From contig JALMLS010000056.1 of NCBI GenBank assembly GCA_038496445.1, positions 341,243 to 405,242 of the forward strand: a DNA stretch of 64,000 nucleotides, read 5' to 3'. Positions 1 to 64,000 of the stretch are shown here, piece by piece. A program made the translations under genes and the position numbers. Below the pieces are notes generated by a model, which was not told where the DNA came from, searched no databases, and was given only the letters and a program-made list of their open reading frames with translations. The DNA is from Trichosphaerium sp. ATCC 40318 (Eukaryota > Protista > Tubulinea). Within the stretch, counting starts at the first letter, position 1. Every line of letters starts with the position of its first letter.

Positions 1-2315
1 CAAACAATAAGGAAGCTGCAACTCTTAATAGGAATCTCATAACGTATGTCACAGACGAAAGTAATTTTAGTATCTATGTTGCACCGTCAAATAAGGTAAT
101 CATTAGGAAGAGCTTGTACAAATACTCACAAACATTATCTCTGTTTTATCCTAACACGTTTGACACACCATAGGGCCGTTTATTACTTTTACGTAATTTG
201 GAGCACAAAGCACAATTCCTTGCACGCGATTTAGTACCATTAGTCCGTTCAGCTCAAGTTTTCTTGCACAGCCGTGGTCAGAATGTTAACGAACGGTAAA
301 CAATCACGTCCTAATTGTTGTAAATTATTAATTTTGTGGTTGTAATTTAGGAAGATAATGAATGAACGTGTTCTTTGTGTGAGCCAAGATATCAAGTCTG
401 TAATGCTTCTATCACAAAAAATCGAACCAATTACAAAGAAAGAATCGTATTCTGGTCTTCCAGAGATACCTCTACAGCGAGCACCACGGGCCCCTGAAGC
501 ACCTGTACGTTGCATAGTATAGAGTCATACACTCTATGTGCTTACTATGAGTAGCAACCAGATGTTCCTGTAGTAGTTGTTGAAAAAACATTTGTTTGTC
601 ATTTGACACCTGAAGATTTAGAAAAACACACAAAAGCCGGCATACGCTTGTTTAATGGAAAGTTCAAAAAGGGGTACTATCTTGAATCTCATTTATTAGA
701 ATTAAAGCTAAATAATTGATGTAGTATTGCTTATTTGGTGGATAATGGTGTATTCGTAAAAGAGCCAAAACGTACGCACTATCTCTCAAAGTTTTTTTGT
801 TGTTGGAGTTTGTCAGCTCTCCACTTACAAGTTATTGATTTAGCAATCGCGGAGTTCTTACTAAAGAATGCCGAGACGATGTCAAAGGAGGAGGTTGGCG
901 AATACATAAGCGGTCCAGACGATTTTTCTATTTCGATTTTGAAGCATTTTACAAATCAGCTTGAATTTAATGGTATGTGGTGGATAGCTTTTTTTTTGGA
1001 TTAGATTTGTATGTCTTATGTGTCACAATTAGGACTTGCGTTTGATCAAGCTTTACGTAATTATTTGCAACTGTTTATGTTGCCAGGTGAAGCACAAAAA
1101 ATATCAAGGATTATGGAAGTACGTTGCCATTTTGCAGCGGCAAGGTTATGATATATTTTTTTTCTCATTTTATTCTTTCACCAGGTATTTTCAGCGCATT
1201 ATGTTGAACAGAATAGTGATGTATTCCCAGATGCTGATACTGGGTTTATTATTGCATTTTCGTTGATTATGTTGAATACAGATGCTCATAATCCTTCTAT
1301 TCCTGATAAGAATAAAATGACTCTAGAACAGTTTGTAAGGAATAATAGGTATGAAGTTTTGACTTGTACTTAGTTTCTTTTATCAGTTCTTTGTTCTTAT
1401 TCGTTTTAAAAAAGGGGTACCTGGGCAGGAAAAGACCCTCCAATAGAGATACTTGAAGAGCTCTATGACAATATTGTCACCAACGAAATTAAGTTTGAGA
1501 AAAAGAAAGATAAGGATGCCCCTGATAAGCAGGGTTGGGTTCGCCTGAAAGTCGGTTCTGATAAATCAGGTAAGTATAAGGCTATTCTATAAACCATGTT
1601 GTTTGATATACTTATTTCTTGGCGTAGAAAAACGTTACGCTGTCATTAAGGATGACGAACTTACATTTTACAAAAATCCAACAGAGGGTAAAGTACGTAC
1701 CGTATTCTACTTGTTTGTTGCGTTTTTATATTTCTGACTATTTGCCCAAAAGGGAGAAGAACCACTTCGTGGTTACATTAAGTTAGAGAGATTGGTTTGT
1801 AAGAAGGATCCAACAGATGATAAAAAGTTCTTGATTGCATACCACCTTGGAGGAGAGTTTGAGTCTCTCATGTTTGGTACGTAGCAAGCCATGTTCGTTT
1901 GGTATATTTATGTCTTTGTGTTTTTAGACAGGTCTGAGAAGCGGGTAAAACCTAGATGGGAGAAGACTATAACCATAATGCTTGAGTCTCCTATAAAGTG
2001 TAAGCAGTGGATGGCTGAGGTCACTAGAAATGTGTCATTCCCATCTTTGAGCTCTTCTCTTACAAAACGCAATCCATCACTTGCAGCTAAACAGAAACAA
2101 AGAAGGTTGAGCTCAACTGCAGCGACTTTGAAGGAGAGACCCGAAGGATATGATACACTCACAACAAAGTGCGCACTTGGTTTTTTTCTGGTTTTTTTTT
2201 AGGTGGTTACTAACATTTGCTAAGGAGACCTGACAGGCAAGACAACTTCCAGTTCCATGCGGGTATACAACATAACCAGTGGATGCAATATCTTGCAAGC
2301 ACTCAAAGGCAATAA
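1..2315 (+). CDS. Sec7 + PH domain ARF guanine nucleotide exchange factor (cytohesin-like), 5'-truncated by the window, multi-intron
   Basis: Spliced peptides GIRLFNGKFKKG-IAYLVDNG, EFLLKNAETMSKEEVGEYIS, FMLPGEAQKISRIME (Sec7 glutamate finger) and FSLIMLNTDAHNP...KMTLEQFVRNNRG; then PH-type KQGWVRLK...KRYAVIKDDELTFYK...KQWMAEV; stop TAA about 2313-2315. Confidence 0.92.
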
Positions 2316-2469
2316 TGTGCTTTATGCATCAAAATTGCTATGTAAAAACTCCCTTGTTACTTTAAAATACTTGTAAATGCTTAATTACAGCAAAACAATA
2401 CCAGTTATTAACCCTTTTTTTTTTGTCATCGACAAATCGAATTTTTGACCGCCTACGATTGTTTACAGC

Positions 2470-2778
2470 TCAAACGCCACTGGTGGAACTCGTAGTATAT
2501 TACTTGCGTACCGCACTGGTCAATTAAAAAGCATTGCTACATTGGCCAACGGAAAAAAAGAAGAAAAGTTGTTTCGTGAGACAGGTCAATTAGATACACA
2601 ATGTACCTTTTTCGAAGGTAGAAAACGCGCAAGGTGGTGGCATATGAATGTTTCTATGTGGCCCGTGTTCAAAGGAGAGGAAAATTGGCGGCATGATAAC
2701 GACCAATTGAGAATGCAGAGGTTTTATGCTAATGGAAGCCAAGAAGGAGAGCCAAAGTGTTGGCCCACAAAACTATAA
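2470..2778 (+). pseudogene. Degraded MORN-variant (YwqK-like) repeat gene
   Basis: Fragments ETGQLDTQCTFFEG, WWHMN and HDNDQLRMQRFYANGSQEGEPKCW resemble the repeats of the adjacent 3168-3854 gene; no ATG start, and repeats are truncated. Confidence 0.6.
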
Positions 2779-3167
2779 CCAATAAATAGTAAATAAATTC
2801 ATTAGTCTTGTGTAAACATCGTTCATGAGCCATGGCATGAGAACAAACAGTAGAGTGAAAAAGTGCAACTCTGTTTATGACACATAGTATTAAAGGACAA
2901 CAGACTACCATACACAATTCAGACTTTAAAGAAATCTTTTTCCTTAGCCGAGATTTGCTGTTTTTATGGGTTGAGGTCTGAGTGGGTCAAACAGCTTCAA
3001 GTCTGACTTTAAAGTCCTAAGCAGCAAAGAAGAAAGTCCATATTTTATACAAGTTTGCCTTTTGAACATAAATACCCATACAACGTGCAGACTTTAATGT
3101 TATATTTACCGGGCATACATTAACGAGCGTGTATTTGGTAAATATCACGTGATAATTTTATTAGTAA

Positions 3168-3854
3168 ATGGAGTGCCTAACAAGCAATGAAAAGAGAGCT
3201 ACCGAAAAATCACATGTTTGCCATGTATTACTCCTTCCCTACGAGATTCAGCTTGATATTATGGATGTAGACGCCTCAGTGTATTCAGCTTGGCCACTTC
3301 TTTCAAAACAGACGGCAACGACCACAAGGTTTGATATTGAGATGAAAAAACATGGAAAATGGCATAAAAATGGTCAAGTGCGCTGGCAATGCCATTATGT
3401 CAATGATAAACATGAAGGAGAGTACAAGAGTTGGTATGATACTGGACACATTTTGTTGCGGTGTACTTATGTCAATGATAAACGAGCAGGCAAGTTTATG
3501 TTGTGGTATAGCAATGAGCAATTAAATATTGAATGCAATTATATCAATGGTACACGCGAAGGAGAGTACACAGTTTGGTACTTAAATGGCCAAATGAAAG
3601 AGCGCAAGTACTATATCAATGGTGAACTTGATGGGAAGTGTAATGAGTGGCATGACAACGGCTCACTGAAAGTTCAGTGTAATTATACCAAAGGCGTTTT
3701 CACAGGAGTGTACAACAGTTGGTTTAGAAATGGACAGATGAACGCATACTACAATTATGTCAATGGTGAATTTGAAGGAGAATACAGAGTTTGGTCTATT
3801 GACGGCACATTGGTAGAGCACTACAACTATGTCCAAGGTAAACGATGTAAATAA
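3168..3854 (+). CDS. Intronless F-box-like N-terminus + MORN-variant (MORN_2/YwqK-type) repeat protein
   Basis: LLLPYEIQLDIM...VYSAWPLLSK followed by about 7 repeats of W(Y/H)xNGQ....CxYxNGxxEGEY; single exon. Confidence 0.85.
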   Translation: MECLTSNEKRATEKSHVCHVLLLPYEIQLDIMDVDASVYSAWPLLSKQTATTTRFDIEMKKHGKWHKNGQVRWQCHYVNDKHEGEYKSWYDTGHILLRCTYVNDKRAGKFMLWYSNEQLNIECNYINGTREGEYTVWYLNGQMKERKYYINGELDGKCNEWHDNGSLKVQCNYTKGVFTGVYNSWFRNGQMNAYYNYVNGEFEGEYRVWSIDGTLVEHYNYVQGKRCK

Positions 3855-4176
3855 AACTTCAAGATCATCTTTTTTTTTTTTGTTTTTGGAAGCAACTTCT
3901 TAATTGCACCTAACAAGGCACTCACAAATTCAATGATATAATTGAGATTTAGTTTGCAACCAAGTAAAAAAGTACTGTCGTACAAGTGCGACGTAAGAAG
4001 TTTCAGCGCATGAAAATACTTTAAGTTGAAAAGCTTCTTGCGACGCAATCACTTAATTGTATGAAAATTTACAACATCTTACTTTGTTGATTCTCTTTGA
4101 AAAATATTGACGTGCGTCCTAAAACATTAGAAATTCCAAAATCAGTTGTACCATCTTAATAGCGTAGCTAGCCACG

Positions 4177-6931
4177 ATGATGACTGAACAAGCCGATGAT
4201 AAGGTTTCTATTACTTTTAAGGACACTCAAAAGCAAGGGATCAAAGGAGAAAAAGGGTTTTACGTGGTACACTTTATTCTACACTAAAGTAGCGATAAAA
4301 CGAACCCATTCGTTTTTTGTCCAAAAATTACGCTTGTTTCATGTATTTGTGCTTTACTCACGAGGGGTAGGAGTACACGTTCCAAGTGACATCACAAACA
4401 GAGACGTGCGTACAAAAAATAGACATTGAAATTTCTAATGAAGCTAGTTGGGTTCTCACGCGTCGATACAGCGAGTTTGCGTCTCTTAAAGCCTGGGTAA
4501 AGGCGTTAAAAAAGAAATTGTAACTGTCAACCTGACACTTCTACAGATTGATGGAACATTCCCTGGAACCATAAAACAAGCGTTAGGGACAAAACTAACA
4601 TTCTGGATGAACGCAGAAAAAGTAGTTGGTTAGAGATTTTCAAAAAAACTAAAAACTCATTGTTCAGAAAATAACTCCATCTGTCGCCTAAAATTTATCT
4701 TTAGCGCAAAGAATTACGATTCTTTCGCAATTCATGAAGGAGGTAGCAGCATCTCCACTTGTTTTGAAGCAATACGAAGTGAGGAATTTCTTGGAGATGG
4801 ATGTTAATGTAAGTGCCTACAATTACCCTTTTGAACAAAATTTGACATTTATTTAGTTGCCAGATCCTCATGCTGATAAACCTAAACAAGGTGTACTAAG
4901 CATACGCGTTCTTGAAGTCCGCAACTTGACAAAAATGGCAGGAGGTAAATACGCTAAACGACTTTAGATTTTTGAAACAAAAAAAATTATCCATTCCAAA
5001 ACGGTGTCCATTAAAAACAACTTCCCTAGGTTTATACGTAAAATTGAATGTTAGTACTGCAGTTTCTCAATGGCGTAACAACAATTTAGCAGGTACCTGT
5101 AATCCTCGCCTCGATGACATTTAGTTGTTTACTAATTTTTTTAGATCCGTTCCCTCCCGCTTCTTCAGTGTTCATGAGAACTCTTGTAATTTCAAACAAA
5201 ACTAGGAATCCTAAGTGGAATGAAGAATTTACACTTGATATTGTAAACAGAAAAATGCCAGTCAGATTATGCGTTCAGGTTCGGTTATCTTTAACAAAAT
5301 TCTTTCTATTTTTTGAAAAACTAAAGACATGTGTTTAAGGAAATGCGTGCAGCGTCTATAGAGAGATTTCTTGGTGCTGCATCAATTAATCTAATGGAAC
5401 TTCCAGAAGAAACAAAGATTGACACTTGGCTGCCTTTGTCAGTACGTTACTACCTCTTGATTAAAACACAAAAAGCGGATCTATTTATACCTCCTTAGAA
5501 TCAAGCAAGAGGTGAAATTCATGTTGTTATGGAATTTGAACCAAAGACTGTTCATCTGCGGGCTGCTAAACAGATGTATACACGCACTGATCGCTTCAGA
5601 GTGTTCCTAGACACTGATAAATTTTATGCAGGAGAAGTGAGTTTCGAAAAGTTGTATGTGCACTAGTGTGCTGACTTTAAATTTATTGTAGAAAATCACG
5701 GGTGTAGTCAAGCTTAATTTGAATGACAACGATGCTGGAAAAATCAATGGAGTTAACTTGGAGTTTTGTGGTGAGGAAGTAACACACTGGCGCAGAGCTA
5801 CGTCTCAAGGACCAGGTAGAAAAACTGAACGATTTATATCTTTTTGCTGTGAAACTAAATTTCTTGTTCGTAGACGAACCTACAGTTGAGTCCCAATACT
5901 CTGGTTCACATGAATTTGGATTAAAGAATCAAGTAGTTGGTATTGACTCAACTCAACGATCTGTAAGTTCTAAATTGTTAACTAAACAAAGCTTACACCT
6001 TGTATTTAGAACAAGTACCTGCCTGTTGGTTGTCATAATTGGAAGTTCTCATTTGATGCACCACTTGACGCACCACCTTCATTCAGTACTGATTTTGGAG
6101 GCATTCAATACAAGATATTATCACGTGTCAGGAAACCAGGAGTAAGAAAAAAACTTTCCAATAAAAAGGCTAAAAGGAAGGATAGATAAAAAAAGCAAAG
6201 AAAGTACTAAAGTTTGATATTGCTTCACCTATGATTGACCAAAAAGCTGGAGAAGAGGCATCAGAGACATTTGTTGATAAAAACGATGGAGGTAAAATAA
6301 CTATAACGGTACGTCGATAACGGGTGTACAAAATAATACAAAAAAGAAAATACTGACATCTTGAAGTCACATGTAGAAAATAGTCTTGTATGTGTTGGAG
6401 AATCTCAAGTTGTGCACCTGGTGCGTTGATTGAAGAGTTTACATATAGCATATGTGACTAACTAATGTTAGACTATTGTTAATGAATCTAAAAAGCCTGT
6501 TGAGTCTATTAAAGTTATTATGACATCAAGAGCTACTTTTAAAGCGTCACATCCTGATACTGAAATTAAAGAACTTCAAGAAAAGAAAACAGAAGTTACA
6601 GTTGTTGAACGCACCTTAGAGGAAAAAATGCAACCGGGAGAGACGTAAGAGTTTTACATTCAATAGATATAATGGATGTTAATGTTGTGTATAGGTTGGA
6701 AAAGTCTGTAACGTTTGATGTACCCAGAACAACTTGTCCAAACGTTAAGAGAAAATTGGTTTCGACAAATAATTTTTTGAAGATCAAGTGTTCCGTCCCA
6801 GGCACGTGTCTTTACAGTTTAGCTTTTTGTTGATAAATACTGCCTTGTGGTTGTATTGACTGTTTTCTGTAGATTTTTTGTATGGGACTGTGATTCATAG
6901 TATGCCAGTGAAGGTTGGTACAAAGGTTTAG
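4177..6931 (+). CDS. PX - C2 - arrestin(N+C) domain protein, multi-intron
   Basis: PX: SWVLTRRYSEFASLK...EVRNFLE. C2: GVLSIRVLEVRNL...KTRNPKWNEEFTL...FLGAASINL...DTWLPL..GEIHV. Arrestin: FYAGE.ITGVVKLNL...FCGEEVTHW...FSFDAPLDAPPSFSTDFGGIQYKI...IVNESKKPVESIKV. Confidence 0.8.
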
Positions 6932-7339
6932 AGAACTGAAAAGTACCTCTTTTTTTTGTACTTGCTATTTTGTATCCATAAAAACCCAAAAAAATCAAGC
7001 TTTCTTCCTCCGTAAATATATTTTTTGAGGTTTTGACAACTCGAAAAGTAGTACGATATGTCAAATACGCGCTACCATGGCTACTAACACGCCTACAAGT
7101 CGAGCCTTGACCGCAATCCGCTGAATCACAAAAAATTGTGTTATTTTTTTTTTTGTTTTAGCCATTTATCTCTTATTATTGTCTTCTGTGTTATTTCAGA
7201 AGCTGTGTACAAGATATAGGAATTATGATGTTCTCACAATTAGTAAACGGAGAAATGAAGTTTCGATTTTCGCCGTTTCATTATTCCCTTACTTTTCTGA
7301 GTACCTTTCCCACTTTTATCAAACTTTCTTTTGTTAACA

Positions 7340-8408
7340 ATGAACGGCCACTTCTTACTCTTTGCCATTTGTATCGCTGTAATCACTGCCGACGCGGGTG
7401 TTCGCGTTATTCACGCTTCCCCTGACGCTCCAGCAGTTGATGTTTTTGTAAATTCAACGACTCCAGTACGTCACTACCTTCTTCCATATACCGCCGTCAA
7501 CGATTAACGAACTAATGTTTGTGTTTTAGACTTTCAGTAACCTCGCTTTTACCGAGAACACTGGCGCTTATACGCTCCTACCAGCTAACGTATACAACAT
7601 AAAAGTGTCTCCAACGGGTGCTACCACTCCTGTAGTGATTAATGCCACGCACGTGATAAAATAATTCTTTTATGAAATTAACCAGAAATTCTTTTAGTTT
7701 GCCTCTAGCAGATGGCGTTTACTACACAATAGCTGCAGCTGGCTTTCTAGCAGATATTGAGGCGCTAGTATTCGTAGATGAAGTTACCACTAACTCAGTA
7801 CGTGGACCACGCTGGCAAGAATGTTTGTATTAACACGTTAAAGACGTTAGCAAGTGTTAGATTCATTCATCTCGCTCCAGATGCGCCAGCAGTCGATGTT
7901 GCCGTTCAAAATAGTTCAACCCTCTTTAGTAATGTATCTTTTTCGGAATCTGGCGGTTATGTCAGTGTTCCTGAAGGAACATACGACTTGGAAGTGCTTG
8001 GTATGTGATACACTGAAAAAAAAAGTTTCCTTCAAATTAACGGTTTTTGAACTAGCTGCTGGCACTACAACCCAAGTTCTCGCTGTACCTGGTGTGTCAT
8101 TGATGGCTGGTACCGTGTACACCGTATTCGCAGAGGGAACTCTCAACCAACCAGAATATCCTTTACAAGCGGTATTGACTGTTGATGCTGCACCTTCATC
8201 TTCTCCTGTCGAACCAGATGATGATGGTAAGAGTCTAGTTACTATTTGTTAGCAGATTTTTACGATGAACTAATTTTTCTTGTTAGACAACACCAGGCTT
8301 ATTATTATCATTTGTGTTGCCGTAGGTGCTGTATTGCTCATCATTGTAACAGCTCTTGTAGCGTACTTTTGTTGTATTAGAAAACGTGGATACGAAAATG
8401 TTGCTTAA
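7340..8408 (+). CDS. Type I membrane protein with signal peptide and tandem DUF4397 domains
   Basis: MNGHFLLFAICIAVITA signal; VRVIHASPDAPAVDVFVN and VRFIHLAPDAPAVDVAV repeats; TM LIIIICVAVGAVLLIIVTALVAYFCCI; tail RKRGYENVA*. Confidence 0.85.
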
Positions 8409-9179
8409 ACAAGAAACACGTCGGTTGTGTATCGAAATCATTCATTTTTTCTTTTGGAATACACGACGTTACCGACTGTCGAAAAAAAAAGATGTGTTGA
8501 CTTTTTTTCAAGTTAATGTAATAAAAAGTTTAACGAAAAGCAGACTGAGTTTTGTTGAAATCGGCAACCTTTTTGACTAGCAACATTTCGCTTTTCTCAA
8601 ACAACTTATTCCATGGCTATGCTGTCAAACTGCCAGCTACTGTTGAGTTCATGGTAGACACCACCATGTGGCTCAATAACTTGTTTTAGCACTCAGATAT
8701 GCAGGTGCGAATAGGATGACGCTTGGTATTATAAAACTATAGTCAAGGTGCTAGGGAGTACAACCAACGAAAAATTAACAACGCCGCTTCCTCACTGCGA
8801 GGCTACATTTTTTTATTACTATGGCAAACGTCTAAAAGACACAGTCGTCACATTATTTGTCACGATGATGAGGTGCGAGGTACGAGTTTTAGTTAAGTAT
8901 GTTTATATTAATGTTACATTGTAGTTATCGTCACATTATTAGCTATTAGTTTTCTCTGGAGATGAATTCTAGATGAGGGAATAAACAAACTTATACCTGC
9001 TTCATTCACTAGTAGTCCATGAAAGCCATCAACTTCGTAGACAGTTCAAGGCTCTATGTCTGCTGTAACTCGGATGACTATGAAGCAAAAAAATCTCATA
9101 ATATGTGACTTTGGTGGAGGCGCAAGGTATTGATTGTCTGCTAATGGCTTGAAATATCGGCTTGGCTAAATGGAATAAA

Positions 9180-9233
9180 GGACATGCACGGGTTTGTTTA
9201 TTTTTTTTACGAAATCTTTCGAGAATATACGTA
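9180..9233 (+). repeat. Left terminal inverted repeat
   Basis: GGACATGCACGGGTTTGTTTATTTTTTTTACGAAATCTTTCGAGAATATACGTA, preceded by AAA (9177-9179). Confidence 0.93.
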
Positions 9234-9266
9234 ACTATTCGAAGGTTTCCGAAAAAACCCGAGTGT

Positions 9267-10264
9267 TTATTCATTAGCAAATACATGGCTCCATGGGCCC
9301 ACAGGCAAGTACCGTACTCTTTGCTTAAGTACTATGTTTGACAGGTGTGCAGTGACATACAAGCAAGCTTGCAACAACTCTATTCGGCCCCGAAAGGGTG
9401 TTTGGAACATAGTGTGAGCAGTAAAGTACCCGTTGATGTGTTCAACACGACCACGATAGTGTTGCATAATCACGTTGAAGTACAGCTCATCACAGGTAAG
9501 TAGCACTCCTCTTCTACAGCGAAATGGAACAATACAGTGTCCACAGCCTTTTCCTATGTAAGCTCCATCTATTTACTATTAGTACATCCCAAGTACACCT
9601 CCCTAACCTGCTAAAAATGCTTCCCAAGGCTCCATAGGATGCAAAGTGTCTGTATCCGCCCATATCTTGTTATCTGTTTTAGTGCCAAGGTGTGGTCCTG
9701 AAAACACAATGATCCGACCAAGAAAGTCAATACCAAGTTGTACCTTTACCACACAGTTTGCGTACTTACCAGCATACACCCGTGAGCGTATGATACACTT
9801 ACTTGGTTTGCGTATTATTATTGGGAACGTATCGATAATTCCCGTAACGTATTTTGGAAAATACTCGCCATGGTTAAACGGATTACTATACAAATGGTTA
9901 GCCCTTGAAGATGCTAAGCTATCGTACAGGCGAGACGACCAAGATATTTCTTTGAGCACAAGTGATAGATAGTGCAATAACGGTATCAAACGCTCTCGCA
10001 ATGAGTCTTGTGACTCTCCAAACAAAAACATTTGTCTTGTGGTTGGGTATACATGAATGTACAATAAAGCGCTGAACAAGTCACGCTGCACGTACATTGT
10101 ACCTTACAAAAGGGTTAGCGCGATGTTTTGTCGCAAACGGCGCACATACCCTTAACATAGCGCTTCCAAACGTACTTCAGTACCCAACGTGGATACCCTG
10201 TTGCAGCGTGCGTTTTAGCATCTGAAATATCATCAAAGGTGAAACTATTGCGCGGTTTGTTCAT
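9267..10264 (-). CDS. DDE transposase, HTH_Tnp_4 + DDE_Tnp_4 type (PIF/Harbinger/IS5-like), 2 introns (10149-10103, 9607-9569)
   Basis: N-terminal HTH-like AATGYPR...LFSALLYIHVYPTTRQMFLFG; catalytic motifs GIIDTFP, YAGKY..CVVKVQ, SGPHLG..D, FLA|DGAY (joined across the intron) and HYRGRVEHING; frame continuous after splicing. Confidence 0.9.
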
Positions 10265-10288
10265 TTTGAAGGTTAAGCGAGTGATAAA

Positions 10289-10882
10289 ATGGAACGCGAA
10301 GACGAATACTGCATACCGCCGTTTGTTCCTATAAGCAACACTGAAGTAGTTGTGCGTGCATTTTTGAATCAACAAATAGGTGGTGAAAGCATCGGGCAGC
10401 TACTGTGGAAAGGAATGGTAGAGAAATGGCGTACAATACAAAGACCGGAAGCCATCCTACCGCTTTTTGCAGAAGTGTATGACCACTCAAAAGCAAAACC
10501 GCGTACAAAGGTGCCTACTGTGGGATCTCTTGTAAACAGGAAGAAGGTAGACGGAACAGACTTTTTGTTGCTTGTGTTGAGCAAAGATAATGTACGAAAC
10601 TGATTGTAACGGCTAGTACTGACCGCTAAGGTATTTGAGCAATTGGATACAGAGCTTGCCAATCAGAAAAAAAGTGGTGTTGCTGACTCGGACATGCAAT
10701 CACTGGATTACTTTGATACTGAGTTGCGTGACGTGTTGCAAAGCATCATACAGCGTGTACAACGCTTGGAAGTGGTTCCTGAAAATGATATTGACGCCAC
10801 ACAAGAAGAAGAAATGCGTAAGCAATTTGTATTTCGCGATAATTTGGACACCAAACTGTTCAAGTGGAAAAAAAGATACTAA
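10289..10882 (+). CDS. Transposon accessory gene B, about 185 aa, unknown function, 1 intron
   Basis: ORF 10289-10591 joins in frame to VFEQLDTELANQ...FKWKKRY* across intron GTACGA...CTGAC...TAAG. Confidence 0.7.
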
Positions 10883-10906
10883 ATAAACTGAGTTGTTGAC
10901 ACATCT

Positions 10907-12501
10907 TTATTGGTATTCATCCGATGCAAATGAGCCGTCAGAAAGTGGTTCATCAGAGTAATCTTCATACGATGCACTAGCACTTGAGTCATGATCAGAA
11001 GAAGGACCAATAACACTATCAATGATGGGCGTACTAACCATAGAACGAAAGTGACCTTGCTCTTGCCTTTGTTTTGGTGGTATAACAGTACCAGGAATAC
11101 AAGAGCTAAGGTGACGAGCTGATCCACTCTCATTGCGGATGTGGCTTCTGGAGTCTCCAGGAGTGTTGTGAGGAAGAACTTTTCGTTTCCGCCTGTTTTT
11201 TCTTCGCTCATGTACTTCAGCTCTTATATCACGAGGCTCTTCACTCCTACTATTTTGTCTACTTGGTACATAGGATGAAAGCGTACGCGGTGGTGGTGTA
11301 TATGCTGTAGAACTGTCATACGGTGCTTGTGATGGGTTCGGGTTGGGAGAAATAGGCGATAAGGGTATATTGGCAAAGTGCATTGGAGAAGGCATTGGAG
11401 AAGGCGGTGGAGAAGGATCTAGCCCATGAAAACGCCTTCCTGATATTAGTGTACCCATATTAAAGTCCTTTGGTACTACTCTGGGATGTACTGGTTCCGT
11501 TGACTGTCTGGGGCGAGGTCGATTTGAACGAACTCTTGAAACTACATTTTCCACTTCATCAATGCGAGTATTATGTGCATTTGAAGCAAGGTCGATGTTT
11601 GGGTTTCGCGTAGAAGCACCTACAAAAATATCTTGGTCACCACGCATGTGCTCTTCTGTGTTGTCACGTTGCTCATCTATCAAACTACACAATGAGAGAA
11701 ATGGTACAACAGCTAGTTAAGTAAACGTACTGTAACTCTCTCACTCGTTCTCTAAGCTCCCTTCCAAGTATTATTTCATTGCAAGGGTTAAAAGCAGGTT
11801 CTATTCCTTGAGTATGAGTCTCTGCTATAAAGTGAATGAGCGTGTATGCTTTTCGTCTAGATGCCTCTTGTGACACTTGCAATGTGTCAAAAAATAATCA
11901 AGTAAATAAGCGCAAATAGCGTACATAATGGTTCAGGTCTTGGTTGTTCGCTAGCCAAGCGTTGTAATATTGCCATAAGACTAATACATTGTACGTAATT
12001 GAAGTGTCCCTCCTCTATCTTTTTTTTGGTTTCCAAAAAGTGCTGAATGTTAGTTTGCGGATCATTTGCGACATCAGGAACTTGTCTACGTAAATATTCT
12101 GCAGCAGCTCCACGCCCTTGCCTACGAGCATTTGCTATAAGCGTCTAATAACAATAAGTACGTGGACAATATTGTGTGTTTACCTGTCGCATAACGATTG
12201 TATACTCTTTGCTCAATGCGCGTGGTGGAAAGCGTTTGTACCCATTTTTATCAGCAAATATTGGGGCTATCTTTGTCCATTGCATAGTCTTGAAGTCTCC
12301 AATGCCTTTACGACAACGTTTTTTGTTCAGTGCCTTTTGCGCTTCAGATACCCACACGCACTCTCGTTCACTCATACTTTTGAATTTAGCTCCGCTTGGG
12401 TTTTTTTCAGTCGTTTGTTTGTAAAAGTGGCCTTTGCGAATAGCGTATGCTATGTCAATATGCATTTGTGTGTAGTAGTCATTCTGTTGCACTGCTGCCA
12501 T
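10907..12501 (-). CDS. Transposon accessory gene C, Myb/SANT(trihelix)-like N-terminus + long disordered Pro/Ser/acidic tail, 3 introns
   Basis: CVWVSEAQKAL...QWTKIAPIFADKNGYKRFPPRALSKEY resembles Myb/SANT-like helices of Harbinger ORF2 proteins; four exons splice in frame through GT-AG introns; NLS-like RRKNRRKRK. Confidence 0.7.
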
Positions 12502-12509
12502 CACTTGCA

Positions 12510-13145
12510 CAGTACTTGCAAAGTGCTTTTTCTGCTAAAAAATATTACCATACGCAAGCGGGATTTTAAAAGCACTTCAAAAGCACTTTGGAAGCACTTT
12601 AAAAGCGCTTACAAAGTACTTTGCAATCACGAAGAAAAACATTTTGGTTGTGAGAGAAAAAGTTTGTCGGAGCGGAAAAAACCCAGCGAAGCAGATTTTT
12701 AAAAGCACTTTAAAAGCACTTTAAAAGCGCTTACAAAGTACTTTGCAATCACAAAGAAAAAACATTTTGGTTGTGAGAGAAAAAGTTTGTCGGAGCGGAA
12801 AAAACCCAGCGAAGCAGATTTTTAAAAGCACCGTAAAAGTGCTTTTGAAGCGCTTTAGAAGTACTTATAAAGTACTTTGCAATCACAAAGAAAAACATTT
12901 TGGTTGTGGGAGAAAAAGTTTGTCGGAGCGAAAAAAAAGTGCTTTTATTGTACTTTATCACCACTTCCGAAGTGCTTTGTAACCACTTTGAAAGTAGTTT
13001 TAGCGAAGAAAAACAATAAAAGTGCTTTGCAAGTGCTTGTGAAGTACAAAGAAAGTGCTTTACCGCTGAAGTGCTTTTTATTGTTTGTCGCCAACTCTGT
13101 AGTTTTAGCACGTACACCATACCTTGCAAGCGCTTTTAAGAACTT
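12510..13145. repeat. Hierarchical tandem array: runs of 11-bp AAAGYRCTTT-type units alternating with three copies of an about 78-bp block
   Basis: Block GCAATCAC(A/G)AAGAAAAACATTTTGGTTGTGAGAGAAAAAGTTTGTCGGAGCG... starts at 12623, 12745 and 12879 (third copy truncated); preceded by 5, 4 and 5 units of 11 bp; further phased units run to about 13140. Confidence 0.95.
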
Positions 13146-13276
13146 CACGGAAATAGCTATCTACAGCACACATAAAGCATATATTACATACTGTGATCGA
13201 GAAGCTCTTTGCAAATGAAATGTCTTAGCGAAAGTGTTGTTGACGGATTTTTGTTACAACAATACAATTTGTTTAT

Positions 13277-14378
13277 TCAACCAAAAAATCTGGCATACAG
13301 GTAGTTAAGTGGCGAGGTAAGCTGTTGTTCGTCTTCTACTGCAGTAGTATTTGGTGTATCTGGTATTTCTTCCATACTCTCACTACGTGGGCTACCTTGT
13401 GGAATGAATAGAGAATGTTCTGACATTTCATCAGTATTTAGCGTGCTTGCATCTCTTGCTGTTTCAACGCTGTTGTTTCTACGTGAAAGAACTTCCTTCA
13501 GCTCCTCCACAAAAGATTCTATAGTTTCCTCCACAACAGGCAAGGTGTCATCCATCACCTCCTCTACAACTGATGCGCTATCAGTGGAATCCGTCAACTC
13601 CTCAACAACTTGTGTGTTATCAACAGAATCCTTTACCTCTCTGAGTGGCTCAAAATCAACAGAATCGCCCGACTCATTTGTAGCTGGTGAGTGTGCTTCA
13701 GCATCATCAGAATGCATCGAGTCCACTCGTTCAAGGAGGTTATCCAAAGAGTTTATTAGTTTTTCTGACGCTAAAAACAAAATAAATAATACTGTCAGTA
13801 AACGTTGTGATTTTCTTACGTGTGCTTGGAATAGGCTGTCTTCGGATACTTGAAGCACCGCTGATAAAGCCATCTCGAGTGTTGATTAGCTCTCTAACAC
13901 CATCTCCCTCGTGAGTAGCATAGTCAGATGCATGGCTTTGAACATGCCAGTTGATGTCTTGTAAGGTGATGTTGGTAAGCGGTTCTCCGTTGATAGTGTA
14001 CCCTTCCTCTAGTATAGTGTAGAGCTTTTCTTGTTCCCACATAGACGCTCTAGCTTTGAACCAAGCACTTAACCTTTCCCGATCAATAGTGGCGCCAAAA
14101 ATGTGCTGAACTACAATCGCAATGGCTGACCAATAATACAAGCAATCGTCCAGGTCGTAGTTTTGTAACGCAAAAAACGTAAACTCCCACAGCGTTTGTG
14201 TCATTTCACTAATAGCGGGCAGGTTTCGCAACAACAAGTGCTTGCGATTCGAGTGTACATCTATCCATGCTATTTGTTCTGTCACATAACGAAGTAGTAG
14301 TGGCGGATAAGGCTCGTGTATGTTCAAACCAATGAATGTCAGTCCGATACGACACTCGAAGGTTAGACTAGGCTCCAT
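13277..14378 (-). CDS. Transposon accessory gene D, about 350 aa, helical N-terminal domain + acidic tail, 1 intron
   Basis: ORFs 13740-14378 and 13277-13873 join in frame (PIPST-P-SEKLINS) across intron GTAAGA...CTGAC...TTTTAG. Confidence 0.72.
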
Positions 14379-14431
14379 TTGTGTGTCAAAGCAAGTATTT
14401 TAGGGAAAAAAAGCTTTATTATTTATTAGCA

Positions 14432-16403
14432 ATGGAACGCACTCCACCACGCATTCCAGATGAGGTACTATTGCTGCGTTGGTGCAACTAACAATACTAG
14501 GAACCCAAGTTTTTAAACGTTCTTAGGCGTACACCAACACGCGTCAAGGGTAGCTCGCAAGCAAAACAGAGGACAAACAAGCTCATAGACCTATTCACAG
14601 TAACTCAAAAAAATTTATAATATCATCTTTACCCTACTAGGCGTCACACTCCTTGATGCCTTGTTCGGAAGTGCCCAGAGGAGCTTTTGTCATGTTTTTG
14701 GACAATGAGGACCTTTTTTATGGCTATGCATTCTTTTTTCGAAATTACTTGTACACTGTTTGTTTCCTTGACAACGGTGTGATCCAAAAAGCAGTGCCCT
14801 TACAAGTAAGTTGATAACCAACAACAATACGCTCACTAGTTTATAGATAGCGGTGTGTGTGTGCTTAGAATACCCTGTTATGACAATGCCAATGAATGCA
14901 TGCTTTGAGCATTTTTCTACTATTGTTGAGCCCGAGTACACAGATTACCCAATCCCAAAGATACCTAAAGCCACGCTAGCCATGGTTTATAAGGTATTGC
15001 TACAAGTGAACAGCCAAGGGTTAAGTTATACACGTATGTTGCACTTACTTGCGTTCAGAAGCCCAGAAGATGTTAACAACTTGCTCAGTACGTACTTATA
15101 GCTCACTTACACTCACATCTTCTAGGTTCCGAAAACATACCGTTGTGTAACCCACCAACAGAATCGCATTCAAAGGCAACAAGCTTTGTAAGGGAAAAAC
15201 ACAGCAATCGTACACAACGTGAACAACCACGAAAAAAGAAAAACCAAACATCAACAGCAGAAAAACGGCGTTTACGCAGAAATGAGCCTAAGGAGCCATC
15301 AAGTGACGAAAGCACAAACGACAATGCTACTTATTACCCTAACAGTGTCGATACAAGCAGTACGTTACTATTCTCCTTCATTCCGCTAAGCAGCTAAGGT
15401 GATGACTGCAGTGTATCATTTGATGAAGAGACTGACAGCGAGGGGTCAACCGATCCAATAGAGCCACGTGCGTTCATTCATCTATTATTTTTATAACGTT
15501 GCTTTAGGCAAGTGGAACAATGAGAGTATTATTAGTTATGCAAGTGCAATTCGCTTGTTGAGGCGTGTGTGTGTTGCTGGTACTGATAGTGATGAAGCAG
15601 CACGTGTGCGAAGGATGATACAACAAGAACGTAATGCCAGAAAGAAACTCACAGCCGAAGAGTTAGTAGAGTGTTATAAGTCTGATGAAACTGATGTCAA
15701 AAAGTACGTGCTACTTGTCTCCTGTAGTACCATTAATCATTCAAAGGGTGGTCAGGGAGTGCTTTAAGCAAAGGCGAGCTCATACAAAGAAGCGCACACA
15801 ACGTTCAAGGGCAAAAAAAACTCGTAGAAGGTAAAATTTTAATATCTAGTGAAGGGCTAACACTTATGAAGAAGCAGAGTAACGACACGCCAAAAGCAAC
15901 AGCCTGTGACTTCACAATTGCCTGAGATACATGACTTTAGCAATCCAAAGTTTGGTAGGCAAGTTTCTTATGGGGCAATGGTTAGCCAACAAGCCTTACA
16001 TCCAGAAATACGCATGGATGTAAGGTGCAGGGGCTCTAGTCACAACCTTAGTCCAGCATCCTCGTCTAGTAGCAATAATTTGATGGTACCTGCTAACACA
16101 CCGTCACCGTACTTCGACCCTTATGCCCCTGCAAACGATGAGTCCTCGTATCCAAATAATAGTGCCATGGCGCCTATAAATCCTGGTACTTATGCTCCTG
16201 TAGCTCATAGTACACCTGCACTGACTGAACCATCTAATAATAACCGTGAACCTATTACAAACGCTGGTCCTACACACAGTACACCAGAACAACTCAAGAT
16301 TACAAACAGGAAACTAAATTTTAGTACTACTGGCAAAAAGGTATGGACAGCAGATAACAAAAAGGGGAATGTAGCAGCTTTGCGTGATCGCTTCAATAAA
16401 TAA
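14432..16403 (+). CDS. Transposon accessory gene E, multi-intron, unknown function (basic and acidic tracts, possible helical DNA-binding domain)
   Basis: MERTPPRIPDE start; successive exons splice in frame via GT-AG introns; segment GKWNNESIISYASAIRLL...VVRECFKQRRAHTKKR; ends AALRDRFNK* next to the right subterminal region. Confidence 0.65.
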
Positions 16404-16443
16404 TAATCATTACTCGTGAAATCTCGGATTTATTCGTTTTTCG

Positions 16444-16497
16444 TACGAAAACTCTCGAAAAATTTCGTAAAAAAAAGAAACCAACCCGTGCATGTCC
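16444..16497 (-). repeat. Right terminal inverted repeat
   Basis: Reverse complement reads GGACATGCACGGGTTGGTTTCTTTTTTTTACGAAATTTTTCGAGAGTTTTCGTA; followed on + by AAA (16498-16500). Confidence 0.93.
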
Positions 16498-17729
16498 AAA
16501 CAAAGTCAGCCAAAATGGCTCAAATGACTTTTTTTTCACGCGCATCACCAGATTTTTCCTTCATTTTTAAATCCCTTGCCGTTGGTAGTGTCTTCAAAGC
16601 TACCTAATACAGTCTTGCTGTTAAGACGTTTAGTAGTCATAATAGGTTTGGTAGTTGATGCACATGCACATGGAATAAAGTTGATAAGCCAAGCCGTATG
16701 TCAAAAAAAGGTTGCTCTGAGCCACTAGAAAACAATCACTACGGATCGTCTTGCGAGTGCTTGAAAGCAGAGCACAAGATTTTGTGAATGTATGCTTTAT
16801 CAAATATCTCCATTGGGACGATTTTTGTATGCAGTTCACACCTCTCATATTAATGATTTTGCGTATGTGAAGGTACTCCTAGAATGGCTAGCTCCATTGT
16901 TAAGATCTAAGTGTAAAATAAATTATTTACTATTTTACGAGTTTTTTTGTGGTTTTTGTTTTGACTTAACTAAAAAAGCACCAACTGAGCTTCACTGACC
17001 ACAAACAGATGATTCAAGGCTTGTGTCACCATATAAAGTGCTTGAAATGCAATTCACGGGTTATTGGCAAAAACAGAGCATATGCTACCAAAATACGAGG
17101 GCGTTTCTATAAAGTACCTGCAAATGACGTTTATCGCACGGAAAACGCTGAAAACGTTAGTTTGAGGCATAAAGAATGAAAGAAAAGCGAGTTCCCAAAA
17201 TTAACAATTACACAAGCTTTGACAAGCGTTTAAATTACAGAAGTGTCACCTAATGCTATTTGTCATGTATTGAGATTAGTTTTAAGCTTGTCGAGCCTTG
17301 TGTAATTGATAAATTCCAATATTCTGCACTAGTGGACACTAAGCGATTTTTGGAATTAAATACCTCAAGAGCTAATTGACCATCCCACACTTTTCATAGT
17401 GATAGTCAATATGTGTGGTATTACACAGTGTAATTTATAGCAATAGTTGATGGAGTGTAGTGACACAGTTTCTTTGAACCTGTTTTTGGTAAATCCTGAA
17501 GTATCTCCATTCGAAAACTAAGTTCTGTCTCTAAAACCCCTATAATGGTAAATCATAATTACATCAAGCTTTGTGGCTATCTGGTGCAATAAAGTACCCA
17601 AGCAAGAGTGAGTTTTTTGACATTTTCATGTAAATATTATGTTCAACAACTTCTTTGAAAAAGAAACCTCTGTATTTTGATACCAAAATTATCAAATACG
17701 CTATAACTGTGCATAAGTGCATCATGATT

Positions 17730-17980
17730 TATTGAGCACCTGACACCAAAAGGAAACATTTGAAAAAGGTTTTTGTGGGTTAGAATGATTGTTCAAAAGA
17801 ACCACCAATTGACAACAATCAGGTATAGAGACAGGTGACGATAGCTTTATGTGGTACACTGAAAGTGATAAAAAATGCATTAAACGAAAGAATGTAATCC
17901 TTACTCATCATAATGTAAAAGACTTACCTGCAAAACATGGTGGTGGTAGAGGATAAGAATATGATCCCAAGCAGAAATAA
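17730..17980 (+). pseudogene. Possible Tc1/mariner transposase relic
   Basis: EHLTPKGNI*KRFLWVRM then, after a frameshift, IETGDDSFMWY, echoing LT..NK..RL.W and TGDE motifs; heavily degraded. Confidence 0.3.
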
Positions 17981-18442
17981 CTCAGTTTTAGTTTCAATGA
18001 AATAGTTGATTGAAGCACACTATTAATTACCAGCAAGTTCTGGTTAATAAATATTATAGACACATATGCGTTCTGAAGTATACTCAAAAATTGGACATAA
18101 ATAACGTTTTTGAGGTGTCCTAGAATTTTCTTGAAAGTGTGAACTGCTTACAAAAATCGTCCCTTATAATTTCTGTAAGGTACCAATCGAACGCGATGCT
18201 CTTTCGTCACGGCTTTCGTCTATCGAGTGCAGTGTGTTCTAAAAAAAGTTGTCAAAACAAATCATACTGGTTCTGCAGTATTTTGTTACGCTGTCTATTG
18301 GAATGAGAGGTAGGAAATGCTTGCTTGTGCTCGGTATTTGTTACGTTATTACGTTGTATGCGGTGTAAAGTGTTGAATTCGTTCCAGCTCCCTTTTGGGA
18401 AATGAAGCACAAAGAAGTAGAAAAAAGACAATTTTTTTCAAA

Positions 18443-18963
18443 TTATTTTATTACAACATTGGTAATATTGTCTTCTTTTAGTCTAGCAGCAAATTTTTTG
18501 TTGTAGTATTCTTCCCTCTCCAGGAAATGTTTGTGGTCGTACAGAACCTTGTACACTTGACGCATTCTTGTCTTGAGTTCTTCAGCTGATGATGGGTTCT
18601 TCAAGCCGGGTATTTTAGACAACGCGGCAAAGTAGTCATAACGAGGCCTTTGTGTTATTGTTAACCAACATTTTAAAAAAAAACGGACTCATTTTTATAT
18701 GCTTCAAATCTGACGTACTCTCCTTTCTTTAGAGGTGTAATTCTTGGCATTCGAGGAGGTTTAGCACAGAAGTGTTTGTGAAACTTCCAATGCTCTTTTT
18801 GGCAATCAGTATTACAATAACGCTCTAATTTGCATTTTGAACACCTCAACAGTTTTTTATCGCCTGTCGAAGGTTGTTTGCCACAGGTGGCGCAACTGTA
18901 CCTTCGGATATCGTTTTGGTGTATGTAATCATCGTTTACTCCAGTGAGACTTTGCCTAGCCAT
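18443..18963 (-). CDS. Small MYND zinc finger protein, 1 intron
   Basis: CATCGK...LLRCSKCKLERYCNTDCQKEHWKFHKHFC; second exon PRYDYF...NVVIK*. Confidence 0.9.
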
Positions 18964-19506
18964 TACAAGAGTAGTTTATAGATTGGCACGTCAGAATAAA
19001 TAAAGAATGAAGATAGTCCGATCTTGACTGCAGCCACGTTTGACTAGTTTTTGCAAAATGTTCTACAAAGGTAATTTAAAACAATTGGAACTATAGTTTA
19101 CAAGTATTGAAATCTACCAAAGCAACATGTTGAATTTCTTCAATACTGAGCAACCTTCACAAAGATGCCTGTCTACTACATTGGTTCCATATCTTTGAAG
19201 AACTTTTTCAGGTACTCGAGCTGGCAAGTAAAGTATGCTATGAAGGGTTTGGACTTGTATAGGATGTGCAGCTTTACAGCCGTGCCAAAAGCAGTCAAGA
19301 CCACTTCCTTACACCTGAACGTCGTATATTCATGAACTATCTTGCAACGCTTGCAGTTTCTAAATAAAGAGTACGATACTCCGTTTCACAAAACAATCCA
19401 GCAAAATAATACTATTGTTAACTGAAACTGCAAAAAAAAAGTAGTTTGACTTTTTCGCCTAATTTCGCGTAAAAAACTACAAACAAAACATTGATCTCAA
19501 GCTAAC

Positions 19507-20214
19507 ATGACATCACACCAGAGCGAAAGAATCAATATTAGTTCTATACCAACGGATATGTTAGCTGTGATACTAGGTTTTTTAAAGAAAACAAGGTTTG
19601 CTGCGGCTCAGACATGTAAATCGTTTTCTCAAGTGATACATAATCGAATTGGCTATGTAAAGGTAACTGTCAACTCACGCGAAGATGTGCAGAGAATATC
19701 CAAGTGTCCAGGCATCATACACAACACGTATATTTCTACAAAAGGATACAAGACAATTACAGATGATGAATTAGCCCTGCTACGATTTGTGAAGGACATA
19801 AACTTATGTGGTTGTAAGAACATCACAAGTAAAGGAGTACAAGCTCTTTCAAATGTAAAAAAGATAAACCTGAGCGGATGTTATCAACTGACAGATGACT
19901 GCTTAGCCAAAATGAAAGGTGTCTACTACATAAACCTATGCGGCTGTTCAAAACTAACGGATGATGCTCTCGTTCCTTTAGCTGGCGCTCATGTAATTAA
20001 TCTGGGCTGGTGCCTGAGATTGACGGACGAAGGGCTTGCCGCTATTGGGAAAGATGTTCATACCATAAACTTATCTTATTGTAAAAACATAACTGATAAT
20101 GGACTCAAATCTTTGGTTAAAGCATCTCATATAACACTATTCGGGTGCCCACGTATAACCGAGGAAGGTTTATCTCACCTCCCTAACGTGGATACAGTGC
20201 TGTGTGCCCTGTAG
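19507..20214 (+). CDS. Intronless F-box/LRR (cysteine-containing) protein
   Basis: ISSIPTDMLAVILGFL...AQTCKSF F-box; repeats INLxGCxxLTDxxL. Confidence 0.9.
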   Translation: MTSHQSERINISSIPTDMLAVILGFLKKTRFAAAQTCKSFSQVIHNRIGYVKVTVNSREDVQRISKCPGIIHNTYISTKGYKTITDDELALLRFVKDINLCGCKNITSKGVQALSNVKKINLSGCYQLTDDCLAKMKGVYYINLCGCSKLTDDALVPLAGAHVINLGWCLRLTDEGLAAIGKDVHTINLSYCKNITDNGLKSLVKASHITLFGCPRITEEGLSHLPNVDTVLCAL

Positions 20215-20464
20215 TCGAACAAGCCTGTAACAACTTTACATTGTTTTTGCGTCAAATTCCATAACAAGAAATCTCATGCAATAAAATGTTATTAATACAA
20301 TAAAATTGAAGGTGTTTTCTCTTTCATCTACATTGCATTGGTCTGTAACAAGAAATAAAAGTAAAAACAGTGTCGTCCGCAAATGATGCACAAAGACAAT
20401 GCATACTTGAGGAAACTCTTTGCTTGGCTGGTTGGTTTAATAGCGATAAACAAACTCTCACAGT

Positions 20465-21011
20465 TCATTCAGTATTTGCTACAAGTCTTGCTTTTTGAGC
20501 AAATCCACCCTACAAAGTTATCAAATACAGTACTTAATAACCAGTGCAGTCTATTGCATGAAATGTCCAGTAAACTATATTTGTTACCTTTGGAGGAGGA
20601 GAAAACGTGTACGTCATCTCTAGAGGATCTGCTTTACTTAGATTAACTATCTTATGCTTGACATTTCTGGGCATAAATAGTGTGGAACCTGTTGTGACCT
20701 GTTTGGAGTTAGTTTACAATTTCGGTTTAGTGGTAACCTCTTGTGCATCCTTGTCCTCTATAAATACGTTTGCTCTCCCTTTTTTTATAACAATAAGCTC
20801 TTCAGAGTCTGTATGGGAGTGCCATGGAATATGTGAGCCTGCATCTACTATTTCAACACCGTGCTCCATTGTTTTAGATTCAACTAGCGGAAATATTCTT
20901 CTTGAGGGGCCTTTCAGGACAATCAATCCAATATTGCTTATTTATGGTCAAATGCGATTGCGTACCAGGTAATTCTATAGGATTGACATTGGCTAAGCTG
21001 TGTGCTATCAT
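20465..21011 (-). CDS. Small cupin (Cupin_2-type) protein, with introns
   Basis: GSHIPWHSHTDSEELIVIKKGRA (motif 1) and GSTLFMPRNVKHKI (motif 2). Confidence 0.85.
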
Positions 21012-21245
21012 GTTCGTATTTTGTTTTGATTGTATTCGCGTGTAAACTAGTTTTTCTATATTAGTAAGGCTTTGCCCACCAAATTCGCTAACAGCTTTTT
21101 GGATGTGTAGAAAACTTAATGCTATTCACAGAAACTAATAAGCGTACATCTGTAACGTTTAGAATAGTCTGCTGTTTCGTTATTAAACCAGTAAAAAGGT
21201 GTAATACAAGGAGCGGTTTTTGAAGTTGTTTTATTAAGTACTCCG

Positions 21246-22867
21246 TTATAAGCAGCCTTGGAAAAATTCATTTACGTTGGCTGTACCCAACTCGCTATTG
21301 ACACTACGCTCTAGGAAAGCTGATACAGCTTGCCTTTGAATAGCATGATTGCTATACTCCTTGATGATCTCAATCAGCTTGTCAGCAAGTGCTTCAAGTT
21401 TTGATTTATCAATATTTTTAACAAAATAGTTCTCGGACTTAAGTGCCTTTGCACTGCACAGTTTGCTCTCGCTCAACTAGTCTTGTGAGTGCCATGTAAA
21501 GGATATATTTGTACGTACCTTTCCAAATAGTGGGACATAGTACAACTCAGAAATTTCCTTCAAGATATTTTGTTGTACTGCTTGGCTTTTCATGCTTGCA
21601 AATTTCGTAGCGAAGATTTCAAAATATGTCTTGAGTACTATTGCAGTTTGCACAGTAGTATATTTTTTTTCGACAGGTAGTTCTGTACGACCTAGTTTCA
21701 GTCTTAAATCACCCTAGCAGTGTAAATGTGAGTATTCTTTCAGGTAATTGTTAAAATTCTAACCTCGTCGCTATTACTCCAAACGTTGACTGATATACTT
21801 GGTCCAGCTGCTATAACGCGGTGAAACCAAAATGGTGGAATGTAGAGAACTTCAGAAGGTCGTAGTACAGCATCATAACATGTGACATTCTTAAAATTTG
21901 GAAATTTATCTGGTATTTGTTATTAGATTTTTTTTAATTACTTTTTTTCTATTACGTACCACTGTCTACTTTCTCGAAATCGACCTGTGATTGTCTTTGC
22001 ATTGGGTGCAAATAAGAGTGAGGGTATAACTTGGTGTAGGTTTTTGGTGGACAAAGAACAAATCTCTAAGAGTAGCGTTAAAAAAAAATACATAAATAAA
22101 AAAAGTAAAGTGATAAGGTACTTGCTTTGCGTCCGTAGAGTTGTGTGTAAAAGTTATGATTTTCATCGTAATGAGTGTGTGTAGTTATATTATGTCCACC
22201 CATCCATAAAAATGCCTCAGAAGATTTATCCAAGCGCCACATGTCAGTACGTAAATCTAAAAATAGTAAGTTACTTTTTTGGATTTTTGGATTTTATTTG
22301 TTTTACCCTTTAAAAGTTCAGGCGTTTCGTCGATGTAAACAGACGCGTATAGATAACCCTTAGCGTCACTAAGTGTTTTATTCCAAAACTTGTCAACTGT
22401 AAGATCGAGGTCCTGCCCTTTTTCCGGTTCTGCAACTGATCCCATCTAAAAGCTGATCAACACTTGCCGTGGCGTTAATACTCGTGTACCTCCTTGGTTT
22501 TGTCGTAGTAGCGAAAGATATTGCTCGTTTTTTGAAACTTGGCTGAAAATGTTTGGCGCCCTACATATTATCAATTGGTGGCATTTGTGAGCGTAGAGGT
22601 TAACGTACCGAGAAGTTTCTTCATGTACGGTGGGTTCCATAATGCTAAAGCTGGCCAATCATCTATGGCGTTCATAATGATCATTGGGCGCTTTTCTTCG
22701 ATGATACGAGCCCGTGTTATGCGGTCAAAATTTTTTGTTATTGGTGCGCCCATGAACTGATGCTGAGGGATATACGATGGCTGCCCGATACCGCTGTGGT
22801 TTTGGACATAATACACAACGAAACCAACTATTGTAGCAAGAATCAAGAACGCCAAAGCTTCTTTCAT
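21246..22867 (-). CDS. JmjC/Cupin_8-type 2-oxoglutarate oxygenase with N-terminal signal anchor, multi-intron
   Basis: Hydrophobic N-terminus; RPMIIMNAIDDWPALALWNPPYM; FPNFKNVTCYDAVLRPSEVLYIPPFWFHRV...SISVNVW. Confidence 0.85.
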
Positions 22868-22960
22868 TGTTATGGTACAGTTTCCCGATTTTTACAATCC
22901 AAAAAGCTGTTTGAGACCAGACTTGACATTTGGTGACGTCAACATTAAACTGAGAATGCA

Positions 22961-25900
22961 ATGAGTCGCAGGGAGAACCTAGAAGGGTTTTCTAGATCTT
23001 CCAAGTACAAAAGTAAGAACTTAGGGCAGGATGTAAGAAAAGCGACATCAGGTTCAAGAGCAACTAACTTGACAGCGTTTGGTGGTGGACCTAGCCGCAA
23101 AAAACGAGGTTCAAAACCACGCACGTTTGCTGTAAGCCACAAGATACAATTCTAGTCATTCTAAAACGTTCTAGCAAGCGAAAAAAGAAATATCTGAGCG
23201 TAATAACGACTTGTTAAAACGTTTGGCGTTATCCAGTACGAAACATCAACCAAAGACAGCTAACTTTACACTCTACAGGTGCAAGTTACGATGAAGATGA
23301 TTATGACGATGGTGAAGAACCAGAAGACGCCGAACATTGTATTATTTGCTTCAACGGTATTAGAAAGGAACAAGGCATATGGCAATGTCCCAAGTGCTTC
23401 TGCCACTTCTTCCATCTTGCTTGTAAGGTTTATTATTATTTTTTTTATTTTCTAATCACAGAGTGTAGGCATTCGCAAGTGGGCAGAGCGGGTACATGAC
23501 ATTTAACGAGTGTTCAACTTGGCACTACAAGCATCATTTGACGTCAAAGTATTGACGTTTCTAGGCACCTGATCAAGAAGCTAAGTTATCTAAAGAAGCA
23601 TTTCCAGACAGGCAAAAGACATGGGCCTGGTACGTCACTAAAATCTACTACTAGTGCGTTACTGACCATCCTACCATTTAGCCCAAATTGTCGAGGCCAA
23701 TTTCCTACGTCTGAGAAACCTACTAAATACATGTGCTTTTGTGGAAAAGTAGAAGATCCACCTGTAGATGCTTGGCTTAACCCGCATACTGTACGAATCT
23801 GCTCTACTATTGCGGTTGGTTTTATGGCTCAATTATGTAGTGTGGGGAAAAATGTGGAAGGCTACTTCTGCCAGAGTGTGGTCACAGTTGCGTTGAACAA
23901 TGTCATGCCGGACGGTAAGGTTTTTGCTATTTGTTTTAAAGATTGTCTTACTTCTTTGTGAAGATGTCCTCCATGTCCTGCTCAAGTACGAGCGCGATGT
24001 TTTTGTAATAGAGTACAAGAGACTAGGCGTTGCTCTGAGTCACTATATTCTTGTGGTGCAGTATGTGGTAGGGTGCTTGCATGCGGAAAGCACAGATGTA
24101 CACAAACCTGTCACAAAGGTATAAAGCATTTTTTTATCATCCCTCATTCGCCTAAATAGGACCTTGTCCTCCTTGCCATAAAACAAGTTTACAGCACTGT
24201 CGCTGTGGGAAAGAAGAGAGGCATGTGAATTGTACAGAAATCGATTTTTCTTGTGAAAAAGTTTGTGGAAAATCGTTCCCTTGTGGTCATCACACGTGTC
24301 AACGAGTAAGTACTCTCGTATTCGAGGACTGTTTTAACCGATTCACTTCTTAGGTTTGCCATACAGGAGCATGTGACTCTCAATGTCCTCTATCTATTGG
24401 AAGAACATGTTTTTGCACCAAACAAGGTAAACGTGTTTGGTCTAAACGTAATCTAACACAGTGCCTTTTCAGTACTTAACATACCATGTTGGGAGGAAAC
24501 TACATCATGTAATAACTCTTGTGATAAAGAACTACCTTGTGGTACGAGCTTTGATACCACTACTGAGAATTGTAACAATGAGCTAGGACATCGATGTGTT
24601 GAACGTTGTCATCCAGGAGATTGCCCACCATGTCAACTTACGAGCGTATGTTGAAATTAAGTAATTATATACTAACAATTTGCTAGAATAGGTCATGTAG
24701 GTGTGGGTCAATGACAAAGAACAACCAAGCGTGTCAAAAGTTTTTCAGATGTAATAGAAAGTGTACAAAAAAAAAGAATTGCGGGCGTCATGAGTGTAAA
24801 ACAAAATGTTGTGCAGGTACCCACAATATTACATTATCAGGAATACTCTAAATATTCTAAGGGGAATGTCCAACGTGTGATAGAAAGTGCAACCGTTGGC
24901 TCAATTGTAGAAACCATAAATGCACAATTTTATGCCATACAGGTCAGTACAGAACTCTTTGTGTTCATTTTTTCGTTTCCCAACTGATTTGAAAACTAGG
25001 AGCATGTGATCCTTGTCCCTTAGAAATACAAGTAACTTGTCCATGTAAGAAACGAAAAAAAACAAGGCCTTGCGGTCAGTACCCACCTCTCATGCATCTA
25101 TTACCGTATGGTTATCCTCAACACAACATAAAACTCAGATATTTCTAAATAGGCGCACATGCATTGGCAGACATACACGTGCTTTTCTGCCTTGTCACTC
25201 TCCAGAGTATATACCTTGTGAAAAACCTTGCGGTAAGCTATCTTACTTTGGATATTTACTAATAGTTCTAAAAGGAAACATGTTAAAATGTGGTAATCAT
25301 ACATGCGAAAAGCCATGTCATGGAGTAACACAGAGGCGTAAATTTGTCGATAATAAAGAAGTTGTAAAATATGGAACATCACCAGAGTACGTACTACAGT
25401 AAAGAGCCCACACATTAATAAAATCATAGCGGTGATGGTAAAGATACTTGTCGCCAGTGCTGGCGAACATGTGATAAGCCTTTGAAAGTATGCGCGGAAA
25501 AGTAAGTGAATGGTTTATTATTAATGTGGAACTAACAATTGTTAGTCACAAATGTGCCATGCCGTGCCATCCATCTTGGGGTATGACTTCCTACTATCTC
25601 ATTGTACAACAACTAATACTCTGTTTAAGTTGAGTGCAAGCCATGTGCGGTTGAGAAGGAATATAAGTGTCACTGTGGCGTAAGTAGTTATCTGTCTGGA
25701 TTATATTGTCTCATTCTATTTTAACAGATTGATACATTGACTATTCCTTGTCATTTGACTATTGACGCAAAAGTTCTCGAAGCTGAAAAGTCATGTGGTA
25801 ACACCTGCAATAGAGATTTACCTGGCTGTACGCTCTGCCTTTGAAATTTGCGTATATTTATCTCACCATCTAGGTTCTCACTTTTGCACTGACATATGCC

Positions 25901-26487
25901 ATCCTGGCGCATGTGGTGCTTGTAATGAAACAGTTACTCTGACTTGTAAATGTGGTAATCGCAAGGAGGCAAACAATTTTCCATTTATACTTTGGTTCTC
26001 ATTAAGTATTAGGAAATGCCTTGCTTAGAGCACCAAAAAGAGTGTAATAGTTCTAGTGCCAGATTAGACTCTAAGAATCGTCTTATATGCGATGAGAGTT
26101 GCGAAGTTAAGAAGCAAGAAAGAATTAAAAAACAAAAGGAAATACAGCTAAAGCGAAGCCAAGAAAAAGTATGCAGGTTTTATCTTTTTGTCCTAACATC
26201 TAACAAGGAACGTACACAAATGTTACAGATGAAAGCCAAAGAAAGAAAAGCAACAAAACGCCGTGCAAAAGGTGGTAAGATTATGTCAGCACAACGAGAA
26301 AAGGATCGCAAAGAGGCTTTGAAACTACTCAAGAAAAAAACAAAGTAAGAAATTGAAGAAACCTGTGTTTGTTTTTTTGACTTTTCTTAGGACTCAAATC
26401 ACGTCTACATGTGTAATAGGCGTGGTAGTAGCACTTATATTTTCTGTAATCATTGCTATTGTTATTTTTAAGCCTACAGTCGTATAG
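22961..26487 (+). CDS. NFXL1: NF-X1-type zinc finger / RING protein with C-terminal TM (NFXL1-like), multi-intron
   Basis: [33 protein letters not shown]; [20 protein letters not shown]; many CGxHxCxxxCHxGxCPPC fingers; coiled coil, then [22 protein letters not shown]. Confidence 0.88.
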
Positions 26488-26569
26488 AGGAATAAAATAA
26501 CTTTTCTTTCAGTTTTATTTTTCCGTTATTGCATCAGTAGCTTGTGGCAGCGAAACCAAAGAAGGCTGA

Positions 26570-27669
26570 CTTTAAAGTGTTTGCCTCAAATATGGTTTAT
26601 CAATAACGTGAGATTATCAGGAGGCAATTGGAAGAACTATCAAAAGAAAGGTGACAGGAAGGTACGCTTTTACAAAGTCCATTATTTCTTACGTTCCTGC
26701 CATCTTTTGGCAAACAAAAGTTACAAAAGGTGATAGGTCCAACGCTAGAGCGCACACTAGCATCTTTTAAACCTTTGTACTTGAATGAATGAGTGCATGA
26801 GGAGATAAGAGTGCTATCAAATAGGTGCACACTCAATCGATTATTCGAACTTGACTTTTGAAACGTACATACTCTACAGCGGAAAGAAGTTCCCTTGTCC
26901 CTCATACCTTCACAGGTACCTAGCAATATCATTAGACAAAACGAATCGCAAAAAAACCTCATACTGTGTCGCTAAATCTGTGCCGCCAAGTTGACAATAG
27001 CACTGTCAGGGCTTTCGCGGGCGTACACACAATTTCCTTGAACGGCTGCGCACTTGTGTCAGATATTAGCGCTTTAAAAGGCGTACACACTATCAGCTTA
27101 AAGGATTGTGTACGTTTGAAGAGTGTCAATATCCTTGCGGGAGTTGATACAATAAATTTAACTGGATGCATCACCATCCAAGACGATTCTATTAGCGATT
27201 AGTAGGAATTCGCTCAATCAACTTGACAGCTTGTCTCAACATCACCGACAATGGCATCATTGCTATTGCACGCGATGTAAAACAGATAAACATGACTGGC
27301 CTTGCGAACATCACAGCTAGAGCCTTTGAAGCGCTGAAAAACGCTCTGGTAGTGTACATGCCCTCGAGTGATAGTATTCAAGATGAGCACTTAGCATTAT
27401 TGCAGAACGTTGAGAAGATAAGGCTTGAAGGACCACATATAACAGTGCAGTGTCAACATTCCTTGCCTTATTGCACTCGCGTTGCTATATGTGAAACTGA
27501 TATTCACCCTTCAAATTATTATTTGTTCCCTCTAAATGGAGAAGAGGAGGAATTTCCACGGGGCTCATATAAGAACCTTGGCCTTATAGTGGATCAGCCA
27601 GAATTCCAGTATGATCCATATAGTACATTAACATACGAAGCACAAAGATGGAACTATATTTTTCCATAA
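26570..27669 (+). pseudogene. Disrupted intronless LRR gene, paralog of the F-box/LRR genes
   Basis: AGVHTISLNGC, KGVHTISLKDC and AGVDTINLTGC repeats; frameshift near 27200 (ISD / LVGIRSINLTAC); stops and no clean start upstream. Confidence 0.75.
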
Positions 27670-29694
27670 GGAACATTTCTCCAAGATTTACTATGTACTT
27701 GTTAGTTAATAAATAGCACCTGTGTTAAACATGAAGTCATTTCCTGCCTGTTTAGATTAAAATAACTTCGTTGCAATATATTACCTAGTTGCTCAAGCCA
27801 TGTCTAACAGGTACCACAGCTGTTAACTGACTAAGTCATGTGGGTCATCATCGCTTTTAAAATCCCAGAAATGCTTGACACTAACAATTATGAACACTAG
27901 AAATGCTCAAAACGTTGGATACCAAAAAAATTAAATTGTCTGGTACCACTTTTTCTTACCGCAACAGCCAAGTGCAGTATCTAGCGTTGTAAACGAATGC
28001 TTAACGTAATATTCAATCAACAAAATGTAAAAAGGTTATTATGGTGAAGAACTTTGTGCGTAAATAGCCAGAATTAGGGTTTTGGCACGCTCAACATTCT
28101 GATCATTCCTGGCAGTTCCAGAGGCTCAAAAGCGAAAAAACTGAAACAAAACAGTTTGAATATGAACCATGCGCTCTACTTACAAAGGGACGAATGAGTC
28201 AGCATTTATAGCATATGGCCTCTTTGTTGCTACTGATACGCTCAGAAAGCGTACCCATCACACAATTTCATTGACCCCCCGACGGGGGCGATAACAAAGC
28301 ACAAGGTCAGAAGTGCAGTGAAAAACTACGCAATCTCATATTCATTGTGATAGAAAGGTACTTTCAAAACGGTTTTATACACAATAAATCAACTAAAAAA
28401 AAAAGTGTGGTATGATACTTCCACATAAATTGGTTTACGTTCATCTACGCGTTGATTCAGGGCAATTCACTAACATTGCACGTTTTGAAAAGTTATTGAA
28501 AAGTTGATTGATTTAATACAGAATTCCACAACTTATGTCAGCCTGTACACCTACAAGTCATACTTACAAGCACATAACAACATTCAGGTATACCATTACG
28601 GTTGTTAAACCTTTGAACGTCTAACGGGCCGAATTGTCTTCGAAGCAAAATCACACGTTTCTGTTTGCAATGAAACGTTTCTTACGTCTAATCTCATATA
28701 AAGTTGATCACATTGAACCAACATAACGTCGTTTTATTCATTACAATTACGAAGTCCATTCACTCATTGTAGGGGCAGCATCGCTTTTGAGACAGTTTCG
28801 AACAATAGAGACTTGTGATTTTTGACAGCAACGGAAAATTAGAGAATCTTTGAGAAGTACTTACCCACCACCTCAGAACCTTTTTTCGGATTTTCTAACG
28901 CCACTCCCTTAGTTTGGATTATTTGGATCGTTTATGGCCCGAGCTTTGCTACAGTACTATTTTAGTACTTTATTTGCGGACGACTAGTAGCTGTTGCCAA
29001 ATCTCATGGACCATTTCTGTACCTTGTGCTGTTTAATGCGTTGATCTTTGAGGCAGTTTCATGTTTGGAGTGAGAGGTCATTGGTGCATATCATCCAGCC
29101 ACCTCGGCAATAACCCAACTTTGGCAACTTACCTTTAGTGCAAAGATTAAAGACCATACCAAAACCGAGTGCAAGCAACCACCTTTTGTTGTATAAGCGT
29201 TTATTTTAGGGCTGCACTTTCGTTTAGAAAAAAACCAATCTGCACGTAGCAAATGCTGTTGCAATAATAGTGGTTGTTTGTGTTTTGCTTGTTCAAGTTA
29301 TTGATGCAGAAAAAGATGTCAAGAAAATACAAACTTAACAAATGGAGCCTTAAACTAAAAATATAGTTTTAGGCGCGAAAATACAATTCTGCATTCTTGC
29401 GATCTAGTGAGTACCTTGCAAGACAATGGACAGATGAGCGGTACTATATCGTAAAGCAAGGTAAGGAAACGAGCTACATTTATTTACAACGTTTGTAGGT
29501 AATACGCGTTCGCAAGAACAGGCGCAAGAGCACCAGAACAGGCGATAACGCTCAACAACTTTAAGCTGGCTTTACTTTATACCAGGCACGTACCGTCCTC
29601 CAAAAACTCCAAAACGCGGTGCCCTTTACAGTTTTCATTTTGTACAAATGCATTTGTTGCCAAACGTTGCTAGCCTTCACCGGCACGCGGATTG

Positions 29695-29859
29695 TAGCGA
29701 TGTGTCGCCGTGAAGCCGATCACTTAGCAAAATAGAGTTGGAAATTGTATTGCGCCCAGGCTAGTTGGTTATTTGCTGTGTACGCGACCTTAGAGTAACC
29801 CAGATGTTTAACAATCATTGGGGTGCTAGCGATGTTTCGCCGTGAAGCCGACACTTAGC
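29695..29859. repeat. Two near-identical 33-34-bp hairpin-forming direct repeats
   Basis: TAGCGATGTGTCGCCGTGAAGCCGATCACTTAGC (29695-29728) and TAGCGATGTTTCGCCGTGAAGCCGACACTTAGC (29827-29859). Confidence 0.85.
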
Positions 29860-30129
29860 TCAGTAACGCAATATATCATCTGGCCTGAATCAGTCAGGGA
29901 AACCGACCGATTTACGTTTTTTAGTTTTTAGAGCAAACAACACAAATAAAACACCTAAAACGACGTATTTGTAGCGCGCCAAATGCTGTCGTTTTGGGGG
30001 TTTTTTCCGTCTCGTGCTTTCCTGCTTACCGTTGGTTCTAGTAACTATCTCGTGCAAAGGGTAAAACACTTGAAGCAAAAATTGTAGACCAAGATGTCAA
30101 AATTACAACAAAGGACGAAGAAATGGGAT

Positions 30130-30500
30130 TCAAGAGAAGAAAGTGTCCAAACTCAAATAGTTTGTATTTCCGCTTCCTCTTTGAGTTTCCATTGACACAT
30201 TGAGCTGCTTTTGCCCAGAGAAATGGTCATGAGGCGAAGATATCGGCAGCCGTTTGCAAATTTCGATGTAGGTAATTCTCCGTCTTTTGACCATCATTGT
30301 TCCTTTCTAGGTTCCGTTTCAGCCATTTTTGTACGTCAGCTTCCGCCGCCGCAGCTTTGAGCTCAGCTGACAGGTGACGGATTTGTTGGGCGTCTTACGC
30401 TTCTGTCAATGTTTGGTTTTCTTGTTGGGATTCTTCAAGAGCGACTGTGGTCAGTTCGAGCTCACTCTCCAATGCTTGGTACGCTTGCACCTGTTCTTAA
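30130..30500 (-). pseudogene. Coiled-coil coding remnant
   Basis: EQVQAYQALESELELTTVALEESQQENQTLTEA*DAQQIRHLSAELKAAAAEADVQKM, with in-frame stops. Confidence 0.4.
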
Positions 30501-30708
30501 TTAAAGCTTGTAAAAATACCAATCGTTCTTTCTTGTTTGGCTGCTAGTCAAGTTTATTGTAATGTACTAATAAACAAAATTTAAGAATAGTTGTAAAAAA
30601 CTAATCCGGATTGACCTTTATTTACGGTAAACTTTTTTGGTGGTAGTTTTCTGAAAAACAGTTACCATAAATCTATCAAATTCCACAAATTCGAGTGACA
30701 CTTGTAAT

Positions 30709-32940
30709 ATGTCAGTTCAAGATCCTCTCCTAACCGAAGACTATGAGAAGGAGAGTTCAAAAAGAGGTGGTAGACAGGTACACGCATGGATTGTTAATTT
30801 CTCATTTACCATAGTGCCTATGTGTTGTTATAACCATTGTTTCAACAGTTTTTGTAGTATTATTGTGTCTCGTAGCGATATTGGGATTGGTACACGAAAT
30901 AAATGTAAAGTTGCTTTAGACTAACCTACGTAGACCATACAGTTCTATGCCGGTCCCAAGATGGCAAATGACGCATTACATCACGCTACACTCGAATTTA
31001 CGAGAATCGAACTCGCAAACCCAACAGAGACCAGTATTGATATCTGCGCATCGTTATCTATTCTCAATGGAGGTAGTTTCGCCGCGAGCATCGACCAGGT
31101 TCGGACCAACTTTCCTACGCGTGTGTAAACGTTGTAGGCTACATTGCAAGTGTCACATGGAGGAATAGTATTTGGGTCAATGAATTTGCCTGCAACAACC
31201 CTAAACGCGTACGAAACTTGTTGATAGGCGTAATAATCACAACATAATAGATACGTACCGACAACAGTAAAGGTGAACGACACTCTTCAAATATCCCATG
31301 CTGAAGGATTCAGCGCCATGGCGAAAGAGCTTATAGCAGGTAAAACTGTAGTTTGGCACGTGAAGGCACGATAAAATGGACGCAATGGCGTGCTATATTT
31401 ACTAACATTACCTTAGGCTGAGAAAGTGCCTGTCAAAGCTTTCTTTTTTAAACTGAAAGTAAGCATTGAAAAGGACATTGCTATAAGGAGCGCACCCATA
31501 TCAAACTTTAGAGGATTTAATATTTCAACTTACAAGGCCGACAAAGGCACGTGATATCCAAATTTATTTTCGACTTGAAAAACACGCTGCATTTTTTGCT
31601 TATTATGACGCTAGACAAGGCTTATGGACGCATGACTGTTGCTTTTGATAATCCTGGTATTATTGCACTTAGGAACATTGGTCCTGCTTCCTTTGGTATA
31701 AAATACAAAGGGCAAATCATTGGTTAGTTCGATTGTCGTTATTAAAGCCATTAACAACGAATACAGGTGAAGCACATTTGGACAACTTTAGTGTTGGATT
31801 TGGCAACAATAGCATCCTTGGATCTGCTATCATCTCAAAATCCCCGTCAAATGAATCAGACCCATTAATTGATGATTTCTTCTCACACTGGGTGGTAAGA
31901 AAGAAAACAAACTACTATTTTAATGAAACTTACTGACAACTGAAAGATCGGTGAAACTCTCACTGCTGGTTTTGAAGGCCCTACAAATGCATCAGCATCT
32001 TATTTGATAAATCTTGTATCACAACAGGCAACTATTATTGGATACACAGGAGCTCCATTTGTATCTGGAGCATTATTTAACGACAGCAATTTTCTTACTG
32101 GAGGTAAACTATTTATTCACTTCTAACCTCTACTAAACACCATTTGTAGTTTTTGTAGATATCTATAACCCTTTCGCTGTCTCTTTGGATGTAGATAAAG
32201 TTTCATTTGCAGCAGGCATTGACGGCAGTTTTATAGCCGCTGGTAGCTACCTGGACAACAAGTGTTTATCAAGTACCCACTTAGTTTGTTTTTTCTGGCT
32301 AAACCAAGTTAGGTGATTCATTTGGTGTAATTGGATCACAACAGAAAATACATGTTTCTGGAACGGTACTAAGTTGTATTACAGAGCGCTTGATTTTTCT
32401 GAGACAGATGCTTAGAGTCATACACTAATTAGAGCGCTTCCATTGTCTTTTCCAAAGCCATGTAATGGTAACAGGCTTTGGGGAATGTATTGTTTAGCAT
32501 TAGATGCAAACAACCGAAATAAAACAGGACTGGCATCTGTGTTAAAGATAAACGGCACAATGGACGCCAGATTAGATGGTAAATTCCCTGTGTCATTACT
32601 ATACTCTCAAGTACAGCACCAAACTTCATAATCAATAAGTATTAACCTAGTTTAGAACGCTATTCGACTTGGCTTGGATTGGCCCGTAGAAGAGGATAAT
32701 TTAAGGTGTAATCATGACTTGAATATGTCGTATTATCCAATGTGCCACACTCAAACAGCAGGTAAATAACTCTTTGACAACCTCATTTCTCTCTTTTTTC
32801 GAATACCGTTAAGTCTTAACTTGTTGATAACAACTTTCTCAAAGGTGAATATTGCACACAACAAGAAATTATCATCGAAAAGTACATTCACAAGAATGAC
32901 ACAACTATGATACACCATGGTGGTGATATTATTGCCTTAA
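30709..32940 (+). CDS. Type II membrane protein with DUF3712/LEA_2-like lumenal domains, multi-intron
   Basis: Dileucine DPLL N-tail, single TM, then ATLEFTRIELANPTETS...FGSMNLPA...FSAMAKELIAGKTVVWHVK...FDNPGIIALRNIG. Confidence 0.7.
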
Positions 32941-33099
32941 ACTAGTCTGTATACTAGTAATATTATAATGTTTAAATACTAGAAACCTCAATAAACACAA
33001 AGACACATAATTCTGTTGTCAACGTTAGAAATCATTTCGCTGAATTTTTTCGTTTAACTGATTTGTTTGTCACAAGTACATGATAAAACAATCAATAAT

Positions 33100-33888
33100 A
33101 TGTTGAAAGCACCTCTACAGAAGTCTTTATTGATCGTAATTGATCCCCAAAAAGGTTTCGCTCACCCCAAAGGCTCTTTTGGTGTGTTTTTTTTGAAATG
33201 ATGGTTCATTTGCTCTAATACTACATTAAGGCACTGCCTATGGCGTAGAAAAACTGACACCTATGGTATCAGCAATAGAGAATATAAATAAGCTGCTACA
33301 GTCCAAATTCAACTCTAAAACAAAAAACACGTTACTGGTTACATCCACATACAAGGTGGGACAATTTACTGGCAACAAAACGAACAAGCGTACGTTTCAT
33401 TTAATTCTCAGCTGTAAGTCACACCACACTAGCACTGAGCTATCTGTGCGCGAAGGAATTTGACGCCGAGTTAATGCCTCCTATTTCAAGGGATTGCTTT
33501 GCGTTTGAAATCGTGAAACACGAAAATAGCGCTGTCACAGAGAAATCATTTTGTGACATTATAGACGATACCCGGAGCGCTGGGTTTACGCATTACTTCG
33601 TCACTGGGCTCACAATAAACCACTGCGTGCCAAAGACAGCCAAAGCTATGAAAAGCCATTTTGAGCAGAGCGAAGAGACATTTGTACCCCAAATAGTCGT
33701 AATAGCTGACTTATGTGGCGCCAAAACTGGAACATACCAAAAACATTCTACCACAGGTGCGTCACCAATAATCGTGTCACTCAACCCTAAAACAAACACA
33801 AGGAGTTGCAAAGTGCGAAAGAGTTTACGCTGACTTGCAAACGCAAGGAATTATGGTGGCGGAGATGGCAGACATAAGATTCACATAG
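33100..33888 (+). CDS. Isochorismatase-like cysteine hydrolase, with introns
   Basis: LLIVIDPQKGFAHPKGS (catalytic D), IVKHENSA (K), VTGLTINHCVPKTA (C), VVIADLCG. Confidence 0.85.
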
Positions 33889-34375
33889 CACCAAGTAATT
33901 CCAGCCAACATTATAGCGCTTGTAAAATAATAAATAAAAATCCAATCATCCAACCTCAGCACGTCAAACTTGAGTCAATATTCAGCAAAAGCTAACGCAA
34001 GCTTGCGAATTACAGTTCAGTATACACTGATGGTGCTGTGAAATTGATAACGCCTCTAAATGCCTGCGCATAGCTTGGTAGCGCACTCACGCGCTTTGGT
34101 ACTAAACGCCAACTCCGCTGGCTCTAACACTCGTTTAATAGCACATATCAAACTTAATATCATCTCGTAATGGCCCGTACGAAGAACTTAGAAAACGCTT
34201 GTTCAAAACGATCGCAGAGGTTATGTTTTTATGGCCTTGGCTACGAGAGTACGTTAAACCAGCGACTGAGTTTAACCAGTGGCCAATCTTTTTTTGCTGA
34301 TTATTAGTACGAACTGTTCGTACAGTTAATATTAGTACCCAAATTCGCTCATACAAGCCGAAATAGCGTTGTCGC

Positions 34376-36023
34376 ATGAATTTTCATCACCTGTCGCTAT
34401 TTTGTTTACTCTTTGTTTTAAATATTAACGTTTGTTGTAGGCGAGGCAAGCGAACCTACGCTGATGGCGTCTATACTGGTGAGTTTAAGCATGGAAAAAG
34501 GTATGTTCCAAATATTGCTCTAGCCAGCCTACAGTATTTGCGATATACTCCAAAAATACTGTAGTATCCTCAACTGATAAAAATTGATTATCCGCTGTTC
34601 CCACAAGCACTAAAAAAAAATAATTTAGGCACGGCCATGGCTCTTATAAGTGGCACGATGGTCGTACATACGAAGGAGGTTGGCGAAATGATAAATGTTA
34701 TGGGTGGGGAACATATTCTCGCCCTGATGGTTTTAAATATACAGGAAATTGGGTAAACGATAAACGACACGGTACGGTTTGCCATATCAGCCTTGTCGGA
34801 ATTTGTCGGGTTGCGAATTCGGAAAACATAGTTTGTCGCTTCGTGTACCTTTATTTGGAACTAAAATAATCTCTAGGTAAAGGTAAATTAAAAAGGACAA
34901 CATATAAATACCAAGGCAGACAATTTGGTACGCACAGTTTCCTGTAGGTTCGATTCTTTGTTGACATTTTTTGTGGTTTAGAAGGATTTGAGTATTCTGG
35001 AAGCTGGCAGAACGATAAAAGACATGGTAAAGGTTCACTGACATATGCCTCTGGTGATAGATACGTCGGTGAATGGAAAGACGATGACAGAGAAGGTAAA
35101 GGAACCTATCATTGGTCAGACGGGAAGGTTCGTGTTAGAAGAGTTTTTTTTTTATTCCATAATTAATTACTCGATTTTAGACTTATACTGGCGAGTGGAA
35201 ACGATCCATGACGCATGGATATGGGACTATGAAAATGCCTAATGGAAATAAATATGTTGGGTATTGGCGTGAAGGGTGTACAGACGGAAAAGGTAGACGA
35301 ATTTTTTTGCAGTATGTCGCTAGTTTTTGTACCAACACGTTTATTTAGGCACGTATACTTGGTCTAATGGCAGCAAATATGTTGGACAATGGTCCAAAGG
35401 TAAACGTAATGGTATTGGCACCTACAAAACAAAGAGTGGATGTACTTATGTTGGAGAATGGAAAAACTGCGTTATTGATGGTCATGGGACATATACTTGG
35501 ACAGACGGCGCTAGATACGTAGGAGAATGGAAGAAAGGAAGTAAAAATGGCAAAGGAAAGATGCACTATACGTCTGGAGTCGTTTATGATGGTGCGTACT
35601 GGATTTTATTTGATTACGCCAGCACGTGATTAATAGAATAATTAGGCAATTGGAAAGATAGTACAAAGCATGGAAAAGGAAGAACTACATGGCCTAATGG
35701 AGCAACGTTCTCTTCACACTACACATACAACAGATCGGCGACTGTATTCCTTTACTTACCTATATTCGCTCTTAATCCAAAAACACAACGCACACTTCTC
35801 AATTCAACTTGTTTGCCCGTATGGGGTGTAGGATTAGCAATGTTAAACACTACTACCGTACCTCGCGCAGAAATAGAACGCTGGGAAACAAGCAAGGTCA
35901 CGCCTTTGTCAGGCACTTGCATTTTGTAAAATACACCCCTGAAAAAAAAATTACAGATTACTGTACGTCAAAATAATAAACACTTGTACAAAAGCATAAC
36001 AGCAATTTTCAATTTTGAATGAC
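34376..36023 (+). CDS. Signal-peptide-bearing MORN repeat protein, multi-intron (3' end approximate)
   Basis: MNFHHLSLFCLLFVLNINVCC then more than 10 YxGxWxxGxxxGxGxYxWxxG repeats. Confidence 0.85.
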
Positions 36024-37431
36024 ACAATGAACTCACACCAACCTTAATTCACCGAATACGAACTGCTGACAGCCGGCTGGTAGTGCCACAACATTTTAAG
36101 CCTGCTACAATGCCTACCCTCCATAGTTTGTTTTACAAGAGCCATAATTCAAGTGGCTGGTATTTATTGATTGCCTTTGCAGCTACTCTTGAACACCACT
36201 AGTGCTACAATCAACATATCACGTGCTCATGTGGTGTTAATTGTGGGTTCATACTCAGGTTCTGTCGTTCAAGTCAACTCGATTGAGCTGGCCTAGCTTT
36301 GCCTGTTTTATCAATTAGCTAATATGAACCTTTGAAAGTACATCAGGGTGTATATAGTCCCTCAGTATAGGTTGGAGTATTGCGTGCCGAAAGAAACTTC
36401 TTCGAAGTTTCAATGATGAATACAAGAGAAGATGTACTGGATGGTACACCGAGAGCGCTCATAGGAGCTTGTTGGTGCCCACAATCACGTGATTCAACTT
36501 TCATAAAACAACCCTATCTAGTTTTTGTGAATTCCACTTCTTTTTGTTTTGTACTCGAAACAAACAAAGTTTTTTTGCGTGCTTTAAGAGCTGGTGTAAT
36601 AAAGAGGATGGAGATTTGGGCCTAAAAGTTTGCCGGTCAAAATCTTATCTTGTATCACATTTCAAACGAGTAATTCAACCATTTAACAAGCTCAACAATC
36701 AATGCAACACCTCTTCTTCAATAATCTCTCCAATTCAGCATGAATCGTACGTACTCTCTTAGAAAAACTTTACGTTGCGTTTGGTTTGGTTTAATGTTCG
36801 GTTAGGGTACACTGAAAGCTTTGTTAGCTTTCTCCGTACAGACGCTGATCAAACAATCGTTAAATTAGTCGCTAAAAAGCTTGGGGTTACTGGAGATGTC
36901 GCCAAAGGTATCGGTGAACATGAGATATCACGTACGGCTCAAGAAGGTTTTTTGTTAAACATTCCTCGCGCCAAACAATCTAAACACCGTTTTTACGCCA
37001 ACAAAACGGTTTTTTGCGTTTTCAAACGCTTTTGTAAAAGCTTTTCCACTTTTTAATTAGTTTTAACTTGTCACCAACAAAACGCTAAAAACCACCTCTT
37101 TTACGCATTAAAATGTGTAGCAGTTGTTTTTTACAGCTTTCAAACTTTTCAAAGATCTTCGTTAAGGTTTGAATTTGTACAACTACAAACTCTTATCTAT
37201 ATGCCCTCTACGATCTTTGTGCTGTATTTATGCGCATTTCGCGACGGCTGTCGCTGTTTTAAACCGTCTTGGGCTACTTTTACTTTTTTTATTATTTTTA
37301 CAGTGTCACATCAGAAACCCTCTGTTCGTCGTTTCTTTTGACGTATTTCTACCCACAGTTTGTTTTCAATCAATCATTACGCACTTTTTTTGTTCCTCAA
37401 CTAACTTGGTTTTGTAGAGCGTATCTTAAAA

Positions 37432-39992
37432 ATGACCATCAAAAAGGTCAAACAAACCTTGAAGGCTGAAGGTTCGCCGAACCACTTCTACAAACTAAAA
37501 GGGCCTCTAACATTGGAGCTCTTAGTGATGAAGCTCGTGCCTAAAAGTACGCAACTCTTCTATGCTTTGTGCCCTGGTCGCACGTGTTCTTTTCATCGTT
37601 ACCTTCTTGTCTTGTTACTCACAATCCTGTAGATCCTACTGGCAAAGGGCCGGACTCTAAGATACCTTCACCAGAAAAGAAGAAGGAAGCAGCAGAGGAA
37701 ATCAAAAAGGGGTATAAAGCGGTTAGGATGTTGGGTCCACAAAAGCTAAAATATCCCACGCTTGAACTACCAAATAAAGTCCAAACAGCGAGGGCAACAG
37801 AAGAAACGCGTAAACTGGAGGCGCTTTCTGACCCTTCTGACGACGAGGAGTCTTCAGAGAAGAAACAGCCTTCTGAAGACACAACTCTGGCGGAATTGAA
37901 GTCCATGGTGATTGATATGGGTGCTAAAACCAAAGCTCAGCTACAACAAGTCGAGAAAAAGTACGATACTCAGCTGCAAGAAGTCGAGAGAAAGTACAGT
38001 GCGCATATAGCTGAGCGCGATAACCAGCTTGCAGAAGTAAAGCGCGAGCACTATACTCATATAGCTGAAGTAAAGGCTTCCGTGATAGATCTCCAAGAAA
38101 GAGCGAGGTTGCAGAAAGAGTTTCCTTTTCGTGGCACTACCTTATCGCCAATGATTCGATGCGGTACGTTAATTGGTTCTCATTCAAAACACCGTTTCAA
38201 AACATGTTCGTATATTGTAACGCTAAATGATTATGTAGATTATAGCTTGACACTTGCGGAATTGAACTCGAGGGCATACCTTTTTAGGGAACAAACCCCG
38301 TGGGTAGAAAAGCTTATAGAGCAGTTTGCTGCGTATCCCAGCCATTCATCAATCAGCGTTGAAAAGATGAAAACTGAAGACGACTTAAATGACGAGATGG
38401 TGGCCTTATTGAGGAGGTCTAAGATACCGTTCTTGCAAGTACACAACACGCATGAGAAGTGCGTTTTTGGCGAGGATGGCACGTGCCGAAAGTACAAGCC
38501 GGATATTACTTTTACAGCCATTGGCGATGAAAGTAAAAACCCTGGCATAACCCAAGTTGTTTCAGTTATTGAAATAAAACTAGACAACATTAGCAAGAGT
38601 GCTATGGGTCAGCATACGTACGTTAAATAAACAACTCTCAATCAGTTTTCTCTTTTATTTGTTTTTTTTTTTAAGTATTTACCTTTCTTTTGTAGGAGTG
38701 CTCTGTGCAACATCATGCTTGCACAATCGCCGAGACAGTTCATTACTGGTATCTTGGCAACCAGGAAAGAGATAATGTTCACTTGGATGGAGTGGCATGG
38801 GCAGGACAGTCCCAAACCATTCTCGTTTTATTTCTCGCGTAGGTATTCAATTGTGAAACCTAAATCAAAGGGTACTCTCCTTTTCAACAAGTACTTGAGC
38901 TGTACACCCAAACAGCTCGGGTGGTCTTTCCCTACATTTAAAATCAATGGGATACCATGCACACCAAGGAAACAGCTTGGGAGCGGTGCTACCGCTAAAG
39001 TATTCGAGCTCAACGCTGGCTACGAGCGTTTTGTTGTCAAAATATTCAAAGAAGGCAACAAAAATGTAATGGCTTCTGAGGTCAAGGTATTGAAGGACCT
39101 ACTGCCTCTGAGAATACCTGGTATACCAGTATACGTACGTAGAGCCTCTTAAGACTCTTACTTGCTTTCTTTTATCGAATTTTTACAACCCTTTTCTCAC
39201 TTTTTTTTTGTTTAGCACACAGCTGGGATCGAAGAAGGCGATCACTACATCATAACGTCTCCTTTATGTGATCGCATACGGAATTCCATAAACGACTGTC
39301 CGTCTATGGTTCAATTCGTGGAAGTAATGGAGAGGTATCATGCAGGCGGATACATTCACAGGTACGACCTTTTTTTTCATTTTGCATTATCAACTTACGT
39401 CTTTGGCTTTAGGGACATAACCCCAACAAACATTATGGTCCTTAACGGTACAGCCCAAATTGTAGACTTTGGGTTGGCTGTTGAAGAAGGAACCTGTGTG
39501 CTAAAGCACCAAGGAACCTTCATGTACGCGGCTACAGAGATTATAGATGCGCACATTACCAATGAGCCTGTTGAATACAAATTTGCTCACGACTTAATCT
39601 CTCTTGTCCGAGTTTGGATATTCTTGGACTCTGAGAATAAGACGAAAGCTGCTATCATTCAGCTTTACAGTAAAGTTGATTGGTATTCTCAAGACGTTGG
39701 AACCAAGGAAGAGTTCTCGGACTTTATGAATTATCTCGCTTTTCTAGAAAAGACTGTCCCTAAGTATGAGAAAGCGTTAACGCTTGCTCGTGACACTGAC
39801 TACAAAGGACTGAAGACATTCTTCCAGTATCATATGCCTCAAGCTGGGCTAGACGACTTCAACGCCGTAAAAAATACGTTTAAACATTACTCACCAAAGA
39901 GAAAGGCTGTTGACGATATTGATGATAGAGATCCCAAACGTCAAAAGAAAACACCTATTGTAAATACACCTGTAGATAATAATAAAATGTAA
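37432..39992 (+). CDS. Crinkler-type coiled coil + PD-(D/E)XK restriction-endonuclease-fold + protein kinase fusion, 4 introns
   Basis: TEDDLN...HNTH...KPDITF...VVSVIEIK...MGQ...QSPRQFITGILAT nuclease; LGW linker; LGSGATAKV, VVKIF, IHR|DITPTNI, IVDFGLA, GTFMYAA and HDLISL kinase motifs; NLS PKRK...PKRQKK. Confidence 0.85.
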
Positions 39993-40158
39993 AAATATTG
40001 TACCATAACCTTTGCGTACAACTTCTTTTTTTAATCTGCCAGAGGAATTAAGTTAAGTACACTACAACTATGTGTAACACAAAACATTCAACGGCATTTT
40101 CTTTAATACGTCACTGTACGTCATGGACTTTACCACATCTCGCTAAGCGTTGGTAACA

Positions 40159-41418
40159 ATGCCCTCAAGCAGTGTATTCTTGCAACTACCAACCGAAATA
40201 CTCATTTTGGTATTGGAGAAGCTACGAGCTATTGACAGATATGTTGTAGTACAGTGTAACCGCTTTTTGGCGGATATAGTCCATTTTAGAATTGGCTTTA
40301 TTCGTGCAGTTCTAAAATCCAGCGGACGTTCACTCAGAACGTCTCTAAAGTCTAACAGGCACAGAAAACTAAAACAACTCGTTGGATACGATGGCATTCT
40401 TGCACACACGTTTATAGACGCCCGCGCGCTTAAATCGAGTGATCTATATTGTATACGTAAAGCAAGAAAGGTAGTAATGCCTCCAAACGTAACGTACGGT
40501 AATTTGCGAAAATTTACCGAGCTGAAAACGGTGATTTTATCGGGCCAGAAGAAACTTACGAAAGGTTGCTTCCAAGCTCTCGCAGGTATTCATACGATAG
40601 ATTTATCAGAATCTAATGTTTCGGACAAGGGTTTAAAGGCACTGAAAGGTGTCAAGATCATTTACTTGAACAGGTGCACTCAAATAAGTGACAAAGGTAT
40701 TAGCGCTTTGACTGGTGTACATACAATCGGTCTCAGTAAGACACGTGTCACTGACAAGGGACTTAATGAGTTGATTGGAGTGCGTAGTATAAACCTTGAC
40801 GGGTGTTCTGGTGTCACAGATGAAGGCTTAAAGTCACTAACCAATGTTCACTCTATCAACTTGTTGCACATGAATCATATCACAAACGAAGGTGTTAAAA
40901 GCCTCAAGGGAGTCCATGCAATTACGCTTTGCAAGAGACTAAATGACGAAGCTATAATGGCCTTAAGTGTTGTACATACTGTGCATCTACTTGGCCTCTC
41001 TTCTATCACAGATCGTGGGATTGAGGCTTTGGCAGGAGCGACTAATGTGTCGATAGTCAGGTGCAAAGGTATCACAGACAGAGGCATAACTTCACTAGCT
41101 GGTGTAAAGATTGTTCATCTTCAAAACGTTGATGTAACTGATAAAGCACTTACGGCTCTGGAAGGAGTAGATTCTTTAAGCTTGATACATTGTACAGAAG
41201 TAAGCAATAGAGGGTTGCGCAGTTTGATAGGCGTTAGAAACTTTAAGATTGTTGGAAACGATAAAGTTACTGGCAAGGGACTACTGACTCTGCAAGGGAG
41301 TCTGGAAAGACTATTCGTTAGTGACTGTCAACGCATAAGGCGTGTTTCTAGAACATTACGGTCAATTATGACGGACGACTGGCCCAACAATTGGAACATC
41401 CAAGAGCCTCTATATTGA
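40159..41418 (+). CDS. Intronless F-box/LRR protein
   Basis: FLQLPTEILILVLEKL...VVQCNRFL F-box; about 11 GVxxIxLxxxxVTDxGLxxL repeats. Confidence 0.92.
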   Translation: MPSSSVFLQLPTEILILVLEKLRAIDRYVVVQCNRFLADIVHFRIGFIRAVLKSSGRSLRTSLKSNRHRKLKQLVGYDGILAHTFIDARALKSSDLYCIRKARKVVMPPNVTYGNLRKFTELKTVILSGQKKLTKGCFQALAGIHTIDLSESNVSDKGLKALKGVKIIYLNRCTQISDKGISALTGVHTIGLSKTRVTDKGLNELIGVRSINLDGCSGVTDEGLKSLTNVHSINLLHMNHITNEGVKSLKGVHAITLCKRLNDEAIMALSVVHTVHLLGLSSITDRGIEALAGATNVSIVRCKGITDRGITSLAGVKIVHLQNVDVTDKALTALEGVDSLSLIHCTEVSNRGLRSLIGVRNFKIVGNDKVTGKGLLTLQGSLERLFVSDCQRIRRVSRTLRSIMTDDWPNNWNIQEPLY

Positions 41419-41702
41419 TGTCAGCCACTTACTAAGTGCTGTATTTTCGCAGTACGCTTTTAAGGTGCAAGTGTTCTGAATTTCTGATACAGGGGCGTGT
41501 TTAGCCAAAACTAAGAGTAGCGACACTTACCAGCAAAAAGCAGATTGTGAAAACTGTAGTGCAATCACGTGCAAATCTATTCTTCGTAGAGTATGTATGA
41601 GCAAATATTGAGACGTAACAGTTGACCAAGTAGCGCATTGTGCTACTTCAATACAAATACAGTTTTTATTCAATCTTTTAAGTTGTATCCAGCCTCATTT
41701 GA

Positions 41703-44040
41703 ATGGCGAAAGTTTGTTACTTAGTTCGTGCACAGCCTCAAAAACGAGCCGGTGGAAAATTAAAACAAATGCAATTAGAATACCCAATTCACGTGGGAGT
41801 ACGCTTTTTTACCTTTTTGGTATTTTATGTCAGTGGAAAATGGTCAACAAACAGTGAAAAAGCAAATCTTAGCTTAAACGTGATAGCTCGTATAATAGAC
41901 GTTCAAGTACAATGGCTAGGCTCGAAGGACGGTACGTAAGCTTTTTTAAGCCAATCTAAAGTTATAGGGACGCAACAAGCGAGAAAGTCTCTACAAAATG
42001 GTTTACAGACTCTAAATGGAATATAGAGCTTAAACAAATGGAAGGAAAAGGTAAATTTGGCTTGTATAGGCAATATACCTTCCAGTTTGTCATAAATGGC
42101 TAAATACGATTTAGGATACGGTATTCAAGCTACAGACAATTTGTCAAGCGGAGAGTTATTGATGACTTGCGACCCATACGTCTACGTGCCATACGAACCT
42201 GTCAAACACTTTGTGTGCGCGTATTGCATGCGAAAATTTGTTGACATACCGACTCTCACAGCAGACATTCCAGGTACAATGTCTCTACTTCTATCACCTC
42301 TAACACCCGTACAGTTCTTGATCAGTTCTCTGACGCATCAACAGACACAACAAAACCCCTTGGCGAAGATAACACAACAACAGATAAAGCCATCTTTCAG
42401 CCTGTACCATCTCCCAGTGGTCAGGTTTGGTAAGGCTCTTTGTGCTTGAACTTTAAGCTTAATCTCTTCCATAGGTATTGTAGTAATGAATGTAAGGATC
42501 TAGACGCACCAGAGCACATGGCATACGAAGTAGCAGCGTTAACGAAAATGGATACGAAGTGGTTAAAAGTTCGCGAAATTTCTTTACATTCTTTTTACTT
42601 AGATGGCTATTTAGGATTACTACTGTTTCTGTCCTGATCTTACAACAGATTTAAGACTACTAATGAGAGCCATGAATAAACGTCAGGTAGCTTTAGATAA
42701 AATGGAGGCACAGAAAGGCAAAAACAATGGAAACACAGTGCGTCATTGCAACAGCCTTTGTTTCTTTTTTTTTTGTCTCAACATGTTTTACATTAATCAA
42801 CATGTTCTGCCTTAGGTGGATGAATTTACAGCTGAGTATGGACACCTAATATCTAATAAAGAATGCTACGATGCAGATACACTCGAAGGCCTTAAAAAGG
42901 TTGCACAAATTGCAAATTGGCTCATGCCAGAAGTACGTAAACCTGGCACTTAAAATAAATATATGTAAAATGTGCTTATTACATATCAGAAAGCGCGAAT
43001 GGATGAAGATGAGTTAGTTGATATCTATTTGAAGCACAGAGTGAACATGTTTGGTATTTGGGTACTGCAAAGGCGAAAACTACTTTGGCCGCTTACCACT
43101 GCTCTAGGGCCTTGAAGGCGAATGTCTAGGCTATGGCGTTTACACAAAAGGCAAGGTTACCACACCCTATACATCAACATTAACATTCGCGTAGCGTCAT
43201 TTTTTAATCACTCGTGTTGGCCAAATACTACCTTTCACAGAAGTGAAACAAACAAATCACCTACTCTTGAATTCTATGCAATCTATGACATTAAAAAAGT
43301 ATACTGTTTTAAAAGCCATTACTGTGTTTTTCTTTTTTTACCTCTAACATTTTTGGTGCTAGGAAAACGAAGTATGCATATCATACACAGAAGTGTCTAC
43401 GGCCGTAGCAGATCGAAGAAAAGCTCTAAAAGAAAAGTACTTGTTTCAATGCGGTTGTTATCGCTGTAGGTTCCAATCTGACTACCCTCACTTGCCTGAT
43501 CCGTACGCTATATCATGTAGTTGCATTCATAGGTTAACTAGTGTACAGGTACTTTGAATCTTCAGAAGTTACACTGGAACAACAAGCGAAGGATTTGGCG
43601 GAAGACGCTAGCGATGAGATTCCAAAAAAACATCGCGTGACACTAGGTAAGTTGACAGTTTTCGTAACCTTGTATACTGGCCAATGCTTAGTGCTTTGAA
43701 GGTAAGCGTATTGAGGTATTCTGGGAGGATATTGATGATGTGTGGCACAGTGGCGAAGTCATAAAATACAAACACAAAACAAATTCATACTTAATAAAAT
43801 ATGATGACGGTGAGTCATTATGGGAAGTTTGGAGGAGTACGTATTAAATAGTATATAGCTGAACAATACAAAAATATGATAACCAAACTCAATAGGTAAA
43901 CAATGGCGATGGTAGTACTACCATCCAGAAAAAAAAAAGAAAAGAAAAAGAAAATCAAAAAAAAACAAATAAAAAAATTAACTGAATTACTTTGTGCACG
44001 CGCCAGAACAAAGTATCCCGGTAACATTCATGCGTATTAA
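41703..44040 (+). CDS. SET-MYND (SMYD) lysine methyltransferase with C-terminal Tudor-like domain, multi-intron (3' end approximate)
   Basis: GYGIQATDNLSSGELLM, CAYC...YCSNECK, ASFFNHSCWPN, EVCISY and YLFQCGCYRC; then GKRIEVFWEDIDDVWHSGEVIKY...YLIKYDDG. Confidence 0.85.
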
Positions 44041-44095
44041 ATATCAAACAAAAACCGAATGCCATGGTGTATTGTACAATTTTGTTGGTTTTAAT

Positions 44096-45667
44096 CTAAG
44101 ATGCCTGTTGAATTTTACAAATGTCTTCGTATGCCTTAATGAGCACTTTACCATGATAGGCACCTTTAGTAAGCTCTATCTTGGTATTATAGTCATCATA
44201 ATTAACCTTACGTAGAACACCAACTTCACCACGGTGAGCGCCATTGACAATCCTAACATTGCTTCCAAGTTTAGGAATAACAGTTTCAAGATCATTCTGA
44301 TCTAGCTTTAGCTTCATCCTCTTCCCATCGACTTCTACTTTTACTAATCCCACATAACGATCAATAACCTTCTCAACGACACCTAGTAACCCATCGTGAG
44401 TCGATAAACAACAACAGACAGGCATCAATGACAAACGTACCTTTCAATTTATAGAACATGCCATCCTTTAGTTTTCTGTTCATAATCTTAACAACAATAC
44501 CTTTACAAAGCCAGTAATCTTTACGTGCTAAAATCTCGCGTCTATATTCATTCTCTCCTTTTAAAGCATCCAAAGCGCTTAATTTCCTCTGTTTAGAGTC
44601 CTTCTGCTTTTGAAAAGGTGGTTGCAGCTTCCTTTTTCTTGTACTACAAAAAACAACGATCCAATTAACAAATGCCTTAACCTTACATTATTGTACCTTA
44701 AGTTGTTGTCTTTAGGTGCTCCATCTTCTTGCTCATCATCCAGAGCAAAACTGGACAGTTTAGGCTTCAATATAGGCTTTTTTTGCTGCACAGTTGTCGA
44801 CTTTATATTAAATGTTATAGCACTGTCATTTTCATCTCTCTTGAGCGCTGTAGGCTCATTCTCCTCAGCTTCTCTATTTTCTATTTCTCTGGCAGCTTGC
44901 ATTTGCCTCTCTATCAATTTTTGGTTCCTGTACTCATCATCTTTTTTCATCTTTTCTTTCTTCTTTAGCTCCTCCTGACGCTTCAAAACTACAACCAAAT
45001 AAGCTCAAAAAATACACATATGACCCTGTGACATCGTGGAAATACAATTGGCCGCCACAAAAAAAATGTCTTGAAAAAAAAAAACAATCACGTGCCTGTT
45101 GGATCACGATCAATGTACTTGATGTACAAGCCCTTTTCAGTTTCATCAACTTCGCATATATTTCTCTTTGCAAGACTGCGTATATAACTACCAAGTGTAT
45201 GCCATTTTGTTGCGTTAAGATGAACGTGATTACGATCAGAAATGACCTCTTGATAGATTTTGTTTGCAAATACGCGCTTGTTACGGTATCTGCGCTTGAG
45301 AATATCTTGATAGACTTTATCGAATTCTTTCGAAAAGTTATCAAGGAATTGACCTGGGCGCTCGGAAAACACCAACATCATACGTTGATGACCCTCTGAC
45401 ATGGTGTGGCACTATTTTTATTGATTAATACAGTTTATTCTCACAATTGCGCTATTTAAACGTACTTTAAACCCATTTGCGTCTCGACACTGCCTGAGGA
45501 CAATATTAGTGAATATAAATTTAAATAGCTCGTATTTCGTACTTGGAGCACATTTCGCAATACCAACGCAACTTCTGAAGGCCAGCAGCCTAATACAGGT
45601 TAAATCGTACCTTTAACGTTTGTTTTACCTTCATTTGCTTTGCCAATCTCTTACGTGCTTCCGCCAT
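44096..45667 (-). CDS. KIN17: DNA/RNA-binding protein KIN17
   Basis: GLQKLRWYCEMC..QCRDANGFKCHTMSEGHQR; HVHLNATKWHTL; KLDQNDLETVIP...YEDICK. Confidence 0.96.
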
Positions 45668-48342
45668 TGCGTGTATAGGGTATTTACTATCAATTGGCAA
45701 TAACAAATGTTGTTGACTTTTGGCGTGTTATTTGTAAAGGCAATGCCTTTGTGGAAAAATCTGAGTATTGCTCTACAAACGGCTGCACAGAATTATCTTT
45801 GTCCATCATGCTACAGTTATTCTTTACTGGTAGACGCTCGGATAGTTGAATAAAGGTACGTTCAAAACAAACATCGCTGATAAGCAAAGAATAGACTGTC
45901 TTGGGTTCCAGGGGTACCCGTTGTCAATGGTCCTCAGTTTTAGAGTATTAAAAATAGGAATTTGGAGCCTGTCAAAAGTGAAGCAAGAAAGTATACTGGA
46001 GTACTTATCCTTCTCGCGAAAATGAGCGATAGAACACTAAAAGTAGTTTTCGCATACCAAGAGCAACAAATAGTGCAAGAGGTAAACAGTGCACCATAAT
46101 TATGACTTTCAATTTGAAGCAACAACTATTAACATTGCTACAACTTAGCTAGGGTCACATGACAAGGTGTTCAGGAGAATTTTGTTTATTTATCTTACAA
46201 AGAAAGTTCATAGGTGCGCGTCATCCTCACATAGCCGCTAAGTATAAGTGTAATAGCAATGTCAATTTCTCGGTTGAGTACTTCCTCTGTTACTTTAAGC
46301 TACTCTCTTATCAACCATTCCATAACCTACATGATGGACCATTAGCAAATAACCGTGGTTCCTACTAATTCCACCTAATGAGATACTTCGCATGAAACAT
46401 GCGTTTTCTTTACAGCGTTGTGTTTTACGCTCCCGAAAAAAAAAACCTAACACCTTTGTTCATAGCATGGAAAGAGTTTGTTGTGGACGAAGCACTAAAA
46501 GTAGTCGATGCCCACCAAGCATTACAGAGTGGGCTTTTAAACTACCTCAAAAAATGCTCAATAGTGTTGATGCCGCTGTTGTTGTAGCTGCTTGCGGCAA
46601 ATCGAATGAAAAAACGTTTCAGTGGCGTGTATCAAACGTGAACAGCAACTGTTGCATTCACTGAAAAATTGCTGAGAAAGCTGGCAGTTGCATAGCCCTG
46701 AGGACTTCAAAGACAGTCATGGGAGACCTATCAAACAAGCTTAATTCGCATGTACCCCAACTGGACTACCAAGAAGCACAAATGTACGTACGAAACTAGA
46801 GAAGAAAAAAATCCAAGTCACTTTTTGATTGTTTTTTTAGTGGTAGCGCTTCCTCTGCGAACACTGCGCAAAAAACCATAGATGCTAAGAATGTAAGTGC
46901 GTAAATGCTATTGGGGTTATCACTCTAATAAAGAAATGTCAACGACATTCCCCAAATAGCTTCCGTTTTTTCGCAATTGTTGCCTGGCAGTTTTATATAA
47001 TATGAGCAAAACTCAATTGTTTATCTATTGCACATATGCCTTTTTCATTTCCGCTTTACTTGCTTCTATAAAACACAACGCTACCTTTATTCACGCCTAG
47101 GATGGCTGCCAGTAAAATACGCCCCTTCAGTACGCATGCCGTCGCTGCTACAACTTTTTACTCCACTGCCACCAACAACGCACAACAGGAAATGAAGGCA
47201 CGTTCAATTCGCGCACCTCAAAAAATACGTATAAGGATACAAGAAAAAGACGGGAACAAATGAAGAATTTTCCAAGTTCGATTCATCGATAGACAATCGC
47301 CTTTTGCGACTCGCGCGTTTTTGTACACCTGTGCATCTACAAGGGTTTATTGCAAACCAACACAAAGACACAGGTGTGAACATGCTATAGCAGTATCACT
47401 TACTTGGCTACCTGAGAAAAGAGTAAGTTTGGGATAGTAAAAACGCAAACAAACAGAGTTATTAATAGCTATCAGTATAGCTAGTAATATCATCAAAAAA
47501 ATTAAGCGTGGTGCATGAAGGCATCATAATGTTGGGCAAAAAGATTTTTGTGAATAAAGCGCGAACGTACCAAACTGGAAATAAGGCGATCGTCTATCTG
47601 TTGGTGCGGCCATGTTGTAAGGAACTCTAAGAAAACGATTAGCCTTTGGGTCATTGGAAAATCGTCAAACAAAAGTTTTTGTTTTAAAAGCCTCAGAAGA
47701 AAGAAGACCCTTGTGTTTATTTAGTCCGCATGCAATTAGCGCTGGTCAGAGTTTGACTCTCACAAAGTCATCATGTGCGAAAAGTTCAAAAAAAAAGTTG
47801 AGAAATAGATGATAACCACGTACGTATTGGGTAAAACCTGCGCTCCCACCACTCTGTTATGCCACTGAGCGTGTTGTCAGGCGCCAGAAGTCACAGCGAA
47901 GAGGCGTGGCAGGTGGCATGGCGAATAATGAGCTTGAGGTGGAGAGGCGTTGCTGTGTTGTTGAGGCTTGAGATTAAGTGCAGAATTATAAAACTTAAAC
48001 TAGCGAGGGTTAAGTCCATCTGCTGCGCAAACTGGTTCGAGTTGAACGCAGTTGCTATCTCAGTTTTGGTCTATTACTTCACGCGTGTATTGTGGCACAT
48101 TTAACGTGGAGTGGTAAACCCCTTAGACGCTAATTTTATTCCAGCGACACTGTGAACATCACTTTTCGCCGGAAGCTAGCGAATGAAGCAAACGGGTTCA
48201 AATTTTAACGTACTGATAGTAAACTGTCTAATAGAGTGCGGTATTAAACGCTCACATTTAACGCGATGGTATTGGTGAGTTCTATGTAAGAAACAATCCA
48301 CAGCGGTGTTTTTTTGACTATAATTTGGGTCAAAGTAATTTT

Positions 48343-48354
48343 TTTCGCGGGAAA
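48343..48354 (-). promoter_or_regulatory. Candidate E2F-type site upstream of SPT16
   Basis: TTTCCCGCGAAA on the minus strand (matches TTTSSCGC) about 35 nt before the SPT16 ATG. Confidence 0.35.
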
Positions 48355-48386
48355 AAGCATATTTCGTACGCAACAACAAGGCCGCC

Positions 48387-52747
<4,361 letters not shown>

Positions 52748-52925
52748 TTTTTTTGTGTAATAACTGTACAATTCTAGAAGATTTTTTGCATTAAAAAGTG
52801 TTGGTGCATGACGTTTTTATGTGGTGTCGTTTTTGTACTTGAAATACTTGCAATTTTCCACCTGAATCACTTGACTTGTTGTATAACCGTTTACTTGTTG
52901 CTTTGGCTCTGTTAAAGCGTAATAA

Positions 52926-54482
52926 ATGCTTCTACAAGGGAGTAGGCGTTGTGTTATGGCCAAGAGCACTCGAATTTCTCATAGAACGATATTTGTTGAT
53001 ACTACAGCGGATTCAGTACTACCACAACCCAAAGATGAAGACTATTTGAAATTCAGAAATAGTAATTTGAGGCGCATTCTTTACAAACACAGAAGGGTAC
53101 CTACGCATTAAATAGCCATTGTTAACGCCCACAAGCTATCAAAAACGGGGTATGAACTCAGAAAACTTAAAAGTCGCACCTACAGTGTCAAACGCGTTTT
53201 CGTTAATACAGAGAGCGCTTGACGATGGTTTAAGTATTGTTAGGTTAACAAAGCAAGTTATTGCTACACGAGACCAGCTAAAGAAGGTAACTACAATATT
53301 GTAGCGATGACGCGCTAATTAGGTAGGACATAACGGTTGCTGAAGGAGTTGAGGGTGTCAATGAAGCATTTTGGTTAGCCTACTCCATCAGAACGCAAGT
53401 ACATAGAGAAATAGCGAAGTATCCAAGGTACGTTATTGTTGACTTGACATTTTGCTCTTTTTCTAATAAAACGCATAGCTGGGTAGTGCTACAATCAAGA
53501 ACGAAGGATCTACCGCTTTTTACGCCATTTGAAAAGAAACGTACGAGAAAATGGGCTGAAATGACTGGGCTTTTTTTACAGGACTGACACGTTGTAGATT
53601 TATATTTCGCTTTTTCCAGTACACAAGCGTACCAAGCAGTGCAAAAACAATTGGATGGACTTGATTTATTTCCAGGTGAGTTTCATGGTTACCTTAGGAT
53701 TCAACTAAAGGATATTTGATGTAGTTTCGTTTGCTGACTTTGCAAGTACAAAGAATTTACAAATTATGACTGGAAAGAAACTTGCTTTTGAAGTTTGGCC
53801 GTACCTTGTACAACACGCACAAAGCAAGAAAGAAGACGTTACATTGCATATAGATTTTGGATCAAATCATAGGTTCAGTAGCCAGATCTCTGAGGTGCAA
53901 TTTAAAGGACATAAAGGATATCACGTGTACTAATAGAAAATGATAGCTTTCTAATTTTAAAGTGGATGCCTCTAGCACTCTTCTTGAATCACAAATAAGA
54001 GCCAGTCCCACTTTAAAAGATGAGGTATGGTAGTGTATGGTAGCGAACGAGCACTAATCTCTGTTCATTTAGGCAACAAGAAAATTGACTGCCAGTTTTA
54101 ATTACTATGTATTAATCAAAGAAAACTTGGAAGAACATGACATAGATTTGATTCGAGGTCAGGATGAAAATATAGTTGCCTTTACAACAGAAAGTTATGC
54201 TCTTTGGTTCGGCGCACATTTAGTGCACACTGACAACAAAAAGAAAACGCGTGTAGTTAAGATGGACGGTATGTTTCACATATCCCTTTTTTTTTTTCTC
54301 CCTTGTTTCCTCTCCAAACTGACAATATTTTAGATGTTTTTGGACACGCTTACAGCAGAGGAGTTGGTGTTATAATCAACGCAGGAAAAGAATACTTTTC
54401 AGTGTTTGATAAGGAGGCTATTACTGTTGTTGTACCCTCCAATGATGTAGTGAAATTTTTGTTCAAGAAAGATGAAGAATGA
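52926..54482 (+). CDS. Uncharacterised protein, possible mitochondrial presequence and SseB-like domains, multi-intron
   Basis: Arg/Ser-rich non-acidic N-terminus; YFAFSST and NIVAFTTES...DVFGHAYSRGVGVIINAG segments. Confidence 0.55.
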
Positions 54483-54523
54483 ATGCTTGAAAAAACCCAA
54501 AATCTGTCTGATTTATTTTTATC

Positions 54524-57173
54524 TCATTTGTCGGTATTCCAAAAACTAATCAAACCATTAACCCTGGAAGACTTCCTCTTCATGCGTCCTCTAGGAGATT
54601 TTCCACCTTTGTCTTTGCTCTCTTTTGACACACCAGCATTGATCTTTGATCGCACTAAAATGAAACGAGTTAGAAATCAGTTCAATTTACTGTCATTAAT
54701 GTACATCTGTTGTCTCTGCTGTGCGATTTAGACCTCTCTCTCATTGGCCTAGGATTATCAATTTAGCATTACGTTATACTTGGGAAGGTATTTTTGATGT
54801 ACCTGCGCGGTATGTTTGTATTCTTTGTAGTCCCTGAGTTCGGTTTCTTTTCTTGCTTTGCTTTTGCCTCGATTTTCTTCTGGAACGCCATCGTCTCCAT
54901 CCTATCCTTTTCTCTTTGCTGTTGTGCTCTTATAGATTTCCTTGCAAGGGCTTCATTTTTTGCTTTTTGTTCAAGCCTGCGTTGTATGCGCTCCTGCTTC
55001 CTTTAAAAACAATTAAAAAATTATGTCAAGTTCCTTGTTTCTTACTTTTTTTCTTCTTTGGCCAGTTTCTCCCGTATTAACCTAACGCGCTCGTCCTCTT
55101 CAAGTGCCATTTTAGCCATAAGCTCACGCTCTTCTTTTTCAATTTGCTTGTCAATCAACTTTCGTTCTTCGTCTGTCAAGAGTGTCTTTGACTCCTTTAC
55201 ACTGTTTTTATCTATTTTTACAGATCGTCTCTTCAACCTCTTCTCTGATGCTTTCCTGTCGCCCATCCGCTTAATCTTCTTTTCTGAAACCTTCTTTGAC
55301 CCCAAACTCTTATCAGAAGATCGTTTCTGAGGGTTTTTCTCAACAAGGTTCTCACCAAGTTTCTTCTCCGAGAGCTTTTTATCTCCCATCTTCCTCTTTA
55401 GTTTTCTCTCTGATATTCTCTTTTCACCCATGTTTGGTGACTTTCTTTCCGATGTCAAAATTTTCTTATGTGATATCATCTTGAGGGAAGGTCTTCTTTC
55501 AATTTTGGCTTCATCATCTTCTTCTACAGTTATTGTCTCAATGACAGCTTGTTCTGATGTTTCTTCATCTTGTTCTTTTTCATCTTTTTCTTGTTCAGCT
55601 TTTTCAAGTTTCGCTTTGGACTTTCTCTGTCCTTCTATTACACTCTTTAAAGCAAATAGAGCATTTCGAGCATTCTCTATAATTTCTTCTTTACCACTAC
55701 CTTCGTCGGGATCTTCATTGTCGATAATTTGTTGTTGTTCTGCTTCTGTCAATGAACCCGTGTCGTTTTTCATCTTTTTGCGGAGTTCAGCGACAATAGC
55801 GTCATCAGGTTCTTGTGATTGCGTCAGTTGGTGTATAGACGTAGAGCAGCTTTTAAACAAGCCAACAACAGACTTTCTAGGCATCGCCTGGTATTTTGGA
55901 CTCTTGGATTTTGTGAGTTTTGCTCGAAGTTTTCTAATGGCTTCCTCCGATGGTGAATCGCTTTCACCTGATGGTTCAGGTTCAAAGTCAATTGCTGATG
56001 GTACTAAATCAGCAGTAGAAGGTAATGTGGAATCCGATTCAAATTCTTGAGCCTCTGTGAGTTGAATTTTCTTGGTGGAAGAAGTGGGTTCTTGGAATGT
56101 TATGGTTTCTTCGCTTGCATCTATTTCTTCAATGACTATCTCTTCTTCCTCTTGTTCGCTTGGCTCTTCGTTATCATACGTCTTTGGCTAAATATAATTT
56201 ATACAAGGCACTAACGGCATTCTAAACTTACTTGTGTGCGGCCATATGGACCTGCACCTTGGCCGACAAATCCTCCAAGGGGAATTCTGCCGCCTTTACT
56301 CAGCTTTCCAAAAATTGATTTAATTCTGTTTCCGACTTTTGGAGGACACGAAACCCCACGATTCCTTCTTGGTTGTCTTGTAGTGCGCGTAGGTTGTTTT
56401 GTAGGGCTGTGAGCAGGAGAGTCACGTTTTGTTGTCTCTTGAATATCGGTGTTGTTTAGTTTTTTATCTTCTTCTTTGCGTTGGTCACGTGACTTTGCTG
56501 GTAGGGCTTCTACTGGCTTTTCTGTTTCTATTTTTTTTTGTGCAGTTTTTAATCTCATAGCTTCTAGCGAAGTAGTTTTCATTGGCTGTTTTCTCACATG
56601 CGTCGATATGCGCCATGAGGGCAATGGCGGCTAGAAAATAAAAAACGTGAGCAATCTTTTTTTTTTGTTTGTTTTTGTTATTCAAAATTTATCACGTGTT
56701 CGGTTACCTCAGACTGGTTTCTCATTCCTCTGCGTGTAGGTAAACGACGGTGAGGCATTTTGGGTCTTTCTGCTGTTAAACAAGACAATCTGCGCTATGT
56801 TATCATTTACTCGCTACAAAAAACACGTGCCGTGGTCCGGAGTCGCGCAGCCGTAGTTCTTGCTCGTTATCAGCTCTCTTTTCAGCACGCCCTTCGGCCA
56901 AGATAACCTAAAGTTGTCAAACCTCCGAAACAATTATTGAAATGGTTATCTTACGCTTGGTGGCTTCTTTTCAACAATAATATCATTCGCATTCTGAAAT
57001 TATCTGTTTCAGCGCAAAAACATGAATAGAATTACTCTTTGATGTCGTACGCGATAGTGTTCGTCGCTCAACCTCTCTAGTATCTGAGTCTGGCCTTTGC
57101 GTAGGTCTTGTATATCAAGCTCAAATTTATTTAGCCTTTGCAGTATGGCGCGGCAAAGTTGTGCCGCATCCAT
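54524..57173 (-). CDS. Capping-protein-interaction (CPI) motif, Lys/Glu-rich coiled-coil protein, multi-intron
   Basis: Start MDAAQLCRAILQRL; exon at about 56735-56789 encodes LSCLTAERPKMPHRRLPT; long charged ORF 55042-55884; ends SSRVNGLISFWNTDK*. Confidence 0.7.
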
Positions 57174-57442
57174 GTTTCACGATTTTGTTTGTCTATTTTT
57201 TTGATTCGCGAAAATACGTCCAGTTTTCACGATATTTTTGTACTACAAAAAACCTGCCAGACCCCAAAAGCATATTGTCATCGTTGTACTTGTGTACCCT
57301 TTACCTTTCCGACATGTTAAAATCCATCTGGTGGGTTCCTTGAAGCTTCAGTGCACTGAAGCGTACTTTGATAGGGCTAAATGTACAACAAAAACAAGAT
57401 AAAACACACGTGCTGGTGTAGGAGAATGTTCATTTATTTTAT

Positions 57443-60368
57443 TTACCATAACTCCTCATCATCGCTCCAACCTCTTGTGAGTTGATCTCCAGATGCTCTG
57501 TGTACTTGAACAATGTACTCACTACGTTCATACATTGATTGTACAGCCTTAGATTTACCTCTTGTCAGAGTTTCTTCGATTTCGCCTTGGAAATAAAGTA
57601 GCTTTCCTTCAAGTTTTGATAGTTTTTCGCATAGTGCCATGTGATCTGTCATGCACTTTTTCAATTTCCTAAAAGCACATTTAGAAAACTGTTCAGGAGA
57701 TCACATTGACATACTGTAAGAGTTCGCCGCAGTTGTCAACCAGTACCATCTTTGTGGCGTGGCTGTCAAGCACCAATGAACACCATTTTATGAGCTAAAT
57801 TATTGAGTTAAAAACGAATATGTCAACCACAAATGCGTACTGCTTCCAATGATGGGACAACTGGCTTATCTTTTGCTTTTTTCAATGCCGCCTCAGAGAG
57901 GTCATAGTGATCGGTGAAGCAATACAAGAGTGCTTCCATGAGAAACTATAACAAACATTTAGTACGCGATTGTCTTGGTTCCAAAAAATTTGCTTTGATG
58001 TTTACCTCAACGTGCTCTATTGAAAGAGTGCGCAAGTGTCTCAGTAAAAAATGTTTGTTAAATCCTTGGCGTAGCACAGCGCATCTAAGCAAATATTTAG
58101 CAAACATAAACTAACGAGAAACGACGTACACTGCACTTGTACGAAGCTGTTTTAAGTTCGCTTTAGATCCAAGGTATGGCTTTAATGCTTTAGCTGGTGC
58201 AGTAATGAGATACTTAAGACTGGCGACCAAATCTTGTTCTTTTACATGCGTTGCTGCCATCAAGAAACACACGAGCTCTCCCTTGAGAAGTTATAAGCAA
58301 TGGTGGCTCTGGAATCACTCTAATGTACGACGTACAGCTCTTTTGTTTTCTATAAGAGTTGTAACCACATTGTCAACATCTCGTCCAAGTAATTGCATTT
58401 TAGGTAAAACTTGACCAAGTAACGTCCAACAATTTTTCTTGACACAACGCTCCAATAGGGCATTTATCATTGCTTGTGAGGGTTGAGGTAATGAACGCTA
58501 AACAATGTATTAGATCAAAAAACCTTTTTGTACAATCCTTCTGTTAATAAACGTTCTTACCTCTGTATTAGCTTCATCTGGTACAATTCTAATCAAAGAC
58601 TCTTTGGTGTAGTATGGCATATTCTCGTTACTAATTAGAGGAAGAACCATTGAATCATCTATCAGAGACAGAAAGTTAGAAATGAAACAATTAATCTACC
58701 CTTGGTACCTGCTTCAACGTCTTTTGGTGCACCATACACATCATTACATAGTGCTATTAGCTCCTTTGCTTGTAAAGACTTTTGTGTTGTGATCACTTTG
58801 AGTAGCTTTTGTTCCATCCTTGCCACAAGCGAAGGAGAGTTTTTAGGTTTCTTCCAAACATCATCCAGAGCGTCAGATATTTGCACATCTGTGAGGAGCA
58901 TCTCTCCTTCGCCAGTCTCCATTTGGTTATCCATAATACTCGATAGAGTCTCCGCAAGGTCAAGCTGGTTATAAAAAGGAGTTTCATCTTTTTTTTGGGA
59001 AGTGTCCTTTGTGTACGCTGACGTGTAGCGTTGAGTATCTATTACGTTTACCAAGCTGTTGTGTCTTTTTTCAATCTCCACTTTAGAAATAGCAATGGCG
59101 CTCTTCAAGCCAATACAAAGTGTGAATGTGTGAGGAATTGTACAAACGTCTACAACGCTTTGATTGTTTCGCTTCTTTACTTTTGAAAAATCAACACTAA
59201 TATTTCCAGTAACCAACGCATTTTCTGTATCCCAAAGGAGGATTGTGGCTATATATAACCGTGTTAAAAGAGACATAAGACATTGTCGGTTACTATGTAC
59301 CTTTTTGTTCTTTGTCTGAGGCAAAGGTCATAGCTGTTACATTCGGGCGCAACGATTTCAAAACCATATTTCTCTTTGGTGAGTATTTATCAATATCTAA
59401 TTTGGCTTCTGCCACCTTCTCCAAAGTGTATGGTTCTTCCATTATACGCACGCCACCATTAAAACTTTCAATAGATCCGTTTTTGTACAATACCATGACA
59501 TGAGTGGCTTTAGCATTCACAGAAATAGCTTTAACTGAGCCCTTCGTTTTTGGTTAAATTGGAGTAATCATAACTTTCCAAAACTTACTGTTAAAGGAAG
59601 CGTGTAAAATGCTGTCATCTGTTTTTGAGACTCAGAGCCGTGACTAATGTTGTAGTATGCTACGCCATAATCTCCATTGTTCAATTCCACGGCAAAAGCG
59701 ACATAGATGATTTTTTTTGTATACTTTGAAAAAACGTCACACGAAATGATGCGCTTGATGGATAGATGTTCGAGTTTCAATTGAACCATCGGTTCTGGGT
59801 TTTCTGCAGGGTTTCGTGTCTTTAACACGACGACAGTTCCGTTTTGAAGAACAACAGCAACAGCGTAATGCAGTGGCCATAGAGAATGGACCGGTGTGGA
59901 AAACTAATGGTTGTTAAATGCTTCCATACGCGCGAAATATCGCCCGCGGGCATTGTAGAGTGATATGTCAAAAAAACAAAAAAACAAAAAAAACGCGAAA
60001 TTACCTTGGCAGCTACTTTCTGCTTGGTTACATCCAAGTGGTCTTTGTCAAAATACAATACTTGTTTGCCTTTTACCAAGTACAAGCGAAGGCCGTCAAA
60101 AACTGCTGGAATGTTGTGATTATGCTTGAAATCCTCCCCAAATAGCAAACTGTGGCGACACTTGCTATCTACAACCTAAAAAGAAGTGTAAGCGCAAACA
60201 GAATAAAAAAATTGCGAATTGCTATAGAATCGCGTGTACATTGTAGATATGAACGCCCTGCTCCTTTGACGTTATAGTGACGTATTCTGTTGAAGTGACA
60301 ACAGGCGCTATGCCAATAATTTCGCCAACATCAAAGCTAGGATCTACAAATTCTCCAGTGTAATTCAT
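57443..60368 (-). CDS. NOL11: Nucleolar protein 11 / Utp8-like, multi-intron
   Basis: N-terminal IIGIA...YVTITSKEQGVHIYNVVDSK...PAVFD; C-terminal EQDLVASLKYL...FLLRHLRTL...VPSLEALIKWCSLVLDSH, matching the NOL11 layout. Confidence 0.7.
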
Positions 60369-60583
60369 AATTCGCCGCTGTCGGCCCTTTTCAGAAAAAT
60401 AACGAGCAAAAACAAAAAAAAAATCTGCGAGCAAAAAAAAAAACCAATCTAGTCGTGATGCGTCCTTTACCCCAAGTGTTATTAACTGCTAAACGAATAC
60501 TGCACTAGAACAGCTGCATCGCTAAGCGCATGAGCAAAAGGAATTAAAAAGCGCACTTACCTAAATTTAAGTAAAACAGAATC

Positions 60584-61691
60584 ATGGCTGGGAGTCCACG
60601 TAAGATTGTGCTTCTAGGTGACACCCAAGTGGGCAAAAGCGCAATCCTTGTGCGTACTGATTAAATCTTTTTGACCTCTCTAAAGAGGCGTTGAGGTAGT
60701 GGAAACGAAGCTATCGCACTGTCGTTAGTTGTAAATCCTGCTACCCTAATTTTAAACGAAGTTATAACTAACTAATAAATTAGAATCGTTACTTGTTCCA
60801 AACGTTCGATGAGAGTTATCAAGCTACAATAGGTATAGACTTTGTCCTGAAAATGGTGGATGTCAAAGATAAGTCGATACGCTTGCGTACGTTGCATCGA
60901 AATTTCAAACCACTGCATGCTTAAATAACGCCCAAATTTTAGATATATTCGACACTGCAGGCCAAGAACGGTAATGTTGCTTGTTTTTTTTCCTTTTTCG
61001 TATTGTATTGTCTGGATTGCACCTGACGCGCCCATAGGTTCCAGGCGTTACTGCCAACCTACGTCAGAAATTCTAGCGGTTGTATTATTATTTATGACGT
61101 CGCTCAAAGAGATACATTTGAGTCTGTACGGTTTTTTGAGTTGAACTTTCATGTCTTCAAGCCACAGTTTTTGTTGTTCCAACAAGCTGTACTAAAGAAC
61201 TTTGTAAAAACCCATGCTAACACGATCTTTAATAGTTAGACAAATGGGTGCAAATCATTAAGAAGGAGCAAGGTGATGATGCCATGATTTTACTTGTAGG
61301 AAACAAGATTGACAAGCACGAATACAGAGAAGGTAGACAGCATTATAGTTTACTTGTTTGAAGTATCAATTAATAATTTTTTTGTAATCTAATATGCTGC
61401 TATATAGTCACTACAGAGGAAGGTGAAGAACTTGCGCGGGGATATGGCTTCCCATTCATGGAGACCAGTGCGAAGGACGAGGTTAATGTTGTACATTTGT
61501 TTACCAAAATTGCTGGTTTAATTGCTGAGGGTGACCCTGATGCTGTAGAAGCTGATGTAGTGTCTCTTGAAGAAGGAGATGATGAGACAGGGGCCCTATT
61601 AACCGGAAAACCAACTCAACAACCTGAGATTAGAGAAGCACAATATGAACCTACTTGTGCATCTTGTACTTCCAGTTGTACTATTTCGTAA
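60584..61691 (+). CDS. Rab GTPase, divergent Rab6-like, multi-intron
   Basis: KIVLLGDTQVGKS, YQATIGIDF, DTAGQERFQALLPTYVRNS, LVGNKID and FMETSAK; C-terminus CASCTSSCTIS*. Confidence 0.92.
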
Positions 61692-61785
61692 AAAAAAAAA
61701 AAAGTAAAAAATATACTGCAGTTAGTTACTCAAGACTGTTTGATTTTATCACGTGATCGACCACTTGCACAATTTTTAATTATTT

Positions 61786-63892
61786 TTACTTTAGAGACTA
61801 TACAATTAATACAATCGACAATCAGTTTCACAGTAGGTCTGTGAGTTGTCGCACCTGCACCAAGCCATCTGATGCAAGTAGGAAAGTGTAAAACTTTTCT
61901 TCAATGGTCTTTGCAAGTTTCACTTGTTCTTCTCCTTTCATGCTTTGCGTGCCTTTAGTAACAGTTGCGCGCATTTTCTTGACCACCTCAGTTTTAGACT
62001 TCAAAGCAATACCATAAGAGCCTGGTAATAAAAATGGATTCGAGGTCGTTTCTCCTCTTAGAGAAAACGGCACCTTGAAGGAAAAAAGTCAACTGGTAGC
62101 ACCAATCTATGAGCTGGGCGCTCATAACCTTAAATGGTGTAGGTTAATATCATTAGTAAGTACATGTTCGTTATACGCACTCTGTGAGGTTGCTGTGCGT
62201 GATGTTGACAACGATGACGAGTCACTGTGATCAGAATTGCGCCTGGTCAGTACAGGTGTAACAGGTTGAGGTGCAGGAGGTTCTACTGGGTTGTAAAACA
62301 TTGGATCTTTCCACCTGTAAGTATGGCGTATTGTGTTCAGTTTAGTAGTTTTTAAATGATGCCCTAGAGAGGCATAGTAAGTGTTGTAAGGAGCAAACTT
62401 TATGTTTTGACATGCTCCCACAATCACTATCCGGTGCCTACACGCTACATGTAGCGTCAAATCAGTGCAATTGCTATTGTTGGTATTAATAATTTGTGCA
62501 AGTAACGTAATAAGGTTACTAGCATACCTGATCTGTATGGCGTTTGCAGCAACAATAATCGTACAGTTGTGTACGTCATCTATCCGTAGGATATTACCAA
62601 CAGCACCTAAAACCAAGGTACTGTTTTGTATAGCTCTGATAGTTCCATAGCGAGTGGCACAGAGATGGTAAATGTAAGCATTAGTGCAATCGTGAATATA
62701 AAATTGAGACACAACAATAGGTTTAACTCGGGCTGCAAGTAGCTGTCAGTCTCATTTAATAATGAAGTCTAGGTGTACGCACGTGAAATTGCAGGAGATT
62801 TCTTTGAACTCTTCGAATTGCGTTTTTCATTGTTGAGTAAGAGTCAGTGTATAGTCTGGTTTTGCTGTTTACACTGGAAATATTCACATTCAGTATTTTT
62901 TTTAACGGTTTAGGCGCAACTGGTTCGATTTTTGTACGAATAATATCCTACGCGCTATAAATTTGGATATAGTAAAGAGTTACTGGGCGTTGTACCTGAG
63001 CTTCCTGGACAGAAATTTCGTCATTTTCAAACAGTCTGAATTTTTTTCTCTAGCACTGCATCAAGATCTAAAACCACCGAAATTGCTCGCGCTGCTTCAA
63101 GTGTATCTGATATCTTAGCGTCGTCCGTTGAAATCAGTTCTATAATTTTGTTCATATTATTAAATACAAACGCTGTGGCCGTTTTGGCAGATAACTGGCC
63201 GCGCGTAAGGCGATCCCTTGTTGGGTTTACATTTATGCCAAAATGTTTGAGTGAAGGGTAATTCTAAATCATTAGTGTGAGCGTCCACAATAGACATATC
63301 CGATTGAAAGAGATTTTGCCCAAAAAAAAAAAAAACAATTCAAAATGCAAAGGAGCAAAGAGTTAACCTCTGTGATGTATTTTTGATTTTCCATTCGTAG
63401 GCCAAGTTGTTGTAGGAAAAGATACACGATAAAGGGGTAAAACTCAACACTACTGTTGTCTTCTTTGTCTGAGTGCGTGCACAGCAATAGATAAACACTA
63501 CAGAACCTATCTAATGGCGTGTTAGAGCCAAATAAAAAGCATACACATTGCGGTTACCAAAGTAAATCTTAGCGACATTGGCATCTACACCGATACCCTG
63601 AGCGATAGCTTCCCACTCAGCTGGCCTACAACACAAAATTAATGAGTTTCCGGAATAACAACTTAGTAAAAGCCCAAAACCAGCAATACCGTAAGTACGA
63701 TCTATTGGCCTTTCTTTTGACCGATTGAATGTGCCGTTCGTACTGCAAACGTATAGATTGCGCCTGTCTGTAGTTCTTTATACATTCCCGGAGCTTTGCG
63801 AACGTAAAACGCGTCTCTATGTGCGGGAAATACAGAAGAGCAGCTATTTCGCGTCGAATCGCTATTTTTTGGAGTTTGGTACCACTTGACAT
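61786..63892 (-). CDS. TBCC domain-containing protein (TBCCD1-like), multi-intron
   Basis: FYIHDCTNAYIY...IQNSTLVLGAVGNILRIDDVHNCTIIVAANAIQI...IKFAPYNTYYASL beta-helix; C-terminal PFSLRGETTSNPFLLP. Confidence 0.85.
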
Positions 63893-64000
63893 TTGGTAGC
63901 AACCGCTAACGGGCGAACTTCATCATTTGGGTGTAGCAAAATTTTCACGAAAAAAGCATAGCAAACAAAGGCGAGTTAAGCCACACCCTGTCACTCACAG

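Follow-up and report, generated by a model that had tools for sequence, protein, structure and literature searches.

A unique array of palindromic 11-bp units in the upstream region of an orphan gene of a Trichosphaerium PIF/Harbinger-type transposon

In the middle of a PIF/Harbinger-type transposon of Trichosphaerium sp., a non-coding array of about 640 bp (12510..13145, without assigned strand) has been found, which consists of about 29 units including degenerate copies with the consensus nAAAGYRCTTT, each built around the 8-letter palindrome AAGYRCTT as its core. Positions refer to the window, which is the whole 64-kb stretch of DNA that was analysed. The anatomy, uniqueness and position of the array and the site-like conservation of its units are observed; the binding of a protein, the identity of this protein and a regulatory effect are inferred. 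The reading that we favour, tentatively and with a confidence somewhat short of even, is that the array would be a bank of sites, multiplied in tandem, to which a dimeric protein binds and by which the adjacent orphan gene, gene C, is controlled.

Architecture of the array and variation of its units

Exact matches to AAGYRCTT number 32 in the 64-kb window compared with 8.4 +/- 2.9 in shuffled sequences, and none of 100 shuffles reached 32. As many as 21 of these 32 cores are located within 615 bp (12521-13135); besides the array, the element contains the word at positions 14063 and 14236 only, and nine exact cores are distributed over the other 56.7 kb of the window outside the element. The more than 20 units of the AAGYRCTT type that had been reported in a preliminary description are recovered as 21 exact cores, and as about 29 units with the degenerate copies. 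By TRF, the array is the strongest tandem repeat of the 64-kb window (score 533; the runner-up scores 94) and is resolved into sub-arrays of period 11 and a 123-bp unit present 2.8 times at 89% identity. Successive core matches with at most one mismatch are spaced by exactly 11 bp in 14 of 25 intervals, the 11-bp spacing being exact inside runs of two to six units.

Run 1 (12568..12622), with five 11-bp units and the centres CA, CA, CA, CG and TA, is followed by the first copy of a conserved spacer (12623..12700; 78 bp), by run 2 with four units (12701..12744), by the second spacer copy (12745..12823; 79 bp), by run 3 with five units, the first one degenerate (12824..12878), and by a truncated third spacer copy (12879..12934). 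Drawn more narrowly, the three runs extend over 12570-12621, 12703-12743 and 12826-12877. The subsequent degenerate tail (12935..13146) holds runs of six and four units (12937-13061) and three stragglers reaching 13145, mostly in the GTGC orientation; like the array as a whole, these segments have no assigned strand. The runs of 5, 4 and 5 units split by a conserved block of about 78 bp are thus present as described beforehand, with the spacer copies of 78-79 bp about 97% identical to each other. Equally, the described higher-order periods of 122 and 134 bp, differing by about one 11-mer, are seen in the ungapped register; in the motif register they read 133 and 123 bp, and the difference amounts to one 11-mer +/- 1 base. 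Units of both orientations, GCAC- and GTGC-, are present in the array.

The two edges of the array (12546-12579 and 13115-13147) have a direct repeat of about 34 nt in common (ACCATAC..GCAAGCG..TTTTAA..ACTTCA), with a local alignment score of 32, whereas the highest score among 2000 null samples was 23. That the edges share this repeat, which contains one AAGCG(C) unit, suggests that a single site expanded in situ into the complete array, and the edge repeat is likely the footprint of the ancestral single-copy sequence behind the array. A 10-mer, GAAAAAACCC, is found in the left subterminal region of the element (9247-9263) and in both full spacer copies (12673-12688 and 12796-12811), a weak sharing noticed post hoc with roughly P=0.03. 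The midpoint of the array (12827.5) is 11 bp off the midpoint of the element (12838.5), which is treated as coincidence.

When 24 contiguous phased units are scored against the majority, 6.9% of the cells are variant at the six outer positions AAG/CTT and 37.5% at the three linker positions, and the two central positions are variant in 41.7%, yet display Y and then R in 48 of 48 bases. All four YR centres are seen (CA 8, TA 7, TG 6, CG 3), in keeping with half-sites that accept either C or T independently of each other. The variation by position departs from uniformity (chi-square P=1e-4) among units that are related by duplication and not independent of each other; these conservation statistics overcount by including recent duplicates and are biased, as the boundaries of units and runs were picked by the core itself. 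As judged from the aligned units, the position-wise variation differs from the prediction of uniform neutral decay, and the pattern fits two abutting inverted AAGY half-sites for a putative dimeric protein.

The notion that the 11-bp spacing places the sites on one face of the helix stands inside runs of 4-6 units and falls between runs. For all 29 units, the phase coherence R(11 bp) is 0.30, a value that is reached 57% of the time when the runs are offset at random (P=0.57), and at 10.5 bp R is 0.26; a global helical phase has consequently been rejected, the runs being out of register with each other. Only within stretches of 44-66 bp can the sites reasonably be said to share a helix face, and even there the 11-bp pitch on a 10.5-bp helix would by arithmetic correspond to about 17 degrees of overwinding per unit.

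An occurrence of the array genome-wide and independent of the element, which the preliminary description had itself named as an argument against a role in the element, is not observed; the array matches itself alone in 70.3 Mb and is thus neither a dispersed satellite nor a MITE. Equally, no second copy of the array or the spacer is found in the 70-Mb genome. The three-unit phased pattern occurs at seven places of the genome, all seven within the array, and the two-unit phased pattern at 14 places, 11 of them within the array, with two places for the reversed control. Single AAAGYRCTTT sites are about three times commoner than the reversed control (1742 vs 585 in 70.3 Mb), and the 12 sites in the 636-bp array amount to a density several hundred times the genome average. 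Part, at least, of the genome-wide AAAGYRCTTT excess is coding, with two fetched loci consisting of 63-bp leucine-rich-repeat units (V-K-A-L-A-G). These two loci, C1:319600-320200 and C2:625200-625800, are 90% identical coding arrays of 63-bp LRR-type repeats (...VTDEGVKALAGVH...) and explain part of the genome-wide AAAGCACTT excess; apart from the array, the word is locally concentrated nowhere else in the genome, and the two loci are otherwise unlike the array. For a host transcription-factor site, the genome-wide 10-mer excess provides no evidence, as at least part of it derives from the coding LRR repeats.

Beyond this genome, the three-unit pattern has been identified in three viral contigs and 104 metagenome stretches, none of which encodes a relative of any ORF of the element. 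Among those inspected, the tailed-phage contig IMGVR_UViG_3300021255_005871 (3460-3800) repeats AAAGTGCTTT in 11-bp tandem among structural genes, the units forming two sets of opposite orientation on either side of about 100 bp of AT-rich sequence, with an origin- or operator-like look. Since there is no protein similarity between the phage locus and the element, the word common to phage and element is best taken as convergence or chance. A giant-virus contig possesses five units in an intergenic position between convergent genes, and the marine metagenome contig Ga0115012_10039443 (1100-1950) harbours a plain 850-bp CCAAGCACTTT satellite with an 11/12-bp period and about 40 cores, the long open frames on both strands of this satellite being an artefact. 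A literature search on the 8-mers retrieved primers and miRNA seeds only.

The host transposon, its genes and related families

The transposon spans 7,318 bp (9180-16497; about 7.3 kb) on contig C35 of the 70.3-Mb, 642-contig assembly and is delimited by terminal inverted repeats of 54 nt that are 89% complementary (left, 9180..9233, plus strand; right, 16444..16497, minus strand). AAA, found just before the left and just after the right repeat, constitutes a 3-bp target-site duplication that departs from TWA, which is the usual target-site duplication of PIF/Harbinger elements. The transposase gene at the left end (DDE_Tnp_4; 9267..10399, minus strand) has at least one short intron near 9573-9605; PF13359 scores 26.4 bits, above the cut-off, and 16.8 bits on two of its exons, and in a six-frame scan of the genome the transposase reaches 45.5 bits for DDE_Tnp_4. 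The DDE_Tnp_4 transposase, the terminal inverted repeats and the 3-bp duplication are features that the element shares with PIF/Harbinger transposons; to the second gene of such transposons, which encodes a Myb/SANT-like DNA-binding partner, gene C gives weak leads only. The transposase displays 45-60% identity to those of two further families of this genome, and a transposase exon has one 40% match on a 1-kb metagenome contig and no relatives among viral contigs. At the DNA level the element is single-copy, with the array and both element halves matching themselves only in the 70.3-Mb genome, and it may no longer be under selection for the functions of transposition.

DDE_Tnp_4 is the sole domain recognised by Pfam, by which several long cargo ORFs remain without any family; none of the cargo ORFs shows a DNA-binding domain. 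Two short in-frame tandem repeats have been observed among these ORFs: the acidic part of gene D contains a 39-bp unit 2.1 times (13550-13631), and a Pro/Ser-rich ORF (10910-11716) contains a 12-bp unit 3.1 times (11380-11416).

Gene C is an orphan on the minus strand, with exon 1 (12184..12501) comprising 106 codons from the ATG at 12501. A canonical intron of 39 nt (12145..12183, minus strand, GTAAAC...TTATTAG), as read from the sequence, would be followed by exon 2 (11887..12144, minus strand) with 85 codons and the stop, in which the frame continues exactly. Splicing would restore a gene C frame of 191 codons, with the stop of the unspliced ORF (12145-12501) inside the intron. This intron, canonical and preserving the frame, gives gene C the appearance of a real gene. 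Gene D (13277..14378, minus strand), equally an orphan, consists of two overlapping open frames, and an AATAAA at approximately 13273-13278 overlaps its stop, so that the gene D transcript probably ends before the array.

The array occupies 636 of the 775 bp between the gene D stop (13277) and the gene C ATG (12501, minus strand), and its end lies 9 bp from this ATG, in agreement with the earlier placement of the array directly upstream of gene C. An AT-rich, TATA-like stretch is located about 40-50 bp upstream of the gene C ATG, with two motif units in between. Judged by position, the array forms the region upstream of gene C, and we infer a promoter, operator or enhancer role that it may have there.

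Searches have not assigned a family to either neighbour. Gene C, whose exons were taken separately for searches and folding, has no match by word search or among PDB sequences and, like gene D, no Pfam match even at E=10; for gene D no relatives were found in searches. A phmmer search of gene C against 1.84 billion representatives yielded no credible relative, the sole match, a translated tandem repeat of 2155 aa, being spurious with a score summed from 17 weak stretches. The single-sequence AlphaFold model of gene C has a pLDDT of 41.5 and is unusable. A language-model atlas gave weak leads only (0.79-0.80) to Myb_DNA-bind_3/4 clusters, and by eye a W-x23-W-x23-Y spacing is discernible, gene C being Myb/SANT-like by such weak signs alone.

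Only about ten DDE_Tnp_4 loci have been detected in the six-frame scan of the genome. Family B, 4.7 kb in length, has three copies, on contigs C133 (stretch 287-5025), C288 (stretch 1991-6731) and C419, with inverted ends of 47-48 nt that each carry two TATCGATA palindromes. Its transposase shows 57% identity to that of the element, and the matches of the three copies scored identically; the family looks young and is possibly active. A degenerate related copy is present on contig C15. Family B and the C15 copy have the transposase alone in common with the element, their other ORFs being unrelated. In the comparison of array structure across element families, which the preliminary description had proposed as a check for co-variation with cargo proteins, family B and the C15 copy turned out to possess no tandem array, with one to three scattered cores at background level. 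The presence of the array does not characterise the family. Neither end of the element has an AAGYRCTT within 3.3 kb; the word repeated at the ends is another one, TTTCG/CGAAA. As the motif is absent from the element ends, the kind of position at which the one Harbinger partner protein characterised so far binds (PMC9710019), the array is not the canonical transposase-recruiting site.

Possible origin and function of the array

If the array is a cluster of binding sites, it would comprise about 29 putative sites for a dimeric sequence-specific protein, each with two abutting inverted half-sites AAGY/RCTT. An ancestor may have possessed one site upstream of gene C, of which the 11-bp unit would have slipped and multiplied first; in a later step, a block of about 123-133 bp, encompassing units and the 78-bp spacer, would have been duplicated in tandem. 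The present role could be that of an upstream control region of gene C, either as a promoter-proximal operator or as an enhancer, with the 11-bp spacing arranging four to six dimers per run roughly on one helix face and so allowing cooperative, high-avidity loading. The binder would most simply be encoded by the element, as the gene C product in an autoregulatory loop or as another orphan cargo protein, and may possibly be a host factor. A bolder proposal, which we consider unlikely, is a VANC-like self-recognition that would have arisen independently, outside plants and outside Mutator elements, in an amoebozoan PIF/Harbinger element; dimers of a fast-evolving orphan protein, the product of gene C or a neighbour, would occupy the about 29 sites as a central landing pad and so control the chromatin or expression of the element. 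If an element protein indeed binds the array, sequence-specific self-recognition via tandemly amplified sites would not be peculiar to plant Mutator elements, but something that DNA transposons have arrived at repeatedly, in this case in a lineage of amoebae that has received little study, with a protein and an 8-bp palindrome as a compact pair to work on.

On the other hand, the array might be a neutral minisatellite, in which slippage and unequal exchange amplified the 11-bp unit and later the block of about 125 bp within an old immobile element, the palindromic look being inherited from the founder unit. This explanation is the main rival and is possible, though less likely than not. It accommodates the hierarchical structure with a very recent block duplication (spacers about 97% identical), the unit number that varies by block (5, 4, 5), the degenerate tail, the runs that are mutually out of phase and the occurrence of the same core in unrelated plain 11-bp satellites of metagenomes such as CCAAGCACTTT, as well as the single-copy state of the element with its inverted ends at 89% and the related families without an array. 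Neutral decay, however, should strike all 11 positions alike, whereas the linkers are about five times more variant than AAG/CTT and the changes at the centre are transitions throughout, always preserving YR; moreover, tandem repeats are otherwise very rare in the window (TRF 94 vs 533), and the array is situated exactly at the promoter position. As a neutral minisatellite, the array would only mark the origin of a tandem repeat inside an otherwise repeat-poor genome. That the array is a foreign insertion, namely a nested MITE, a satellite fragment or a captured host sequence, is hardly credible and already largely refuted: the edge repeat of about 34 nt could pass for a long target duplication, but it contains a motif unit and is a better fit to in-situ duplication, the array edges are devoid of inverted ends, neither array nor spacer has a further copy in the 70-Mb genome or the window, and outside the array the word is locally concentrated in coding 63-bp LRR repeats alone, which are otherwise dissimilar.

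An action at the RNA level, with a self-complementary transcript that would serve as structured non-coding RNA or give rise to small RNAs by which the element is silenced or tuned, appears very unlikely. The strong fold of the minus strand (-177 kcal/mol vs -142 +/- 5 for shuffles, z = -7.1) and the presence of both GCAC- and GUGC-oriented units, which point in this direction, have to be viewed against the fact that a strong fold is automatic for arrays of near-palindromes; furthermore, no Rfam family reaches the threshold, the best being a plant miRNA model with 36.7 vs 139.7 bits, and read-through is not expected with the AATAAA at the gene D stop upstream of the array. The repetitive ncRNA template that had been offered as an alternative in the preliminary description is thereby left with a fold strength that is trivial for palindromic repeats and with Rfam scores below threshold. 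A low probability of similar order is given to a site for the transposition machinery, an internal enhancer or synapsis platform on which a Harbinger partner would load and recruit the transposase. Known sites of this kind are subterminal, whereas no AAGYRCTT is found within 3.3 kb of the ends, which bear the other word TTTCG/CGAAA, and family B has its own TATCGATA in the inverted ends and no internal array. The PIF/Harbinger transposase, inverted ends and 3-bp duplication are in place, and a Harbinger partner protein binds a 9-bp motif (PMC9710019); that the array midpoint is 11 bp from the element midpoint would equally agree with a central platform, but this position was noticed after the fact and counts as a coincidence for which no mechanism is known.

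Comparison with known systems

The VANC proteins, which TEs encode, bind short motifs; in non-coding parts of the protein's own element these accumulate as tandem repeats that evolve fast (PMC5735166). The VANC target repeats of Arabidopsis VANDAL elements and the array have in common dense short motifs, tandem duplication, a location in non-coding DNA upstream of or within genes of the element, a quickly evolving copy number and rarity elsewhere, and to this extent, as a dense non-coding array rare elsewhere in the genome, the analogy drawn in the preliminary description is sustained; it breaks down at the proteins, a VANC-family protein and a MULE transposase being absent. VANC motifs are of 9 bp, non-palindromic and in one orientation, whereas the array is palindromic with an 11-bp pitch. 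Furthermore, VANDAL elements are MULEs with a recognisable VANC gene, many copies and demonstrated co-variation, in contrast to the single-copy PIF/Harbinger element, in which Pfam finds neither a VANC-like gene nor a MULE transposase.

The 12-bp motifs of TnpA in En/Spm overlap the promoter of the element, which leads to autoregulation. In Harbinger3_DR, a Myb-like protein binds a 9-bp subterminal motif and recruits the transposase (PMC9710019). The likeness of both systems to the array, the binder of which would putatively be element-encoded, lies in the repeated short sites; the Harbinger3_DR and TnpA sites, however, are found at both ends within a few hundred bp, whereas the array is central and its motif absent from the ends.

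In plasmid R1, parC presents 11-bp sites in sets of about five upstream of the operon of its binder ParR. ParR dimers bind parC cooperatively and also repress the promoter, in a system with an actin-like motor and a partition function. This system is prokaryotic, has direct and not palindromic repeats, and no homologous genes occur in the element, so that the analogy is geometric only. The array belongs to none of the VANC, En/Spm TnpA and parC families, as VANC or MULE genes and partition genes are lacking and the array is not subterminal. Iterons define replication origins beside a Rep gene, and they, as well as the AAAGTGCTTT phage array, consist of tandem 11-bp units like the array described here; the element, however, has neither Rep nor origin. 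The iteron analogy suggested at the outset accordingly has to be given up, the neighbouring ORFs being without a Rep-like domain and the locus lying on a eukaryotic chromosome without origin context. Finally, the array resembles ordinary minisatellites with higher-order structure in that its 11-bp unit is part of a larger one of about 125 bp, as well as in its variable unit number and its degenerate edge, and is unlike a neutral minisatellite in the position-specific conservation of the palindromic core and in its promoter position.
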